Assembly (NCBI GenBank): GCA_963808235.1
Contig: CAWEEQ010000004.1
Coordinates: 2,080,001 to 2,144,000 of the forward strand
From: an uncultured delta proteobacterium
GTDB taxonomy: Bacteria > Desulfobacterota > Binatia > Binatales > Binataceae
Reading direction: 5' to 3'
Length of the DNA: 64,000 bases
A program made the translations under genes and the position numbers. Below, piece by piece: positions 1 to 64,000 of the stretch. Position 1 is the stretch's first letter. The number at the start of each line of letters is the position of its first letter. Under the pieces are notes generated by a model. It was not told where the DNA came from and did not search any database. It saw only the letters and a program-made list of their open reading frames with translations.

Positions 1-3000
1 TCCAACGCCGTTCCTATCGGCAAAGATCAGCCAGGTTCCTGGACTCGACGGCGACGAGGTATCCGCGGCTATCTCGCTCGCAACGCGATCTTTGCGCTGC
101 CACTTGAGTTCATAGAGCCAGTCGTCGATATTCTCACTGAGACGGCCGGCATTGTCACCTAGCGATTCGAAGTGTACTCCCAGGATCTCGACAACTAGTT
201 GCTGAGCTTCATCCAGGAGTCTCAGTTCTCCAACGATCCCGCGAGCGTCCTCGTCGAGAACACGCGCACGACACCACAGATGTGCCCCGGGGCGGCTATG
301 GACTCGAATCTCACCGATGCGGGTTGGTATGTAGATGCCTTGTTTGCCGATTCTCTTTGCCTCTGTTGCTACGGCTGCGCCGAGAACCTGCAGGCATCCA
401 TCTAGAACCGCGGGATGAAGTTGATAGCTATCGAAGTCACCTTCTTGATCACTTGTAATGCGCAGCTCACCGAGGACGCTCTTATTGTCCACCCACAACT
501 GAGTGACGCTCTGGAAAAAAGGTCCGTACTGGATCGCATTTTCGCCAAGCTGCCGATAGTAGTCGGGGCCCGAAATCTTCTCGGAGGATCGAAGCTGCAC
601 GTCTGCCAGCGACTCTTCTTCCACGACTGGTAGTAAGCCGGACACCTTTCGAGGTGAAACTTTCCCCGACGCATGCAGAGTCCATGACTTAGGTGGCTGC
701 TCCGTTGCGGTGGAAGAACTGTAGATTTGAAATGACGCCGCTCCGTCCGCGCCGGGAGCAACGATTACCTGAAGCTTTGCGTGCGCGCTTTCCGGGATGA
801 AGAGCGCCCGGTGAAATTCGACATCCGCCAGCGCGATCGATCGCGTCCCGACCGCCTCCTGCGCAGCGGCCGATGCTATCTCGACATAGACCGACGCCGG
901 CAAGGCCGCGACTCCCTCGATTCGATGGTCATCCAGATAAGGCAGCGCCTCCTTATCCACCCTGATTTCCCAATAATCGGCTCCGCCCGACTCTGCCGAT
1001 TTGAAATGGCGGCCGAGCAGAGAATGTCCCGTTCCCGAATGAGTTGGCGTAGGTTCCGAGCGATAGTTGCTGTCAGCTCCTGCTTCTAACCAGCAGCGCT
1101 GACGCTGCCACGGGTACGAGGACAGCCGGACATTCGAACCGTGCTCAGGGTAGATGCGGTTCCAGTCCATCGGATATCCCGAGCTATAGAGAGCACCTAG
1201 CGACCTCATCATCGCCGTGTGCTCGTTCTCCTCGCGCCGGATGGAAGGAAGCACCGCGCCTTCTATCTTCGCGTGATGAAGCCCTTGCTGAATTCCGCTG
1301 AGCAGGATTGGATGCGCGCTGATCTCTAAGAAGGTGTCGAAGCCATCTTCCAACAGCCGTTGAATCGATCCTGAAAAGAGCACCGGCTCTCTTAAATTGC
1401 GCGCCCAGTAGTGCGCATCGAATTCCGATCCGTCGGCGACGGAACTCAGCACTGTCGAGTAAATCGGCACCGTCGCCAGCTGAGGCCGCACCTCTTCGAG
1501 CGCCTCCAACAACTCGCCGCGGAGCGGATCCATCTGCGGACTATGCGACGCGAAATCCACCTTCACCATCCGGCAGAAGACGTCGCGCGCTTGAAGCTGT
1601 TCGAGTATTGTTGCCAGCGCCGCCGGATCGCCCGAGAGCACCGTCGATGTGGGGCTGGTACTGACCGCGATCGAGACGCGATCTTCGTAGCCCGCGATCG
1701 CGCGGCGCGCCTCTTCGATCGAAACCTCGATCGACGCCATCGCTCCTTTCCCGACGGTGCGCTTGACCAACTTGCTGCGCATGCAAATGATCAGCGCCGC
1801 ATCGCTAAGACTGAGCGCGCCGCCAACGTACGCAGCCGCGACCTCACCCATGCTATGCCCCACGACCGCATCTGGTTCGATTCCCCATGAGCGCCATACG
1901 GCTGCGAGCGCGACCTGGATCGCGAATAGTGCCGGCTGGATCACGTCAACTTCGTTCAGCCGCGATTGCTCCGTATCGGTGCCGGCGAGCTCCGCGATCA
2001 ACGACCAATCGGTATGCGGCCTGAGCGCCAGCTCGCATCGCTCGATCACCTCGCGAAAGACAGGTTCATCGTGCAGCAGCGTCCGGCCCATCCCGAACCA
2101 TTGCGAGCCTTGTCCGGAAAAAACAAAAGCCACTTTTCCGCGGATGCCGAGAGCTTTGCGCCCGGACGAGAGACCGGCGCGAGTCTCTCCCTTCAGGAAA
2201 GCCTCCAGACCTTCGCTGAGTTGTTGCGACGAATCGCCGGTCACAGTCAAGCGATAGTCGTGATGGCTGCGGCGCGCGCTCGCGCCGTAACAAATGTCGT
2301 GCAGCGATGAGTCGGTGTTCGCCAAAAATTGCTGGGTGATTCGCGCGACGGCTTGAAGAGCCTCGGGACTGCGCGCCGAAAGCGGCAGAAGGTAGCACGA
2401 CTTACTATGGGCAGCTACGCAACTCTTACTTCGCGACTCGGGCGCCTGCTGTAGGACCACGTGAGCGTTGGTGCCGCCAAAACCGAACGAACTGACTCCC
2501 GCCAAAGCTGGCCCGCCATCCATAGACCACGGACCGGGCTTGGTCTGCACGCGGATCGGGAGCTCGTCGAAAGGTATATGAGGATTGGGCTCCTGAAAGT
2601 GCAGGCTCGCCGGAATCTCCGAGTGCTTGAGCGCGAGCGCTACTTTTATCAGCCCGGCGACGCCGGCGGCCGCTTCGCAGTGCCCGATATTCGTTTTCAC
2701 CGAGCCGATCGCGCAAAGCCGTCCGGGCTCACGACCGTCGGCCAGCACCCTGCCGAGTGCTCTTGCCTCGATTGGATCGCCGAGCAGAGTGCCGGTGCCG
2801 TGCGCCTCGACGTATTGAACGTCGCCGGGCGAAACGTCCGCTCTTCGATATGCTTCACGCAAGACCGCTTCCTGCGCGAGCGGATTTGGCGCCATCAGGC
2901 CGTTGCTGCGTCCGTCCTGGTTCACCGCGCTGCCCCGGATGACGGCGTAAATTGGATCGTGGTCCGCAAGCGCGCGGGACAGCGGCTTCAGCGCGACCAG

Positions 3001-4011
3001 GCCGGCGCCTTCGCTACGAACGTATCCGTTGGCGCCACTATCGAAGGTCTTGCAGCGCCCATCGGGCGCCATGACTCCGGCCTTGGTGAAATTCATCGTG
3101 ATCGCCGGCGACAGGATCAGGTTCACGCCTCCAGCCAACGCGAGCGTCGATTCCCCGTTGCGCAGACTGGTGCAGGCCAGGTGGACTGCGACCAGCGACG
3201 ACGAGCAGGCCGTGTCGATCGCGATACTCGGTCCGCGAAAATCCAGCAGGTACGAGATCCGGTTGGCCGCGATACTGAGCGCGTTGCCGGTTCCCGCGTA
3301 CGCGTCGATCCGGCAGAAGTCGCCGAACTGAGTCCGGCCGTAATCGTTATTCGAGATTCCGACGAAGACGCCGACTTGTCCACCCGCGAGCTTCTCGGGC
3401 GCCTGCCCCGCATCTTCGAGCGCCTCCCAAGCTACTTCGAGCAGGAGGCGTTGCTGCGGATCCATCCGCGCCGCCTCGCGTGGCGAGATCCCGAAGAACT
3501 GGGGATCGAACTGATCGACCTGCTCGACGAAGCCGCCCCATCGCGTGTTTATCTTGCCGGGGCGTTTTGGATCCGGATCGTAAACCTCTTCGAGATCGTA
3601 GCGGTCGGCCGGGACTTCCGTGATTGCGTCCACACCGTCGCGGATTGAATTCCAGAATTCCTGCGGACCACTGCTGCCGGGAAAACGGCATCCGATTCCG
3701 ATGATCGCGATTGGCTCGGATTCATTCTGATGTTGAGGGTCAGGTCCGGTACTTGAACCCGATTCATCCGCCGACCCGCTCAAATGCCGAGCGAGAGTTT
3801 CGATCGTGGGAAACTCGTAAGCCAGATCGGCGGGGACCTTTTGTCCCAGCCAGTCTCCGAGTTCTCCCGAGAGGCTGACCGCCTCCGTCGAACCCATCCC
3901 GTAGCTCGCGAATGGTTCCCGGACGTTTATCTCACGAGGATCGACTCCAAGCAGGTTCGAGAGCTTCTCGACCAGCCATCGTTCGATAACTTCTGCGCCG
4001 TAGGTGTCCAA
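1..4011 (-). CDS. Type I polyketide synthase, ACP-KS-AT-DH-(KR structural part), 3' end outside the window
   Basis: Not in the ORF track because there is no stop in the window. Manual translation of spot-checked segments from TTG 4011 (GGAGAG RBS; alternative GTG 4071) gives ACP (FASYGMGSTEAV...FPTIETLA), KS (EPIAIIGIGCRFPG, DTACSSSLVAVH), AT (VDVIQP, GHSMGE, DFASHS), DH (HRIEGVAALP, YGPFFQ, HPAVLD) and WLIFADRNGVG at the edge, in the same frame as the start. Confidence 0.93.
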   Translation of the reverse strand, partial: MDTYGAEVIERWLVEKLSNLLGVDPREINVREPFASYGMGSTEAVSLSGELGDWLGQKVPADLAYEFPTIETLARHLSGSADESGSSTGPDPQHQNESEPIAIIGIGCRFPGSSGPQEFWNSIRDGVDAITEVPADRYDLEEVYDPDPKRPGKINTRWGGFVEQVDQFDPQFFGISPREAARMDPQQRLLLEVAWEALEDAGQAPEKLAGGQVGVFVGISNNDYGRTQFGDFCRIDAYAGTGNALSIAANRISYLLDFRGPSIAIDTACSSSLVAVHLACTSLRNGESTLALAGGVNLILSPAITMNFTKAGVMAPDGRCKTFDSGANGYVRSEGAGLVALKPLSRALADHDPIYAVIRGSAVNQDGRSNGLMAPNPLAQEAVLREAYRRADVSPGDVQYVEAHGTGTLLGDPIEARALGRVLADGREPGRLCAIGSVKTNIGHCEAAAGVAGLIKVALALKHSEIPASLHFQEPNPHIPFDELPIRVQTKPGPWSMDGGPALAGVSSFGFGGTNAHVVLQQAPESRSKSCVAAHSKSCYLLPLSARSPEALQAVARITQQFLANTDSSLHDICYGASARRSHHDYRLTVTGDSSQQLSEGLEAFLKGETRAGLSSGRKALGIRGKVAFVFSGQGSQWFGMGRTLLHDEPVFREVIERCELALRPHTDWSLIAELAGTDTEQSRLNEVDVIQPALFAIQVALAAVWRSWGIEPDAVVGHSMGEVAAAYVGGALSLSDAALIICMRSKLVKRTVGKGAMASIEVSIEEARRAIAGYEDRVSIAVSTSPTSTVLSGDPAALATILEQLQARDVFCRMVKVDFASHSPQMDPLRGELLEALEEVRPQLATVPIYSTVLSSVADGSEFDAHYWARNLREPVLFSGSIQRLLEDGFDTFLEISAHPILLSGIQQGLHHAKIEGAVLPSIRREENEHTAMMRSLGALYSSGYPMDWNRIYPEHGSNVRLSSYPWQRQRCWLEAGADSNYRSEPTPTHSGTGHSLLGRHFKSAESGGADYWEIRVDKEALPYLDDHRIEGVAALPASVYVEIASAAAQEAVGTRSIALADVEFHRALFIPESAHAKLQVIVAPGADGAASFQIYSSSTATEQPPKSWTLHASGKVSPRKVSGLLPVVEEESLADVQLRSSEKISGPDYYRQLGENAIQYGPFFQSVTQLWVDNKSVLGELRITSDQEGDFDSYQLHPAVLDGCLQVLGAAVATEAKRIGKQGIYIPTRIGEIRVHSRPGAHLWCRARVLDEDARGIVGELRLLDEAQQLVVEILGVHFESLGDNAGRLSENIDDWLYELKWQRKDRVASEIAADTSSPSSPGTWLIFADRNGVG

Positions 4012-4039
4012 TTGACAACTCTCCCGTGCCACGGCTTCG

Positions 4040-5983
4040 CTAAATCGCGGCTGGCTTCGCTGAATCGCCACTCATGAGATGCTCAGCCTTGGCTGGAACC
4101 TCAATCCTCATCAGCGTTCCCTCCAGAAAACCGGCCTGGCATGCGCGGCGCTGTAGCTTGCCGCTGGAAGTCTTCGGAATGCTGCCCGCTCGCAGTAGCA
4201 GAACGGCGTGCACTCTCACGTCATGTTCTTCGGCAACCGCCCGCCGGATAGCACGAATCATAGCTTCGACATCGAGCGGCAGACGTCCGTTGGAATGCAG
4301 GTGGGTGGTTCCGTTCCCGTTTCCATTCCCGTTCCCATGGCCATTGCCATTGCCGTTGCCATTGCCAGGATGGCTATTCGACGCATAGCGGGGTTCCACT
4401 TCGGCGGCGACGATCAGGCGTTCTTCGTCCGCGACCTCAACCGAAAACGCTGCGCAACAAGCCGGCCGCACTGCCGGATGACTCTGCTGCACGGTCAGTT
4501 CAATTTCTTGCGGATAGAGATTGCGGCCGTCGATGATAATCAAATCCTTCAAGCGCCCGGTAACAAACAACTCTCCATCGCCGAGGAATCCCAAGTCGCC
4601 GGTGCGCAGAAACGGCCCTTCGTCGGTATCAGCAAGATAGGAACCGAAAGTGAGTTCCGATTCCTGAGGCAGATTCCAATAGCCCGGGGCTACGCTCGGA
4701 GCAGACACCCAGATTTCGCCGACCTCATCGGAGGCACACGCGGTCAACGACTCAGGATTGACGATAACGATTCTAGTGTCCTCGACCGCATGACCGCATC
4801 CCACAAGGGTGCGGACGTTAACCTGCGGGTCGGAGATCTGCGCAACGGTGTTGCGGTTGTGTTCGAGCGATGACACCTGCATCGTGCGCAGAATAGGAGC
4901 AGTTTTCACCTGTCCGCCCGAAACCAGCAGCGTGGCTTCGGCGAGTCCATAACATGGATAGAACGCGCTCTCCTGAAATCCACACGGCGTAAAGGCCGCT
5001 GCAAATCGTTTCAAAGTATCCGCACGGACTGGCTCGGCGCCATTATAGGCTAGAGTCCAATGACTTAGGTCGAGACCTTCGCGTTGCTCCGCAGTGATCT
5101 TGCGAGCGCACAATTCATAGGAGAAGTTGGGGCCGCCACTTATATTGGCTTTGTAGCGCGAAATAGCCTGAAGCCAGCGCACCGGACGCTGAAGAAAGGC
5201 CTGTGGAGGCATCAGAACGCATCCACGTCCTCCATACATAGGCTGGATGATTCCGTTGGTAAGTCCCATGTCATGGAAAACTGGCAGCCACATGACTGAT
5301 ACGGCATCGGATGCAATCTCGAACGCGCGGCTGATATGCGAGGAATTGGCGAGCAGGTTCGCGTGAGTGATCATCACGCCCCGGGGAATCGCAGTCGAGC
5401 CCGAAGTGTACTGGATCAATGCCAGCGTATTCGCGCCCACCTGATCGTCGTGCCACTCACTGGCCGCCGCACTGTCCACTACCTTGTCGGTAGCCAGCCA
5501 GCGAAGGTCTCTGAGACCCGGAGCCTGCTTGAACAGACACTCGACCTTGGCCAGAATCGCCGACGTGGTCAGCACCAGCGTCGGCTGAGCATCCTTTGCG
5601 ACAGTGCGGAACCTTGGCAGAGTCCGCTGCGGCTGGGCCATATTCGGCGGCGGCAGAGGGACCGCAATGACTCCGCCGTATAAGCAGCCGAAGAAAGCGG
5701 AGATAAACTCGAGGCCGGCTGGATACAGTAATAGGGCCCGCTCACCGCTCGCCTTGTAGCTCTGGAGGAGCGCACCTATCGCTCGTGCCTGCGAGTCCAA
5801 AGCCTCGTACGTCAGATCCGCGCCTTCGGTTTCTCCATCGACCAGATAAGTGTAGACGCGGTGCTCTGGCTGCTCGAACGCCCGCCATCGAAGCAGTTCG
5901 ACAAGGCTGGAAATATCTGAGCGAGTTCGATTCACCGTTGCTGACCCTTGTGTACTAGATAGACACCGCGCATATTCGTGCAA
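4040..5983 (-). CDS. Fatty acyl-AMP ligase (FAAL)
   Basis: QYTSGST, WLPVFHDMGL, YNGAEP, YPCYGLAEATL, FLRTGDLG, IPKTSSGKLQR; adjacent to the PKS ACP. True start may be GTG 5935. Confidence 0.92.
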   Translation of the reverse strand: MHEYARCLSSTQGSATVNRTRSDISSLVELLRWRAFEQPEHRVYTYLVDGETEGADLTYEALDSQARAIGALLQSYKASGERALLLYPAGLEFISAFFGCLYGGVIAVPLPPPNMAQPQRTLPRFRTVAKDAQPTLVLTTSAILAKVECLFKQAPGLRDLRWLATDKVVDSAAASEWHDDQVGANTLALIQYTSGSTAIPRGVMITHANLLANSSHISRAFEIASDAVSVMWLPVFHDMGLTNGIIQPMYGGRGCVLMPPQAFLQRPVRWLQAISRYKANISGGPNFSYELCARKITAEQREGLDLSHWTLAYNGAEPVRADTLKRFAAAFTPCGFQESAFYPCYGLAEATLLVSGGQVKTAPILRTMQVSSLEHNRNTVAQISDPQVNVRTLVGCGHAVEDTRIVIVNPESLTACASDEVGEIWVSAPSVAPGYWNLPQESELTFGSYLADTDEGPFLRTGDLGFLGDGELFVTGRLKDLIIIDGRNLYPQEIELTVQQSHPAVRPACCAAFSVEVADEERLIVAAEVEPRYASNSHPGNGNGNGNGHGNGNGNGNGTTHLHSNGRLPLDVEAMIRAIRRAVAEEHDVRVHAVLLLRAGSIPKTSSGKLQRRACQAGFLEGTLMRIEVPAKAEHLMSGDSAKPAAI

Positions 5984-6405
5984 TTACACGACCATGAGCT
6001 CGAGAGAACTGTCGCTATTACGATGATTCGGTTCCGCCCGCGACAGAATGAGGCGGATCTCATGAGAGCCTCTACGGCCTTCGTTTATAAGTGGTTTGGG
6101 TTGGTCGGCGGAAAGTGGTCGAAGGCGAGAGGAAGGCCCACAGTCAGACCGGATCAAAGTCGGACCCGATTCCATATGTCGGTCCAGACCATTTCAGTCT
6201 GGGCGCGGCCACTGGAGGGGTCAAGGCAAGCGCACGATCGGCACGAAATTTACGTTCCTTGGAGAACAAGATAAATTCCAGCCGGGTAACATTCTGATTT
6301 CTCGACGCAATCGCAAGGTGACCTTTGTCGGGATTGCTGTAATGTAGTACCGAGAACTCTCTTCACGAACCCACCGCGGCCGCGCGGAGCGAGGTCCGTA
6401 TCAAT

Positions 6406-7644
6406 ATGACTATCGCCCTCAAAGCCGCGCGAATCTTTGACGGCAAATCGGATCGGATTGAAACAGGCGGTACCGTCCTGGTCGAAGGGGAATCGATCGC
6501 CGCTTGCGGACCGAACCTGCGAGTCCCGGCCGGCGCCGAACTGATCGATTTCGGCGACGCCACGCTATGCCCCGGTTTCATCGACGCGCACACTCATCTG
6601 ACAGTTGGAGTGAAGTCCTATAACGAGTTCTTCATCGATCGCTTCCGGCATCACGTCGCAGAAAAAGCGTACGCAGCCGCGGTCTATGCCCGAGTCACTC
6701 TGGACGGCGGCTTCACGACGGTGCGCGATGTCGGATGTCTTTATCCAGCCAGCTTTATCGATGTGAGCCTGCGCAATGCGATCGCCAAGGGGCTACTCCT
6801 GGGGCCCCGGATGCTGGTGGCTATCAATCTGATCGGCGCGACCGGAGGGCATTCCGATCGCAATGCGGGGCTCCACTTCCACGCCACGGGCAGAGAGCCT
6901 GACTATACTGATGGCATCGCGGACAGCCCGGCCGACCTGCGCAAAGCGGTTCGCTTCAACGTGAAGTATGGCGCCGATTTCATTAAATTCTGCGCCTCGG
7001 GCGGCGTGATGTCACTGGCCGATGAGGTCGACACGCCGCAGCTCACGCTCGATGAGATGACCGCGGTGGTGGATGAGTCGCATCGATTACGCAAACGGGT
7101 CGCGGTCCATTGTCATGGCGATTCCGCGGCTCGCGACGCTATCAGAGCGGGCGTCGACTCTATCGAGCATGGAACTTTTCTGCGCGATGAAACTCTCGAA
7201 GCGATGAAAGCGAGCGGGGTTTACCTGGTGCCCACGCTGCTGGTTCAGCATCAACTCGGGCGAGGATTGGACAGGATGCCACCGGAGCTGGCCGTCAAGG
7301 CACGCGAGGTAGTCGAGGCGGCGCCTGCGATGGTCAGGCGCGCGCTCGCGATCGGAGTTAAGATCGCGCTTGGCACCGATTCCGGCGTTTGCCGCCATGG
7401 CATAAACGCCCGCGAGATGGGGCTCCTGGTGAATGCCGGAATGAGTCCGATCGCCGCACTCAAGAGCGCCACCTCGGTGAATGCGGAGCTGCTTGGTCTC
7501 GCAAGCAAAATCGGAACACTGGAAGCGGGCAAACGCGCCGATGTAATCGCGGTGCCGGGCAACCCCGCGGAAGATATCAGCGTCACCGAAAAGGTGATGT
7601 TTGTAATGAAGGACGGCAAAGTTTTCAGGCACGCCGATCGCTGA
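6406..7644 (+). CDS. Metal-dependent amidohydrolase (Xaa-Pro dipeptidase-like family)
   Basis: PGFIDAHTH, GFTTVRDVG, VHCHG, SIEHG, GTDSG, GTLEAGKRADVI. Confidence 0.9.
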   Translation: MTIALKAARIFDGKSDRIETGGTVLVEGESIAACGPNLRVPAGAELIDFGDATLCPGFIDAHTHLTVGVKSYNEFFIDRFRHHVAEKAYAAAVYARVTLDGGFTTVRDVGCLYPASFIDVSLRNAIAKGLLLGPRMLVAINLIGATGGHSDRNAGLHFHATGREPDYTDGIADSPADLRKAVRFNVKYGADFIKFCASGGVMSLADEVDTPQLTLDEMTAVVDESHRLRKRVAVHCHGDSAARDAIRAGVDSIEHGTFLRDETLEAMKASGVYLVPTLLVQHQLGRGLDRMPPELAVKAREVVEAAPAMVRRALAIGVKIALGTDSGVCRHGINAREMGLLVNAGMSPIAALKSATSVNAELLGLASKIGTLEAGKRADVIAVPGNPAEDISVTEKVMFVMKDGKVFRHADR

Positions 7645-7655
7645 GGTAATCCCAA

Positions 7656-8504
7656 ATGCGGGTTGATATAAGCGGGTGCCGGCTGTTCTTCAACGTCGAG
7701 GGGGCAAAGTTGCGGCCCGACGGACCGCGGATGCGCGAGGTGCCGACGCTTCTTTTATTGCACGGTGGCCCCGGCGCCGATCATTCGATCTTCAAACCCG
7801 CTTACTCGCAGCTCGCCGACCTCGTGCAAGTCGTTTATTTCGACCATCGCGGCGACGGCCGCAGCGACGGTCGCGACGACTCCGCGCGATGGAGACTTTC
7901 CCAGTGGGGCGATGACGTGAAGGCGCTTTGCGACGCGCTCGAGATAGAACGGCCAATGGTCATGGGCGTGTCGTTCGGCGGCTACGTTGCGATGTCCTAT
8001 GCGCTGCGCCATCCGAGGCATCCCGCAAAGCTGATTCTTTGCAGCACAGCCGCATCGCCCAGCAAGAAACAGCTACAGGTCGAAGTGTTCGCAAGGCTCG
8101 GTGGAGCAGAGGCCGGTGCGGCAGCAAAAGCTTTCATCGAGGATCCCACCCCGCAGGCGACGCGCGAGTTCTGGCGCTTATGCGCCCCTCTTTATCGCCG
8201 CACTCCCCACGACCCGAATAGCGATGCTCGCACCATATGGAATCCGCGCTTGATGGCAGAGTTTCGGCGCGGCGAAAGAGAGACGATGAACTTCCTTTCC
8301 GACTTGCATCAGATCAAGTGTCCGACACTGGTGATGGTAGGGGAGGACGACCCGATGACGCCGGTGCCGTGCTCCGAGGAAATCGTAGCGGCGCTGCCAT
8401 CGGACCTCGTCCGCTTCGAACGATTTGTCGGCGCCGGCCACGGTATCGTCGCCGATCAGCCTGCTCGATTTTTCGAGGTACTCCGCAAGTTCATAGCCAC
8501 GTGA
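7656..8504 (+). CDS. Alpha/beta hydrolase (proline iminopeptidase-like)
   Basis: LHGGPG, DHRGDGRS, GVSFGG nucleophile elbow, GEDD acid, AGH His. Confidence 0.88.
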   Translation: MRVDISGCRLFFNVEGAKLRPDGPRMREVPTLLLLHGGPGADHSIFKPAYSQLADLVQVVYFDHRGDGRSDGRDDSARWRLSQWGDDVKALCDALEIERPMVMGVSFGGYVAMSYALRHPRHPAKLILCSTAASPSKKQLQVEVFARLGGAEAGAAAKAFIEDPTPQATREFWRLCAPLYRRTPHDPNSDARTIWNPRLMAEFRRGERETMNFLSDLHQIKCPTLVMVGEDDPMTPVPCSEEIVAALPSDLVRFERFVGAGHGIVADQPARFFEVLRKFIAT

Positions 8505-8520
8505 GCGCGATGCACAACGC

Positions 8521-10065
8521 TCAGAGTGCGCCGAGGATCCCGCCGGGAACTCCGTCCCAGGCGCGACGCTCCTCTTCAAACGGCGCGTCGGAGACGTTGC
8601 TGATTTCGCCGAATAGCATCGTTGCGCGGCGCGCCTCAGTATAACCGGGCCATGCGCCGAGGCTCGCGCAACCGGGATCGCCGTCGCGCGCAAAGGCAAG
8701 CCACGCGTCCTGCATCTCGCCGGCGAGCTTCTCAGCCGCCGGACCCTCGCCCGCAAAGCGGCGCATCCCCGCCAGATGATTGGTGCCAAAGACGAAGCCG
8801 AGCTCAAGCGCGTGGCACGACCCCAACGCCCCACGCATCGCAGGCGAGCGCCAGGTGAAAAGATAGTTGTAAACGCGGCGTTCGCTCCGTCCGTGGATTT
8901 CGGCCAGCCGCACGCCCGGCATGCGAAAGACGCGATCGGTCTCGATCGCCGAATAGAGCTCCGGAGGCGTAGTCGACGCGCCGGCAGATGCCCGCGCGCG
9001 CTCATAGGTTGTAATCACAGAACCCGCGAAGTCAGCAGTCAGCCGCTTGCTCATCCGCGCAACCAGGCCAGCCTTGTCAAGATTCTGAGCCGACGGATCC
9101 ATTGCGGAGAACAATTTCCATTCCTCGAGATTTGAGCCAACCATCACCGCAACTCCGGCCGCCGAGCCCTGCGCCACCATCTCGATCAACTCGCGCGGTA
9201 TAACAGTGCCGTCCACAACTGGCTGGTAGGCCATCCCCAGCTCGCGGTCGGGCGTCTTGCCGTCTGGCCCAAACACTCCGGTGAGCAACTGAGCAACCGG
9301 CAGCGCGCGTATCGCATCAGTGTCGTGCGCGGACACGCCCATCTTAGACAGCACTCTCTCGGCGGTCCGGTTCGCTCGCGCTATGGACGATATGGTGTCG
9401 CAAGATCCGCTCTGAGGGATCGCTTTGTGGAACAGGCCACGCGCCAACGGCGTTGCCAGCAGCGCTCCCGCACTCATTCCTCCCGCCGATTCACCGAAGA
9501 TCGTAACGTTGCCCGGATCGCCGCCGAATTCAGAGATATTGTCGCGGACCCATTGCAGCGCTGCGATCTGATCGAGCAAGCCTTCGTTGCCGCTCGAGGG
9601 GATTCGTCCCTGGGTAACATCGTTCAGACGCAGAAAGCCCAGCGGTCCCAAGCGGTAATTGATCGTGACTATGATCACGTCGCCGCGCCGGGCGAGGACC
9701 GAGCCGTTATAGATTTCCTGTGAGCCGGCCCCGATCGTGAATCCACCGCCGTGAATCCAGACCATCACCGGGCGCTGTGCGCTATCGAGTCCCGGCGTCC
9801 ACAAATTGAGATTAAGGCAGTCCTCCGACTGCGCTTGCTCGATTTTCATCGCGGCAAGCGCCTGGTTCGTGACCGGATTTTGAAACGCAACCGCGCCAAA
9901 ACGCCGAGCATCGCGAACGCCCGTCCAAACCGCGGGTTTCTCTGGAGCAAGCCATCGGCGAGAGAGATGGGGAGCAGCCGCGAAAGGCACTCCTTTGAAG
10001 ACGATCAACCCGTCTTGTTCCTCACCTTCGATTCTTCCGTAGCGGGTAGATGCAATCGCGTTCAT
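8521..10065 (-). CDS. Type B carboxylesterase / para-nitrobenzyl esterase family
   Basis: SEDCLNLN, WIHGGGF, NYRLG, FGESAG, HALEL. Confidence 0.93.
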   Translation of the reverse strand: MNAIASTRYGRIEGEEQDGLIVFKGVPFAAAPHLSRRWLAPEKPAVWTGVRDARRFGAVAFQNPVTNQALAAMKIEQAQSEDCLNLNLWTPGLDSAQRPVMVWIHGGGFTIGAGSQEIYNGSVLARRGDVIIVTINYRLGPLGFLRLNDVTQGRIPSSGNEGLLDQIAALQWVRDNISEFGGDPGNVTIFGESAGGMSAGALLATPLARGLFHKAIPQSGSCDTISSIARANRTAERVLSKMGVSAHDTDAIRALPVAQLLTGVFGPDGKTPDRELGMAYQPVVDGTVIPRELIEMVAQGSAAGVAVMVGSNLEEWKLFSAMDPSAQNLDKAGLVARMSKRLTADFAGSVITTYERARASAGASTTPPELYSAIETDRVFRMPGVRLAEIHGRSERRVYNYLFTWRSPAMRGALGSCHALELGFVFGTNHLAGMRRFAGEGPAAEKLAGEMQDAWLAFARDGDPGCASLGAWPGYTEARRATMLFGEISNVSDAPFEEERRAWDGVPGGILGAL

Positions 10066-10092
10066 CGGTTGTGTCCTCGGGCGTATCTTCTA

Positions 10093-10506
10093 CTAGCCCT
10101 GAGGTACTGAAGGGTCTACTCGAAGGTCGTTCGTAACAGCTCGTACGCCACTCGCATCTTTCGCGATCGCGACAGCGCGCGATACGACGTTAGAATCGTG
10201 TACCACGCCCTCCAGCGTCACGACGCCGGCGGTTGTGGTGACGTGAATCTGGCCGGACCTCATTTCCTTGGCAGCGGCAAGATTTGTCTTCACCGCCGCG
10301 GTGATAGTTGTGTCATCGACGGCGGTAACCGTGCCGCGATAGGCGTTCTGCGCCGCGCCTTCCGTGTCTTCGCCCGCCTGATGCATCGAAGTGCTGGCGG
10401 GAACGCCAGAGTTGGCGCTCGTCTCCTGTCCTAGAGCCGGAATTGCCAGCGCAAATCCAAGAACCATCGCCGGTACCGTAGCGAGTATCTTATTCTTGCT
10501 ACTCAT
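10093..10506 (-). CDS. Secreted BON-domain (OsmY-like) protein
   Basis: Signal peptide plus DDTTITAAVK...IHVTTTAGVVTLEG...GVRAVTNDL. Confidence 0.88.
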   Translation of the reverse strand: MSSKNKILATVPAMVLGFALAIPALGQETSANSGVPASTSMHQAGEDTEGAAQNAYRGTVTAVDDTTITAAVKTNLAAAKEMRSGQIHVTTTAGVVTLEGVVHDSNVVSRAVAIAKDASGVRAVTNDLRVDPSVPQG

Positions 10507-10572
10507 AGTCTTAGTCTCCTCGTCAAGTGTTAGTGGGTTGAGTCCAAAGTGATTACGTCGCGCGGTCTTGCG

Positions 10573-10638
10573 TCAGATCACGCCGAGCAGCATGAGCACG
10601 ATAACGACCAGAACAATTCCGCCCAGTGATAGATACAT
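10573..10638 (-). CDS. 21-aa single-pass membrane peptide MYLSLGGIVLVVIVLMLLGVI (resembles the DUF3309 C-terminus)
   Basis: Strong RBS GAGGAG 6 nt before ATG; fully hydrophobic; directly upstream of the BON gene; below the ORF-track size cutoff. Confidence 0.6.
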   Translation of the reverse strand: MYLSLGGIVLVVIVLMLLGVI

Positions 10639-11111
10639 ATCAAACTCCTCAGGCCTTGCTCGTATGTCTTATGGATGGTCTAGCTGAACGCGGTCAAAGG
10701 CGAGTGGAAGAACCGCCGTTGGGGCTGGATCACAGCAGGCTCGATACTTATGTCGATCCCGACTCCCTGAACCTTTACATAGCCGGTGCTGCAAAAGCCA
10801 TCGAAAGCTCCTGGTGTTCGTTCTGCGGAGAACTCGCATTCGCTATTCGAGTGGAAACTGTTCTGCTTGGCTGCGACCTTAGTGATCGCCGAACCACAGT
10901 TAGGCTGGATCAAATTGGGACTACGATTCTTATTGTCGACCCAATTCTTCAACACTACACGCTGGGTGATGCGGAAAGCCGTCGCGATACGCTGTGTTCG
11001 GTTATCTGAATGACGAAGACAGACGACTAGAAGAAGTATATTTGCTGACTAGCTGGTATCGTTAGTGATCCGCAACAGCATACTAAGCCGCAGACCAAGG
11101 AGACAATTACT

Positions 11112-11663
11112 ATGAAACTGAAATCAACCGTCACACTTCTCGCACTAATAAGTGCACTTAGTATTCCGCTGGCCGCCTCCGCCGCATCACGGAGCGCGAT
11201 GACCCTGCTGAACGGAGCTAATCAGATGAACAATGAGCAACAGGACGCGGCGGCCATGCTCCGCAGCAAAGCAGGCGACAATCAGGCCATGATCTCGATG
11301 GCAGATACGATGACCGGCGATTCTAAGGCCAACCAGGAAGCAGTGAAGGCCCTCGCGGATTCGCGCAAGATCACGTTGAAGGCGTACAAGAAGGATACCG
11401 CCGCAAACGACGCGATGGCGAAGTTGAACGGGGCCAGATTCAATTCGGCGTTCTTTGCGAAGTCGGTACGTGATCAGAAAGGTGCGATCGAAGCATTCAA
11501 GACCGCCAGACGCAGTTTCAGTAATGATCGCGACATGCAGCTCTACATCGACCAGACATTGCCGATCCTGAAGGCCAATCTTGCAATGACCGAAAACCTC
11601 CAGCACCACTCAGCAATGGGCAGTTCCGAGAATCCGGCGAACAATCGCACCAGCATGAAGTAA
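11112..11663 (+). CDS. Secreted DUF4142-family (ferritin-like) protein
   Basis: Signal peptide, ANQMNNEQ, KLNGARFNSAF...DQKGAI...F...TLPILKANLAM pattern; AGGAG RBS. Confidence 0.75.
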   Translation: MKLKSTVTLLALISALSIPLAASAASRSAMTLLNGANQMNNEQQDAAAMLRSKAGDNQAMISMADTMTGDSKANQEAVKALADSRKITLKAYKKDTAANDAMAKLNGARFNSAFFAKSVRDQKGAIEAFKTARRSFSNDRDMQLYIDQTLPILKANLAMTENLQHHSAMGSSENPANNRTSMK

Positions 11664-12131
11664 ATGACTTCAGAGATCGTACAGCTCGACCGTGAGGATC
11701 CACACAAACTGCGCGTCACGTGCGAGATCATCGACCTGTTGTACTTTTACAAGACTGGAGTGGGCCAGCCGCGGGACATCGTTACGAAGATGCGATTCGT
11801 CCTCGAGGCCTACTGCACGTTAACATATCCTGGTTTCTTCGGTTCGGATGACACCCTATCGAGCATTGTTGAAAAAATCCGTAGTACAGGCAAGTAGCAC
11901 CCTGCTTGCGGGCTACTCGATGAGCTCAACGACATCCACGATTACTCGCGGGATTACTGCGGCGGCGATGATTCTGCCGGCGGCGCAGCGGAGGCGCTCG
12001 ATGCCGGTGAGCTCACCGGCTTTGTTTGGCGCACCTTGAAGATCGTTGATGCGATATCCGACCAGCCGCGAGTCGAGCTGGCGGCAAGGACCAATATTCA
12101 GCACAAGTGCGATGGAGGAAAAGATGAATAA
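11664..12131 (+). pseudogene. Fragment resembling the C-terminus of AAA_13/RloC-like ATPases, with internal TAG at 11895-11897
   Basis: Frame continues past TAG: KIRSTGK*HPACGLLDELNDIHDYSRDY...ELTGFVWRTLKIV; no P-loop present; family assignment from memory. Confidence 0.45.
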
Positions 12132-12414
12132 GAAGATAAGCAATACAGCGGCGTTGATAGGTCTAGCGTTCTTGCTGGGCTCCGCGGCCGTAGGATGCGA
12201 AAAGGAAACTACCACCACGGTTCCCGTCCAGGGCGCCCAGGGCCCGGCAGGTGATGCCGGAGCGCCGGGTGCTACTGGAGCGCAAGGAGCTGCGGCCGCG
12301 CCAGCCGCGCCTCAGACCTCCGAGAAGACTTCGACCATCACTTCCAGTGACAGAGATCGCGGCGGCATTACGAGCAGCTCCGACAAGACCACGACCACGA
12401 AATCCAGCAACTAG
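12124..12414 (+). CDS. Small lipoprotein with short collagen-like G-X-Y repeats
   Basis: GGAGGA RBS, signal peptide ending in lipobox AVG-C, then GAQGPAGDAGAPGATGAQG and a Ser/Thr-rich tail. Confidence 0.7.
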   Translation: MNKKISNTAALIGLAFLLGSAAVGCEKETTTTVPVQGAQGPAGDAGAPGATGAQGAAAAPAAPQTSEKTSTITSSDRDRGGITSSSDKTTTTKSSN

Positions 12415-12434
12415 TCTCGTCGCAAATAAACAGA

Positions 12435-12475
12435 TCGAGGGCGGCCCATAGCGGGCTGCCCTCGAGTCGTTTTCA
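12435..12475 (+). terminator. Putative intrinsic terminator
   Basis: Stem TCGAGGGCGGCCC / GGGCTGCCCTCGA with 5-nt loop, followed by GTCGTTTT. Confidence 0.6.
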
Positions 12476-13157
12476 GCGCACTCTCCGAAAGGAGACTCCG
12501 ATGCTCACGGACTTGCACGAACTCAACGCAGCGAGGTCGCCGCTCCGATGGCGGCCGGGTTCATTTGTCGCAGACGCTCTCTGATTGGCAATTCTGGCAG
12601 TGCGCTGATCGAGCTTTTCAAATTCCCTGATAGCGTTTTCGAATTCCCCGTTCGGTGTCTAAATATCCCTGCTCCGTTGAATAGGAATTTCCGAAAAAGC
12701 TCAGAGGTACCCGAGCCTTCTAGAGATCCGGACCGATCGAGGCTGAAATCGGAAGAAATTCCCTGTATTTTCCCTGATGATCAGGGAATTTGACTCTGAG
12801 AGCAGTTCGCATCAGACTGCGCCATCCGCCAACGAGTCTTTATAGCTAAGCACCGTTCTGGATAAGCGCCAGACGTGCCCCACAACGGGCGCTTCGTCGC
12901 TTCAGGCGGAACCAGAGAAGCGGCGCGATGCCCGATTAAGGTCTCTTGGCGCGAGATTCTCTCTGCCGGCAACCTTTTCGGTTCCTCGGAGCATTGGGCC
13001 ATCGGGGAGCAAATCGTTGGGTTTAACAAGTCCCGCGAGAGCTACCGACTCGTTTTTGTGCGGCATGATTGCGAGCAAACCGCGCGATGGGCCTGGCTAT
13101 TGTATCTCTGACCCGCGTCGCAGACTCAAAGCCAAGTTCGTTCTCATGTCCGGTAAT

Positions 13158-13499
13158 TCATTGGGCGGCATAGCAAACGAACGCATCGGTTTGCTCGACT
13201 GCAGGGTCACGCGCCGGATAGCACGCAAACTTGGCTTCCAGACTCCTGGTTGCAGAGCCCGTCGTTTCCTTGCCGCTGAACATCCCTGTGTAAGGAGGAG
13301 CATTGCGGTCGACACTGATGGGCGCACTGGGTTGGCCTGATTGCCCTGATTGCGCTGAGTTGTGCGAGAGTCCTAGTTGCCCTAGCAACTGCGACAATCC
13401 GTCGATTGATTGTGCCTGTGCCGAACCCGGCAATATCGAACCAAACAGGAATACAAGAGCCGTTGCACTGACAAATACTGCAGATCGAATACTTCTCAT
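13158..13499 (-). CDS. Secreted hypothetical protein
   Basis: Signal peptide (AQA site); C-terminal Cys pair FACYP...FVCY. Confidence 0.6.
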   Translation of the reverse strand: MRSIRSAVFVSATALVFLFGSILPGSAQAQSIDGLSQLLGQLGLSHNSAQSGQSGQPSAPISVDRNAPPYTGMFSGKETTGSATRSLEAKFACYPARDPAVEQTDAFVCYAAQ

Positions 13500-13856
13500 A
13501 TGGCTCGAAACAGCGAACTCGCGTCGCTCAACCAAGAAAGACGAAATGCTTCCGCGCTGGTTACAAAAAGGATAGTGCTGGCTAAGATTTCTTCAACCTA
13601 AGCGAAGAAATCCGCGGAAAGAAAATCGGGCGTGGCGAATTTGCGGCGAATCTAGCCGAACTGGCAAAATCGTGCGCGATGACTCGACCTCCGTCGCGCT
13701 GAACCATTCGATCACTCTAGTCCGGCATCCCAGTTCGTCAAAATTCATGGAACCTTGCAGAAGTGTGTTCGATCTGGTTCGAATTTTTCTGAAACTATAT
13801 AGCCAGGCCATTCGAGAGTATGTTCGGCCCATACAACAGGTGAATGGAGTCAGCCA

Positions 13857-15314
13857 ATGAAGGCTATCGGGCAATCGAAATCGCAGCAGATACGCGCTCG
13901 CTTGAACCATCCGATCATCGATTCCGACGGACATACGTTCGAACTGGCGCCGCTGTTCATGGACTACCTTGGGGCGGTGGCTGGCACGAAGGTGGCTGCG
14001 CGGTTTCAGACCGCGTACTTCGACACTTTCGCCGACCCGCGATGGAGCAGCTTCAGCGTCGAGGAACGGCGCGAGCGGCGCAATCTTCGTCCGACCTGGT
14101 GGGCGATCCCTGCGCGCAACACGACCGATCTCGCGACCGCAATATTTCCGAAGCTGATGTTTGATCGACTGCCAGAAATGGGACTCGACTTCTCCGTGGT
14201 GTATCCCACGATGGGCTTGATCACGATTGAGCTGGCGGACGAAGAATTGCGCCGAGCATCGGCCCGCGCGCTCAATCAAATGAAGGCCGAGACCTTTCGC
14301 GGCCTGGGAGAGCGCCTCACGCCAGCCGCGCTCATCCCGATGCATACGCCGACCGAAGCGATCGCCGAGCTTGAATATGCCGTGCGCGAGCTCGGACTCA
14401 AATCGGTAATGATGGCGAGCTACGTGCGCCGGCCGATTCCATATGCCGCCAAGCGATGGCCCGAAGCAGCGCGCTTCACTTACTGGATGGACACCTTCGG
14501 CCTCGACAGCGAGTACGATTACGACCCGGTGTGGGCGAAGTGTGAGGAACTCGGAATCGCGCCGACGTTCCATTCGGTGGGATATGGATGGGGCAGCCGC
14601 ACGTCGGTCTCCAACTACGTGCACAATCATCTCGGCAATTTCGCCGCGAGCGCCGAGTCGGTGTGCAGGTCGCTCTTCCTGGGCGGCGTCCCAAAGCGGT
14701 TTCCGCGCCTCCGCTTTGCTTTCCTGGAAGGCGGGATGAGCTGGGCGCGATCGCTCTACTCGGACCTGATCGGTCATTGGAAGAAACGCAATGGCGAGGC
14801 GATGCAGCACTACAATCCGGAGAACATCGACCGCACTGCGCTCATTGAGTATGCGCGGCGATACGGTGCTCAGATTCTCGGTGATCGCGTTAACGACTTG
14901 CTCGACACGTTTATGAATCGGATGGGCGCTGGGTACGACCCGAAGCTAATCGATGAATTCGCACCATCAGGGGTGACCTCGCCAGAAGATATCCGGGACG
15001 TTTTTACGACCAGCTTCTACTTTGGATGCGAGGGCGACGATCCGCTGAACGCACTCGCGTGGAAAGCGATGGGCACACCGTTCGATGCGAAACTGAAAGC
15101 GCTCTACGGATCAGACATCGGCCATTGGGACGTTCCCGATATGCGCGAATGTGCCGAGGAGGCGTACGAGCTGGTCGACGACGGATTAATCGACGCCGAC
15201 CAGTTGCGAGAGTTCGTGTTCACCAACGCAGTGGATTTCTGGACCGCCACGAATCCGGATTTCTTCAAAGGCACCGCGGTGGAAGACGCCGCCAGGCAGT
15301 GCATAACGTCGTGA
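13857..15314 (+). CDS. Amidohydrolase_2 family protein
   Basis: IIDSDGH, VVYPT, YDPVWAKC, FH, RFAFLEGG, GSDIGHWD. Confidence 0.88.
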   Translation: MKAIGQSKSQQIRARLNHPIIDSDGHTFELAPLFMDYLGAVAGTKVAARFQTAYFDTFADPRWSSFSVEERRERRNLRPTWWAIPARNTTDLATAIFPKLMFDRLPEMGLDFSVVYPTMGLITIELADEELRRASARALNQMKAETFRGLGERLTPAALIPMHTPTEAIAELEYAVRELGLKSVMMASYVRRPIPYAAKRWPEAARFTYWMDTFGLDSEYDYDPVWAKCEELGIAPTFHSVGYGWGSRTSVSNYVHNHLGNFAASAESVCRSLFLGGVPKRFPRLRFAFLEGGMSWARSLYSDLIGHWKKRNGEAMQHYNPENIDRTALIEYARRYGAQILGDRVNDLLDTFMNRMGAGYDPKLIDEFAPSGVTSPEDIRDVFTTSFYFGCEGDDPLNALAWKAMGTPFDAKLKALYGSDIGHWDVPDMRECAEEAYELVDDGLIDADQLREFVFTNAVDFWTATNPDFFKGTAVEDAARQCITS

Positions 15315-15457
15315 CTGCCGGCCCAATCGGGGAACCGCGTGCGCCCGCGACCCAGGCCCGCAAGCTTGATAAAAAACGGGCCAGCGAGCGCGCCATCGCC
15401 AGCCCGTAGGCTGACCGCCCACAGAGCGGTAGCCAAGGTCTATTTCTTTCTACTGCA

Positions 15458-15796
15458 TCAATGCAGTCCGGAAGGCGTCACTACTGCCGCATCAACATCG
15501 CTTTGTGGAACGGCTTCACCTTTTTTAAGTTTGGCCATCAAGCCATTGATCTGCTTGATTTGGCGGTCCAAATCAGCCTGCGCATGAGGGTCTTGTGAAG
15601 AGTGCTTGCGCATTGTCCGAAAGCGTTTCCTGGCGTCTGCCAGCGTCTTCATCGCCGAGTCCTTGTCTGCCATCTGGGTGCTTGCGGAGCCGCTCGCCGC
15701 TGCCTCTGGAGCGGGTTGCGCAAATGACACTCCGAACTGGATCGGACTGATCGTCCAAGCCATTACTATCAACGCTACAATCGCGGGCTTCCGCAT
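15458..15796 (-). CDS. Secreted helical hypothetical protein (similar to 36008..36313)
   Basis: GAGGAG RBS, signal peptide; C-terminus INGLMAKLKKGEAVPQSDVDAAV. Confidence 0.6.
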   Translation of the reverse strand: MRKPAIVALIVMAWTISPIQFGVSFAQPAPEAAASGSASTQMADKDSAMKTLADARKRFRTMRKHSSQDPHAQADLDRQIKQINGLMAKLKKGEAVPQSDVDAAVVTPSGLH

Positions 15797-16124
15797 GGTC
15801 TCCTCTCTTTGGGGGCAGATTTTGAGTTCGTCTGTTCCTGCCAAACGAACGTTACCAAGGCATTAACACATGATAGAGCGAGCATTAAATGCGCTGCTCA
15901 CGCGAGTCGATTTACGTCGAGTATATGCTTCCGAATCCATGGGGGACGGCGGTGTTCGCGAACCACGCAAGATGCAGCCGGCGATACCTTTCGCGGCGGC
16001 GTCACCATTGCACCGGCCTCGACATGGATGCAGGCTGGACGTGGCTTTGCTGCCAGCGATATGGTGGCCGCCATAATAAAGGCAATTGGCCAATCTAAAG
16101 TGAAATGAGCTAAATTTTCCGCAA

Positions 16125-17993
16125 ATGGTACGCCGACATCCGGGGGTCATACTTCTGAACATCGCAGTGTTGTTCAGCCTGTCCGTAGCGAGGACGGCAC
16201 GTGCTGACAATTCACTTTCGGTCGTGGTGGTCGGTTCAAGTAACCCCGTTGTCGGTGCGACCGTAAACGTCTATGCGGGGGGTCCAGCAGCAGCGACCGC
16301 AATTGGATCTGGCAAAACCGACTCGTCTGGGAGTGCCTCACTCACAGTCGCGAATCCGGGCGGCAACGCTGTGCTTTATGCTGTCGCGACAGGCGGTGAC
16401 GCCGGCCGAGGAAGCAACTCTTCGATTGCACTAATGAGCGTTTTCGGAACCGGGTCCAGTTACACTTCGCCGATCGTCATCGACGAGCTTACGACCATTG
16501 CATCCATATGGTCGATGAGGAATTTCCTTCATCCGGACGGCACCATTTTCGGCGCGTCGCCTGGTTTACAAAACGCCGCTTTGACCGTGAACAATTTGGC
16601 TGATCTTACAAGTGGCATACCTGCGCCTCTGATGTTCCAGAGTTTCAACTCCCCTGCGAAGGTGAATACTCTCGCGAACCTTCTGGCGGCGTGCGTGGGT
16701 TCGAACGGACCATCTTCGCCGACTTGCTCTGCGCTTTTCAGCGGAGCCAAGCTGCCCAATCAAGGCACTCCGGCAAATACCATTACAGCGGCCTTCAACA
16801 TCGCGAACAATCCCACGCTCAACCTGGGTCCTTTATACTCGGTCGCGAGCCAGAGCAGCGCGTACGCTCCCGCTTGGCCGGTACCCATGCTGAACTGGCT
16901 CATTTCCGTCAACCTGGCGGTGACAGATGGTGGAGGTATCCCAGCCATAGATTCATCCGGTGATCTATGGGTCGAGGTTTTCGGCGGGATCGACGGGATT
17001 GAGAAGATAAGCCCAGCAGGGAATGTACTAGCCGGGCCTTTCTCGGGCGGCGGTTTCCAAGGCGGCCCAATGGCGATCGACGCAAATGGAAACATTCGGA
17101 TCGCCAATACCTACCCCAATCCAAGTGTGAGCGAGTTCGACTCTAGCGGGCATCCTCTCTCGCCGGATGTTGGATATGCACTTCCTGGATATTATTTGGG
17201 AGGAATCGCGATCGACCAGACCGGCAATGTGTGGGTAACAAATGACGACACAAACCAGGCGCAAAATTCCGGAGGCTTATTCGAACTAAACTCACAGGGC
17301 ACGCTGCTCTCGGGCAAATCGGGCTTCAGTGGTGGAGGACTGTTTCAACCGGGCGCGGTTGCGATCGGCCCGGCTGGCGACGTTTGGGTCACGAATCAGC
17401 AACCGGGAGGCCCAGGTCCATTGAAGGGAGGCAGTGTGAGCCACTTTGCTTCAACGGGGACATCGCTGTCTCCGAAGAAGGGCTATAAACGCGGGAATAT
17501 TTCGTATCCCAGCGATATCGCTATCGACCATCTCGGAAATGTTTGGGTGGTGAACCGCGCAGATTTGATCGCCGGTAAGCGCGTCGAGAACGTAGCCGAA
17601 CTCAACGCGCACGGTACGCCGATTTCTCCAAAAAGAGGTTATCGTGGCGGAGGGATCAACATTCCAACTAACATTGCGATAGACGGGGCCGGACTGATTT
17701 GGGTACTCGACCAAGGCGATACTCCAGCGCCTTGCGGACAGGAGGCAGGCTACGAGATAACCGTGCTGAATCAGAAGGGAGTTCCGATTTCACCAGGCTT
17801 CGGCTACCTGGTATTTTCTTGTGGATTTTTCGATGACTCGTATGTTGATGGTCTCAGAGGAATCGTAATCGACACTTCCGGGAATGTGTGGTTCAACAAC
17901 GGTGGCTTCCCTGGGATTGGACTCCTGCTCGAACTGGTGGGTGCTGCCACTCCTGTTAAGACCCCGCTCACGGGGGTCCCTCAAAGGCCTTGA
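16125..17993 (+). CDS. Secreted NHL-repeat beta-propeller protein
   Basis: Signal peptide; repeated P..IAID..GNVWV.N units; C-terminal GAATPVKTP. Confidence 0.82.
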   Translation: MVRRHPGVILLNIAVLFSLSVARTARADNSLSVVVVGSSNPVVGATVNVYAGGPAAATAIGSGKTDSSGSASLTVANPGGNAVLYAVATGGDAGRGSNSSIALMSVFGTGSSYTSPIVIDELTTIASIWSMRNFLHPDGTIFGASPGLQNAALTVNNLADLTSGIPAPLMFQSFNSPAKVNTLANLLAACVGSNGPSSPTCSALFSGAKLPNQGTPANTITAAFNIANNPTLNLGPLYSVASQSSAYAPAWPVPMLNWLISVNLAVTDGGGIPAIDSSGDLWVEVFGGIDGIEKISPAGNVLAGPFSGGGFQGGPMAIDANGNIRIANTYPNPSVSEFDSSGHPLSPDVGYALPGYYLGGIAIDQTGNVWVTNDDTNQAQNSGGLFELNSQGTLLSGKSGFSGGGLFQPGAVAIGPAGDVWVTNQQPGGPGPLKGGSVSHFASTGTSLSPKKGYKRGNISYPSDIAIDHLGNVWVVNRADLIAGKRVENVAELNAHGTPISPKRGYRGGGINIPTNIAIDGAGLIWVLDQGDTPAPCGQEAGYEITVLNQKGVPISPGFGYLVFSCGFFDDSYVDGLRGIVIDTSGNVWFNNGGFPGIGLLLELVGAATPVKTPLTGVPQRP

Positions 17994-18057
17994 GCTCAAC
18001 TCATCGTAGGTCGATCAGACTCCCTCTCCGCCAACGAGTCTCAGCTTTGAGAACCAC

Positions 18058-18462
18058 CTACTTGGAGACGAGTTGTGTCCTAAGGACTTCGCTCACTAGA
18101 AACAGATCGGTAAGCAGCGCGCGGAGATGCATTGACGCGTTTAGATTGTCGACCAGTTGCGAGCTGATCGAAGGCTGCGCCATCACCAGGTCGATAGCTG
18201 CCAACGACTTTCGCGCGTCCCGATCGAGCACCGCAATGAACGCTTGATATTTTTCGGCCGGCTCAAGCCGCTGTGCTGCTACGGCCTTTGAGCACGCTTC
18301 GGCCATCCCCGCGATAGCTGTCGCGGCGCGCTCGAGAAATTCGCGAATCTGTGCGCCCGGTTTGCTCCCTTCGTCGCTCGAGCGCCCTTGCGCGGCGTAG
18401 GCCAGCATGAATTCGTAGCACTCTTCGACAGTGTTGCACCGCTCCCAGATTTCCGCCGCCAT
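18058..18462 (-). CDS. Conserved hypothetical protein, last gene of the molybdoenzyme operon
   Basis: Starts 4 nt after the cytochrome b stop; EECYEFMLAYAAQG...ISSQLVDNLNAS.HLRALLTDLF. Confidence 0.7.
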   Translation of the reverse strand: MAAEIWERCNTVEECYEFMLAYAAQGRSSDEGSKPGAQIREFLERAATAIAGMAEACSKAVAAQRLEPAEKYQAFIAVLDRDARKSLAAIDLVMAQPSISSQLVDNLNASMHLRALLTDLFLVSEVLRTQLVSK

Positions 18463-18465
18463 CTC

Positions 18466-19317
18466 TTAGTCCTCAGCCTTCGACCGGCCAAGCCTATGCG
18501 CCGCGTCCGCAGGGCTTACGACCCACCGCTCGTGATCGTGCTCCTCCAGGTAGAACTCACGGCTCATCCAGCCGAAGATCATCGCCTTGGTGATCGGCTG
18601 TTTCTCCGGGCGCAGCCCAAAGTAGATGTGCACCATGATCAATGCGATCAGTCCTACTCCGGCCAGCCCGTGCAGCACATAGATCATGCCCCAGGTCATG
18701 TCGGTGAATAGATACGGGTTGCGGGCAAAGAAGATCGTGCGGACACGAAACATCATGAACACGCCGGTCAGGATTGCGGACAGGCCAGCCACGATGATCG
18801 CGCCATGATAGAGCTTGTTCTCCAGCGGGTACTTGGCGAACTTCCGCGGCAACGGCGCTGGCCGTCCCATGGAGCGCAGAACTCTGTGGTAGGCATCGGT
18901 CATGTCGATCCTGTCGGGCCAGATCGACCAGAAGTCGAGCCAGAACGACGCGTGAAAGATGTGAAAGAGGATCGACACGGTCAGCACGGTGCCTGCGATC
19001 CAATGGTAGGTAACCCAGTCAAACTGAACACCAAGCTTGGGAAGGAAGACGGTAAATAGCAGCGTCAACATCGAAGCCGCCATAATCCAGTGAAACATGC
19101 GCGCCACCTGCGAATGCCTGGGCACGCGGGCTGGTATCTCTGCCAGGAGCGGCGCCGGAGTCGCGAACTGCCTGGGCTTGGCGAAGTAGCGCAGATAGGT
19201 GGCATGAACTATGAAAAATGCCAGCCCCGCAATCACCGCGACCCATATCAGGAACCACGCGATGTGAATGGGAACCTTCAGCCCCCACGGATCGATAGCC
19301 CACTCTAGGAAGCCCAT
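18466..19317 (-). CDS. Cytochrome b subunit (FdnI / Ni-hydrogenase cytochrome b family)
   Basis: RH...RMFHW, YHWIAG, KY..ENKLYH, LHGL...HIYF heme ligands; start MGFLEW after GGAGG. Confidence 0.85.
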   Translation of the reverse strand: MGFLEWAIDPWGLKVPIHIAWFLIWVAVIAGLAFFIVHATYLRYFAKPRQFATPAPLLAEIPARVPRHSQVARMFHWIMAASMLTLLFTVFLPKLGVQFDWVTYHWIAGTVLTVSILFHIFHASFWLDFWSIWPDRIDMTDAYHRVLRSMGRPAPLPRKFAKYPLENKLYHGAIIVAGLSAILTGVFMMFRVRTIFFARNPYLFTDMTWGMIYVLHGLAGVGLIALIMVHIYFGLRPEKQPITKAMIFGWMSREFYLEEHDHERWVVSPADAAHRLGRSKAED

Positions 19318-20321
19318 GTCGCTTCCTCCACGCCGCCGATCGCGCGCTTTACCAGGTTTCTCATCAGCGGAATTTTGTAAGCATTGAACTGCAATGGGAC
19401 CGCGCCTTGCACCGCGAGTTTCCCGGCCATCTCGCCGGTAGCAGCGTTCGGCGACATGCCCCGCACTGCGTTTTCGACGCTCTTCAACCGGATCGGACGA
19501 GCGGCGGCGCCGTTCACCGCGATGCGCATTTGCCGGATCCTGCCGCCGGATATCATCGTGGCCGATGCGACGTTCAATAGCGGAAAGTCCCACACGTTCC
19601 GGTCGCGCACCTTTTCAAAATAAAATTTCGCACCAGCCCACGTGGACGGAATTCGAATAGCTGTCAGCAGGTCCCCGGGCTCCAGGATGTGTAACCGCGT
19701 GATGTCGATGTCAGGACCGATGAAGTAGTCCTCGGCGTCAACGACGCGTTCACCTTTGTAAGTGCCTATGACGAATTTTGCGTCGAGAGCGATCAGAGCC
19801 GGCGCTGTGTCGGAAGGATTCACCGCAACGCATCGATCCGCGTGCAGAATCGCGTGCTCGCGATTTCGACCCTCCGGGGTGTCGGCATAGCAGATGTTTC
19901 CGCCGGCGCGGTAGCAGGGCCATCCCGCGCGGTAGTACCAGCATCGAGCATCTTGCGACACGTTGCCGCCGATCGTGCCCTGATTGCGGATTTGCGGCGA
20001 CGCCACCAGCTCCGCGCTGTCCGCCAGCAGACTGTACTTCTCCCGGATGACGGGATGCTGCACAACTTCCGTCAGGGTAGTCATCGCGCCGATCTCGATC
20101 CCATCGCTGGTCGTGCGGATTCCTCTGAGTTCTTCGACTCCGCTCAGATCGATCACCGTCTTCGGTCTCTTGATGCGGTCCTTCAGCCAATCGAGGCTGT
20201 CGAGACCTCCAGCCAGCACCCAGGCGTCGCTTCCGTTCTGTTCGAGCAGCCTCTGTGCCTCTGCGATGGAGTTTGGCTGAAGCAGATCGAAGGCCGGCAT
20301 GACATCTCGAATTACAGCCAT
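19305..20321 (-). CDS. Xanthine dehydrogenase family FAD-binding subunit (PaoB/YagS-like)
   Basis: AGGLDSL, ASPQIRNQGTIGGN, RCWYYR...CY...C...C 4Fe-4S insert, NPSDTAPAL. Confidence 0.9.
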   Translation of the reverse strand: MAVIRDVMPAFDLLQPNSIAEAQRLLEQNGSDAWVLAGGLDSLDWLKDRIKRPKTVIDLSGVEELRGIRTTSDGIEIGAMTTLTEVVQHPVIREKYSLLADSAELVASPQIRNQGTIGGNVSQDARCWYYRAGWPCYRAGGNICYADTPEGRNREHAILHADRCVAVNPSDTAPALIALDAKFVIGTYKGERVVDAEDYFIGPDIDITRLHILEPGDLLTAIRIPSTWAGAKFYFEKVRDRNVWDFPLLNVASATMISGGRIRQMRIAVNGAAARPIRLKSVENAVRGMSPNAATGEMAGKLAVQGAVPLQFNAYKIPLMRNLVKRAIGGVEEATWAS

Positions 20322-20332
20322 AACTGTTTCCT

Positions 20333-22870
20333 CTAAATGTAAACCATCAACGGATGCTGCATCGGACGCCCGGCTTCGAGGGAAGTCAGGATGGTGTCGA
20401 GGTTGACCGGTGCGCGCCGGAAGATTTCGTCGCCGAGCGCATCCGACAGCGCGTTCAGGATCGAGGCGCATCCTCCGCCAACCGGCGGCTCGCCGATGCC
20501 ACGCGCGCCGACGGGAGTTTCGGGATCTGGAATGTCGAGTGCAGCCCACTGCATGTTGACCGGCACATCGAGAATCGTGGGCGGCTTGTTCTGGTAAAAG
20601 CGCGTCGAAAGCATCGCGCCGTAGTGAGGGTCGTACACCCACTTCTGACCGATCGCATGGCCCATCCCGAGAACCGAGCGGCCCAGCACCTGGCCGCCCA
20701 GCGCGCGCGGATGAATCACCGAGCCAACGTCGGCGTAGGCGAGAAAATCCACGATGTCATATTTGCCGGTCTCGACGTTGACCTCGACTTCGGCAAAGCT
20801 CGCGACATACGAAAACGTCTGGCCATCGCGCGGATAGTTGTCCTTGGCGGCGGCAACCAGGCCCTGGCCCGCCACTGCCGCGACCGACGCCTTGGTCAAT
20901 TTGTGCAGGTCAGGCGCAGCTTCGTGACCGTCGTAGATGCCGCCGAGTTGAATCGCGTGTTGAGCCGCCTGCGCCAGAGTCATGCCGCGGCCGTCGCCCT
21001 TGCGGTAGACGCGCTCGTCGGCGACCTCGTAGTCCTCGGGCCGGCCGCCTAGACTTTTCGCGCCGATCTCCTGCAGCTTCTTGCGGGCGTCCATCGCGGT
21101 TGCGTATGCCGCTCGAGTCATCGCGTGCGTTGTCTGGCTGCCACCCGAGACGCAGGTGAATGGAAGGTTGTTGGCAGTGTTGCCCCATACGACGTCGCAC
21201 TTTTCCCACGGCACACCGAGAACTTCCGCACCGGCACGATGCACGTCGATCACCGATTCAGTTCCCAGGTTCCCGATTCCGGACTGGAAGGTGACGCGGC
21301 CGTCCGGCTTTATGACCAGCAGCCCATCGAAGCCGATCGTGCCGCCGACGAAGCAACTGAGCGAGACGCCAACACCCCGCACCTTCGAGCCGATCCGCTT
21401 CGGAGTGCGCGCCACCCTCTCCTGCCATTTGAACTGTTGCGCGCCGCGATCGAGCGCATCTTTTATAAATGCGCTCGTTGCGTGCAGCCGCTCTCCATTC
21501 ACCGGTGCTCCAAACGGCGCCTTGCCTTCGGGACAGTTGATGCGCCGGATCGCGACCTGGTCCAAACCCAGCTTGCGCGCGGCTTTCGCGATGATCGGTT
21601 CGATAATCGTGATGCCCTGCAAGCCTCCCGGCGAACTTTGCGCGCTGCGCGGCGGAGTGTTCGTCAGGATCGTGGCGCCGCGCCATCGCATCGCTTGCGG
21701 CTGATACAGCAGCGAAACGATTCGGCCCGAAGTTGGGACATCGCCCTGCGCGTCGTAGGGGCCGTTGTTGGAAATAACGAACATGTCGAGCGCTACGATT
21801 CGTCCCTCTCGGGAGAACCCGGCTTTCATCCGGCCCATCAGGCTGGGCCGCGCGCGGCCGATGAAGGTTTCTTCCTCGCGGCTGATGCGCATCATCACCG
21901 GCGCGTTCGCTTTCTTCGAGAGCAGCGCAGGAATCACCAGCGACACTCCGGCCGTGACTTTGCTGCCGAAGCCGCCGCCGGTGTATTCGCTGATCAGCAC
22001 GACTTTGCCGCGGTCCATATTCAGCCATCTCGCGATGGCGGGAACGGTTTGCGCGGTGCTCTGCGTGCCCGTGTAAACGTAGACCTTCCCGTTGCGCCAG
22101 TAGGCCATCGCGCTACGCGTCTCGAGCGTCTGGTGGCTGGTGTCCGGCGTGACGAAGGTTTCGTCAAGGACGAGCGCGGCGCTCTTGAAGCCCGCGTCGA
22201 GGTCGCCGTACGACCATTGGTCGGGTGTCTTGCCCATCGGCAGTTGACCGTCGCTGGCGTCCGCGAAATCCTCCTCCGTCCACTTTAGTTCGCCGATAGA
22301 GGGCGGCGGACTTGGCGGCGCTCCCGGCGCGGGAGCTGGAGGAACGACCCAGATGTTGCCGTTCACTCTAGGATTGGGACCGCCCGGCCGCAGCGTTTCG
22401 AGCGGATCGATGACGAATGGAAGCGGCTCGAGATCGACATGAATCTTCTCGATCGCATCGGCCGCGGTCAGCTCGTCAACCGCAGCGACGGCGAGGATCG
22501 GCTCGCCCTGGTACACCGGCTCCATCGTGAGTGCGCGTTCGCTTTTCGGGTTGGCTTTGATCACCGTGCCGTTATCGGTAACGCTGTCGGCTGGCGGTGG
22601 GAGATCATCCGCGGTGAGAATTGCTCTCACCCCGGGCATCGCAAGCGCCTCGCGCGCGTCGATGTGCCTCACCCGCGCATGCGGCATCGGGCTGAGCAGC
22701 AGTTTGCAGAACAGCATGCCGTCGGCATGATAGTCCTCGGCATACTTCGCCTGTCCGGTGACTTTCGCGTACAGGTCGGGAGTCTCGTAATCCTTTCCGA
22801 TGAGCCTGCGCCCAACGCCGTACACGCGTTCAGGCGTCGGGGCGGGACTCGCGGCGTTTTTCTCAGACAT
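20333..22870 (-). CDS. Xanthine dehydrogenase family molybdopterin-binding subunit (PaoC-like)
   Basis: KVTGQAKY, SPMPHARV, GGGFGSK, SGGSQTT, ARGIGEPP. Confidence 0.92.
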   Translation of the reverse strand: MSEKNAASPAPTPERVYGVGRRLIGKDYETPDLYAKVTGQAKYAEDYHADGMLFCKLLLSPMPHARVRHIDAREALAMPGVRAILTADDLPPPADSVTDNGTVIKANPKSERALTMEPVYQGEPILAVAAVDELTAADAIEKIHVDLEPLPFVIDPLETLRPGGPNPRVNGNIWVVPPAPAPGAPPSPPPSIGELKWTEEDFADASDGQLPMGKTPDQWSYGDLDAGFKSAALVLDETFVTPDTSHQTLETRSAMAYWRNGKVYVYTGTQSTAQTVPAIARWLNMDRGKVVLISEYTGGGFGSKVTAGVSLVIPALLSKKANAPVMMRISREEETFIGRARPSLMGRMKAGFSREGRIVALDMFVISNNGPYDAQGDVPTSGRIVSLLYQPQAMRWRGATILTNTPPRSAQSSPGGLQGITIIEPIIAKAARKLGLDQVAIRRINCPEGKAPFGAPVNGERLHATSAFIKDALDRGAQQFKWQERVARTPKRIGSKVRGVGVSLSCFVGGTIGFDGLLVIKPDGRVTFQSGIGNLGTESVIDVHRAGAEVLGVPWEKCDVVWGNTANNLPFTCVSGGSQTTHAMTRAAYATAMDARKKLQEIGAKSLGGRPEDYEVADERVYRKGDGRGMTLAQAAQHAIQLGGIYDGHEAAPDLHKLTKASVAAVAGQGLVAAAKDNYPRDGQTFSYVASFAEVEVNVETGKYDIVDFLAYADVGSVIHPRALGGQVLGRSVLGMGHAIGQKWVYDPHYGAMLSTRFYQNKPPTILDVPVNMQWAALDIPDPETPVGARGIGEPPVGGGCASILNALSDALGDEIFRRAPVNLDTILTSLEAGRPMQHPLMVYI

Positions 22871-23504
22871 GGCTGGTCTTCCTCATATTTTCTGCCCCGC
22901 GCATCAGCGCGGTGAGGATCTTGTCGTAGTCCTGGCATCGGCACAGGTTTCCCGAGACGCCGTTGGCCAGCTCCGCCCGAGTCGGGTTGGGATTCGATTT
23001 GAGAAATGCCACCGATGACATAATGAAGCCGGGCATGCAGAACGCGCACTGGAACCCTTGTTCGTCGACAACGCCCTGCTGGATCGGATGCAGTTTTCCG
23101 TCGGCGCCAGCCATTCCTTCGATCGTCAGAACCTTTCGGGTGCGCACTGTGTGCGTGAGTACCGAGCACGCATAGTGAGGCACGTCGTCAATCAGCACGG
23201 TGCACGAGCCGCATTCGGCCCGGTCGCAGCCCAATTTTGTGCCGGTGAGGCCAAGCTTGTGACGCAACGTCCAGGCGAGCGTCTCCTGCTTCATGACGTC
23301 GGCGCGCCGCAGCTGGCCATTGACGTTGATCGTGACAAGGCGCCCGCCTACGCCGCCGGATTGAGCCAGCAGCGTGGACGCGCGAAATAGATAGCCCGCC
23401 GAGGAGACGGCTGCGCCGCCGACGATCACTCCTTTGATGAAGTCGCGTCTTGAGATCGCGCCCGGCGTGCTAGCGATAATTTTTGGATCCGCAACGTCGC
23501 TCAT
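22863..23504 (-). CDS. 2Fe-2S subunit with Tat signal (PaoA-like)
   Basis: SRRDFIK twin-arginine motif; GCDRAECGSCTV, QCAFC, NLCRC. Confidence 0.92.
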   Translation of the reverse strand: MSDVADPKIIASTPGAISRRDFIKGVIVGGAAVSSAGYLFRASTLLAQSGGVGGRLVTINVNGQLRRADVMKQETLAWTLRHKLGLTGTKLGCDRAECGSCTVLIDDVPHYACSVLTHTVRTRKVLTIEGMAGADGKLHPIQQGVVDEQGFQCAFCMPGFIMSSVAFLKSNPNPTRAELANGVSGNLCRCQDYDKILTALMRGAENMRKTSHV

Positions 23505-23614
23505 CCGAGAAGTACCTCCTGCGGCACGGAGGAAGTGAAAAGCCCTATTTCATCCATATCCCATCTGGAAATTTGGATCGAATCGGTCGTGTCTCAGCAC
23601 GACCTCACCGCTAC

Positions 23615-23636
23615 AGGCGTGAAAAGTGGCCGCACA
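23615..23636 (-). promoter_or_regulatory. Conserved motif TGTG-N7-TTTTCACGCCT, copy 1
   Basis: Upstream of the pao-like operon; same spacing as four other copies. Confidence 0.6.
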
Positions 23637-23687
23637 AAAGGTGCGCGCCTTCCCCTTTCACATTTCGATGTTTGATCGGCTCTCTTC

Positions 23688-26600
23688 CTACCGATGCGAG
23701 CGTGCGACCGCAGGTCTGTTTCCGCTGACGGCGTGCACGGGCACGCTTCTGACCGGGGTCTCCGCAGGCTCAGGACGATGGTCAGTCAAGTAGCGGATCG
23801 CCGTATAGAACACAGGGGTCAGGAACACTCCGAAGAACGTCACGCCGATCATGCCGAAGAACACAACTGTGCCGAGCGCCTGTCTCATCTCGGCGCCCGC
23901 GCCGGTGGCGATGATCAGCGGGATCACGCCGAAGATGAACGCGAAGCTCGTCATCAGGATCGGGCGCAGGCGCAGACGGGCGGCTTTGATGGCGGCGTCT
24001 GCCGCTGTCATCTCGCGATGGTGCTCCTGCTGTTGCTTGGCGAACTCGACGATCAGCACCGCGTTCTTCACACTCATCCCCGCCAGCACCACGAAACCGA
24101 TCTGGGTGAAAATGTTGTTGTCCATATGCCGGGCCCAGACTGCGGTGATGCCGCACAGTAGGCACATCGGCACGATCAGGATGATCGCGGTCGAGAGTGC
24201 GAAGCTTTCGTACTCCGCCGAATGCGTCAGCCACACGAACAGGATGCAGAGCGGGAAGACAAGGAACGCCAGGCCGCTGGCCGCCTTCTCCTGGAAGGCC
24301 AAATTCGTCCACTCGTAGTTGTATTGCCGGGGAAGCTGCGCGTCGGCGACCTCCTCCATCGCGGCGATGGCCTGGCCGCTGCTGTAGCCCGGTGCGTTAG
24401 CGCCGATGATGTCGGCTGAACCGTATAGATCGTATCGCTGGATCCGGTCCGGGCCGACTATGTCCTTCAGCTCGGAGATCGCGCCCAACGGGACCATCTG
24501 GCCCGCGGCGTTGCGCGTCTTGAGCTGGGCCACCTGTGCGACGGTGGCGCGGAACGGCGCGTCGGCCTGCGCCATCACGTGCCACGTGCGACCGAGATAG
24601 TTGAAGTCGTTGATGTAGAACCCGCCGAGGTACACTTGCAGCGCCTGGAAAACGTCCGTGACCTGCACGTTCTGATCCTTGGCTTTGACGCGATCCACGT
24701 TGACGTAAATCTGCGGCACGCTGGCGCGGAAGGTGGAGAACAATTTGCTCAACTCGGGGCGACTGCGGGCGGCATCGATCAGGTGTTGAGTCGCCGCCTG
24801 GAGCTGCTGGGGCGTAGCGTTGCCCGAACGATCTTCAACCTGCATGGTGAAGCCGCCGGCATTTCCAATCCCAGTGACTGCCGGCGGCATCAGCACTACA
24901 GCCTGGCCACCTTCCACCTCGCTAAATTGTTGCCTGAGCCTCTTCGCGATGGCGTCCGCCGTCATATCGGTCTTGCCGGCGCGTTCGGCGAACGGCGTCA
25001 AATGAACGAACAAAAGGCCTGCTGCGGATGAGTTGGCGCCAGTCAGGATGGAGAAACCAGAAACCGCGAACGCGTCCCGAATCCCTTTGGTCTTGAACGC
25101 CAGGTTCGCCAGTTGCGTCATCACCGCGTCGGTCCGCTCGATCGACGATGCGTCGGGCATCTGAACGTTCCCGATGAGATATCCCTGGTCCTGGGTCGGA
25201 ATAAATCCGGTCGGCACTATTCTGAACATGCCGTACGCCAGATAAACCAATCCCACGTAAACAATCAGCGTGATAATCCCGTAACGGACCACGTAATGCA
25301 GCGACTTGATGTACCACTGGTTGGTCAGCTCGAAGCCCTTGTTGAACAGCCGAAAAAACCAGCCGAGCGCGGAGTCGAGCGCCGTCGTCAGCCAGTCCTG
25401 TTTCGCGTCATGGGGCCTGAGCAGCAGCGCCGACAGAGCGGGACTGAGTGTCAGCGAGACGAAAGCCGAGAGCAAGGTCGAGAATGCGATCGTCAGCGCG
25501 AACTGCTGATAGAACCGGCCGGTGATACCTGGAATGAAGGCGACCGGAATGAATACGGCGGAGAGGCCGAACGCGATGGCGATGACGGCCGGCGTGACCT
25601 CGTCCATCGCCTTGAACGCCGCATCGCGCGGGCTTTCGCCCTCGTCGAGCCATCGCTGTACGTTCTCGACCACGACGATCGCGTCGTCTACTACGATTCC
25701 AATTGCGAGCACCAGTCCGAACAGCGTCAGCATGTTCAGCGAGAATCCAACCAGCCACATGGCCGCGAAGGTACCGACCAGCGACACCGGGATAGCCAGG
25801 ATCGGCACCAGCGAAGCCCGCCAGCTCTGCAGAAACACCAGCACCACCAGCGCCACCAAGCTGATGGCTATAAGCAACGTATGGATCAGGTCCGTGATGC
25901 TTTCACGAACGAAGGGCGTAGTGTCGTGTGCGACGGCGTAATCCACGCCGGGAGGAAAGTGCTTCTTGAGCTCCTTCATCTTGGCGTAGATCACGTTGGC
26001 GGTGTCGATTGCGTTGGTGCCCGGTAGCTGGAAAACGGCCAGCGCGACGGATGGGTGCCCGTTGTAATCAACGGTGGTGCCGTAATCGGCGGCGCCCAGC
26101 TCGACGCGGCCTATTTCCTTCAATCGCGTGATGCGCCCGTCGGCGCCGACCTTGACGACAATGTCGCCGAACTCAGATGGATCGGTGAGCCGGCCCTGCG
26201 CATTCAATGTGTACTGAAAAGCGGAGCTCTCCTTGGGCAGCGGCGGCCCGCCGACAATTCCGGCCGCCACCTGGATATTCTGCTCTCGCACTGCGTTGAC
26301 GACGTCGCCCGCGGTCATGTTTCGCGCCGCCATCTCGTCGGGATTGAGCCACAGCCGCATCGAATAGTCGCGCACGCCGAAGAGATTGATGTCGCCGACG
26401 CCGGGCAGCCGGGCGATCACATCCTTCACTTGCAGGGTCACGTAGTTGCTCAGGAACAGTGCGTCGTGCGACCCGTCCGGCGAGAAGAACGCGATCGCAA
26501 GGGTTATGTCCGGCGACGCCTTCTTGACGATGATCCCCTCCAGCTGCACCTCTGGCGGAAGCTGCGGCTGGGCGATCGCCACCCGGTTCTGCACTTGCAC

Positions 26601-26918
26601 CTGCGCCACATCGAGGTTCGTGCCGACCTTGAAGGTCACCGTCAGGTTCAGGTTGCCGGTGTTGGTCGACTGGCTGGACATATAGAGCATGTTCTCCACG
26701 CCGTTGATCTGTTCTTCGATCGGCGTGGCGACAGTCCTCGCGACGGTTTCGGCATTGGCGCCCGGGTAGGTAGCGCTGACGGTGACGGTCGGCGGCGCAA
26801 TCTGAGGGTATTGCGCGATCGGCAGCGTGAACATCGCGATCGAGCCGGCGATGATCGCGACGATCGATAGAACGATCGCGAACACCGGACGGTCGATAAA
26901 GAAATGTGCGATCTTCAC
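23688..26918 (-). CDS. RND efflux permease (HAE1, MexF/BpeF-like)
   Basis: FFIDRPVFA, LPIAQYP, GIVVDDAIVVVENV, RLRPILMTS. Confidence 0.95.
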   Translation of the reverse strand: MKIAHFFIDRPVFAIVLSIVAIIAGSIAMFTLPIAQYPQIAPPTVTVSATYPGANAETVARTVATPIEEQINGVENMLYMSSQSTNTGNLNLTVTFKVGTNLDVAQVQVQNRVAIAQPQLPPEVQLEGIIVKKASPDITLAIAFFSPDGSHDALFLSNYVTLQVKDVIARLPGVGDINLFGVRDYSMRLWLNPDEMAARNMTAGDVVNAVREQNIQVAAGIVGGPPLPKESSAFQYTLNAQGRLTDPSEFGDIVVKVGADGRITRLKEIGRVELGAADYGTTVDYNGHPSVALAVFQLPGTNAIDTANVIYAKMKELKKHFPPGVDYAVAHDTTPFVRESITDLIHTLLIAISLVALVVLVFLQSWRASLVPILAIPVSLVGTFAAMWLVGFSLNMLTLFGLVLAIGIVVDDAIVVVENVQRWLDEGESPRDAAFKAMDEVTPAVIAIAFGLSAVFIPVAFIPGITGRFYQQFALTIAFSTLLSAFVSLTLSPALSALLLRPHDAKQDWLTTALDSALGWFFRLFNKGFELTNQWYIKSLHYVVRYGIITLIVYVGLVYLAYGMFRIVPTGFIPTQDQGYLIGNVQMPDASSIERTDAVMTQLANLAFKTKGIRDAFAVSGFSILTGANSSAAGLLFVHLTPFAERAGKTDMTADAIAKRLRQQFSEVEGGQAVVLMPPAVTGIGNAGGFTMQVEDRSGNATPQQLQAATQHLIDAARSRPELSKLFSTFRASVPQIYVNVDRVKAKDQNVQVTDVFQALQVYLGGFYINDFNYLGRTWHVMAQADAPFRATVAQVAQLKTRNAAGQMVPLGAISELKDIVGPDRIQRYDLYGSADIIGANAPGYSSGQAIAAMEEVADAQLPRQYNYEWTNLAFQEKAASGLAFLVFPLCILFVWLTHSAEYESFALSTAIILIVPMCLLCGITAVWARHMDNNIFTQIGFVVLAGMSVKNAVLIVEFAKQQQEHHREMTAADAAIKAARLRLRPILMTSFAFIFGVIPLIIATGAGAEMRQALGTVVFFGMIGVTFFGVFLTPVFYTAIRYLTDHRPEPAETPVRSVPVHAVSGNRPAVARSHR

Positions 26919-28183
26919 TGGCGCGCCTTCGCGGAAGATTGGGAATCCGACCGATAAGCAGTCCGCATCTCGGACGGCGTCTGCGTACTCGGCGGCTCGG
27001 CCGCGATGCTCTCCAGTGCGTCCAGCGACTGGGTAGGAACCGGCACCTCGTGCGGAATGATCTTCGCACCGGATTGCGCGAACTGCATTCCGTTGACAAT
27101 CACCCTCTCATCCGGCTTGAGGCCGTCAGTAACTGATCGCAGAGTGCCGAACAGCGCGCCCAACTTCACCGGCCGCTGCTGCACGACGTTGTTGCTTCCG
27201 ACGATCAGAAGGTAGCGCTCGTCCTGGTCGGTGTTCACCGCCGCATCGGGAATCAGCAGCGCGTTGTAACGGCCGCTGGCCGGGATTCGCGTCAGGGCGA
27301 AGAGCCCCGGCGTCAGGATAGTCGTCGGGTTGCCGAACACACAGCGGATCTGCTGCGTTCCGGTATTCACGTCCACCTGGTTGTCGACGAAGTCGATCAC
27401 ACCCTGATGCGGAAAGTTCGTCTCGTTCTCCAGTTGCAGCGAGCACGCAACGTTTGCCCCCGCAACAGTGTCCTTCTTGTTCTTCAGCGCCAGCTCCTGG
27501 TAACGCAGCGCCGCGCTTTCGGGAACGTTGATGTAAGCGTAGAGCGGATCGATCGAGACGATCGTGGTCAGCGCCGTCGCCTGTCCGGAACCGCCGTTAA
27601 CGAGGTTACCCACCGTCACATTCATTCGACTCACCCGGCCAGTGATCGGCGCCCTCACGTCGGTCCACTCCAGATTGAGGCGTGAGGTCTCGAGCGCTGC
27701 CTCGGCCGCCTTCAGCGACGCGTCCGCCTCCCCGTATGACGCTTTGGTATTGTCGTAATCCGCTCGCGCGATCACTTGAGCCTTAAGCAGCTCGCTGAAG
27801 CGCCCGAAGTCAGCCTTCGTTTTCTCCTCCATCGCTTTCGCCTGGGCGACCGCGGCTTTCTTGTTGTCGAGGTCGGCCTGGAACGGGCGCTGGTCGATCC
27901 TGAACAGCAGGTCGCCCGCGTGCACGATTGCGCCCTCCTGGAAAGGCGCCTCTTCGATAAGTCCGCTGACTCGTGCATCAACGGTCACGGTTTTAGGAGA
28001 CGAGAGATATCCGCTGTATTGATCCCAACGGATCACATCGCGCTGAAGCGGTCGGCTGACTGTGACCGTCGCCGGTGGCGGCGCCTGTGGCGCAACCACT
28101 CGCTTGCAGCCCGCAACGAGTACCAATACCAATGCAACCAGCGCCATTGCCCATTGAGAACAGCGCAACTGAATGCGATTCAT
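26915..28183 (-). CDS. RND periplasmic adaptor (MFP) lipoprotein
   Basis: Lipobox VAG-C, ARVSG, APITGRV, DFVDNQVD..TGT; start MNRIQL. Confidence 0.92.
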   Translation of the reverse strand: MNRIQLRCSQWAMALVALVLVLVAGCKRVVAPQAPPPATVTVSRPLQRDVIRWDQYSGYLSSPKTVTVDARVSGLIEEAPFQEGAIVHAGDLLFRIDQRPFQADLDNKKAAVAQAKAMEEKTKADFGRFSELLKAQVIARADYDNTKASYGEADASLKAAEAALETSRLNLEWTDVRAPITGRVSRMNVTVGNLVNGGSGQATALTTIVSIDPLYAYINVPESAALRYQELALKNKKDTVAGANVACSLQLENETNFPHQGVIDFVDNQVDVNTGTQQIRCVFGNPTTILTPGLFALTRIPASGRYNALLIPDAAVNTDQDERYLLIVGSNNVVQQRPVKLGALFGTLRSVTDGLKPDERVIVNGMQFAQSGAKIIPHEVPVPTQSLDALESIAAEPPSTQTPSEMRTAYRSDSQSSAKARQ

Positions 28184-28215
28184 AAAACTACCTTCGATCG
28201 CTGATGCGCGTGAAG

Positions 28216-28893
28216 TTACGATCCTTGATGCCGACCGCCGCCGGCTGCCGCATGTGAGGGAGAATGTTTCCCGGCCTTCGCCGTTCCATTTGTCACTGCA
28301 CAAGCGAAGAGCCGCGACCCTATCCATTCCAGGCAGGCGCTCCATTTCCGCCGGAACTCGGGATCAAGCGGGTCCATGCCGGTAACCAGCGAGGTGACTT
28401 GAGGCAGCGCCAGGGGAAACGCGCGCAACGCCGCGCTGACCAGCGGCAACATCTCTTCGTCAGCGTCGGGAGGTAAAACTCCGCTGGCCTTTGCTCGCCG
28501 CCAACGGGCAACCTCAGCCTGGAAGTGGGCTCGCCTCTCCTCTTCCGCAACCAGCTTGCGGTTATTTTTGTCGAGAGCCTCCCACTGCCACATCCGGAGC
28601 GCGTCGACATCTTCGCAACAGGCTGCGAACCCGCTGACCAGGCTGCTGGTGAGTTCCTGGTCCGGCGTCGATTCGATGATCGCCGTTTTGGCCGACAGCT
28701 TTTGCGCGAGCACGGCCCGATAAAGGCCCTCTTTGGAATCGAAGCAATAGAAGATCATCCGCTCGTTGACGCGCGCGCGCCGTGCGATCGCGTCAGTACG
28801 CGCGCCGGCAAATCCGTTCGCCGCGAACTCTTTTTGAGCCGCCGCCATGATCCGCTCCTGGGTGCGATTCAGATCGCGCTGCTGCTGTGCCAT
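28216..28893 (-). CDS. TetR-family transcriptional regulator
   Basis: IMAAAQKEFAANGFAGARTDAIARRARVNERMIFYCFDSKEGLY HTH. Confidence 0.92.
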   Translation of the reverse strand: MAQQQRDLNRTQERIMAAAQKEFAANGFAGARTDAIARRARVNERMIFYCFDSKEGLYRAVLAQKLSAKTAIIESTPDQELTSSLVSGFAACCEDVDALRMWQWEALDKNNRKLVAEEERRAHFQAEVARWRRAKASGVLPPDADEEMLPLVSAALRAFPLALPQVTSLVTGMDPLDPEFRRKWSACLEWIGSRLFACAVTNGTAKAGKHSPSHAAAGGGRHQGS

Positions 28894-28920
28894 TGGTCGT
28901 TCTGTTCCTCTCTGATGTGG

Positions 28921-28968
28921 ATGCTTAATTGTATTAAGCATACACTTAACGACGCAAGAGGCGTGCCC
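28921..28968 (-). promoter_or_regulatory. Sigma-54-type promoter (GGCACGCCTCTTGC) plus palindromic operator ATGCTTAAT-TGT-ATTAAGCAT
   Basis: GG-N10-GC at 28967-28954; perfect 9-bp inverted repeat 28921-28941 just upstream of tetR. Confidence 0.65.
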
Positions 28969-29070
28969 AAAACTCTTCTCTGCAAAGAGCTTGGGAATTT
29001 CGCGCTAGCGACGCCGATCGCGTCGCGAAAGGCGAAAGCGGTGGCGAAATGCGAGGGTTTGGGAAACTTT

Positions 29071-29097
29071 GCGGCCCCGCCAGGATGGCGGGGCCGC
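29071..29097 (-). terminator. GC-rich hairpin after the DUF1329 gene
   Basis: Perfect 11-bp stem GCGGCCCCGCC/GGCGGGGCCGC about 17 nt after the stop; weak U tract. Confidence 0.5.
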
Positions 29098-29113
29098 TGG
29101 CAGGAACTCAGTC

Positions 29114-30451
29114 TTAGTGGCCGGCCTGGACCATCTTCTCAGGCGTGAAGAAATTGCGGTCGACCGCGCCCATGTTGATGAAGACGCTGTCGTCATGATT
29201 TTGGTGTCCGGGCGAATAAATCACGGTAGAAAAACCGTCGGTCACGTCTTCGTCAACCATGGCGGTCTGGAACATCCGCTTAAAGGGCCAGATTGCGACC
29301 CTGGCATTCTCGACCGGGCGGTCGCGATACGCACTGAAGGTCACCAGCGTTTTCCAGAGCTGTCCGTTATTGTCGAATTGATCCGAGGCAGTGACGAACC
29401 AGCCTTCCGAATCGACGTAGAGAATGCGCTTGGGAGAAATCAGGCTGCCGCCGATTACGGAGCGGGGCTTGGCAGTCGCCTCAATCACGTAAAGGTGGCG
29501 CATCTCCCAATTCTCCGGGCATACCGAGCGGCCGCCGTCGCTGGTGCATGGCTCAGCGGGAGAATTCGCGGCGTCAACGGATGCAAGCATCGATCGCTCG
29601 CCTAGCAGCCGGTACGTGAAGTCCTGGATTCTCGCAGAGAAGCCGAACGCGGAATCGGGATCCCAGGTGGAGGCATAAGTGGTAACGCTCGCCGCAGCTC
29701 CGCCCATCGGGCCTGACGGGCCAGTCTTGGCCAATCCGAAACTATCGGCGAGTTGCGTCGCAGGCAGACGCCTCAACCTTCCCTGCCCGGGGCTGTATTC
29801 CCAGACCGCGTCTTCGAATCCTTTAATCGCGTAGCGCTGCCTGACTATTCCCGCGCCGCGCATCTCGGCAGGCTCGAGGATCGGATAAGCTCCGTCACGA
29901 GCGACAATGCCGGTCTTCAAGACGTCGGGATCCATCGGCATCGGAGCCACTTCGGTCCGTCCAACATACTTGTAAGCGCCGAGATGGCCGAAGGTGAAGT
30001 GCTCGATCTCGTTGGATGACCCCGCGCGATGACTTACAGCTTCGACATCGCGTTGATCCACGTCGTCGGTGTATTGCGGGCGGAACGCAAAGTTCCACAT
30101 GATCTTGGTGGCAGCCTGTGGGTCATTGGCATCGACCAGCGGAAACGGAAGGCCGGCGACGTAATTCTTGAGGTTGCCGTCGGAGCTGAGCGAGACCTGC
30201 GGCGAATATTGTTCGGTGGCGGCTTTGTAAGGCGGCGGCCAGTCGAGGTGGCCGGTTGCAACAATCTTCATCACCATCCCTTGCTTGACCAGGATGAAGT
30301 TCCCCGGACTTACAAGTGACTCGACCTCTGCCGCGTTGTCGGAGGTGATAACGTCTCCGGGTTTCACCTGGGCCAACGCGGGAATGGATGTGGTGAAAAA
30401 GGCAATCGTCAGCGCGAACGCGGCGACGGTTGCAGTTCGATTGAGTTTCAT
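29114..30451 (-). CDS. DUF1329 domain-containing secreted protein
   Basis: Signal peptide; YKAATEQYS, AGLPFP...DPQAA.KIMWN, RLRRL, WEMR..YVIEA, KRILYVD, GQLWK. Confidence 0.85.
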   Translation of the reverse strand: MKLNRTATVAAFALTIAFFTTSIPALAQVKPGDVITSDNAAEVESLVSPGNFILVKQGMVMKIVATGHLDWPPPYKAATEQYSPQVSLSSDGNLKNYVAGLPFPLVDANDPQAATKIMWNFAFRPQYTDDVDQRDVEAVSHRAGSSNEIEHFTFGHLGAYKYVGRTEVAPMPMDPDVLKTGIVARDGAYPILEPAEMRGAGIVRQRYAIKGFEDAVWEYSPGQGRLRRLPATQLADSFGLAKTGPSGPMGGAAASVTTYASTWDPDSAFGFSARIQDFTYRLLGERSMLASVDAANSPAEPCTSDGGRSVCPENWEMRHLYVIEATAKPRSVIGGSLISPKRILYVDSEGWFVTASDQFDNNGQLWKTLVTFSAYRDRPVENARVAIWPFKRMFQTAMVDEDVTDGFSTVIYSPGHQNHDDSVFINMGAVDRNFFTPEKMVQAGH

Positions 30452-30518
30452 AGGAACTCTCCTTGGACTCCACTGTTACTTTCCGGAAGTCTCCTCATCT
30501 CATGCAGTGTGATTAGCA

Positions 30519-30944
30519 TTAGAAGTGCGCCGGCAGTCTGCCGGTAACGTTGACCGGAGAGCGCCGAATTGTTCGCGGCTTATCGCCGCCCGAGCGTCTG
30601 TTATAACGCCCGCGAACTAGCCAGCTCCTCAAGCCGCCCGGATCGATCTCCAACGACTCGCAGACCGACTGGAAAGAAAAAGGTCCGTGGCCCCGGTCGT
30701 CGAAAATCCACCGCTGAACTTCCCTGAATTCGCGCCGTCCGGTCGTATGACTGGCTTCGGAAGTGCGCTGAAAGCATCGCACTGCGTCGATAAGGACGGC
30801 GGCCATCAGGCGCATGACCGGCTCGAGTGACGGCGCGCGTCGCCGACCGGGGTAAAACTGTTCGGGCATAACCCCATCAGTTTCAAACGAAAGCTCATTG
30901 CTGGTCGTACCTGTCGAAACGATTCGCATATCTGGTTCGTTCAT
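30519..30944 (-). CDS. Conserved hypothetical protein (RLMAAVLIDAV...WI...PFSFQSVCESL family)
   Basis: Pattern recognised as a family common in Binatota/Deltaproteobacteria; function unknown. Confidence 0.65.
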   Translation of the reverse strand: MNEPDMRIVSTGTTSNELSFETDGVMPEQFYPGRRRAPSLEPVMRLMAAVLIDAVRCFQRTSEASHTTGRREFREVQRWIFDDRGHGPFSFQSVCESLEIDPGGLRSWLVRGRYNRRSGGDKPRTIRRSPVNVTGRLPAHF

Positions 30945-31086
30945 GGCTCACCTTTCACGCCTTGCCGGCGAAGTACGATGCCCACACGGCGGAACCCGTT
31001 TCCGCGGGAGGAGGGGGACAGAACACCGTGCTCCTACCGAGTGGGCAATTTTTTTTCGGCACAACTTCAGACGTAGCTATCTGCTC

Positions 31087-31500
31087 CTAGCGAACCCGCC
31101 CAAATGACCCACCGGGCGCACTCATGGGCGCGGGAATTGTTGGATTCACAAACGGTTGCGCGAACTGACTTTCAGGCCGCTCCATCCACGCACCGCCGGG
31201 ATTCGACGGCGCGAAGCTCCCGGACATGGGCGCCGGCTCTGGATCCACCGGCTCCTCCTCGGGCTCCTCCGGCGCAGGAGCGAGATCAGGCTCGCCGGGT
31301 GAAGACTCACCGCCGTCCCAGGACTCGCTCACATCGGGATCCGCAAAAGGTGAATCAATTGAGATTTTCACGACCGAGGCGTCGTCGCTCGAAGCAAATG
31401 CCGGTTGAACGCCGGCAATCACCGAGGCTACGAGAAATGTTATCGCGACGTGCGATGCGTACCTGGCCAGGCTTCGCGAACCTGTAGATGTTGTTTTCAT
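31087..31500 (-). CDS. Secreted acidic Pro-rich hypothetical protein
   Basis: Signal peptide (AFA) followed by low-complexity P/E/D sequence. Confidence 0.5.
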   Translation of the reverse strand: MKTTSTGSRSLARYASHVAITFLVASVIAGVQPAFASSDDASVVKISIDSPFADPDVSESWDGGESSPGEPDLAPAPEEPEEEPVDPEPAPMSGSFAPSNPGGAWMERPESQFAQPFVNPTIPAPMSAPGGSFGRVR

Positions 31501-31543
31501 TTTGCTATCCACAACCAGTCTCGTGAACTTCGAAAAATCTCGC

Positions 31544-32038
31544 TCATCGCGTGGGCACGGAAACGTATTCCACGGAGATGTATTCAATGATTTGTGGCGG
31601 CGAATTGAGATTCTCACTGACCGTAAAGCGCCGTATCAGATGACCCGCGCAGTCGAAGACGTCGGCAAATCCCTGGCCCGGACCGGGCAGGTCGTCTAGC
31701 TTCGCCCCATTCCTGAGTCCATAGACCGCAAACCGCCCGCCGTTGATCTTTGTGAACCCGAGCGGCGAATACTGTGACAAGTCTTCTGATGAGTCCGCGG
31801 GACCATCAGAACCAGGCGAGGTGCTGGTGCCGCTCGCCACCGCGCAGGCGCCGCTCGTCAGGGCGTGGGGGCTACTCGTCACAGGAGCACTGACACGCGA
31901 GACGTGCGCACTGCCGGGGCCGAACGCGGAATCCTGATTTACGAGCGTCGTGCTGAGCGCCAATCCGGACGCCGCGGATGCGGCGACGATCAGTGAGGTC
32001 CCCGCAGCTATAATCAGAGTTTTCTTGAAAGCCTCCAT
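31544..32038 (-). CDS. Secreted protein containing a short TIGR03118-like segment
   Basis: Signal peptide; YSPLGF..ING...DDLPGPGQGFADVFD..GHLIRRF....LNSP. Confidence 0.55.
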   Translation of the reverse strand: MEAFKKTLIIAAGTSLIVAASAASGLALSTTLVNQDSAFGPGSAHVSRVSAPVTSSPHALTSGACAVASGTSTSPGSDGPADSSEDLSQYSPLGFTKINGGRFAVYGLRNGAKLDDLPGPGQGFADVFDCAGHLIRRFTVSENLNSPPQIIEYISVEYVSVPTR

Positions 32039-32081
32039 GGGGTCTTCCTCTCGTCAGCGCTCCGGAAATCTTCACTATTGA

Positions 32082-32103
32082 AGGCGTGAAAAGTGCCGTC
32101 ACA
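32082..32103 (-). promoter_or_regulatory. Conserved motif TGTG-N7-TTTTCACGCCT, copy 2
   Basis: 44 nt upstream of the 32038 start; also forms TTCAC-N10-GTGAA. Confidence 0.6.
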
Positions 32104-32148
32104 AATCGTGCGTCGTGGGATTCTTTGCGTTTTGCATCCTTATGTGGG

Positions 32149-32200
32149 TGCTTAATTGTGTTAAGCAGCCACTTAAATCATGCACGCAAGAGCCATGCCC
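32149..32200 (-). promoter_or_regulatory. Second sigma-54-type promoter (GGCATGGCTCTTGC) plus operator TGCTTAAT-TGT-GTTAAGCA
   Basis: Diverged copy of the 28921-28968 module. Confidence 0.6.
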
Positions 32201-32402
32201 GAACCCGTTCACGGCAAGCCTTGGAAATTTCTGCCGGCGCAACGTCCGCCGGGTCGCGAATGGCGAATTGCGAGAGGTCGCACCGTCTAGGCGCCGGGAG
32301 GAAACTAAGAGCAGGCCGCTGGCAGCTACTCCGCTACCAGCGGCCCGCTCGGCTATGTCTGCTGTTCCGACGATACAGTCCTGGACCACTGTCGGACCTG
32401 GC

Positions 32403-32771
32403 TTACGGCGCGCAGACCGGGGTGCTGCACGGGCCCCCTGTAGGCCCCAGCGGATTCAACGTATTCAATTGGCCGCCCGTGGCCGTTCCCTGCACGCGCG
32501 GGGTCACTGCCGGCACCAGCACCGCCCCGCTGGGCAGTACGGTGATTCCGTTCATTGTAATCGAACCGGGTACGTTCGTGGCGCCGACGCGGCCACCGAT
32601 AGAGCCAGCCCTTACTGATCCCATCGAACCCATGCCGCCGACATGCGCACCACCGACTCCGCCCATCGCGCCCATCGCGCCGAACGCGAACGCCTGCTGC
32701 GCGGATAGTGCAATCGCACCCACCAGCAGGGCTGTGTTGAAGGTCTTGGTTATGAACATTCTCGCTCTCAT
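32403..32771 (-). CDS. Secreted Gly-rich hypothetical protein
   Basis: Signal peptide (AFA), Gly/Met-rich, C-terminal CSTPVC. Confidence 0.5.
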   Translation of the reverse strand: MRARMFITKTFNTALLVGAIALSAQQAFAFGAMGAMGGVGGAHVGGMGSMGSVRAGSIGGRVGATNVPGSITMNGITVLPSGAVLVPAVTPRVQGTATGGQLNTLNPLGPTGGPCSTPVCAP

Positions 32772-32895
32772 TCTTCTACTTCGTCCTTTCCTTTTGCCAA
32801 TTTAGCTTGGCAGCTTGTCTTCGAAACTCAGCTCGCAAGCATAGTTCGTTAGTGAGCTTGCTATAGTCGGTTAGTTAGCTTGCCTAAGTGCCACG

Positions 32896-33753
32896 TCATC
32901 GATCGGCCCGATGCTCCGTCTCTCGCAATTCGAAGTCGGTGGAGACGCTCAACTCGTGCCACTTTCTGTCGGCTTCGATCCGCGCAAGGTCGTTCTGTTC
33001 GGCTCGGTGAACAGCGTCGCTGCCCAGTAGTAGCCGCAGTGGCGGCTCATCAAGGTTCGCAATATGCATGATGACCGCGGCCGCTTTGGCGGGATCGCCC
33101 GGCTGGGCGCCGTTATACTTGCGTTGGAATCGAGCCGTCGCTCCAACGGTGGAATCGTATTCGGGCCGGCCGCCACGGATGGTCGTGGAAGATCCCGCGA
33201 AGTCGGTGCGGAAACCACCCGGCTCGACGATCGTCACCTTGATTCCAAGTGGCGCGAGCTCTTTGGCAAGCACCTCCGAGAATCCTTCGACACCCCATTT
33301 GGCCGCCGAATAGGCACCACGGCCGGGCGACCCGTGTCGTCCTCCGATCGACGACAACTGGATGATGTGACCCGACCCTTGCTCTCGCATGAGCGGGATC
33401 GCAGCCTTGGTGACATTGATGACGCCAAAAAGATTGGTGTCGATCTGCGCGTGGAAGTCGGCCAGGCTCGTATCCTCGATCGATCCGACGTCGCCATAGC
33501 CGGCGTTGTTGACCAGCACGTCCAGGCGCCCGAACCCGTCGACACTCGCCCAGATCGCATCTCTTGCGGCGCGCGGATCAGTCACATCCAGCGCGACGAT
33601 GCGAACCTGGCCGTTGTAGCGTTGCACCAGGTCGGCGAGATGCATCGTATTGCGTGCCGTGGCAACCAGCCGTTGTCCTCCGGCGAGCACCGCTTCCGCG
33701 AGCGCGCGCCCGAGGCCGCGGGAACTGCCGGTGATCAACCATACCTTTGACAT
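32896..33753 (-). CDS. Short-chain dehydrogenase/reductase
   Basis: TGSSRGLG, NNAG, YSAAK, VEPGGFRTDF. Confidence 0.93.
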   Translation of the reverse strand: MSKVWLITGSSRGLGRALAEAVLAGGQRLVATARNTMHLADLVQRYNGQVRIVALDVTDPRAARDAIWASVDGFGRLDVLVNNAGYGDVGSIEDTSLADFHAQIDTNLFGVINVTKAAIPLMREQGSGHIIQLSSIGGRHGSPGRGAYSAAKWGVEGFSEVLAKELAPLGIKVTIVEPGGFRTDFAGSSTTIRGGRPEYDSTVGATARFQRKYNGAQPGDPAKAAAVIMHIANLDEPPLRLLLGSDAVHRAEQNDLARIEADRKWHELSVSTDFELRETEHRADR

Positions 33754-33897
33754 GCAAGCCTCACTCAATTACCCAGGTTGTGACTGCGTGGTGTTTGGTC
33801 TGGAAGACGCGGCCGTGATTGCTCTTTCTCAACCGCCGGCTCTGAGGGTGGCTTAACTAATCACTCCGTGCCCGTCCTGAAGGCGTGAAATTCGCGG

Positions 33898-34410
33898 CTA
33901 TCGCTCGGCGACTATTTCTGACAGGAACCAGGTTCGGCGCTCGGTCTCGTCGATCCAGTTCTCGATCAGGCTCGCGGTAGCAACGTCGTCATGCTGCTCG
34001 CAGACTTTATGCGCGGAACGCAGCTCTCGCGTCAGTTGCTGGTTGTCGTCACGAAGCTCGATCAGCATGTCGTTGGGCGGAACGAATTCGGCGTTGTTGT
34101 CTTTCAAGCGTTGATGCTCCGCGATGTCTCTGATCGAATGGATCGTAGTCCCGCCGATCTTGCGCGCGCGCTCGGCGATAGCATCGGTCATGGCGAAGAT
34201 CTGGGCAGACTGTTCGTCGAGCAGCAGATGGTAGTCGCGGAAATGCTTCCCGCTCATGTGCCAGTGGAAGTTCTTTGCCTTTACGTAGAGAGTGAACACG
34301 TCGGCCAGTAGTTTGCGGAGCTCACCCGAGACCTCCACCACTGCGTCTCCGCTGAGATCGGTCGGCGTTTCCCAAATGGTTTTCGTTCGCGCTGTGGAAT
34401 GGCTCTTCAT
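33898..34410 (-). CDS. dps: DNA starvation/stationary phase protection protein
   Basis: KNFHWHMSG.HFRDYHLLLDEQ...DAIAERAR ferroxidase motif. Confidence 0.92.
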   Translation of the reverse strand: MKSHSTARTKTIWETPTDLSGDAVVEVSGELRKLLADVFTLYVKAKNFHWHMSGKHFRDYHLLLDEQSAQIFAMTDAIAERARKIGGTTIHSIRDIAEHQRLKDNNAEFVPPNDMLIELRDDNQQLTRELRSAHKVCEQHDDVATASLIENWIDETERRTWFLSEIVAER

Positions 34411-34451
34411 TGCCTGTTCTCCTTTCAAGTTACGTTCAAATCACCGAACCT

Positions 34452-35963
34452 TCAGTCAGCGCCGCGCAATACCATGCGGCTGGGGCTTGATTCCCTGGCC
34501 GTCCGCGACGTTCGCCGCTTTGTCACTTCGTCTGCGATGCGGCGGCCATACTCCGGATCGGCCTTGCGAAAGTGCTCGACTGAGCGTTCGATGATGTCGT
34601 CGCGGCTCACTTGCGAGAGGCTCGCGGCGAGGTTCGCGATCAACCTGCCCTTCTCCACATCGCTCATCAGGCGGTAGAGATCTCCGGCCTGAACGAAGTC
34701 GCTGTCATCGCGATGATTCACTGGCGCGTGATTTCCGCTCAGGCCTGCGACCTCAATCGGTGCCCATAGCGGCGCACCGGTTTGCTGCGGACCTCCGAAG
34801 CTGTTGGGCTCATAGTTCTTCGCGCGCCCGTGATTGCCATCGGAGCGCATCGCCCCGTCGCGGCAGTAGTTGCGAGCTTCAGCCGCATGCGGCTGATTGA
34901 CCGGCAGCTGCATGTGATTTGCGCCTAGCCGGTAGCGATGCGTATCGCCGTAGGAGAACAGGCGGCCTTGCAACATCTTGTCGGGGGAGGGACCGATGCC
35001 CGGCACGAAATGAGCCGGATTGAAGGCCGCCTGTTCAACTTCGGCGAAATAATTTTCTGGATTGCGATTCAAAACGATTCTGCCGACCGTAGTCAGCGGG
35101 TACTCGCGATGCGACCAGACCTTGGTCACGTCAAACGGATTGAAGCGGTATTTCGTAGCCGCGGCCGCCGGCATGATCTGCATTTTGAGCGTCCACGACG
35201 GATACTGGGCGCAGCCGATCGCCCGCAGCAGATCGCGTTGATGATGGTCAGCGTCGTGGCCGGCTATGCGGGTCGCATCCTCGGCGATGAGACTCTTGAT
35301 CCCCTGCTCGGTCTTGAAATGATACTTCACCCAGAACACTTCGCCGCGCGCATTGACCCACTGGAAAGTGTGCGATCCGAAGCCGTCCATGTTGCGAAAG
35401 CTCGCGGGTATGCCGCGATCGCCGAACAGAATCGTGAACTGATGCGTCGCTTCGGGACTGAGCGAGAAAAAGTCCCAGATGTTGTCGGGCTCCTGGATGT
35501 TGGTGAAAGGGTCGCGCTTTTGCGAGTGGATAAAATCAGGAAATTTCAGCGGATCGCGGATGAAGAATACCGGCGTATTGTTGCCGACCAGGTCGTAGTT
35601 GCCGTCCTCGGTGTAAAACTTGATCGCAAATCCCCGCGGGTCGCGCACCGTGTCGGCTGAGCCCTTTTCGCCGGCCACGGTCGAGAAGCGAACGAATACC
35701 TCAGTTCGCTTTCCGACCGGAGCTAGAAATCTGGCCTTGGTCCACCGCGTCACATTGGCCAATACCTCGAAGTAGCCGTAAGCACCCGAGCCCTTCGCAT
35801 GCACGACGCGCTCGGGAATCCGCTCGCGATCGAAATGCGCGAGTTTCTCGATCAGATGATGGTCCTCGATTAGAACTGGTCCGGCCGGTCCCGCGGTGCG
35901 CGAGTTCTGATTGTCGGCGACCGGCGCTCCGTTATCGGTTGTCAGAACCTTCTTGGACTCCAT
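34452..35963 (-). CDS. katA: Monofunctional heme catalase
   Basis: [32 protein letters not shown] proximal Tyr motif. Confidence 0.95.
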
Positions 35964-36007
35964 CACTCTTCTCCGCCTCGGCTGGCGCGGTTGTTACCCG
36001 TTAAAAG

Positions 36008-36313
36008 TTACCAAACCCAAACTGGCCGAAGCGCTTCATCGACCTGCTGCTGAGCGACCTGCTGTCCAGCTTCCATGCGCGCAACGACTTGTTCGATCTC
36101 GTAGCTCTTCTGCGCAAAGGCGGGGTTGTTTTTATTTCCCTCGCGAGCTTCGCGCTGCGCGGCGTCTGCGGCCTGCTGCAGATCGGCGATAGTCTGGGTG
36201 TCGGGCTGGGCGGCTGGGTAGCTTCTTGAAACTCCGACCGAGCCGGCCAGAACCGGCGTTGACAAAGCCAACGTCATCATTCCGGCGGCGAATATTATTG
36301 AAAGATTCTTCAT
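36008..36313 (-). CDS. Secreted helical hypothetical protein (similar to 15458..15796)
   Basis: AGGAGG RBS, signal peptide; IEQVVARMEAGQQVAQQQVDEAL. Confidence 0.6.
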   Translation of the reverse strand: MKNLSIIFAAGMMTLALSTPVLAGSVGVSRSYPAAQPDTQTIADLQQAADAAQREAREGNKNNPAFAQKSYEIEQVVARMEAGQQVAQQQVDEALRPVWVW

Positions 36314-36388
36314 GATATGTAACCTCCTGCTCAATTGACCGGAGATGTGTGCCTGGTATTCCCGGTCTTTGGCCTCTTTCATCAAACA

Positions 36389-36410
36389 AGGCGTGAAAAT
36401 TGATCGCACA
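36389..36410 (-). promoter_or_regulatory. Conserved motif TGTG-N7-TTTTCACGCCT, copy 3
   Basis: Upstream of the secreted protein-katA-dps run. Confidence 0.6.
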
Positions 36411-36427
36411 ACCCTGGTGCGTATCGG

Positions 36428-37468
36428 TCAGCCGTTCTCCTGGATTCGCCGAGTCAATCGAGCGTCCTGCCGCCAGTTGACCGGCTTCGCGGGCGGCGCC
36501 ATGAACTCCGGTCCCACCGGATCCACGATTGCCGCTGCGGTGATGCGCACAATTTGCTCGCGATCTTCCGGGCTAAGATGCCATCCCGTCACCTCGTCGA
36601 CCGGAGCGAGTTGGTCGGGGCGACGGGCGCCCCATAGCGCCGCGCTGACTCCGGGCCTATCCAGAACCCACCTGAGCGCGAGGTGGATGACAGTCTTGCC
36701 GAAGTTTTCGCGCGCGAATCGATCCAGGCGCTCGACCGCCTCTAGGTAGTGGCCATAGCGGGGCTGCTGGAATTTTGGGTCGGTACGGCGCAGATCGTCG
36801 CCCTCGAAAACAGTCTCGGCCTTCATCCGCCCGCTCAACAGGCCGCGGCAGATCGAGCCGTACACCAGGGTCGAAATGCCGTACTGGAAACAATGCGGCA
36901 GCACGTCGCTCTCGATGCCGCGCTCGAAGAGATTGTAGGGCGGTTGCGCAGTATGAATCGGCGCCACCTTGCTGAACTGAATCATTTGCTCGGGCGAAAA
37001 ATTACTGACCCCGATCGCTCGAATCTTTCCCTGCTTGAAGAGCAGACCCATCGCCGCAGCCGTTTCTTCGATCGGCGTGGCGGGATCAGGCCAATGCACC
37101 TGGTAGATGTCGATCACGTCGGTCTTGAGTCTTCGCAGCGACGCCTCTACTTCCTTGAAGATCCGGCGGGGGCTGGCGTCGCGAATCGGCTGCGCTCCGC
37201 GCCAGTCCAGCCCGACCTTCGTCGCGAGGACCGTTTGATGCCGCAAGTTGCCTTCGGACAGCGCTTTGCCGACGATTTCTTCCGACCTGCCGAACCCGTA
37301 TACCGGCGCGGTATCGATCAGATTGATGCCATGATCGAACGCCGATCGAATCGTGCGAATCGATTCCTGCTCATCCGTTCCGCCCCACATCCATCCGCCG
37401 ATCGCCCAGGTTCCAAGACCGATCCGGGAAGCATCGATGCCCGTATTGCCAATTTTGCTGAACTCCAT
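36428..37468 (-). CDS. Aldo/keto reductase (YhdN/Gsp69-like)
   Basis: GLGTWAIGG, DTAPVYG, ATKVG, QVHWPD, IGVSNF, QPPYNLFER. Confidence 0.93.
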   Translation of the reverse strand: MEFSKIGNTGIDASRIGLGTWAIGGWMWGGTDEQESIRTIRSAFDHGINLIDTAPVYGFGRSEEIVGKALSEGNLRHQTVLATKVGLDWRGAQPIRDASPRRIFKEVEASLRRLKTDVIDIYQVHWPDPATPIEETAAAMGLLFKQGKIRAIGVSNFSPEQMIQFSKVAPIHTAQPPYNLFERGIESDVLPHCFQYGISTLVYGSICRGLLSGRMKAETVFEGDDLRRTDPKFQQPRYGHYLEAVERLDRFARENFGKTVIHLALRWVLDRPGVSAALWGARRPDQLAPVDEVTGWHLSPEDREQIVRITAAAIVDPVGPEFMAPPAKPVNWRQDARLTRRIQENG

Positions 37469-37481
37469 TTTCTCTCTCCTG

Positions 37482-38677
37482 TTATGACTTGCTAGGACTT
37501 CCTTGCACCGGCTGGACCGCTTCGCCCTCGTGCGCTGCCTCGCCGACGTTCACCGCGATCTGCTCGCCCGGCTTAAGGTCACCGCTGACTTCGACCGTGT
37601 AGCCGTCGTCGTGCCCAAGCGTCACCTCAACCAGTTTGAGATGGTTGTCACGCACCACGGGCAAATAGATTTTGTCGTTACGGAATACGAGCGCGTCGTC
37701 GGGCGCGGTGAAGTTCGCGGTCGTCACGTGTGCGGTCATCTTCATGTTCGCGTACATCCCGGGAAACAAAGTTCGATCCTGGTTCGGCAGATCGACCTCG
37801 ACCTGCATGGTGCGCGTGGCTTGATCGAGCGCCTCGGGATGACGGGTGACGGTGCCCACGTATTTGCGGTTCGGATAGTCGATTACGGTTATCGTCGCGG
37901 GATCACCATCTTTGATAAGCGAGCCAAAGGTCTGCGGTACAAAAGCGTAGATTCTGAGCGGCGCCTGGCTTGCCAGCGAGACGATTGGCGAAGACGTGTT
38001 GTTAGTGGGTTGGAAAACCGCGTTCGGCGTCGCTGAGACGGGTGCGGTCGCCGCCGGAATCAAGGTGCCGGGATCGACGAAGCGCGCCGTCACGATGCCG
38101 TCAAAAGGTGCCCGCACTACCTCGTACTGCTGCATCGCTAGTTCTTGTTGGTAGGCCGCCCTGGCTTGGAGCATCGCGGAGTGAGTCTGGTCGGCGGTCT
38201 GTTGCGGAACGACCTGCTGGCGAACGAGTTCCTGGTTGCGTACGTCGGTGACGTTTTGAATCCAATAGAAGGAACGCGCATCCGCCACTTGTTTGTCCGT
38301 CTCCGGCGATTCGATGATTGCGATAACTTCACCCGCCGTGACGTGGTCGCCCTTGTCCACGTTGATGGTCTTCATGTAGCCGGGAACCTTCGCGTAGACC
38401 GGAGTTTCGATGTAGCCATGAATCGTGGCCGGAAGCTCGATCGTTCGCGAGGAGCCTTCCCAGATATCTGCGTCACCAGCACATGCGGTCCGCGCGCGAC
38501 GGTCTCAGTAAGTTGCGTCGTCTGGCGTGCAAGGAGCTGCTGCCGCGCCAGCACGAACCCACCCGAGACGCTGAAAGCGACAAATACCGCCGCAAACAAT
38601 CCGATCACGAGCAAACGGCCGGGCTTGCGCTGATTGCGATTCTCTTCTGCTGGCATAGCGTTGGTACTCATTGTCAT
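37482..38677 (-). CDS. RND periplasmic adaptor, split by a 1-nt frameshift near 38458
   Basis: TM anchor ORF ...GPHVLVTQISG joins in another frame to SSRTIELPATIHGYIETPVYAKVPGYMKTINVDKGD. Confidence 0.85.
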
Positions 38678-41600
38678 GCTCCTGGCTCTGCGATCGCTTG
38701 TACGCGTTCGTCGCGCTGACGCTTGGTGATGAGCGTGCGGCTGAAGATTGAATAGACCGCTGGCACCACGAACAGCGTCATCAGGGTTGCCGCAAAAAGT
38801 CCGCCGATCACGGCTCGACCCAGCGGCGCGTTTTGCTCCGAGCCCTCACCGAGCGCGAGCGCCATCGGCAGCATTCCCAGGATCATTGCGAGCGCCGTCA
38901 TGATGATCGGCCGGAAGCGGACGTGGCCTGCCTCGATCGCGGCCTCGACCGGCCCCATTCCTTCCTCGCGCATCTCGTTGGCGAAAGTGATGAGCAGGTT
39001 GCCATTGGCGACGCCCACGCCGACCGCCATGATCGCGCCCATCATCGACTCGACGTTGATCGTCGTGCCCGTCAGCACCAGCATCCAAAGCACGCCGGCC
39101 AGGGCGCCCGGAACCGCCATTATGATGATGAACGGCTCGAGCCAGGACTGAAAATTCGCGACCATCAGCAGATAGACGAGAACGATCGCGAGAATCAGCC
39201 CGAGGCCCATCGTCTTGAACGATTGGTTCATCGCCTGGCTCTGCCCGCGAATGACGACCTTGGTGCCGGCCGGTAGTTCGCCGAGACTGTCGATCGCCTT
39301 TTGCACCGCGCCGGTCGTACTGCCGAGGTCTCGTCCACTTACGCCGCAGTCCACGTCGATAACTCGCTGCACCGTGTAATGCGCGACCACCGCGGGGTCG
39401 TTGTTGTGACTGATAGAGGCAACGTTGCCGAGAAATTGCACCGCCTGCCCGCTGGTGCCATTGGTCAGCGGCGTATTGGCAATTTGATCGACCGACGCGG
39501 TCATCTGAATAGGCGCCTGGGTCACGACGTTGTAATTGACGCCGTTAACCGGATCGAGCCAGTAGTTCGGTGAGATGAGCGTGTTACCACTCAACGAAGA
39601 GAGCAGCCCTGACGCGACCTGCTGCTCGGTCACGCCCAGCTCGAGCGCTTTGGCCCGATCGACGTTGACCTTGAAGGACGGGTAGTCCAGCGGCTCCGCA
39701 ATCCGCATATCGGCGACGCCCGGAATCAGCGCCATCTTCGCTGCGAGGCGCGTCGCGATCTGGTAGTCGGAGTGGAGATCATTGCCGTTGATCTGAGCGT
39801 CGATAGCCGCCGGAAGTCCGAAGTTCAACACCTGATTCACGATGTCTGCGGCCATGAAGTAGCCTTCGACATTCGGAAACTGCGTAGCCATCATTTGGCG
39901 GATGCGATCCTGGTAGATCGCGGTCGGATGATGCTTCGGTTTGAGCTGGATGAGGATTTCGCCGTCCTGGGGGCCGAGGTTGTCGGTCGGAAAAAACGCG
40001 ATCGCATAAGGTTGCGGCAGATCGATGTCGTCGCTTATCTGCTGCAGCTCGTCAGCGGGAATTATCTGCCGAATCGCGCGTTCGATATCGTCAACAATCA
40101 AGGCGGTCCGTTCGATGCGTGTCCCGCTCGGCGCGCGCACGTGAAATTTCAGGAGTCCGGCGTCGACCGTCGGGAAGAAATCTTCGCCGGTTACGTACAG
40201 CAGCGGGAGCGTCCCCAGAATCATCAACCCGGCACATGTCAGTGACAGGCCGCGATGCGCGATGAAGCTGGTCACGCCCGACACGTAATGCTTGCGCAGC
40301 CGCTCGAAGCCGGCTTCGAACCCGCGCAGGAACCCGCTCCAGAATCCCGTGGTCGGGACCCCCTGGTGCTTCTCCGGCAGCAGGTAAGAGGCCATCGTCG
40401 GTACCAGCGTGCGCGACAGCAAGTACGAAGTCAGCATCGCGAAAACGACTGCAAGAGCGAGCGGAGTAAAAAGAAATCGGGCGACGCCGGTAAGCAGCAC
40501 GACCGGAAAAAAGACGATGCAGATGGAAAGTGTGCCGATGAATGTCGGCGTCGCGATCTGATGCGCACCGTCGAGAATCGCGACCAGCAGCGGCTTGTCC
40601 ATCGCGTGATTGCGATGAATGTTCTCGACCTCCACGGTCGCGTCGTCGACCAACATTCCGACCGCAAGCGCGATCCCGCCCAGCGTCATCGTGTTGATCG
40701 TCTGGCCCGCAAGGTGCAAGCACGCGATCGAAGTGAGGATCGAGAGCGGTATCGACGCGATCACGATCAGCATGCTGCTCGGCGAACCGATGAACACCAG
40801 CACCATCAACGCCACCAACGCCGCCGCGATCACCGCCTCGCGCACGACTTCCCACAGCGACGCACGAACGAAGGCGGACTGATCGAAGGTGAGCGCCACC
40901 TTGAGGCCCTTGGGCGCAACCGCAAGAATTTCAGGGATGCGATTCCGCACCGCATCGACTACTGACAGCGTTGACGCGGCCGCGTGCTTGATCACGAGCA
41001 GGAAAGTCGCAGGACGCCCGTCGATACGTACGACGTTGCTCTGCGGCTGATGCGTATCGCTGACCGGTGCGATATCGCCAAGAAAGATCGGAATGCCGTT
41101 GGTTACCCTTATCGGCAGCCGGTTGAACTCAGACACCTTGCTCGGATTCATGTTCAGGTCGACGTCGTACTCGTAGTTGCCCATGCGAGCGGTGCCCGAG
41201 GGGATGACGACGTTGGTCGTCGAGAGCGCATTGCCGATATCTACCGGCGACAGCCCGTTGGCATACATCTGTTTTGGATCGAGGTTGACGACGACCGCGC
41301 GCTGAACGCCGCCGATCGGAGCAGGCGACGAAAATCCAGGTATCGTGAAAAGTTGCAGCCGAATGAAATTCAGACCGTAGTCAAAGAGCTGCTGTTGCGA
41401 GAGCGTCTCGCTATAGATGTTGAGTTGTGCAACCGGAACGTTCGCCGCGTTGTAGGAAATGATATTCGGAGCCGTCGTGCCGGTCGGAGCCTGGCGCAGG
41501 ATTGTCTCCGAGACCGAGTCGATTTGCGCGATCGCGGCGCCGATATCGGTGCCCGGCTGGAAATAAACCTTGAGTATGCCGATTCCGAGAATTGACTCAG

Positions 41601-41850
41601 ATTCGATGTGCTCGATTCCGTCAACGGTGGTCGAATAGGCCCGCTCGCTGATGATCACGAGCCGGCGCTCCATGTCGACCGCGTTCAGCCCGGGATAGCT
41701 CCAAACCACCATCACCACCGGCAGATTGATCGCCGGGAAGATGTCCACGTTCATCATGGTGAACGACAAGACACCCATCACCAGCATCAGCATCGCCATG
41801 ACCGCTACTGACAGCGGACGCCGCAGCGCGAGTCGAACGATCCACATCAT
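38674..41850 (-). CDS. RND efflux permease (AcrB/AcrD/AcrF family)
   Basis: LALRRP, DIFPAINLP, GMLVDDATVEVENI, RFRPIIMT. Confidence 0.93.
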   Translation of the reverse strand: MMWIVRLALRRPLSVAVMAMLMLVMGVLSFTMMNVDIFPAINLPVVMVVWSYPGLNAVDMERRLVIISERAYSTTVDGIEHIESESILGIGILKVYFQPGTDIGAAIAQIDSVSETILRQAPTGTTAPNIISYNAANVPVAQLNIYSETLSQQQLFDYGLNFIRLQLFTIPGFSSPAPIGGVQRAVVVNLDPKQMYANGLSPVDIGNALSTTNVVIPSGTARMGNYEYDVDLNMNPSKVSEFNRLPIRVTNGIPIFLGDIAPVSDTHQPQSNVVRIDGRPATFLLVIKHAAASTLSVVDAVRNRIPEILAVAPKGLKVALTFDQSAFVRASLWEVVREAVIAAALVALMVLVFIGSPSSMLIVIASIPLSILTSIACLHLAGQTINTMTLGGIALAVGMLVDDATVEVENIHRNHAMDKPLLVAILDGAHQIATPTFIGTLSICIVFFPVVLLTGVARFLFTPLALAVVFAMLTSYLLSRTLVPTMASYLLPEKHQGVPTTGFWSGFLRGFEAGFERLRKHYVSGVTSFIAHRGLSLTCAGLMILGTLPLLYVTGEDFFPTVDAGLLKFHVRAPSGTRIERTALIVDDIERAIRQIIPADELQQISDDIDLPQPYAIAFFPTDNLGPQDGEILIQLKPKHHPTAIYQDRIRQMMATQFPNVEGYFMAADIVNQVLNFGLPAAIDAQINGNDLHSDYQIATRLAAKMALIPGVADMRIAEPLDYPSFKVNVDRAKALELGVTEQQVASGLLSSLSGNTLISPNYWLDPVNGVNYNVVTQAPIQMTASVDQIANTPLTNGTSGQAVQFLGNVASISHNNDPAVVAHYTVQRVIDVDCGVSGRDLGSTTGAVQKAIDSLGELPAGTKVVIRGQSQAMNQSFKTMGLGLILAIVLVYLLMVANFQSWLEPFIIIMAVPGALAGVLWMLVLTGTTINVESMMGAIMAVGVGVANGNLLITFANEMREEGMGPVEAAIEAGHVRFRPIIMTALAMILGMLPMALALGEGSEQNAPLGRAVIGGLFAATLMTLFVVPAVYSIFSRTLITKRQRDERVQAIAEPGA

Positions 41851-41882
41851 GGCTGGTTTACCTCCCTGGAAGCGTCAATCGC

Positions 41883-42836
41883 TCATCGCGCGGCCGCAGC
41901 TTTCAGTCTTGAAGTCAGGCTGGCCGGCTCAGAATTCCCATGGACCCGCGCGAGGCGTTCCATTTCGCAGATCACGCTCGAGAAATCCTCGTCGCCATTG
42001 AGCGCAGTCCGCGCTGCATTAATCTGTAGCGCCGCCGCGGTTGTCGGCATCGGCGCACCCAGCTCACCTGCCTTCTCGAGAATCAATCTGAAGTCCTTGT
42101 TCATGAGGCGGAGCGGGAATTGAGGCGAATAGTCGTCGTGCCCGGCACGAATCAATTTGTTCTGATGTGCCGCGGACACCACCGCGGTCTTCGCGAGCAC
42201 CTCCAAAAGAAGTTCGCGATCGAGGCCCGCCTTTTCTCCGAACGCCACCGCTTCCGCGATCGCCTGCATATTCACCCCGAGCAACGCGTTCACCACCAGC
42301 TTCATCGTGGTCCCGGAACCGCTCGGCCCGAGAAGGAAATACTGCTTCGCCACTGCCGAGAAGATTGGTTGGCATGCGTCGAATGTGCGCGCGTCGCCGC
42401 CGCCGAGAAGCGTCAAAGCGCCCTGCTCCGCCGCGGGCGTGCTGCCCGAAATGGCGACGTCCAGAACTTCGAGCCCGCGCTCTACTCCCATCCGATGGAG
42501 CACTCGCGATGTATCTGGCGAGACCGTACTCATCTCGATCACGACGCTGCCGTGGTTCGCGCAAGCGAGAACTCCTTCCTCGCCTTGATAGACACTCAGC
42601 ACCGCTTCGTCAGTCGGCAGGCACGAGATGATCACTTCCGATTTTCGCGCGAGCTGGCGAAGGCTCGGCGCAACTATCGCTCCGAAGGAAGCGAGTTCTG
42701 CCGTCTTACGAATCGTGTGGTCGTATGCAAAAACCTGGAAGCCGCTATTCAGCAGTCGGCGCGCCATCAGCTGTCCCATGGCGCCAAGCCCGATGAATCC
42801 GATCGTGGAATGCTTGGTAATCATTGGTCCCTCCAT
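41883..42836 (-). CDS. NAD(P)-dependent oxidoreductase, 3-hydroxyisobutyrate dehydrogenase family
   Basis: GFIGLGAMG, EMSTVSP, ISGS, MKLVVN, MNKD. Confidence 0.9.
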   Translation of the reverse strand: MEGPMITKHSTIGFIGLGAMGQLMARRLLNSGFQVFAYDHTIRKTAELASFGAIVAPSLRQLARKSEVIISCLPTDEAVLSVYQGEEGVLACANHGSVVIEMSTVSPDTSRVLHRMGVERGLEVLDVAISGSTPAAEQGALTLLGGGDARTFDACQPIFSAVAKQYFLLGPSGSGTTMKLVVNALLGVNMQAIAEAVAFGEKAGLDRELLLEVLAKTAVVSAAHQNKLIRAGHDDYSPQFPLRLMNKDFRLILEKAGELGAPMPTTAAALQINAARTALNGDEDFSSVICEMERLARVHGNSEPASLTSRLKAAAAR

Positions 42837-42856
42837 TAACTCCGCAGCGAGATTGG

Positions 42857-43051
42857 CTAGAGAATTCTGAACTTGATCAGGATCGAAAAGAGCGCCACGG
42901 CGAGCACGACGAGCCCGATCAGCATCAGGGAGTCCGCGGCCGCGGTCTCAGTGTAGGATCCGTACGGAATCGCGCGGGCGCGAAAATTCTTCGTTTGGTG
43001 ATTCGCTATCATTGTGAAGTACCGGTATCTGTCGAGTAATTTCGAGTCCAT
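42857..43051 (-). CDS. Small membrane protein
   Basis: GGAGG RBS, C-terminal TM helix; first gene downstream of motif copy 4. Confidence 0.45.
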   Translation of the reverse strand: MDSKLLDRYRYFTMIANHQTKNFRARAIPYGSYTETAAADSLMLIGLVVLAVALFSILIKFRIL

Positions 43052-43096
43052 TTTCGTAAGCCTCCGATTCAAACTCTTCATCGCTTTCACTACAGA

Positions 43097-43118
43097 AGGC
43101 GTGAAAAATCGCGGCACA
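43097..43118 (-). promoter_or_regulatory. Conserved motif TGTG-N7-TTTTCACGCCT, copy 4
   Basis: Upstream of the oxidoreductase-RND-AKR operon; also forms TTTCAC-N10-GTGAAA. Confidence 0.6.
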
Positions 43119-43152
43119 ATCGGGCTGCGATGAGATTTCACGGCGGAAAGTT

Positions 43153-43177
43153 AAAAGTGAAAAGTGAAAAGTGAAAA
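43153..43177. repeat. Tandem heptamer (AAAAGTG)x3
   Basis: aaaagtgaaaagtgaaaagtgaaaa. Confidence 0.7.
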
Positions 43178-43327
43178 GGCGGCAGCTCCCGCATTCGGAG
43201 TGGCGGGCATCGGCGGATTTACGATGGATTCGTGAAGCAGAAGGGAAGTGCGCGCGAGAGCGAGGCTGCTGCTGCGAGCTGTTGGGTCAACGGAATTGCG
43301 ATGCGAGAAACCGGGTCCGACCCCTCG

Positions 43328-43519
43328 TCACTGGACCGGTCGGACGTGCTCAAGCTCTTCCGGAAACACCACGCAGTCGCCTCCGGTCTGCCACCTTACC
43401 TTCATTAAGGTGCGATCGATGTTGCGTATGACGCCAAGGATCGTCACCTCTTCGCTGGGCAGGTGAACTTCGCCGCTGCGTGGATCTCGCACCCATTTTA
43501 CTAGAGTCGCCGTATCCAT
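43328..43519 (-). CDS. Small hypothetical protein (63 aa, predicted beta-rich)
   Basis: Protein-like composition; ATG lies 7 nt after motif copy 5. Confidence 0.5.
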   Translation of the reverse strand: MDTATLVKWVRDPRSGEVHLPSEEVTILGVIRNIDRTLMKVRWQTGGDCVVFPEELEHVRPVQ

Positions 43520-43526
43520 GAGCGTT

Positions 43527-43548
43527 AGGCGTGAAAAATGGCCGCACA
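43527..43548 (-). promoter_or_regulatory. Conserved motif TGTG-N7-TTTTCACGCCT, copy 5
   Basis: In the divergent gap next to the AAA regulator gene. Confidence 0.6.
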
Positions 43549-43595
43549 GCGGGTGTGTGCTGATAATTGCTCAGGTGGTACGATCTTCTTGAAAC

Positions 43596-46500
43596 GTGGT
43601 CCCCCTGGAATTTCTCTCGAATCCAAGCGGAACAAATCCCATGGCACGTGAGACATGGAGCGCCCGATCCGGATCGGCTGGCATCGTCGACTTGGGGCCG
43701 ACCGCCGGTGCCGGGCAGAACGAAAAAGGGGTATTCCGCAAAGAGGGCGAGTACTGGACCGTCGGCTACGGCGGAAAAACCTTTCGCCTGAAAGACACCA
43801 AGGGACTCGGGTATCTCGCCCATCTCCTGCGTCATCCTTCGGTCGAATTCCACGTGCTCGATCTGGCCGGTGGAATCGCAAGTCAGCGCGAGGAAGACGA
43901 AACCATTGCGTCAGCGCATGGCTTGCCGCGCGGGGCTGAGGACCTCGAAAAAACGGGAATCCATATCGCGAGCCTCGGCGATGCGGGCGAAATGCTTGAC
44001 GAGCAAGCCAAGTCGGCTTACCGACGCCGACTCTCCGAGCTGCAGGAAGAACTGGAAGAGAGTAAGGAACTCGGGAACGTCGAACGCGCGGAGCAAACGG
44101 AGCAGGAGATCGATGCGCTGACTTCGGAACTCTCGCGCGCAGTCGGACTCGGCGGACGCAATCGCCGCGCAGCGTCAGCTTCGGAACGGGCCCGACAGAG
44201 CATCACCAAGACGATCAAGGCGGTACTGGACAGAATCGCGCAGAGCGATGCGACCCTCGGAAGCATCCTGTCGCGATGCATCAAGACCGGCACCTTCTGC
44301 TCCTACCTGCCTGATCCCGACTTCCCCATTGCGTGGGAATTCGAGGCTATCGAACCAGCGGAACAGCCGACCTTCAGTGTCAGTAACGCTCCGGCGCCTG
44401 TCGAGTCCCATGGCGATGCTGCGCATTCCGCACCTGCAGTTCTGGGAGTTTCGCCATTCTCGCTCGCGGAGCGAACCGCTTTCGTGGGGCGGGAGAGCGA
44501 ACGTGGCGTCATTCGCGCGGCAATCGATCGCGCGCTTGAGGGCCACGGCTCGCTGATCATGCTCGGCGGCGGACCCGGCGTGGGCAAGAGCCGCCTGGCG
44601 ATGGAGATGGGGGAGTACGCGTCGCGAGTCGGCTTTCGATGCCTGGTCGGGCACTGCTACGAAAGAGACGAGCCTTTTCCATTTCTTCCTTTCGCGGAGA
44701 TCCTTGAAAGCAGCCTCGCTCAGGCGGCAAGCCGCGATGAATTCCGCCGTCGGATGGGCGAAAATGCACCCGAACTGGCGCAGATCGCGCCAAGCCTTCG
44801 ACGAGCTTTTCCGGATATTCCGCAACCATTGGAACTGCCACCGGCGCAGAGGCGCCGCTATCTTTTCCAGAGCGTTTCAGAGGCGCTTGGGCGCGCGTCT
44901 CGAACCCGTTCGCAGTTGCACATCCTGGAGGATCTCCATTGGGCCGACGAATCGACGCTGGGGCTTTTGATTCATCTGGCCAATCGCGTCGCCCAGCTTC
45001 CGGTTGTGATCATCGGCACCTATCGCGACGGATATTCGGAACATAATTCCGCCTTGGTCCGAACCCTTGAAGAGCTGATTCGGATGGGTACTCGTCCGCT
45101 GAAGCTGGGCGGTCTGTCCAGAGACGCCGTCGCGGAGATGTTGCACGGACTAAGCCGTGGGCGAGCTCCGGAAAATCTGGTGAGCCTCATCTTCGAGGAA
45201 AGCCAGGGATATCCGTTCTTCGTCGAAGAGGTCTACCGGCACCTGGTTGAAGAGGGGAAAGTCTTCGATGCGGCCGGGCAGTTCCGCACTGACATAAAGA
45301 TCGACGATCTCGACGTTCCGGAAAACGTACGCTTGATCATCGGGCGCCGCCTCGAGCGGTTCGACGAGTCCGAAAAGCGGGTCCTGGCGGCGGCCGCGAT
45401 GATCGGGCGCAGTTTCAGCTTTCGACTCCTGACTGCAGTCAGCCAAATCGACGTTGACGATCTTTTCACCGTCATCGAGAAGGCGCAGCAGATGGGAATA
45501 ATCGTCGCCAGCTCGCAGGGACCCGAAACGCCGTTCACCTTCGCCCATGAACTCGTGCGGCAGACCCTGCTTGGCAGGATCTCGGCTCCGCGCCAACAAC
45601 AATTGCACGCCGGGGTCGCCGACGCGATCGAGTTGGTCTATCCGCGTTTCGTCAACGAACGCGCCGGAGAGATCACTGACCATCTGCTAAAAGCGGGATC
45701 GTTCGCCGATGAACGCAGACTGGTCCGTTACCTGACGTTGGCGGGCAAGAACGCTCTTGAAGCTGCGGCATTTGAAGAATCGCGGCGCAGCTTTAAGTCT
45801 GCCCTGTCGTACCAAGGCACTCGTGACCCCAGGGAAAAGGCTGAGTTGCTGGTGAACCTCTCGGCGGCGGAGCTGAGTCTCGAGCGATGGGACGCGGTAC
45901 TGGCCAATCTTCGCGAGGCGCTCGAAATTTACACTCATCTCGAAGACCGGGAGATGATCGGAAGGAGCTTCGTCCGGTTGACCAACGTCTTGATCTGGGT
46001 GGGTCGCTTCCGGGAAGCCGCCGAGACCGGTCGGCGCGGACTCGACTACCTTAAGGGTGAGGTGAGCGCTACCCGAGGACGCCTTCTTGCCGCCTTGGGC
46101 CAGGCGATCGCGGCCAACGGCGTCTGCGAGTCGGCCACCGATGCGCTGCAGGAAGCCTTAAACATCGCATCGCAGCTCTCCGATACGAAGCTTGAGGCCA
46201 GAGTGCTCGGCGCTCGGTCGATCGTAAATTTACATTTCTTCCGATTGCGAGAGGCTGCCGCGGATGGATTGCTCAGCGAGCAACTGGGTGGATCTGAATT
46301 GAATCCCTGGCAGCGCGCCCTGCAGCTACGGGTTCTGCATCAGACATTGGTAGCGCTCGGGCGGGTGGAAGAGGCGATCGAAATAGCAGACCAGCTGGAG
46401 CCTCTGGCGACCAGGATAGGGCAGGCTTACTCCATAGCGCTCTGCCTGAGCACCCGCACCTGGCTCGAATTCGGCAAAGAGCTTGACTTGGCCAAACTCG

Positions 46501-47231
46501 AAGCCGGTTTCCGTGAGGTTGCGAAATCCGACCAGAAAGTGCGGTTTCCGTTTTGGGAAGTCCTCTCCGAGGTACAACTGAGCGTGGTCGATCACATTCG
46601 CGGAGACTGGGCACGTGCTCTGTCGCATGTGCAGGCCTCATCCCGCCCCGACCCTGGGATGAGTTCAATCATCGGACTCGCCGAAGGCGCGCTCTTCAGG
46701 CAGATGGCTTACGCGGGCGAGCGCGCCGGTGCGTTGGCTATCTTTCGTGAAAAGCGCGCACTGCTCCCTGGTAGCGGCCATCAGAACCTTAGAGGTTCGT
46801 GGTGGATGCTCGCGCTGGTAGTTGAGGGCCTCGTGATGCTCGGCGAGCAATCGCAAGCGGCGGAGTTCTACCCACTGGTTCGAGAGTTGGTCGCAACCGG
46901 TGCGGTAGCGCTGTGGCCGATCTCACGTTTGACGCAAACGATCGCGGGTATCGCGGCGGCAGCCGCTCATGAGTGGAGCGCCGCTGAAGACCACTTCAAG
47001 ATTGCGACGCAACAGGCTGAGTCATTTCCGCAGCGCCTCGAACTGGCGGAGATCAGACGCTTCCACGCGATGATGTTGATCGAGCGCGGCGCCCGAGGCG
47101 ATCGCGAGAAAGCGCGAACGCTGCTCGTCGAATCGCTTGACACCTACACGCAGATTGGCATGCCCCGCCATATCAAGATCGTTCAGGCTCTGCTCAACCA
47201 GGCGAGTGTCCGAATCAGTTCGACCGGCTAG
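43596..47231 (+). CDS. STAND/AAA_16 ATPase transcriptional regulator with N-terminal putative DNA-binding domain and C-terminal TPR-like repeats
   Basis: FVGRESE, Walker A GGPGVGKS, Walker B LEDLHWAD, FTFAHELVR; N-terminus FRKEGEYW...KGLGYLAHLL...ERARQSITK...IKTGTFCSY. Start may be ATG 43641. Confidence 0.85.
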   Translation: MVPLEFLSNPSGTNPMARETWSARSGSAGIVDLGPTAGAGQNEKGVFRKEGEYWTVGYGGKTFRLKDTKGLGYLAHLLRHPSVEFHVLDLAGGIASQREEDETIASAHGLPRGAEDLEKTGIHIASLGDAGEMLDEQAKSAYRRRLSELQEELEESKELGNVERAEQTEQEIDALTSELSRAVGLGGRNRRAASASERARQSITKTIKAVLDRIAQSDATLGSILSRCIKTGTFCSYLPDPDFPIAWEFEAIEPAEQPTFSVSNAPAPVESHGDAAHSAPAVLGVSPFSLAERTAFVGRESERGVIRAAIDRALEGHGSLIMLGGGPGVGKSRLAMEMGEYASRVGFRCLVGHCYERDEPFPFLPFAEILESSLAQAASRDEFRRRMGENAPELAQIAPSLRRAFPDIPQPLELPPAQRRRYLFQSVSEALGRASRTRSQLHILEDLHWADESTLGLLIHLANRVAQLPVVIIGTYRDGYSEHNSALVRTLEELIRMGTRPLKLGGLSRDAVAEMLHGLSRGRAPENLVSLIFEESQGYPFFVEEVYRHLVEEGKVFDAAGQFRTDIKIDDLDVPENVRLIIGRRLERFDESEKRVLAAAAMIGRSFSFRLLTAVSQIDVDDLFTVIEKAQQMGIIVASSQGPETPFTFAHELVRQTLLGRISAPRQQQLHAGVADAIELVYPRFVNERAGEITDHLLKAGSFADERRLVRYLTLAGKNALEAAAFEESRRSFKSALSYQGTRDPREKAELLVNLSAAELSLERWDAVLANLREALEIYTHLEDREMIGRSFVRLTNVLIWVGRFREAAETGRRGLDYLKGEVSATRGRLLAALGQAIAANGVCESATDALQEALNIASQLSDTKLEARVLGARSIVNLHFFRLREAAADGLLSEQLGGSELNPWQRALQLRVLHQTLVALGRVEEAIEIADQLEPLATRIGQAYSIALCLSTRTWLEFGKELDLAKLEAGFREVAKSDQKVRFPFWEVLSEVQLSVVDHIRGDWARALSHVQASSRPDPGMSSIIGLAEGALFRQMAYAGERAGALAIFREKRALLPGSGHQNLRGSWWMLALVVEGLVMLGEQSQAAEFYPLVRELVATGAVALWPISRLTQTIAGIAAAAAHEWSAAEDHFKIATQQAESFPQRLELAEIRRFHAMMLIERGARGDREKARTLLVESLDTYTQIGMPRHIKIVQALLNQASVRISSTG

Positions 47232-48375
47232 ATCCGTCGAACCGTAGAACAGCATACTTTGCGATGAGTCGCGCTGGTCGCAGGAAGTAGTACAAAAAAT
47301 ATAACGCGGGGGGAAGTTGCAAGGCTTTGTAATCGGCCCAGGAAGGTGCGAAGTGGCCGAGCAGGTAGCGCATACGATGTGGCGCTGACTCGAAAAGCCG
47401 CAAGCAGAAAGGGATTAACTCGGACTCCGGAGTCCGAATAGGCGCGCCTGCCAGCACCCGGTTTCTCACCTGCCGAACAAGTTCATCTACCGCGGTATCG
47501 GCAGGCAGCGTCAACGGCAGCGCGACCCCGAATAGATCCTCCGACAGCTTCAACCCAAGCAAAAGCTCGCGCATCGTGCCGGCGCGAGTCGACGCGGCTA
47601 TCACCTCGGGCCAACGCAAATTCGGAAAGGCGATCGCACATGATGCGACGTCGCAGATCCAGCCGAGGCGTTCGAAGGCATGCTTGGACCCGTGCGCGCA
47701 CAGCAACAGCAGTAGATGTTCCGGACACAGGAGTGGGATCGTGCGGCCGCAGAACGCAGTCGACACGAGCGATCGCCACACTACTTCGTGATCGAAAGGA
47801 CTCGCAAAATAGCTGGGCATGATCCGCCAATGCAGGTCCACGAAGTGGGAATCATCGACCAGCGAGATTTCCGCTTCTCTGCCGCGAAGAAAAGCAGAAT
47901 CGCACGGCCAGTGCAGAGGGCTTGCGACCCGGTAGCCTCGGGCGGTCAAAACGTCGCGGACTCGCAAGACATCGCGCGGATGAACCAGCCAATCGAGATC
48001 TGCGGAAGAGCGCATCGACAGATCGCCATAAAGTTGCTGACTCAGCGCGGGACCTTTCAACGGAACGAAATCGATCTCGTGTTCCTTAAACGATTCGGCC
48101 AATCTGCAGAGCTCTGCACTGAGTGCCAGGTTCCACCGGGTATTCTGTTGGAACGCCAGGCGAAGATTTTCCGCGGCGTGCGGCGGTATCGGGACCGATC
48201 CAAGCGCCCGGTAAAGCATCGGCGTAACGGCATGGCCTGACGAAAGGCGCATCAATTCGGCCCAGTCGATCCCGCCCGGGTCCGGTGGCGGATCTTCAGG
48301 ATGAAAAAACCGGCGCAATGCCGCGACCAGAAATTCGCACTCCCGGCTCACTGGAGGTTTTGGGCCGACCACCAC
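47215..48375 (-). CDS. Nucleotidyltransferase (NTP_transf_5 family, lasso-cluster type)
   Basis: LKGPALSQQLYGD..MRSSADLDWLV, VDLHW, LLLLCAHGSKH, WICDV. Confidence 0.88.
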   Translation of the reverse strand: MVVGPKPPVSRECEFLVAALRRFFHPEDPPPDPGGIDWAELMRLSSGHAVTPMLYRALGSVPIPPHAAENLRLAFQQNTRWNLALSAELCRLAESFKEHEIDFVPLKGPALSQQLYGDLSMRSSADLDWLVHPRDVLRVRDVLTARGYRVASPLHWPCDSAFLRGREAEISLVDDSHFVDLHWRIMPSYFASPFDHEVVWRSLVSTAFCGRTIPLLCPEHLLLLLCAHGSKHAFERLGWICDVASCAIAFPNLRWPEVIAASTRAGTMRELLLGLKLSEDLFGVALPLTLPADTAVDELVRQVRNRVLAGAPIRTPESELIPFCLRLFESAPHRMRYLLGHFAPSWADYKALQLPPALYFLYYFLRPARLIAKYAVLRFDGSSRSN

Positions 48376-50159
48376 ATCGCGTAGCGTCCTCCTCGCGCGA
48401 TCAACTCCTTGTGCGAACCCGATTCGAGCACGCGCCCCTCTTCCATCACGTGAATCTCGTCGGCAAGCATCGCGGTGGTGAACCGATGCGTAATCACCAG
48501 GGCGGTGCGTCCCACTGCAAGATCGCGAAAGCGCCGCAACCAGTCAGCCTCGGCCCACGGATCCATTGCGCTGGTCGGCTCGTCCAGAATCAGGATTGGA
48601 GCCTGCCGCACAAATGCCCGCGCAAGCGCCAGCCGCTGCCACTCGCCCACGCTCAACTCGACGCCCTTGTCGAACCAGTGACCGAGCAGGTTTTCATAGC
48701 CGGCGGGAAGGCGGCGGATGAAAGTCTCGGCGCCGGCAGCCTCCGCGGCGGCGCAAATCAGCCCGTCGTCTCCCATCTTGGAAAGATCGCCCAGGCCGAT
48801 GTTCTCGCGGACCGAGGCGTTGTAGTGGACCGGCTGCTGGAACAACACGGTGACCTGCTGACGAAGCTCGTCGACTGCGAAGTTCCGCAAATCGGTCCCG
48901 TCGATTGTGATCGAGCCGGTCTCGGGATCGTAGAATCGGCACAGCAACTTGACCAGGGTACTCTTGCCCGCTCCGTTGGGACCAACGATCGCTACCACCT
49001 GGCCCTTGGGCACAAAGAGCTCAAAGTCGTTGAGCGCCAGACGTTGTCTGTCTGGGTAGCGAAAACAGATGTTTTGAAAACGAATACCCTCTTGTAGCTG
49101 GCGCGGAACCGGAACCGGCGAAACTGGTGAGATGACTCGCGGCACGAGCTCCAGGAATTCGAACAGGTTGCCGAGGAAGAGCGTGTTTTGATACAGCTCG
49201 CCGACGTTTTGCAAAAGCTCCCGCGCAAGACGCAAGCCTTGCTGAAACGCCTGATACAAAAGCGCCAGATCGCCGAGCGAGAGCTGGCCGCGCAGCGTCC
49301 TGAAAACCATCCAGACGCATGCTGCCGCGGTCACCGCCAGCGTGGACGCGCCCGCCAGCAGCTCCGCCAACCCCTGCGAGCGAGCCAGGTTGATGCGCTT
49401 CTCGCGCAGGAACTTACGCAGCTCGCGATACGCGCCCTCAAAGTAATCTCCCAGCGCAAAGAGGCGGACTTCGGAAGCGTGTTCTCCCGACGTGAGAATC
49501 CAATCGTAATACCAGATTCGGCGTACCACTGGGGTCGTCGTCATGCGAAGCTGGTGCTGCACGACGGCGTAGCGAAGCACCACGGCGAGCGCCGGGATCG
49601 TGCTCAACAACAGCGCCACCGGAAGCCAGATACCGAAACCCGCCAGCACCGCGAGCATCGCGGCAAGTGTGACGCCATTCTGGACCACGGTGCCAAGCTT
49701 TTCGACCAACACCATCGGCCGGCTGCCGGCTTCATCGCGCGCGCGATGGAGATGGTCGTAAAAATCGGGCGATTCGTAAAACGCCAGATCGGCGGCAATC
49801 GACTTGCGGTGAATGAGTCCCGAGATGTGGTCCTGCACCAGCTCGGCCTCGGCAGTGCGGGCCCAGTTGATCACGCCACCCAGCAACTCGGAGAGCAGCA
49901 GCACCATCGCCATCAAGAGCGCAGGCCAGAGCATCGGCCGCCAGTTGCCTCCGGAGCGGACCCCGGCGACAATTCCATTGACCAGGGGCCGGGTCAGATA
50001 AACCGTCGCGACCGGAAGAAATCCTTGAACGAGAAGCAGGGCGGTCCAGATGATGGTCCAGCCGGGCGCGGCTCGCCACACGAGGAGGATCGCGCGAGAG
50101 AGATCAGTCAGCAGAAGCGCCGCGCGACGAAAGCTGATGACAGCAGAGTATTCTGACAA
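48348..50159 (-). CDS. ABC exporter, fused TMD-NBD, no peptidase domain
   Basis: GPNGAGKS, LSVGEWQRLALARAF, LDEPTS. Confidence 0.92.
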   Translation of the reverse strand: MSEYSAVISFRRAALLLTDLSRAILLVWRAAPGWTIIWTALLLVQGFLPVATVYLTRPLVNGIVAGVRSGGNWRPMLWPALLMAMVLLLSELLGGVINWARTAEAELVQDHISGLIHRKSIAADLAFYESPDFYDHLHRARDEAGSRPMVLVEKLGTVVQNGVTLAAMLAVLAGFGIWLPVALLLSTIPALAVVLRYAVVQHQLRMTTTPVVRRIWYYDWILTSGEHASEVRLFALGDYFEGAYRELRKFLREKRINLARSQGLAELLAGASTLAVTAAACVWMVFRTLRGQLSLGDLALLYQAFQQGLRLARELLQNVGELYQNTLFLGNLFEFLELVPRVISPVSPVPVPRQLQEGIRFQNICFRYPDRQRLALNDFELFVPKGQVVAIVGPNGAGKSTLVKLLCRFYDPETGSITIDGTDLRNFAVDELRQQVTVLFQQPVHYNASVRENIGLGDLSKMGDDGLICAAAEAAGAETFIRRLPAGYENLLGHWFDKGVELSVGEWQRLALARAFVRQAPILILDEPTSAMDPWAEADWLRRFRDLAVGRTALVITHRFTTAMLADEIHVMEEGRVLESGSHKELIARGGRYAMWWSAQNLQ

Positions 50160-50203
50160 TCCGTTTATGCCGTGCGCTACTTGACATATTATACCGGCGC
50201 ATA

Positions 50204-51763
50204 GTGGTCAATCTGGAAGCCTCTGAGATTCCACCAGCTGGATTTTCGGCGCCTCGGTCGCGATACGCCGATTGGACCAAATGGAATCCGTTGCCTTGCG
50301 CCCTCGCGGTGCAGGCTGCGCTCCTGTTTTACCGCCTCGATCTGCTCGAACCGTGGGGCGACGAATGGTTCACTCTCACGATAGTTCCACAGCCGTTGAA
50401 CCAAATCCGCGCTGTCGTCGAACGAGTCGCCCATCCGCCGCTCTATTTCTTCCTGCTGCATTTCTGGATTCAACTTCCGTGGCCCGCAAGTCCGCTCACA
50501 AAGATGCGTGCGATGTCGGTCCTGTGGACCTTGCTAGCCACCGTAATTTTAGACCGGCTGTGGCTGATCGAATTGGAGCCGAGGGTGCGGCGAATGTTCC
50601 TTTCGCTATGGGTACTATCGCCTTGCCTGCTGCTCTACGCGCGGATGGCGAGGTCCTACAGCATGCAGTTGGCGCTGGCACTGCTCACGATCTACGCCGC
50701 GTCGAAATGGCTGGCTCGGCCGCAAAGTTTACGATGGCTGCTGGCGTATAGCTGCTCTTTGGTCGCGCTTCTATACACGCACTATTTGCCGGGCTTGGCG
50801 ATTATGGCATCAGCATGGATGTTATTACTTGCAAAGCCGGAGTTGTCGCCGAAGATCCGCATGATGATCGCCGCTGCGCCGATTCTGGCGATCGCGCTCT
50901 TGTACCTATCGGGGCTAACGTTTCCCTTTCTGGCGCTTGGTGCGTGGAGAGCTTCCACCACGTATCGTGTAGGAAACCCGTTCGTCGATCAGCTCGTCCG
51001 GTTCGCCTATTGGTTCGTGTCGTTCTGCTTCGGCGAGACGATTTCCGCGCTCAGCATCGTACTTGGCGCATTACTGACGCCCGCGATTGCGTTCGCGTTG
51101 TATCGCGGTGTGCGGTCGCGACCGGAATGGATGAGCCTCCTTGCCGTGGCTTCCCTGGTCGGTTACATCGGAGTGAGTCGATGGACCGGGTTCCCGTTCA
51201 CACCCGCCCGGGTTCTGTTCGCATTGCCTTTCTTTCTGATCCTGCTGGTGAAAGGAATTGATGCGGGCGCGCGCGGCTCCATCGTATTCGCGGGTCTTTT
51301 GGTCGTATACATTTCCGGCGACTATAGCTACTTCGCAAAGACCGGCTACTTGAACAAGGCGTATTGCGTGCCCTACCAAACGATGGCCGACGTTATCGTC
51401 CGCGACTCACCAGTCAGCGGCGCCGTGCTCCTTGTCGATGGATACAGCTCCGTCCCTGCCCCATTGCTGATTCGGTTGGGAAAAGGGATCAGAGTGATCT
51501 TCCTTGACGACGAACAATCGGCCGAGCCCGAAGTGGAGACGGTCCGGCATCAGACGGGCATCATATGGTTCTGGCGCCACACCAACGATACTTCGCCGGA
51601 CAAATTTGTCAGCCGCCTGGAAACGGATTTGGCTCAGGGCAGGACTGTGAAGGAATACGACTATCTCCCCTACTCGATGCCCGAGCGTTGGATACTGCGC
51701 TTCCTGCGTGGTCCTGGACAGCCCAATTACTTTTACCAGCTATCAGAGCTGAAGCTGGACTAA
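50204..51763 (+). CDS. GT-C fold membrane glycosyltransferase (GT39/PMT-like)
   Basis: WGDEWFT, HPPLYFFLLH, YARMARSYS, LYTHY; multiple TM helices. Confidence 0.8.
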   Translation: MVNLEASEIPPAGFSAPRSRYADWTKWNPLPCALAVQAALLFYRLDLLEPWGDEWFTLTIVPQPLNQIRAVVERVAHPPLYFFLLHFWIQLPWPASPLTKMRAMSVLWTLLATVILDRLWLIELEPRVRRMFLSLWVLSPCLLLYARMARSYSMQLALALLTIYAASKWLARPQSLRWLLAYSCSLVALLYTHYLPGLAIMASAWMLLLAKPELSPKIRMMIAAAPILAIALLYLSGLTFPFLALGAWRASTTYRVGNPFVDQLVRFAYWFVSFCFGETISALSIVLGALLTPAIAFALYRGVRSRPEWMSLLAVASLVGYIGVSRWTGFPFTPARVLFALPFFLILLVKGIDAGARGSIVFAGLLVVYISGDYSYFAKTGYLNKAYCVPYQTMADVIVRDSPVSGAVLLVDGYSSVPAPLLIRLGKGIRVIFLDDEQSAEPEVETVRHQTGIIWFWRHTNDTSPDKFVSRLETDLAQGRTVKEYDYLPYSMPERWILRFLRGPGQPNYFYQLSELKLD

Positions 51764-51769
51764 ACAGGA

Positions 51770-53500
51770 TTGACCTTGTCCCTATCTGACCGCCCTCTTC
51801 TGAAGCACCTACTGCCCGTGAGCGCGTGCGCCACGGCCTTGCTCGCGCTGGGCCTGACGCCGTATGTTGTCACTTGGCTCTCAGGATACGGCTTTTTATG
51901 TCCTACCCAGGGCGACATGCCGTACTACCTGCAGTTAGCCGCGCAGCCTTACTACAATCACTCTCTCTACCTTAGCGATCCTATGATCCAGGGTGGCCCT
52001 ACGTTCTATCCCTGGCTTCAATACATACCGCTGGTCTGCTTGACCCGATTGCTAGGCTTACCGATCTTTGCGATTCAGGTTCTGTGGACAATAGCGGCCG
52101 CGCTCGGAACGAGTCTTACACTCTACTTGTTGCTGTGGCTGGTCTGCCGAAACAGATGGCTTGCGGCAGCTATCACGATTTGCGCCTGGGCCGACATCGA
52201 CTTGGGTATGAACAGGATCGCCCACCGGCCCTTGTTCATACACCAGATCTACCTGGTCGCTTCCGACTTGATCGCGCACCTGCGGGGGCATCGCCTGGTG
52301 GACAGGCCATGGTTTCCCTGGCAATGGCGACTTACCAATCCGGCGTTGGACTTCCCGTTCCTGTTTCTTCAGTTGATCGCGACTTCCATCGCTCGCGAGC
52401 ATCCGAACCGGCGCAACCTCGTTCTTTCCGGCTTAGTCCTCGCGCTGACGTTCTATATCTATTTCTACCTGTGGACGATGATAGCCGTGGGGCTCGGCCT
52501 GGCGATCCTGGTCGATCGGCCCGGCCGCCGGACTTACGTCTGGACGTTGGCATTGGGATTCGCGCTCGGATGGCCGCAGATCGCTCATGATTACCTGGTC
52601 AGAAGTGCATCGTCGGCCGAGGGGCTGAGATATTTCGGGCTAACTACCGACCGCTTGACTACTCTGTCTAAATCTTCTCCATATTTTCATCCTTACCTGG
52701 TTATAGGTGAGCTGGTTATTCTCGGTGTCTGGATTACCCGTCGAAAGGTCCCCTCTCTCGTTCTGACGTGGTGCATTACTTGCGCCGGCGTGGGCCTCTC
52801 ATTGGTTAACTTTGTGACAAGTGTCTATCTGCACAACTACCACTGGTCATGGCTGGTCGCTCCGCTCATACACATTCTGATGGTAGCTGTCGCGCTCGAC
52901 CTGATTATGCTTTGGAAACCGAGGCTGCAGATACCTGTTTGGGTGGGCGCACTATTTGTCTGCGCATTTCTGGCCAGCGGAATCTATCTCACAGAATCCA
53001 CCCTCACGGTCGTCGACTACGACGAGACCACATCACTTTACTCTGAATATGTTCGCCAAAGACTTTCGCCCGGAGTAACGCCTCTTAAGCCTGGCGCGGT
53101 GATTGCGGGCGAATGGAACGTCGTCGATCTCGCCGCGATCGCGGAGCGACAGAGGCCGCTGCGCGGGCGATTTCTGGATAACAACGTGCTCCTTGACGAC
53201 AAGGAGCGGCGAGACCGGTTCGTCCTCGATCACTATCTATCTGGAATCGACACCCACGACGACTTCGCAGTTCGATTGAAGGAGTACTTCTTTATTCCCC
53301 ACCCTCAACTGCCAGCCTATCTGCACACCTTCGACGAAGTATCTCGCGATCCGGACCGCTTCATCGATGATCTTAAGGTACGCTACCTCGTGCTCCCAGC
53401 AACTCAGCCTATCCCGAAGTCCCTGAGCCGCAGGTGGAATCTCATCCAGCCGGGTCCCTACTTCCGGATTTGGGAATGGACTGACAGCGCTCCGAAATAA
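51770..53500 (+). CDS. Polytopic membrane protein, probable GT-C glycosyltransferase
   Basis: TM1 followed by QGDMPYY acidic loop, many TM helices, soluble C-terminus KVRYLVL. Confidence 0.55.
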   Translation: MTLSLSDRPLLKHLLPVSACATALLALGLTPYVVTWLSGYGFLCPTQGDMPYYLQLAAQPYYNHSLYLSDPMIQGGPTFYPWLQYIPLVCLTRLLGLPIFAIQVLWTIAAALGTSLTLYLLLWLVCRNRWLAAAITICAWADIDLGMNRIAHRPLFIHQIYLVASDLIAHLRGHRLVDRPWFPWQWRLTNPALDFPFLFLQLIATSIAREHPNRRNLVLSGLVLALTFYIYFYLWTMIAVGLGLAILVDRPGRRTYVWTLALGFALGWPQIAHDYLVRSASSAEGLRYFGLTTDRLTTLSKSSPYFHPYLVIGELVILGVWITRRKVPSLVLTWCITCAGVGLSLVNFVTSVYLHNYHWSWLVAPLIHILMVAVALDLIMLWKPRLQIPVWVGALFVCAFLASGIYLTESTLTVVDYDETTSLYSEYVRQRLSPGVTPLKPGAVIAGEWNVVDLAAIAERQRPLRGRFLDNNVLLDDKERRDRFVLDHYLSGIDTHDDFAVRLKEYFFIPHPQLPAYLHTFDEVSRDPDRFIDDLKVRYLVLPATQPIPKSLSRRWNLIQPGPYFRIWEWTDSAPK

Positions 53501-53525
53501 ATCTGTTCCCGGCCGATCGTGGAAA

Positions 53526-54666
53526 TCAGTTGCTATATCGCTCGGACAGATTCGCCGCCCTGGTCAGCGCGGCGTTCCAATTCTCGAAGCGTTCCGGATA
53601 TTGCGCGAGAAGCGCCTTTGCGATCTCATCGAGCGTAAGCTTCTGCAGCATGAGATCGAGCACCAGGCTGTCGATCCGCGAGTCTTCGTTGGGCTCCGGA
53701 ACAAAGCTATGTGCGCGTTTGCGCAGGCGGCCGGGCGAAAGCATTGCGCCATCGAAGGTCGATTGCCGAAACCGGGCCTTCACTCGCTCGCAACTCGTCA
53801 CCCGCGTTTCCCACGACCATTGGTAGTCCGACCGGACGAAGGCGGCGCGGAGCTGAACCTCGACCTGGTCGCCCGCCATCAGTTCGACGGCTTCAGGCCA
53901 TGGAAAGAACGAGTTGCTTGTAAACGTGCCGCTCGCCGGAGGCGGGCGAATTGGAATACCCCATCCCCGGGGCGGTTTCGCAATCAAACCAGGTGCACAG
54001 ACCGTGAGCCGTGGCGGCTCGATCGATCACCCACCGCATCTCGCCGTCAACGTTGATGCCCGCGAGGTTCTTGTAGTCCAGGGCCACCCATCGTTGCGGT
54101 GCCGCGATCAAGTCTTCCGCGCTAAGCCGAAATCCGAAATTGTTATTCACTGCTTTGAGACGCGCGCGGTCGAAATCGAATTGATACTCGTTGCCCCACG
54201 CACCGATGAACTTGTCGTAAAGCTCGCGGCAAGAGACAGGCGCGGCCCATATCGTGTCGCGTGCCGGGATGATCCAGCCGTCGGGCTTCAGAAATCTGTC
54301 GCGTGCGTCGAGAATCGAAACGATACTCTTGCCGAAAAGCGGACTGCCGCCGCGAATGTCCGCGACGATACCGTCGACCTTCTCTGGAAGATCGATATCG
54401 GTCGTCATCGCCTGAATGAATTCGATGCGGTCCGAAAACCCGTTGTCTGCCGCGATCTGCTCGGCGAGCTTGATCACGTCATCAGGTTCGACCGCGTAAA
54501 CTTTGCGAGCGCCGGCACGACACGCAAGAAACGCCATGATTCCAGGTCCGGCGCCGATATCCAAAACGACCGCGCCTGGCCGGACGTTAGCCCTCAGCGC
54601 GCGGTCATAAGATGAGGTACGCCCTTTGTCGGCGACCATTTCGCCGTAGGCTACGAGATCATACAT
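53526..54666 (-). CDS. PRMT-like class I SAM methyltransferase, 1-nt frameshift near 53914
   Basis: YGEMVADKGRT..Y, VLDIGAGPGI, VYAVE, ARDRFLKPDG.IIP, HGLCTWFD...SNSP; continues as SFFPWPEAV...DYQWSW in the next frame. Confidence 0.85.
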
Positions 54667-54684
54667 CCGGGCGCTTGAACCGGC

Positions 54685-54856
54685 TCAAGTATTGTCGGAA
54701 GTGTGGGTCCCGTCGCCAGTATCCTGCATAGTGTTTCTGTGCATCATTTTGGTGATGGACCCTAGATCGCCGTAGACTTGTACCTGCGGTTTGCCATACG
54801 GCTTCTTTCCTTCAGGGCTCACTGCTCGAGTCGTCCTTCTGATCTTCCAAAACCAT
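54685..54856 (-). CDS. Lasso peptide precursor A2: ...KKPYGKPQVQVYGDLGSITK-MMHRNTMQDTGDGTHTSDNT
   Basis: YxxPxVxxYGxLxxxT lasso leader motif; open from GTG 54822 to TGA 54685 (45 aa); ATG 54856 with GGAGG RBS is out of frame by an indel near 54830. Confidence 0.82.
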
Positions 54857-54876
54857 TGTTGCTCCCTCCCGACTAT

Positions 54877-54978
54877 TCAGTTTCGCGATGTTAGGTAACC
54901 ATAATAAAGTTCGCCCCCAGCCCCTCTTTCATCATCTATCTCGGCGACCATTTCGCCGTAGTTTACGAGATCATACAT
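54877..54978 (-). pseudogene. Truncated duplicate of the methyltransferase 5' end
   Basis: MYDLVNYGEMVAE versus MYDLVAYGEMVAD, then diverges to a stop. Confidence 0.75.
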
Positions 54979-54998
54979 CCTGATCGCTTTAGACCTTT

Positions 54999-55173
54999 TC
55001 AGGTGTTGTCCGAAGTATGCGTCCCGTCGCCAGTATCCTGCATAGTGTTTCTGTGCATCATTTTGGTGATGGACCCTGAGATCTCCATAGATTTGTAACT
55101 GCGGTTTGCTATACGGCTTCTTTTCTTTGGGTCCGACCGCCCCATCAACATCCTTCCGACTCTCCAAAACCAT
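54999..55173 (-). CDS. Lasso peptide precursor A1: MVLESRKDVDGAVGPKEKKPYSKPQLQIYGDL(R/G)SITK-MMHRNTMQDTGDGTHTSDNT, one extra base near 55077
   Basis: YSKPQLQIYGDL leader; removing 1 nt in CTCAGGGTCC restores a core identical to A2. Confidence 0.82.
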
Positions 55174-57008
55174 TCCTCAATCCCTCCTGACCATTCAATT
55201 TCATGACGTTAGAACACCATAACCAATGATTAAGAACAACCGGCCGCAGGTTCAGCCAGAACTCCCGCGCGTCGGTGGGCATCGTGCCTGGCACCTTCCG
55301 CGGATCCACGTACTTGAGAAGTTCTCCGGTCGGAACCAGCGGCGGCATCCCGGCGCGCCGAACGGCTTGAAATAGCGGAGATCTCAGCCAGCGGCGCCTT
55401 GTCCCTGCGAACCACTTCGTCCGGCAATATATTGCGCATCGCCCGCCTGAGCAAATACTTCCGCCGACACCATGGCAGAGCAGGCACCGAAAGCATATAG
55501 CGGAGCAGTCTCAGATCCACATACGGATGCCAAAACTCCACCGGCGCTTCCGTGAAACCGGGATCCATCGATTCGAACAACCTCGACCACGACGCGCTGG
55601 CGAATGACCCAAACCCAACGGGTCGGACCGGATGAAGCGAATTTGTGGGAGATTGCACCGTCTCCCATCGAGTGCGCGCGTGAATCCTCGATGCGAACTC
55701 ATCGTCAAGCCAGGGTGGAAATCCCGGTTGAGGCACTTCACCGCCGTTGCGCGTGACGTAAGATGCAATCGCCGACGTGGGAAGAACCCGCCGATGTGCG
55801 ATCGCATGCTGGAAAACATCTCGTATCAGTCTGCTCCAGAGGTGCTGTTGTGCCAGGTAACGGAGATACGGCTTCCATTCGTACATCAGCGCGTTGTCCG
55901 AGCCCTCTCCATAAAAGAACACGCGTCCATGTTCGGCCAGTCCGCGATATTCCTCGAGTTTGAACGCGCGCTTGACGGAATAGACTGCCGGTTCAGGAGT
56001 CCGAAAGGGACGGCTGTTCCACTCCCAATCTATTTGCTTGTCGTCGCACGATCGGTAGTGAATCGGAATACCGAGGTGCTGGGCGACCAACCCCGCATAG
56101 TAACGCTCCTCGTCAGGAATCAGATGATCGAAGACGTTGGTGAAGGCCTCCACCGCCGGTCGACGCTCCGAGAACTTGCACGCGGCCGCCGCGAGCGAGG
56201 TCGAGTCCAGTCCGCCCGACATGAACACACCAACCCACGGGGTGCGGGTTCGATCCCGGACTGCAAGCGTCAGTAATTCCGTGAAGCGATCCACGTAATC
56301 CGAGCTGCGCTTGTAGAACACCGGCTCATCGACCGGCATCGACCAGTAACTGCGCGCGACGCAATTGTCTTTTGAGATGGCGAGTGAATGAGCAGGCGCT
56401 AACCGCTGGATATCGGAAAAAATGGTCGTGGCTTTTTCCTGGTTCGTGCCGAAAAGCAAAAAATCGGCAACCGCCTGCTCGTTCAGCTTGCTGGAAACAT
56501 CCGGATGCCGCCGTACGCAGTTCAGAGTATTGCTGAAGACGAACGTTTTACCGGATCGAAAATAGTAGAAAGGTCTGACCCCCAGGTGATCGCGAGCGCA
56601 AAACACCCGTCGAATATGTCCGTCCCAGATCGCGAAGGCGAAATCGCCGAGCAAATGCTCTACGCACTCCTCTTTTAAGGCGTGGTATGCGTGCAGGATG
56701 AGTTCCGCATCAGGCGCCGCGGACACTACCTCCTGACCCTTTGATTTTAGCTTTTCAACCAGGTTCTCGCGGTCATCGATGCGCGCGTCAGCCGTGATCC
56801 AGACTTGGCCGTCCAGACTGAACGGCTGATGCTCCCGCTCGGACTCCCAGGTGGTCCGCAGCATCGTATGACCGAAGCCGACATTCCCCTCGATCCACAT
56901 GCTCTGCGCATCAGGACCCCGGAAGGCCTGATGATCGGTCATCTCCTTGAGCAATAGACGGTCGACCGGTGCGCCGTCCAAATTGACTATGCCGACGATT
57001 CCACTCAT
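55145..57008 (-). CDS. Asparagine-synthetase-like lasso cyclase (C protein), frameshift near 55350-55385
   Basis: MSGIVG (no catalytic Cys2), ARDHLGVRP, PP-loop SGGLDSTS, HPYVDLRL, KYLLRRAM...RDKAPL; tail YVDP...LRPVVLNHWL in the next frame. Confidence 0.87.
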
Positions 57009-58858
57009 TGCGAATTACGCGACTCAGCGGAAAGAGCCCGCGAGGAACCCTTCACCTTTTCCGGTTTGTTGGCTGGCAGCGCCCCGCTTACGACCTGCTG
57101 ATAGAAATTCTCCAATGCCACGACACTTCGCTTGTCCGAATAAAGTCCCTGCCAGCCGGCGACCAGACGTTGAACGACGCGCTCCCGCCATTCCCGATCG
57201 AGCCCAAGATTGACGGCGATCTCAACGTAGTCGGATTTGTCGCGCGCGATAGTCTCGGTCACTCCGAGCTGGGTCAGGATGGCATACGAGTGCCGGCCGC
57301 GCATGAACCTTCCCGGCAATGTCACCACGGGCAACTTGCATGCGATCGCCTCGAAGGTGGAATTGCAGCCGGACCATTCGATGTTATCCAGAAAAATGTC
57401 GCAGAGAGAATTGAGGTTCCAGTAAGTGATCTCGTCAACGGTTGGTACGAATACCACGCGGTCGGCAATCGGCACTCGGGCCGCGGAAAACGCTTTGTCG
57501 AGTCTTCGCTGGAAATCGTTTTTGAGCGCCTCGTTCCACGCAATGAAAACAAATTGCGCGTCCGGTACTCGCTTTGCGATCGCCGGGAACACGTCATCGT
57601 GTTGCGGCAGATACTTGATAGTCGACTGGCATGACAAGTAGGCGATAGCGTCGTCCCGAATCCCAAAATCCGCTCGCGTTTTGTAAAACAAAGCTCTGGG
57701 AATCACCGGCTTCCGGTAACAGATGCCGATACCGGGCAGAGAAACCAACTTTTCAGTATAGAAGCTCTGCGCGCCCTCAGGCTCCATCAGATCACTCGAC
57801 AAAAAGTAGTCGATCGTAGGCAGTCCCGAGGTCATGGGATGGCCCCAGGTGGTGCATTGGATCGGAGCCAGGCGCAGCGCTCCCAGTTGGGTCATTCGCG
57901 GATCCATCCCGATGTCCAGGAAGACCAGGACATGTAACTGATCCGAGAGGATCGCGCGGCAGGTCTCTTCCAGATCGCCCGCCAGGTGTCGGAAGCGGAA
58001 ACTTGCGCGCCGCGCATCCTCGGTCCGGCCGTCTGCCTCACTTCCGAGGTAATAGGAAAAAATCTGGAATCTGTCTCGACTGTGTTCCTCGAGCCATCCC
58101 AGGTGATCCTTGGCGACGCTATGATTGCGCAAATTGGCCGAGACGTAACCGATGCGCAGCTTGCCGTCATCCGGCGGCATTCGAAGCCGCTGCACCCAAT
58201 CCGGATAGTTCGCCGCCATGATGCGATGCGCGACGTCGCCGTACATCGCCTGGAGTGTTCGGTCATCGTGCCCTTGGTACGCGAGTTGAAAATTAACGTG
58301 ACGTTTGAGTCCCGCCAGGCAACTCTCCCTTTCCTCCGCAGTGTCGAGGCGCAGTCCATCCGCGATTTCGCGTAGACCTTCGGTGAACCGGCAGCGGTAC
58401 CGCTCAACTTCATCCGAATCCGAGTACAACATCGGCAGGAGCAGTCCCTCCTGGAGCTTGAATAAGAAATCGGAAGGAAACTTCGCGCGCGCAGCCCGAA
58501 CTATTTCAAGGGCGTCCGCGGTGCGATTGCTGTCTTCCAGGAGCCGGATGCATCGCCGATAAAGTTTCACCGGCGCCGCGCACTGCTTGATCCCCGTTCG
58601 AAGCGTGTCGATCGCGGCTTCGTACCCGCCAAGCGCCTCCTGACATCGCGCCGCCTCCATGTAGGCTTCCGGATCCCGATCGCGAACTCGCAACTCTGCG
58701 CAAGCCTTCTCCAACGCCGCCAGGTGCGCTTTGTGCTCTTCGACTTTGAACGATTCGCACTGTTGCCTGAAGATGTCTTTCACAGAATTCAATTGCAAAA
58801 AACTCTTCTCATGCAGTGCTGGAAATCTTTTCGTCGCTCGCGCGACCGCCATCGGCAA
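57005..58858 (-). CDS. TPR-containing O-GlcNAc transferase/SPINDLY-type glycosyltransferase (GT41)
   Basis: TPR-like N-terminus; LRIGYVS...HSV, LDIGMDP, RLAPIQCTTWGHP.TSGLPTIDYF, DIFLD..WSGCNSTFEA, LPVVTLPG..MRGR. True start probably ~58775-58800. Confidence 0.88.
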   Translation of the reverse strand: MPMAVARATKRFPALHEKSFLQLNSVKDIFRQQCESFKVEEHKAHLAALEKACAELRVRDRDPEAYMEAARCQEALGGYEAAIDTLRTGIKQCAAPVKLYRRCIRLLEDSNRTADALEIVRAARAKFPSDFLFKLQEGLLLPMLYSDSDEVERYRCRFTEGLREIADGLRLDTAEERESCLAGLKRHVNFQLAYQGHDDRTLQAMYGDVAHRIMAANYPDWVQRLRMPPDDGKLRIGYVSANLRNHSVAKDHLGWLEEHSRDRFQIFSYYLGSEADGRTEDARRASFRFRHLAGDLEETCRAILSDQLHVLVFLDIGMDPRMTQLGALRLAPIQCTTWGHPMTSGLPTIDYFLSSDLMEPEGAQSFYTEKLVSLPGIGICYRKPVIPRALFYKTRADFGIRDDAIAYLSCQSTIKYLPQHDDVFPAIAKRVPDAQFVFIAWNEALKNDFQRRLDKAFSAARVPIADRVVFVPTVDEITYWNLNSLCDIFLDNIEWSGCNSTFEAIACKLPVVTLPGRFMRGRHSYAILTQLGVTETIARDKSDYVEIAVNLGLDREWRERVVQRLVAGWQGLYSDKRSVVALENFYQQVVSGALPANKPEKVKGSSRALSAESRNSQ

Positions 58859-59790
58859 GGTCGGCGAGGATCCGGGCGCGAACTTCCGGAAGCAGCGCGA
58901 GGTCTCTTGGATACGAAATTCGTTTCACTGGCACTTGAGAGGCCAGCTGCCGCGATTTCGAAAATAGTTGCTGCAGACGTTCGCGGATCAGTCATCACGC
59001 TATTAAAAGTGTGGCGAATCAGTTCGACTAGCGCCTCGCGCTGAGAAAGCGTGGCGATCTGGATGCGCTGCTTGCGAAAGACCTCGCGCGGACCGCTGAG
59101 CACATAAACGGTGTGCAACGGCACCGGACTGGCCTGGTGGTGATGCTCTCCGAGCGGCAGTACCAGCTTCTCCGACCAATCGTTCATGCGCACGCCCTCG
59201 CCGCTCAGACCCAGGCAGCGGCGCGCCACCCACGGGAACACCTTGATTCGAGGTGGACCCGGCTGTGCCTCAAAACCGCCCGACGACTTTTGCGATACCA
59301 GCAGCAGATCGTCGGTGAGCAGCCGATGCCCATCGCTTAGAAATGTCGCCGCAAGCGAGGACTTCCCGAATCCACTCTCGCCAACGAATGCCAGCGCGTC
59401 CCCATCCAACACAACCGTGCTCGAATGAATCGGCTCAAAGCCCTGCTTCACCAGCGCAAACGACAGCGCGCGCCCCAAAAGGTAGACCTGCAACGATTCA
59501 CGAGACTCCGCACCGAGCCACCCGAACCAGATCCGGCGTCCGTCGCCATCCACCACGAACTCACAAAGGCCATCCCAGCGCAGGTAGACCTGATCATTGT
59601 CGAGGATAGCGTACTCGTACTGACGGTACGCGGCGGACTTCAGGAGCGCATCGCGACTCTTCTCACGAAAGAAGCTATCCGATTCGCTGAGCAGGTCGAC
59701 GTCCGGTTCCCCGATCGGGGAACCTTCCGCGAAGGAAAGCTCGACGTCGCTTCGCAGACGAATTCCGTAGATTTCATAGCGGTGCGTCAT
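58809..59790 (-). CDS. HPr-kinase-like (lasso peptide) kinase, 1-nt frameshift near 58983
   Basis: IHSSTV, GESGFGKSS, LLTDDLL; corrected tail ERLQQLF...VPVKRISYPRDLALLPEV to TGA 58809. Confidence 0.85.
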
Positions 59791-60074
59791 CAGGTGATCT
59801 CGACCAGCCCCTGCTCCGCCAGCTGTTCCACCAGGTCACGGATATCGGCCTCGAGTTGCGCCGCCTCGACATCGTATTCAGCCTGCAAAATGTCATGAAT
59901 CTGCCCGAGAGTCATCGGCTCCTGGATCAGCTGCCAAACCCGCGCGCCCACCGGATCGAGGCCGTAGTAAACGCTGTTCTTGAGATTCAGAATGGCCGCC
60001 TCGCCCTCCAGATCGCACGAAACCTGATCTTTTGACGCGATAACACGTGACTCGATCCCAAGTTTTACGGCCAC
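59790..60074 (-). CDS. PqqD-family RiPP recognition element (lasso B1)
   Basis: QVSCDLEGEAAILNLKNSVYYGLDPVGARVWQLI...EYDV...DI...L...GLV. Confidence 0.92.
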   Translation of the reverse strand: MAVKLGIESRVIASKDQVSCDLEGEAAILNLKNSVYYGLDPVGARVWQLIQEPMTLGQIHDILQAEYDVEAAQLEADIRDLVEQLAEQGLVEIT

Positions 60075-60188
60075 TGCGAGCTTCCTCTGTTAAGAGACTT
60101 AAATAACTCTACGTATGTTAACCGATGTTCCGTTCGAGTGTAAAGGCTTTACGGGTTCGCAGCCTTAAAGGTGCCTATTTTACGAAGA

Positions 60189-61373
60189 TTACGTAGCGAT
60201 CTTCAGCAGCCCTTCCTGGATTAGGCGCCGAACCAGGACGACCTTGGACTGCTCGGTGAGCATATCGGGCAGGTCATCGACCCGGAACCGCTCGTGTTTC
60301 GCAACGAATTCCAACGCTTCGGCTATACTTGGAGGACCGCTCACGACGCGCGTACCGAACTCGATACTCGCATTCGAATTCGTTCGGGTTACCCGGATGC
60401 TCCAGCCGAGGCGTCGGACCACCTCGGTGTGAGCCGCTATCGAACGTGCTCGCTCGATCGCGTTGAAATGAGGCTCCGGCGACGTCCGAAATTCGCGGCT
60501 GCGAGCGCCCGCGCATCGCGTCATCGCCTCCATCGCAACCTCGCGTCCCTGTACTGCCTTAAGAAGCGACGCGAACTCGCGCCCAATCTCGTCGGCTCGC
60601 GATTCGTCGCCCGGCGTAAACGACGGAACCGCATGGCGGAAAAGCTCGTTCCGCTCCGCGACGACGCGCAGACCCGCTTCCAGCAGATCGAGCCATCGAA
60701 GCGGGAAAATTCCGATCGTAAGATGCATCGACGGAACTTCGGTTCTCACCGCCTCATGGATGAATCCTCGCGGCAGATAAACAATTTGCCCCGGCTCCGT
60801 TGTTACTTCGAGGACCGGCGTGCCTAGCTCATGCTCCCCGCGTTTCACCACGGTTTCCTGCGGCTCCAGCGGCAACAGGTACTGCGGAGCGTAAACCCGC
60901 CATGACTTCCGACCCTCGAGTTGCAGGATGATCACGTCGTGCGAGTCGGCGTGCGCCGAAAATCCCTTCGCTTCCGACGGCGTGCAGTAAAGATTCACCG
61001 TGACCTTGTGCCCGATATCGAGCGCGACACCGCTCGCCAGCCGCGCCACCGGAGTGCTCCGCCGATGCAACTTGTGCACGCCGATACTCCAGCCCTTGGC
61101 GTAGGCCCGATAGATCGCCGACATGTCGGGGAGCCCGTCCGGCCCTCGCTCGACGGAGTACGACTCGACCCCGTAAGCATCGGACCGCACCATGTAGTCC
61201 TTCGAGCCTGACTCCTGCGCCGTCGTATGATCGAGGATCGCATCGAGGTCGTCGAACGTAGGCATGTCGCGGCACCAATCGGGCATCGGCCTCGCCACAT
61301 AGAGCGGCCGCTTCTCCCAGTACTCGGACCAGAACGTCGCGAGAGAAACCGGATCGATTAGCTGCTGCAACAT
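60189..61373 (-). CDS. JmjC/cupin-4 2-oxoglutarate Fe(II) oxygenase (RoxA/NO66-like)
   Basis: FWSEYWEKRP, NLYCTP, HADSHD, QLEGRKSW, YLPRGFIHEA, SMHLT; winged-helix-like tail LVRRLIQEGLL. Confidence 0.88.
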   Translation of the reverse strand: MLQQLIDPVSLATFWSEYWEKRPLYVARPMPDWCRDMPTFDDLDAILDHTTAQESGSKDYMVRSDAYGVESYSVERGPDGLPDMSAIYRAYAKGWSIGVHKLHRRSTPVARLASGVALDIGHKVTVNLYCTPSEAKGFSAHADSHDVIILQLEGRKSWRVYAPQYLLPLEPQETVVKRGEHELGTPVLEVTTEPGQIVYLPRGFIHEAVRTEVPSMHLTIGIFPLRWLDLLEAGLRVVAERNELFRHAVPSFTPGDESRADEIGREFASLLKAVQGREVAMEAMTRCAGARSREFRTSPEPHFNAIERARSIAAHTEVVRRLGWSIRVTRTNSNASIEFGTRVVSGPPSIAEALEFVAKHERFRVDDLPDMLTEQSKVVLVRRLIQEGLLKIAT

Positions 61374-61441
61374 CAGATGTTAAAAATTGAGTTCAGATTG
61401 ATCGCAGGCGCGAAGATCGTCACGCCGCAATGCAACGCCCT

Positions 61442-61834
61442 TCACTTCCCCGCCTTCACGTATGCCTCGAGCGGCGGCGTCTTGGCGACGTGTCTAAGAT
61501 CGCGCGCGTTGGACAGTCCTTCGGAAAGCAAGTCCTCATCGCTGATCTCGACCCTGCCGTCCGCGCGCTTCGTGGATACTGACGCGGGCGGCAAAACCAG
61601 GTGCACCGAGTCCGCCGACGAAAGATGAACTTCGAGCGTCGTCTCAGCCGGTATGACGATTCCACACCGCCGCTCGAACACCTCTCTCGGATTCTTTTGC
61701 AGCTCGCGCGCAAAGTCCGGATTTCGCATCGCCTCGGTAAGCATCGCCACCACTCGCGAGCTCCGCATCGAGGCCGGAATCGACAGCACGCAAGCGAGCA
61801 CGAGCTGCACTTCGAGTTTGGGCTGCTCGCCCAT
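61442..61834 (-). CDS. Nitrile-hydratase-like leader peptide (NHLP)-type protein
   Basis: AMRNPDFARELQKNPREVFE...GIVIP...LEVH...VHLVLPP...EISDEDL; TAATG coupling to the upstream gene. Confidence 0.65.
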   Translation of the reverse strand: MGEQPKLEVQLVLACVLSIPASMRSSRVVAMLTEAMRNPDFARELQKNPREVFERRCGIVIPAETTLEVHLSSADSVHLVLPPASVSTKRADGRVEISDEDLLSEGLSNARDLRHVAKTPPLEAYVKAGK

Positions 61835-64000
61835 TAGTCCTTGCTCATCGACGAGATATCGCGAAAAATCGTGACCGAATTGGCCGGAGCATAACATGCG
61901 ATTCCGCTCGCTGTACAGGCTCCTTTTGCGTGCGCGGGGCTGGCGACTGCCGAGGTTCGAATCGCGCCGAGAGCTTGCGGCGCAAACACCATTAGCAGCA
62001 GTTGCGGTGATGCCGCCCCGCCGTCCAGGTGGCCCACATATTGGGCAGGATAGGGAAAATAGATTTTCTCCGCGATGCTGCCATAGTTCGAAAGCACCGA
62101 GCGCAATCCCTGTGGCGTGCCGACGACGCCGATCGCTATAGCTCCATCATCCCACGGCCCCAGCCAGATTCCGGCGGTCGTGGCCGCAAACTTGGGCGCC
62201 GGGCCCAGCTCCTGTGCGAGCCGGTACCTGAGCGGGACAGTCCGCATGATCCACGATACAATCCGCTGGAACGAGGCTCTTCGGCGGATCGCGCTGATTG
62301 GCCAGTAGCCGTACACCTGGGATCGAGGTTCATCTCGCACCACTTCCGGCGGCAGCCCCATCGATGCGGCCTGCACCGGGCTGAGCTTGTCGAGCGGCTT
62401 CCCCGAAGCAAGGTAACTTTGCGCGGCCCCAAAGAGCATCCGGAAGCGGAGCAGGTTGTAGCGCGATTCCATCTCGTCCGCCCCCAGACTGCGATACGGA
62501 GCGAGACTTTCGCGGTCGATGCGGTAGAGAAAAACCCCGCCGACGTCGACTCGTTGCGCGCTTACCGTGGAGACCAGACGGCCATAGGCGGCATAGTCGC
62601 CCTCTTTGACGACGATCGCGCTGACATCGTGATCTGCAATGAACGCTTTGAACTGGTCCTCATAACCGGGGATATATGGTGCGTCCTTGTTCAGAGCGTC
62701 GACGATCGGCCACGCCTGGAACTCGTGCGGCACGATCCCGAGCAGCCCTTGCGGCATCCGGAAGTAGAACTTGCTGGACGACTGCCAGAGCATACAGTTG
62801 CCGCTCTCTCCGTAAGGCAGAATAAGCACGGTCTCGTCGCGCTTTAGATAGTTCGCGTAAATCCCGTCGCGAAAGAATTCCGGTAAATCCGCCTTGCCGA
62901 TCCACCGGCTGAACGGGATCGCGGGCATCAGCGAAACAACTACCGCGCCGGCCAGCAGCCACCGGAGTGGACTCGGCTTGCCGGCCGGTTCTGCTTCTGC
63001 CAGCCACAACGCCACGATCAATCCTCCCACAAGGAACGCGTACATCATGAACCGGGCCGGCAACGCATTGTTCAGGATCGGTACCGGCACCGCCCAGATC
63101 CATAGCCACGGCGCGACCCCGAAACCGCTCACATGCAGAACCGGCCCGATCGAGGCGATACAGATCAGAGCAAGCATCGCGGTCAGGTAACGGGCTAGAT
63201 CGCGTCGAGGCGATCGCCAGAGAAACAACGCACCGAGCACGGGCAGCAGGCCAAGGTAGCCGGCTGCCTCTTTGAGATCGTCGTTGCGAATCGTCACCGC
63301 GTTCAAGGAAGGGAGCCAGGCACCCATCGCACTGACCCCGGTGGGAAAGAAAAAATTCAGCAGATCGGTCGAGCAATGCGCCGGGTTGTAGATCGGAAGC
63401 CAGTCATATTGCCTGGCGAGGAACCTGACCAGGTATGGCGACAGAACCACGATCGCAACGCCGTAAGCGATCGTCAGCGAAACCGCCGCCCTCTTGAACT
63501 CGGCCATGTTGATCTCAGGAAAAAATCGCCGCGCCGCTACTATTGCCAGCGCGCCGAAGATTGTCGCCGTAGCAAAGATCTCCGGAGAAAGGAGGAACTG
63601 AAAAACCAGGCAAGCCGCGAACCACATTACAAAGGTGATGCGCCCCAGGCGCCCATGCCAATGCAGCAGCACGAGCCACGGCAGAATCGGAATGACGAAC
63701 ACCAGGACCAGGTCCAGATGCCCGGTGAGCTGCTCCTGCATATACGGAGAGAAGCCGAAGATGCCTCCGCCGATTAGCGCTGGCCAGAACGCGCCGGTGA
63801 CATAGCGGTAAAGGACGAATGCGGTGAACGAAGCGAGGATTGGAGCGAGCAAGGTGAGGACGTTGTAAGACGCAACCACGCCCACTATACGGGTCAGCGG
63901 CCAGGCGGCGAGACTCGCACCGGGAATCGTGGTTGCCCATGCCAGATTAAAGCCGCTGGGAGCCCACACCACACTGGTTTCAAGCGGGACTAGGCGATGG
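61834..64000 (-). CDS. Large polytopic membrane protein, probable GT-C/YfhO-like glycosyltransferase, 5' end outside the window
   Basis: Frame open to the edge; WAPSGFNLAW, FGFSPY...GHL, STDLLNFFFP, GYLG, PARF, LILPYG. Confidence 0.7.
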   Translation of the reverse strand, partial: HRLVPLETSVVWAPSGFNLAWATTIPGASLAAWPLTRIVGVVASYNVLTLLAPILASFTAFVLYRYVTGAFWPALIGGGIFGFSPYMQEQLTGHLDLVLVFVIPILPWLVLLHWHGRLGRITFVMWFAACLVFQFLLSPEIFATATIFGALAIVAARRFFPEINMAEFKRAAVSLTIAYGVAIVVLSPYLVRFLARQYDWLPIYNPAHCSTDLLNFFFPTGVSAMGAWLPSLNAVTIRNDDLKEAAGYLGLLPVLGALFLWRSPRRDLARYLTAMLALICIASIGPVLHVSGFGVAPWLWIWAVPVPILNNALPARFMMYAFLVGGLIVALWLAEAEPAGKPSPLRWLLAGAVVVSLMPAIPFSRWIGKADLPEFFRDGIYANYLKRDETVLILPYGESGNCMLWQSSSKFYFRMPQGLLGIVPHEFQAWPIVDALNKDAPYIPGYEDQFKAFIADHDVSAIVVKEGDYAAYGRLVSTVSAQRVDVGGVFLYRIDRESLAPYRSLGADEMESRYNLLRFRMLFGAAQSYLASGKPLDKLSPVQAASMGLPPEVVRDEPRSQVYGYWPISAIRRRASFQRIVSWIMRTVPLRYRLAQELGPAPKFAATTAGIWLGPWDDGAIAIGVVGTPQGLRSVLSNYGSIAEKIYFPYPAQYVGHLDGGAASPQLLLMVFAPQALGAIRTSAVASPAHAKGACTASGIACYAPANSVTIFRDISSMSKD

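Follow-up and report, generated by a model that had tools for sequence, protein, structure and literature searches.

The window, by which is meant the whole stretch of 64,000 nucleotides analysed here, carries a gene cluster that runs in one direction, from just past the window's end down to 53526. Its genes follow one another in the order second PqqD, B2, a membrane protein of ~779 aa, JmjC_2, PqqD (B1), HPr-kinase-like protein, TPR-GT41, cyclase, precursor copy 2, precursor copy 1 and methyltransferase. The B2 and second PqqD genes stand at the start of the operon, 300-1040 nt past the window's end (approximately window positions 64303-65042; L025 1474-1995 and 1926-2213). The features of the cluster, including the open reading frames (ORFs) as assembled, are listed below from its start to its far end.

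Beyond the window end, minus strand: second PqqD-type recognition protein, 59.2 bits
C4:2144330-2144665 (PF13471), minus strand: B2 protease, transglutaminase-like, 90.9 and 90.1 bits
61834..64000, minus strand: large membrane protein of ~779 aa without a family match, passing the window end, with its true start ~173 nt beyond
60189..61373, minus strand: JmjC_2 (cupin) oxygenase, kept in the same-genus relatives L029 and L030
59790..60074, minus strand: PqqD-like leader-binding protein (B1, RiPP recognition element); PF05402 70 bits, NF033536 68.7 bits
58789..59790, minus strand: HPr-kinase-like protein, candidate peptide kinase; Hpr_kinase_C E 3.3e-6, 27.2 bits against a cut-off of 33.3 bits; HprK-related models
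57005..58858, minus strand: TPR + GT41 (O-GlcNAc-transferase-like) glycosyltransferase, between kinase and cyclase
55145..57008, minus strand: putative lasso cyclase (asparagine-synthase-like, C); Pfam Asn_synthase and GATase_7, NF033535 376.6 bits
54999..55173, minus strand: putative precursor copy 2 (upstream copy), ATG 55173, stop 54999-55001, AGGAGGG ribosome-binding site upstream
54999..55151, minus strand: 50-aa ORF, whose last 20 residues are the last 20 of the 45-aa ORF
54877..55173, minus strand: chimeric ORF of 98 aa in the ORF listing
54877..54978, minus strand: methyltransferase 5' remnant, a dead 33-codon ORF, whose first 13 codons match the true methyltransferase start
54685..54856, minus strand: putative precursor copy 1 (downstream copy), ATG 54856, stop 54685-54687, ribosome-binding site GGGAGGGAG 5 nt before the ATG
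54685..54822, minus strand: 45-aa ORF with a GTG start; reads MSPEGKKPYGKPQVQVYGDLGSITKMMHRNTMQDTGDGTHTSDNT, GTG written as M
53526..54666, minus strand: methyltransferase, PRMT fold with a C-terminal extension of ~110 aa
48348-50159, minus strand: ABC transporter, far end of the cluster
47215-48375, minus strand: NTP_transf_5 nucleotidyltransferase, far end of the cluster

Both precursor copies are preceded by a strong ribosome-binding site. As assembled, copy 2 changes frame at 55078, between leader and core, and copy 1 changes frame near 54831, between ATG 54856 and the conserved part of the leader. When base 55078 is skipped, copy 2 reads as 57 codons, made up of a 37-residue leader and a 20-residue core; when base 54831 is skipped, copy 1 reads as 56 codons, 36 of them leader and 20 the identical core. 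The preliminary description of this DNA had proposed two hidden tandem precursor genes with the same 20-residue core, and alignment of the repeats together with translation confirms them. It had also considered translation of copy 1 from GTG 54822. This start was tried and given up: GTG 54822 has no good ribosome-binding site, ATG 54856 has one, and with the frame restored ATG 54856 is the true start and the GTG is not needed. A scan of the region returned no promoter-like sites and six terminator-like sites, against 3.6 ± 1.9 in shuffled sequences, which is no signal, and a search of 53000-57500 against Rfam gave no match at E ≤ 1.

The two copies lie in a tandem duplication of ~314 bp, whose units are 84.9% identical. 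Aligned with gaps, the units share 236 of 278 bases, with 12 gap letters and a longest identical run of 57 nt. A search for direct repeats found four blocks, with spacings of 312 to 317 nt, and the steps of the spacing from 314 to 315 and then to 317 coincide exactly with the indel positions given in the preliminary description. The units and blocks are as follows.

54936..55222: duplication unit 2, with the true cyclase 3' tip, ribosome-binding site, precursor copy 2 and the methyltransferase 5' remnant
54624..54904: duplication unit 1, with the copied cyclase 3' tip, ribosome-binding site, precursor copy 1 and the first ~14 methyltransferase codons
Repeat block D1: 79 nt, 94%
Repeat block D2: 62 nt, 81%
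Repeat block D3: 45 nt, 91%, 54936-54980 against 54624-54668
Repeat block D4: 24 nt, 83%

One duplication of ~314 bp would have copied the last cyclase codons, the ribosome-binding site, the precursor gene and the first ~14 methyltransferase codons; the remnant at 54877-54978 now forms the tail of the chimeric 98-aa ORF. A contig from another study, X2, bridges the junction of the units (54834-54971), so the duplication is not an assembly artefact, and it was seen in runs from two studies. Divergence between the copies is uneven. It is nil over the central 57 nt, free in the N-terminal leader and in the flanks, and near saturation at the synonymous sites of the last seven core codons. We read this pattern as an older duplication with central gene conversion and purifying selection on the core, though other histories are possible. 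In the same-genus genome G016, two tandem precursors of the same family occur with different cores (L009 1471-1635 and 1741-1905). Tandem precursors therefore arise repeatedly in the family, and identical cores are seen in the window only.

Two further frame breaks lie nearby. The methyltransferase is split near 53910 into ORFs of 257 and 153 aa, and the cyclase acquires a false tail from ~55380, giving an ORF of 592 aa. The stretch 53800-55500 was compared with contigs of four soil-metagenome runs from three studies, one of which may be the source sample. The run contigs have a low depth of 2.7-4.65, some runs have gaps in cover within this stretch (e.g., ~54972-55052), and only a single run reaches site 55078. 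Contig X1 differs from the window by six substitutions and a 3-nt in-frame deletion at 55142, and the window's strain is not read directly in it. The extra base of the window is absent from every run that covers a break site, as listed here.

53910, methyltransferase: base absent in X1 and X2, and in X6 (53910/11, loose contig ends, by eye)
54831/54833, precursor copy 1: base absent in X1 (54831) and X6 (54833), and in X2 (54833, loose ends, by eye)
55078, precursor copy 2: base absent in X1
55379/55381, cyclase: base absent in X1 and X6 (55379) and X2 (55381), and in X3 (55381, loose ends, by eye)

At two of these sites the letters of the window combine two real alleles, CG versus TC at 54831-33 and GA versus AG at 55379-81, a pattern that we infer to be typical of a mixed-strain consensus error. 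With all four bases skipped, not only the precursors but also their neighbors are whole: the cyclase reads through 620 aa (base 55379 skipped) and the methyltransferase through 379 aa (base 53910 skipped), and the intact counterparts in the same-genus relatives L029 and L030 have 604 and 379 aa, respectively. To gauge the quality of the assembly, it was compared with 227 intact ORFs, each 300 aa or longer, that lie in 400 kb of a same-genus genome. Over ~301 kb aligned, the window's assembly showed 42 frame switches against that genome (~38 distinct sites by eye), or about 0.13 for each kb of coding sequence compared, and the sites often stand 4 to 6 together in a cluster. Elsewhere in the window's genome, six such sites fall within C4:3151037-3154447 and four within C4:3043206-3044190, and other genes that look broken or hidden in this genome may be the same artefact.

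The frame breaks at the locus appear to be single extra bases from assembly and not biology. The preliminary description had suspected that the indels near 54820-54840 and 55070-55085 were unreal, a suspicion borne out by run contigs that lack one base at 54831/54833 and at 55078. Programmed frameshifting was considered as a source of the breaks and rejected, since other runs do not have the bases and all relatives are single-frame.

The 60-nt cores of the two copies specify one and the same 20-residue sequence. Their five differences all fall on third-codon positions and are all synonymous (Sd = 5, Nd = 0), just as first described. Of the 180 single-base changes that the core allows, only 34 are synonymous, and under uniform mutation five synonymous changes out of five would arise by chance with a probability of ~2.4e-4. 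The leaders, also as first described, differ in their amino acids (Sd 8.5, Nd 11.5 and one codon indel). These differences are almost wholly N-terminal, ahead of the recognition motif, and all leader recognition residues are kept in both copies. Each copy has a further synonymous variant in run X2, at 54691 and at 55123 (codon positions calculated). The earlier proposal of purifying selection on the core is supported by these comparisons of sequence, namely by the five synonymous differences out of five between the pair, by the wider family and by the synonymous variant at 54691 in X2. The proposal that the frame of the core is the real frame likewise holds, as leader and core are read in one frame by all eight of the closest homologues and by the same-genus genomes.

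These eight closest database homologues are single-frame genes of 56-66 aa with an ATG start. Compared with the window's core, theirs have 3 to 6 of the 20 positions changed; core positions 3-4, 8-9 and 11-13 and the last six residues are invariant, and the C-terminal residue is Thr in all eight. Same-genus genomes have one precursor, in one frame, between cyclase and methyltransferase, and in every relative examined the precursor directly follows the cyclase. A pattern scan extended the family to 7 genome loci and 65 soil-metagenome loci, the genome loci being recorded as 'uncultured delta proteobacterium' or as Acidobacteriota lineages. Thr at position -2 precedes all 63 distinct cores of the relatives. 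Asp or Glu occurs at core positions 7-9 in 58 of the 63, at position 9 only in 52 of these, and the core ends in Ser or Thr in 54 (Ser 34, Thr 20). Core position 1 is A in 19, T in 18, S in 16, H in 4, G in 3, N in 2, K in 1 and M in none. Not one of the 67 precursor-bearing related loci has a second copy. Five related cores (e.g., L032, L037, L038, L040, L079) have no Asp or Glu at positions 7-9 and carry their first acidic residue at position 10 or later, which would mean a larger ring or another cleavage site.

The recognition motif of lasso leaders is worded YxxPxL(x3)G(x5)T-x. Both leaders in the window fit YxxPxL...G...T-x with Thr at -2, copy 1 having Val and copy 2 Leu at the L position. 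Both the YxxPxL motif and Thr(-2) are named for lasso leaders in the available text of PMC10368454. Asp9 in both cores fits the Asp or Glu ring acceptor at core position 7-9. Core position 1 is Met in both copies and not one of the small residues (Gly, Ala, Ser, Cys) typical there; according to a survey cited in the accessible part of PMC13632552, every residue except Pro is seen at this position among predicted precursors. The 45-aa ORF of the window scores 19.1 bits against NF033528 ('lasso peptide'), whose cut-off is 33 bits. This model is matched at E ≤ 1 by all 18 aligned family members, the best at 6.7e-9, and NF033521 is matched by 14 of the 18. The cyclase, PqqD and kinase matches also lie below curated NCBIfam or Pfam cut-offs. 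The genes B1, B2 and cyclase C of the lasso set are all present and encoded together. Judged by their sequences, the two genes are putative precursor (A) genes of a class-II-type lasso peptide, and the product is a predicted one. It is very probable, in our estimate, that the locus holds two intact lasso precursor genes that were hidden by assembly errors.

Three other explanations were weighed against this reading. The frameshifts might be real and the cluster decaying, which would make pseudogenes of copy 2, the cyclase and the methyltransferase and leave copy 1 alone translatable, from GTG 54822. The assembled sequence does have the four extra bases, the runs differ slightly from the window and have low depth, and contigs drop rare variants. 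Yet for such decay a single base must have been inserted four times over, independently and within 1.5 kb, in a strain whose relatives at ~99.6% identity carry none of the four. The union of two alleles at two sites and the clustered frame switches elsewhere in the assembly (~0.13 per kb) count against it as well, as do the lack of a good ribosome-binding site at GTG 54822 next to the good one of ATG 54856 and the purely synonymous differences between the cores, so that real decay is considered improbable. It is about equally improbable that the frames are intact and the second copy is a neutral by-product of duplication, its core identical through recency or gene conversion and not through selection. 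The 57-nt identical run at the center of units otherwise 15% diverged does suggest gene conversion, the useless methyltransferase remnant was copied too, and no other family locus (0 of 67) has two copies. Beyond the identical run, however, the last seven core codons contain five differences, all synonymous, a pattern that calls for purifying selection acting on the two copies or on their donors. Each copy also retains a strong ribosome-binding site and every leader recognition residue, and the duplication is present in the runs of two studies.

Far less probable than either of these is that the small genes are not lasso precursors at all, but encode small proteins that stay unmodified or serve another peptide-modification pathway as substrates. 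The atypical Met at core position 1, the profile score under the curated cut-off and the several cluster enzymes not known from lasso pathways would suit such a view. Set against them are the leader motif, Thr(-2) and Asp9, which fit the lasso pattern, the position of the genes directly after the cyclase in every relative examined, the presence of PqqD, B2 and cyclase, and the matches of all 18 family members to lasso-precursor profiles. Two intact lasso precursor genes, masked by extra bases of the assembly, are retained as the preferred reading in what follows.

The tailoring genes around these precursors include several of unusual kinds. Residues 9-269 of the methyltransferase match the PRMT1, 2, 6 and 8 chains with E 1.6e-39 in a sequence search of solved structures. 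PRMT_C is matched in the methyltransferase of L029 with 35.4 bits (cut-off 27), and the fold of the PRMT catalytic core, with SAM-binding domain and beta-barrel, is present. In PRMTs, two glutamates of the double-E loop hold the substrate arginine. In an alignment of the window's enzyme with PRMT2, Asp stands opposite the first loop Glu and Gly opposite the second, and Arg is absent from the cores beside the methyltransferase in relatives L029 to L032 and L034. That the enzyme methylates the conserved Arg4 was considered, and rejected as its likely role, on both grounds: with the double-E loop lost and the relatives' cores without arginine, methylation of arginine by the PRMT-fold enzyme is unlikely as judged from sequence. 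Its C-terminal ~110 residues (53526-53900, minus strand) have no Pfam match and no PDB sequence match, yet this extension is conserved. It appears helical by eye and might be a peptide-binding domain.

The HPr-kinase-like protein scores 31.4 bits against TIGR04352, whose cut-off is 200. The GT41 gene is absent at the same position in the same-genus relatives L029 and L030, and is thus a lineage-specific gain in the window's cluster. Two PqqD recognition proteins are found also in relatives L029, L030 and L032. Three large predicted membrane proteins (519, 576 and ~779 aa), encoded at 50204-53500 on the plus strand and 61834-64000 on the minus strand, have no family match, and two of the three have counterparts of 65-77% identity next to the cluster in relatives. 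A protein with long collagen-like Gly-Pro-Thr triplet repeats is encoded immediately upstream of the cluster, at L025 2637-3335 on the plus strand (approximately window positions 65466-66164).

A route to the product can be proposed, with steps taken from the established lasso pathway and inferred for the window's locus. A PqqD-type recognition protein would bind each precursor of 56 or 57 aa by its leader motif, and the transglutaminase-like B2 protease would cut after Lys(-1), one residue past the conserved Thr(-2). The asparagine-synthase-like cyclase would then join the N-terminus of Met1 to the side chain of Asp9, giving a nine-residue ring through which the 11-residue tail would be threaded and trapped. 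For the core less one water, the calculated mass is 2230.879 Da ([M+2H]2+ 1116.447). The HPr-kinase-like enzyme would tailor the peptide, with the conserved C-terminal Thr as its probable target. Further tailoring may come from the PRMT-fold methyltransferase, the JmjC oxygenase and the GT41 glycosyltransferase, and the ABC transporter would export the product. By analogy, an HPr-kinase homologue together with a conserved C-terminal hydroxyl would point to phosphorylated lasso peptides. Since both genes would give the same 20-residue product, the duplicate would most simply raise output; the second copy may raise dosage or permit differential translation. A dosage role has no precedent in the family, where none of the 67 related loci has a second copy. 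The cleavage site, the ring, the threading, all the tailoring chemistry and the role in dosage are thus proposed by analogy with the established pathway.

A more far-reaching interpretation would make the product a new chemical subtype. Here a Met1-Asp9 ring would be decorated by the PRMT-fold enzyme (without the arginine-binding glutamates and with an additional C-terminal domain), by JmjC and by GT41, atop phosphorylation of Thr, and selection and gene conversion would have kept the duplicate identical in its core for high output. We put this forward tentatively, as a possibility that is more doubtful than probable.

Short precursor genes are easily lost in long-read metagenome genomes with indel errors. 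Gene callers here report a chimeric ORF of 98 aa and not two precursors; it was the repeat copies and their purely synonymous differences that recovered the real frame, and independent runs agree with it. The same kind of error falsely splits the cyclase and the methyltransferase, so cluster-mining tools would score the cluster as broken. The family itself is a large, uncharacterised one of kinase-associated lasso precursors, present in soil metagenomes and in genomes. In the main texts of the literature searched, no PRMT-type enzyme linked with lasso peptides and no JmjC in lasso clusters was found; bacterial JmjC homologues are said in passing to occur in RiPP-like contexts (PMC12710340, available text). 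The unusual residue at position 1 and the tailoring genes not described for lasso peptides in that literature make the cluster a reasonable target for heterologous expression.

Among known systems, the peptide itself is new and the kind of gene is known. No new kind of system is opened, and Met1 and the tailoring genes are the unusual points. The paeninodin and pseudomycoidin type (PadeK, ThcoK, SyanK, PsmK, PsmN) has in common with the window a split B1/B2, a cyclase, an HPr-kinase homologue (in the window a candidate one), a nucleotidyltransferase and an ABC transporter in one cluster, as far as described in the available text of PMC9266682 and PMC8498205. A conserved C-terminal hydroxyl residue is also shared, although the acceptor there is Ser (PMC9266682, available part) and the residue in the window's core is Thr. 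In contrast to what is described for the paeninodin type in the same texts, the kinase match of the window lies below the Pfam cut-off, there are two PqqD genes, and the host belongs to an uncultured soil lineage. The window further adds a PRMT-fold methyltransferase, a JmjC oxygenase and GT41, which are not described for that group in the available portions of PMC9266682 and PMC8498205.

The BsfA system of Bradymonadales, with predicted precursors in Acidobacteriaceae and Sphingomonadales, is likewise kinase-associated, has the YxxPxL leader and comes from related soil or environmental phyla (PMC10368454, in its accessible part). According to the same text, however, BsfA-type precursors have Ile or Val at -2 and a phosphorylated Ser3, whereas the window's family has Thr(-2) and the window's core has no Ser3. 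Metanodin, a lasso peptide from a soil metagenome, resembles the window's product in its unusual residue at position 1 and in Thr(-2) (PMC12670498). It has Asn1 instead of Met1 and comes from another host lineage, and no comparable tailoring set is mentioned in the available text of PMC12670498. Palassoptides A1 and A2, as presented in the available part of PMC13632552, are encoded by two precursor genes beside one maturation cassette, as in the window, and have Phe and Glu at position 1. Their two cores differ and act together, whereas in the window the cores are identical and the leaders alone differ.
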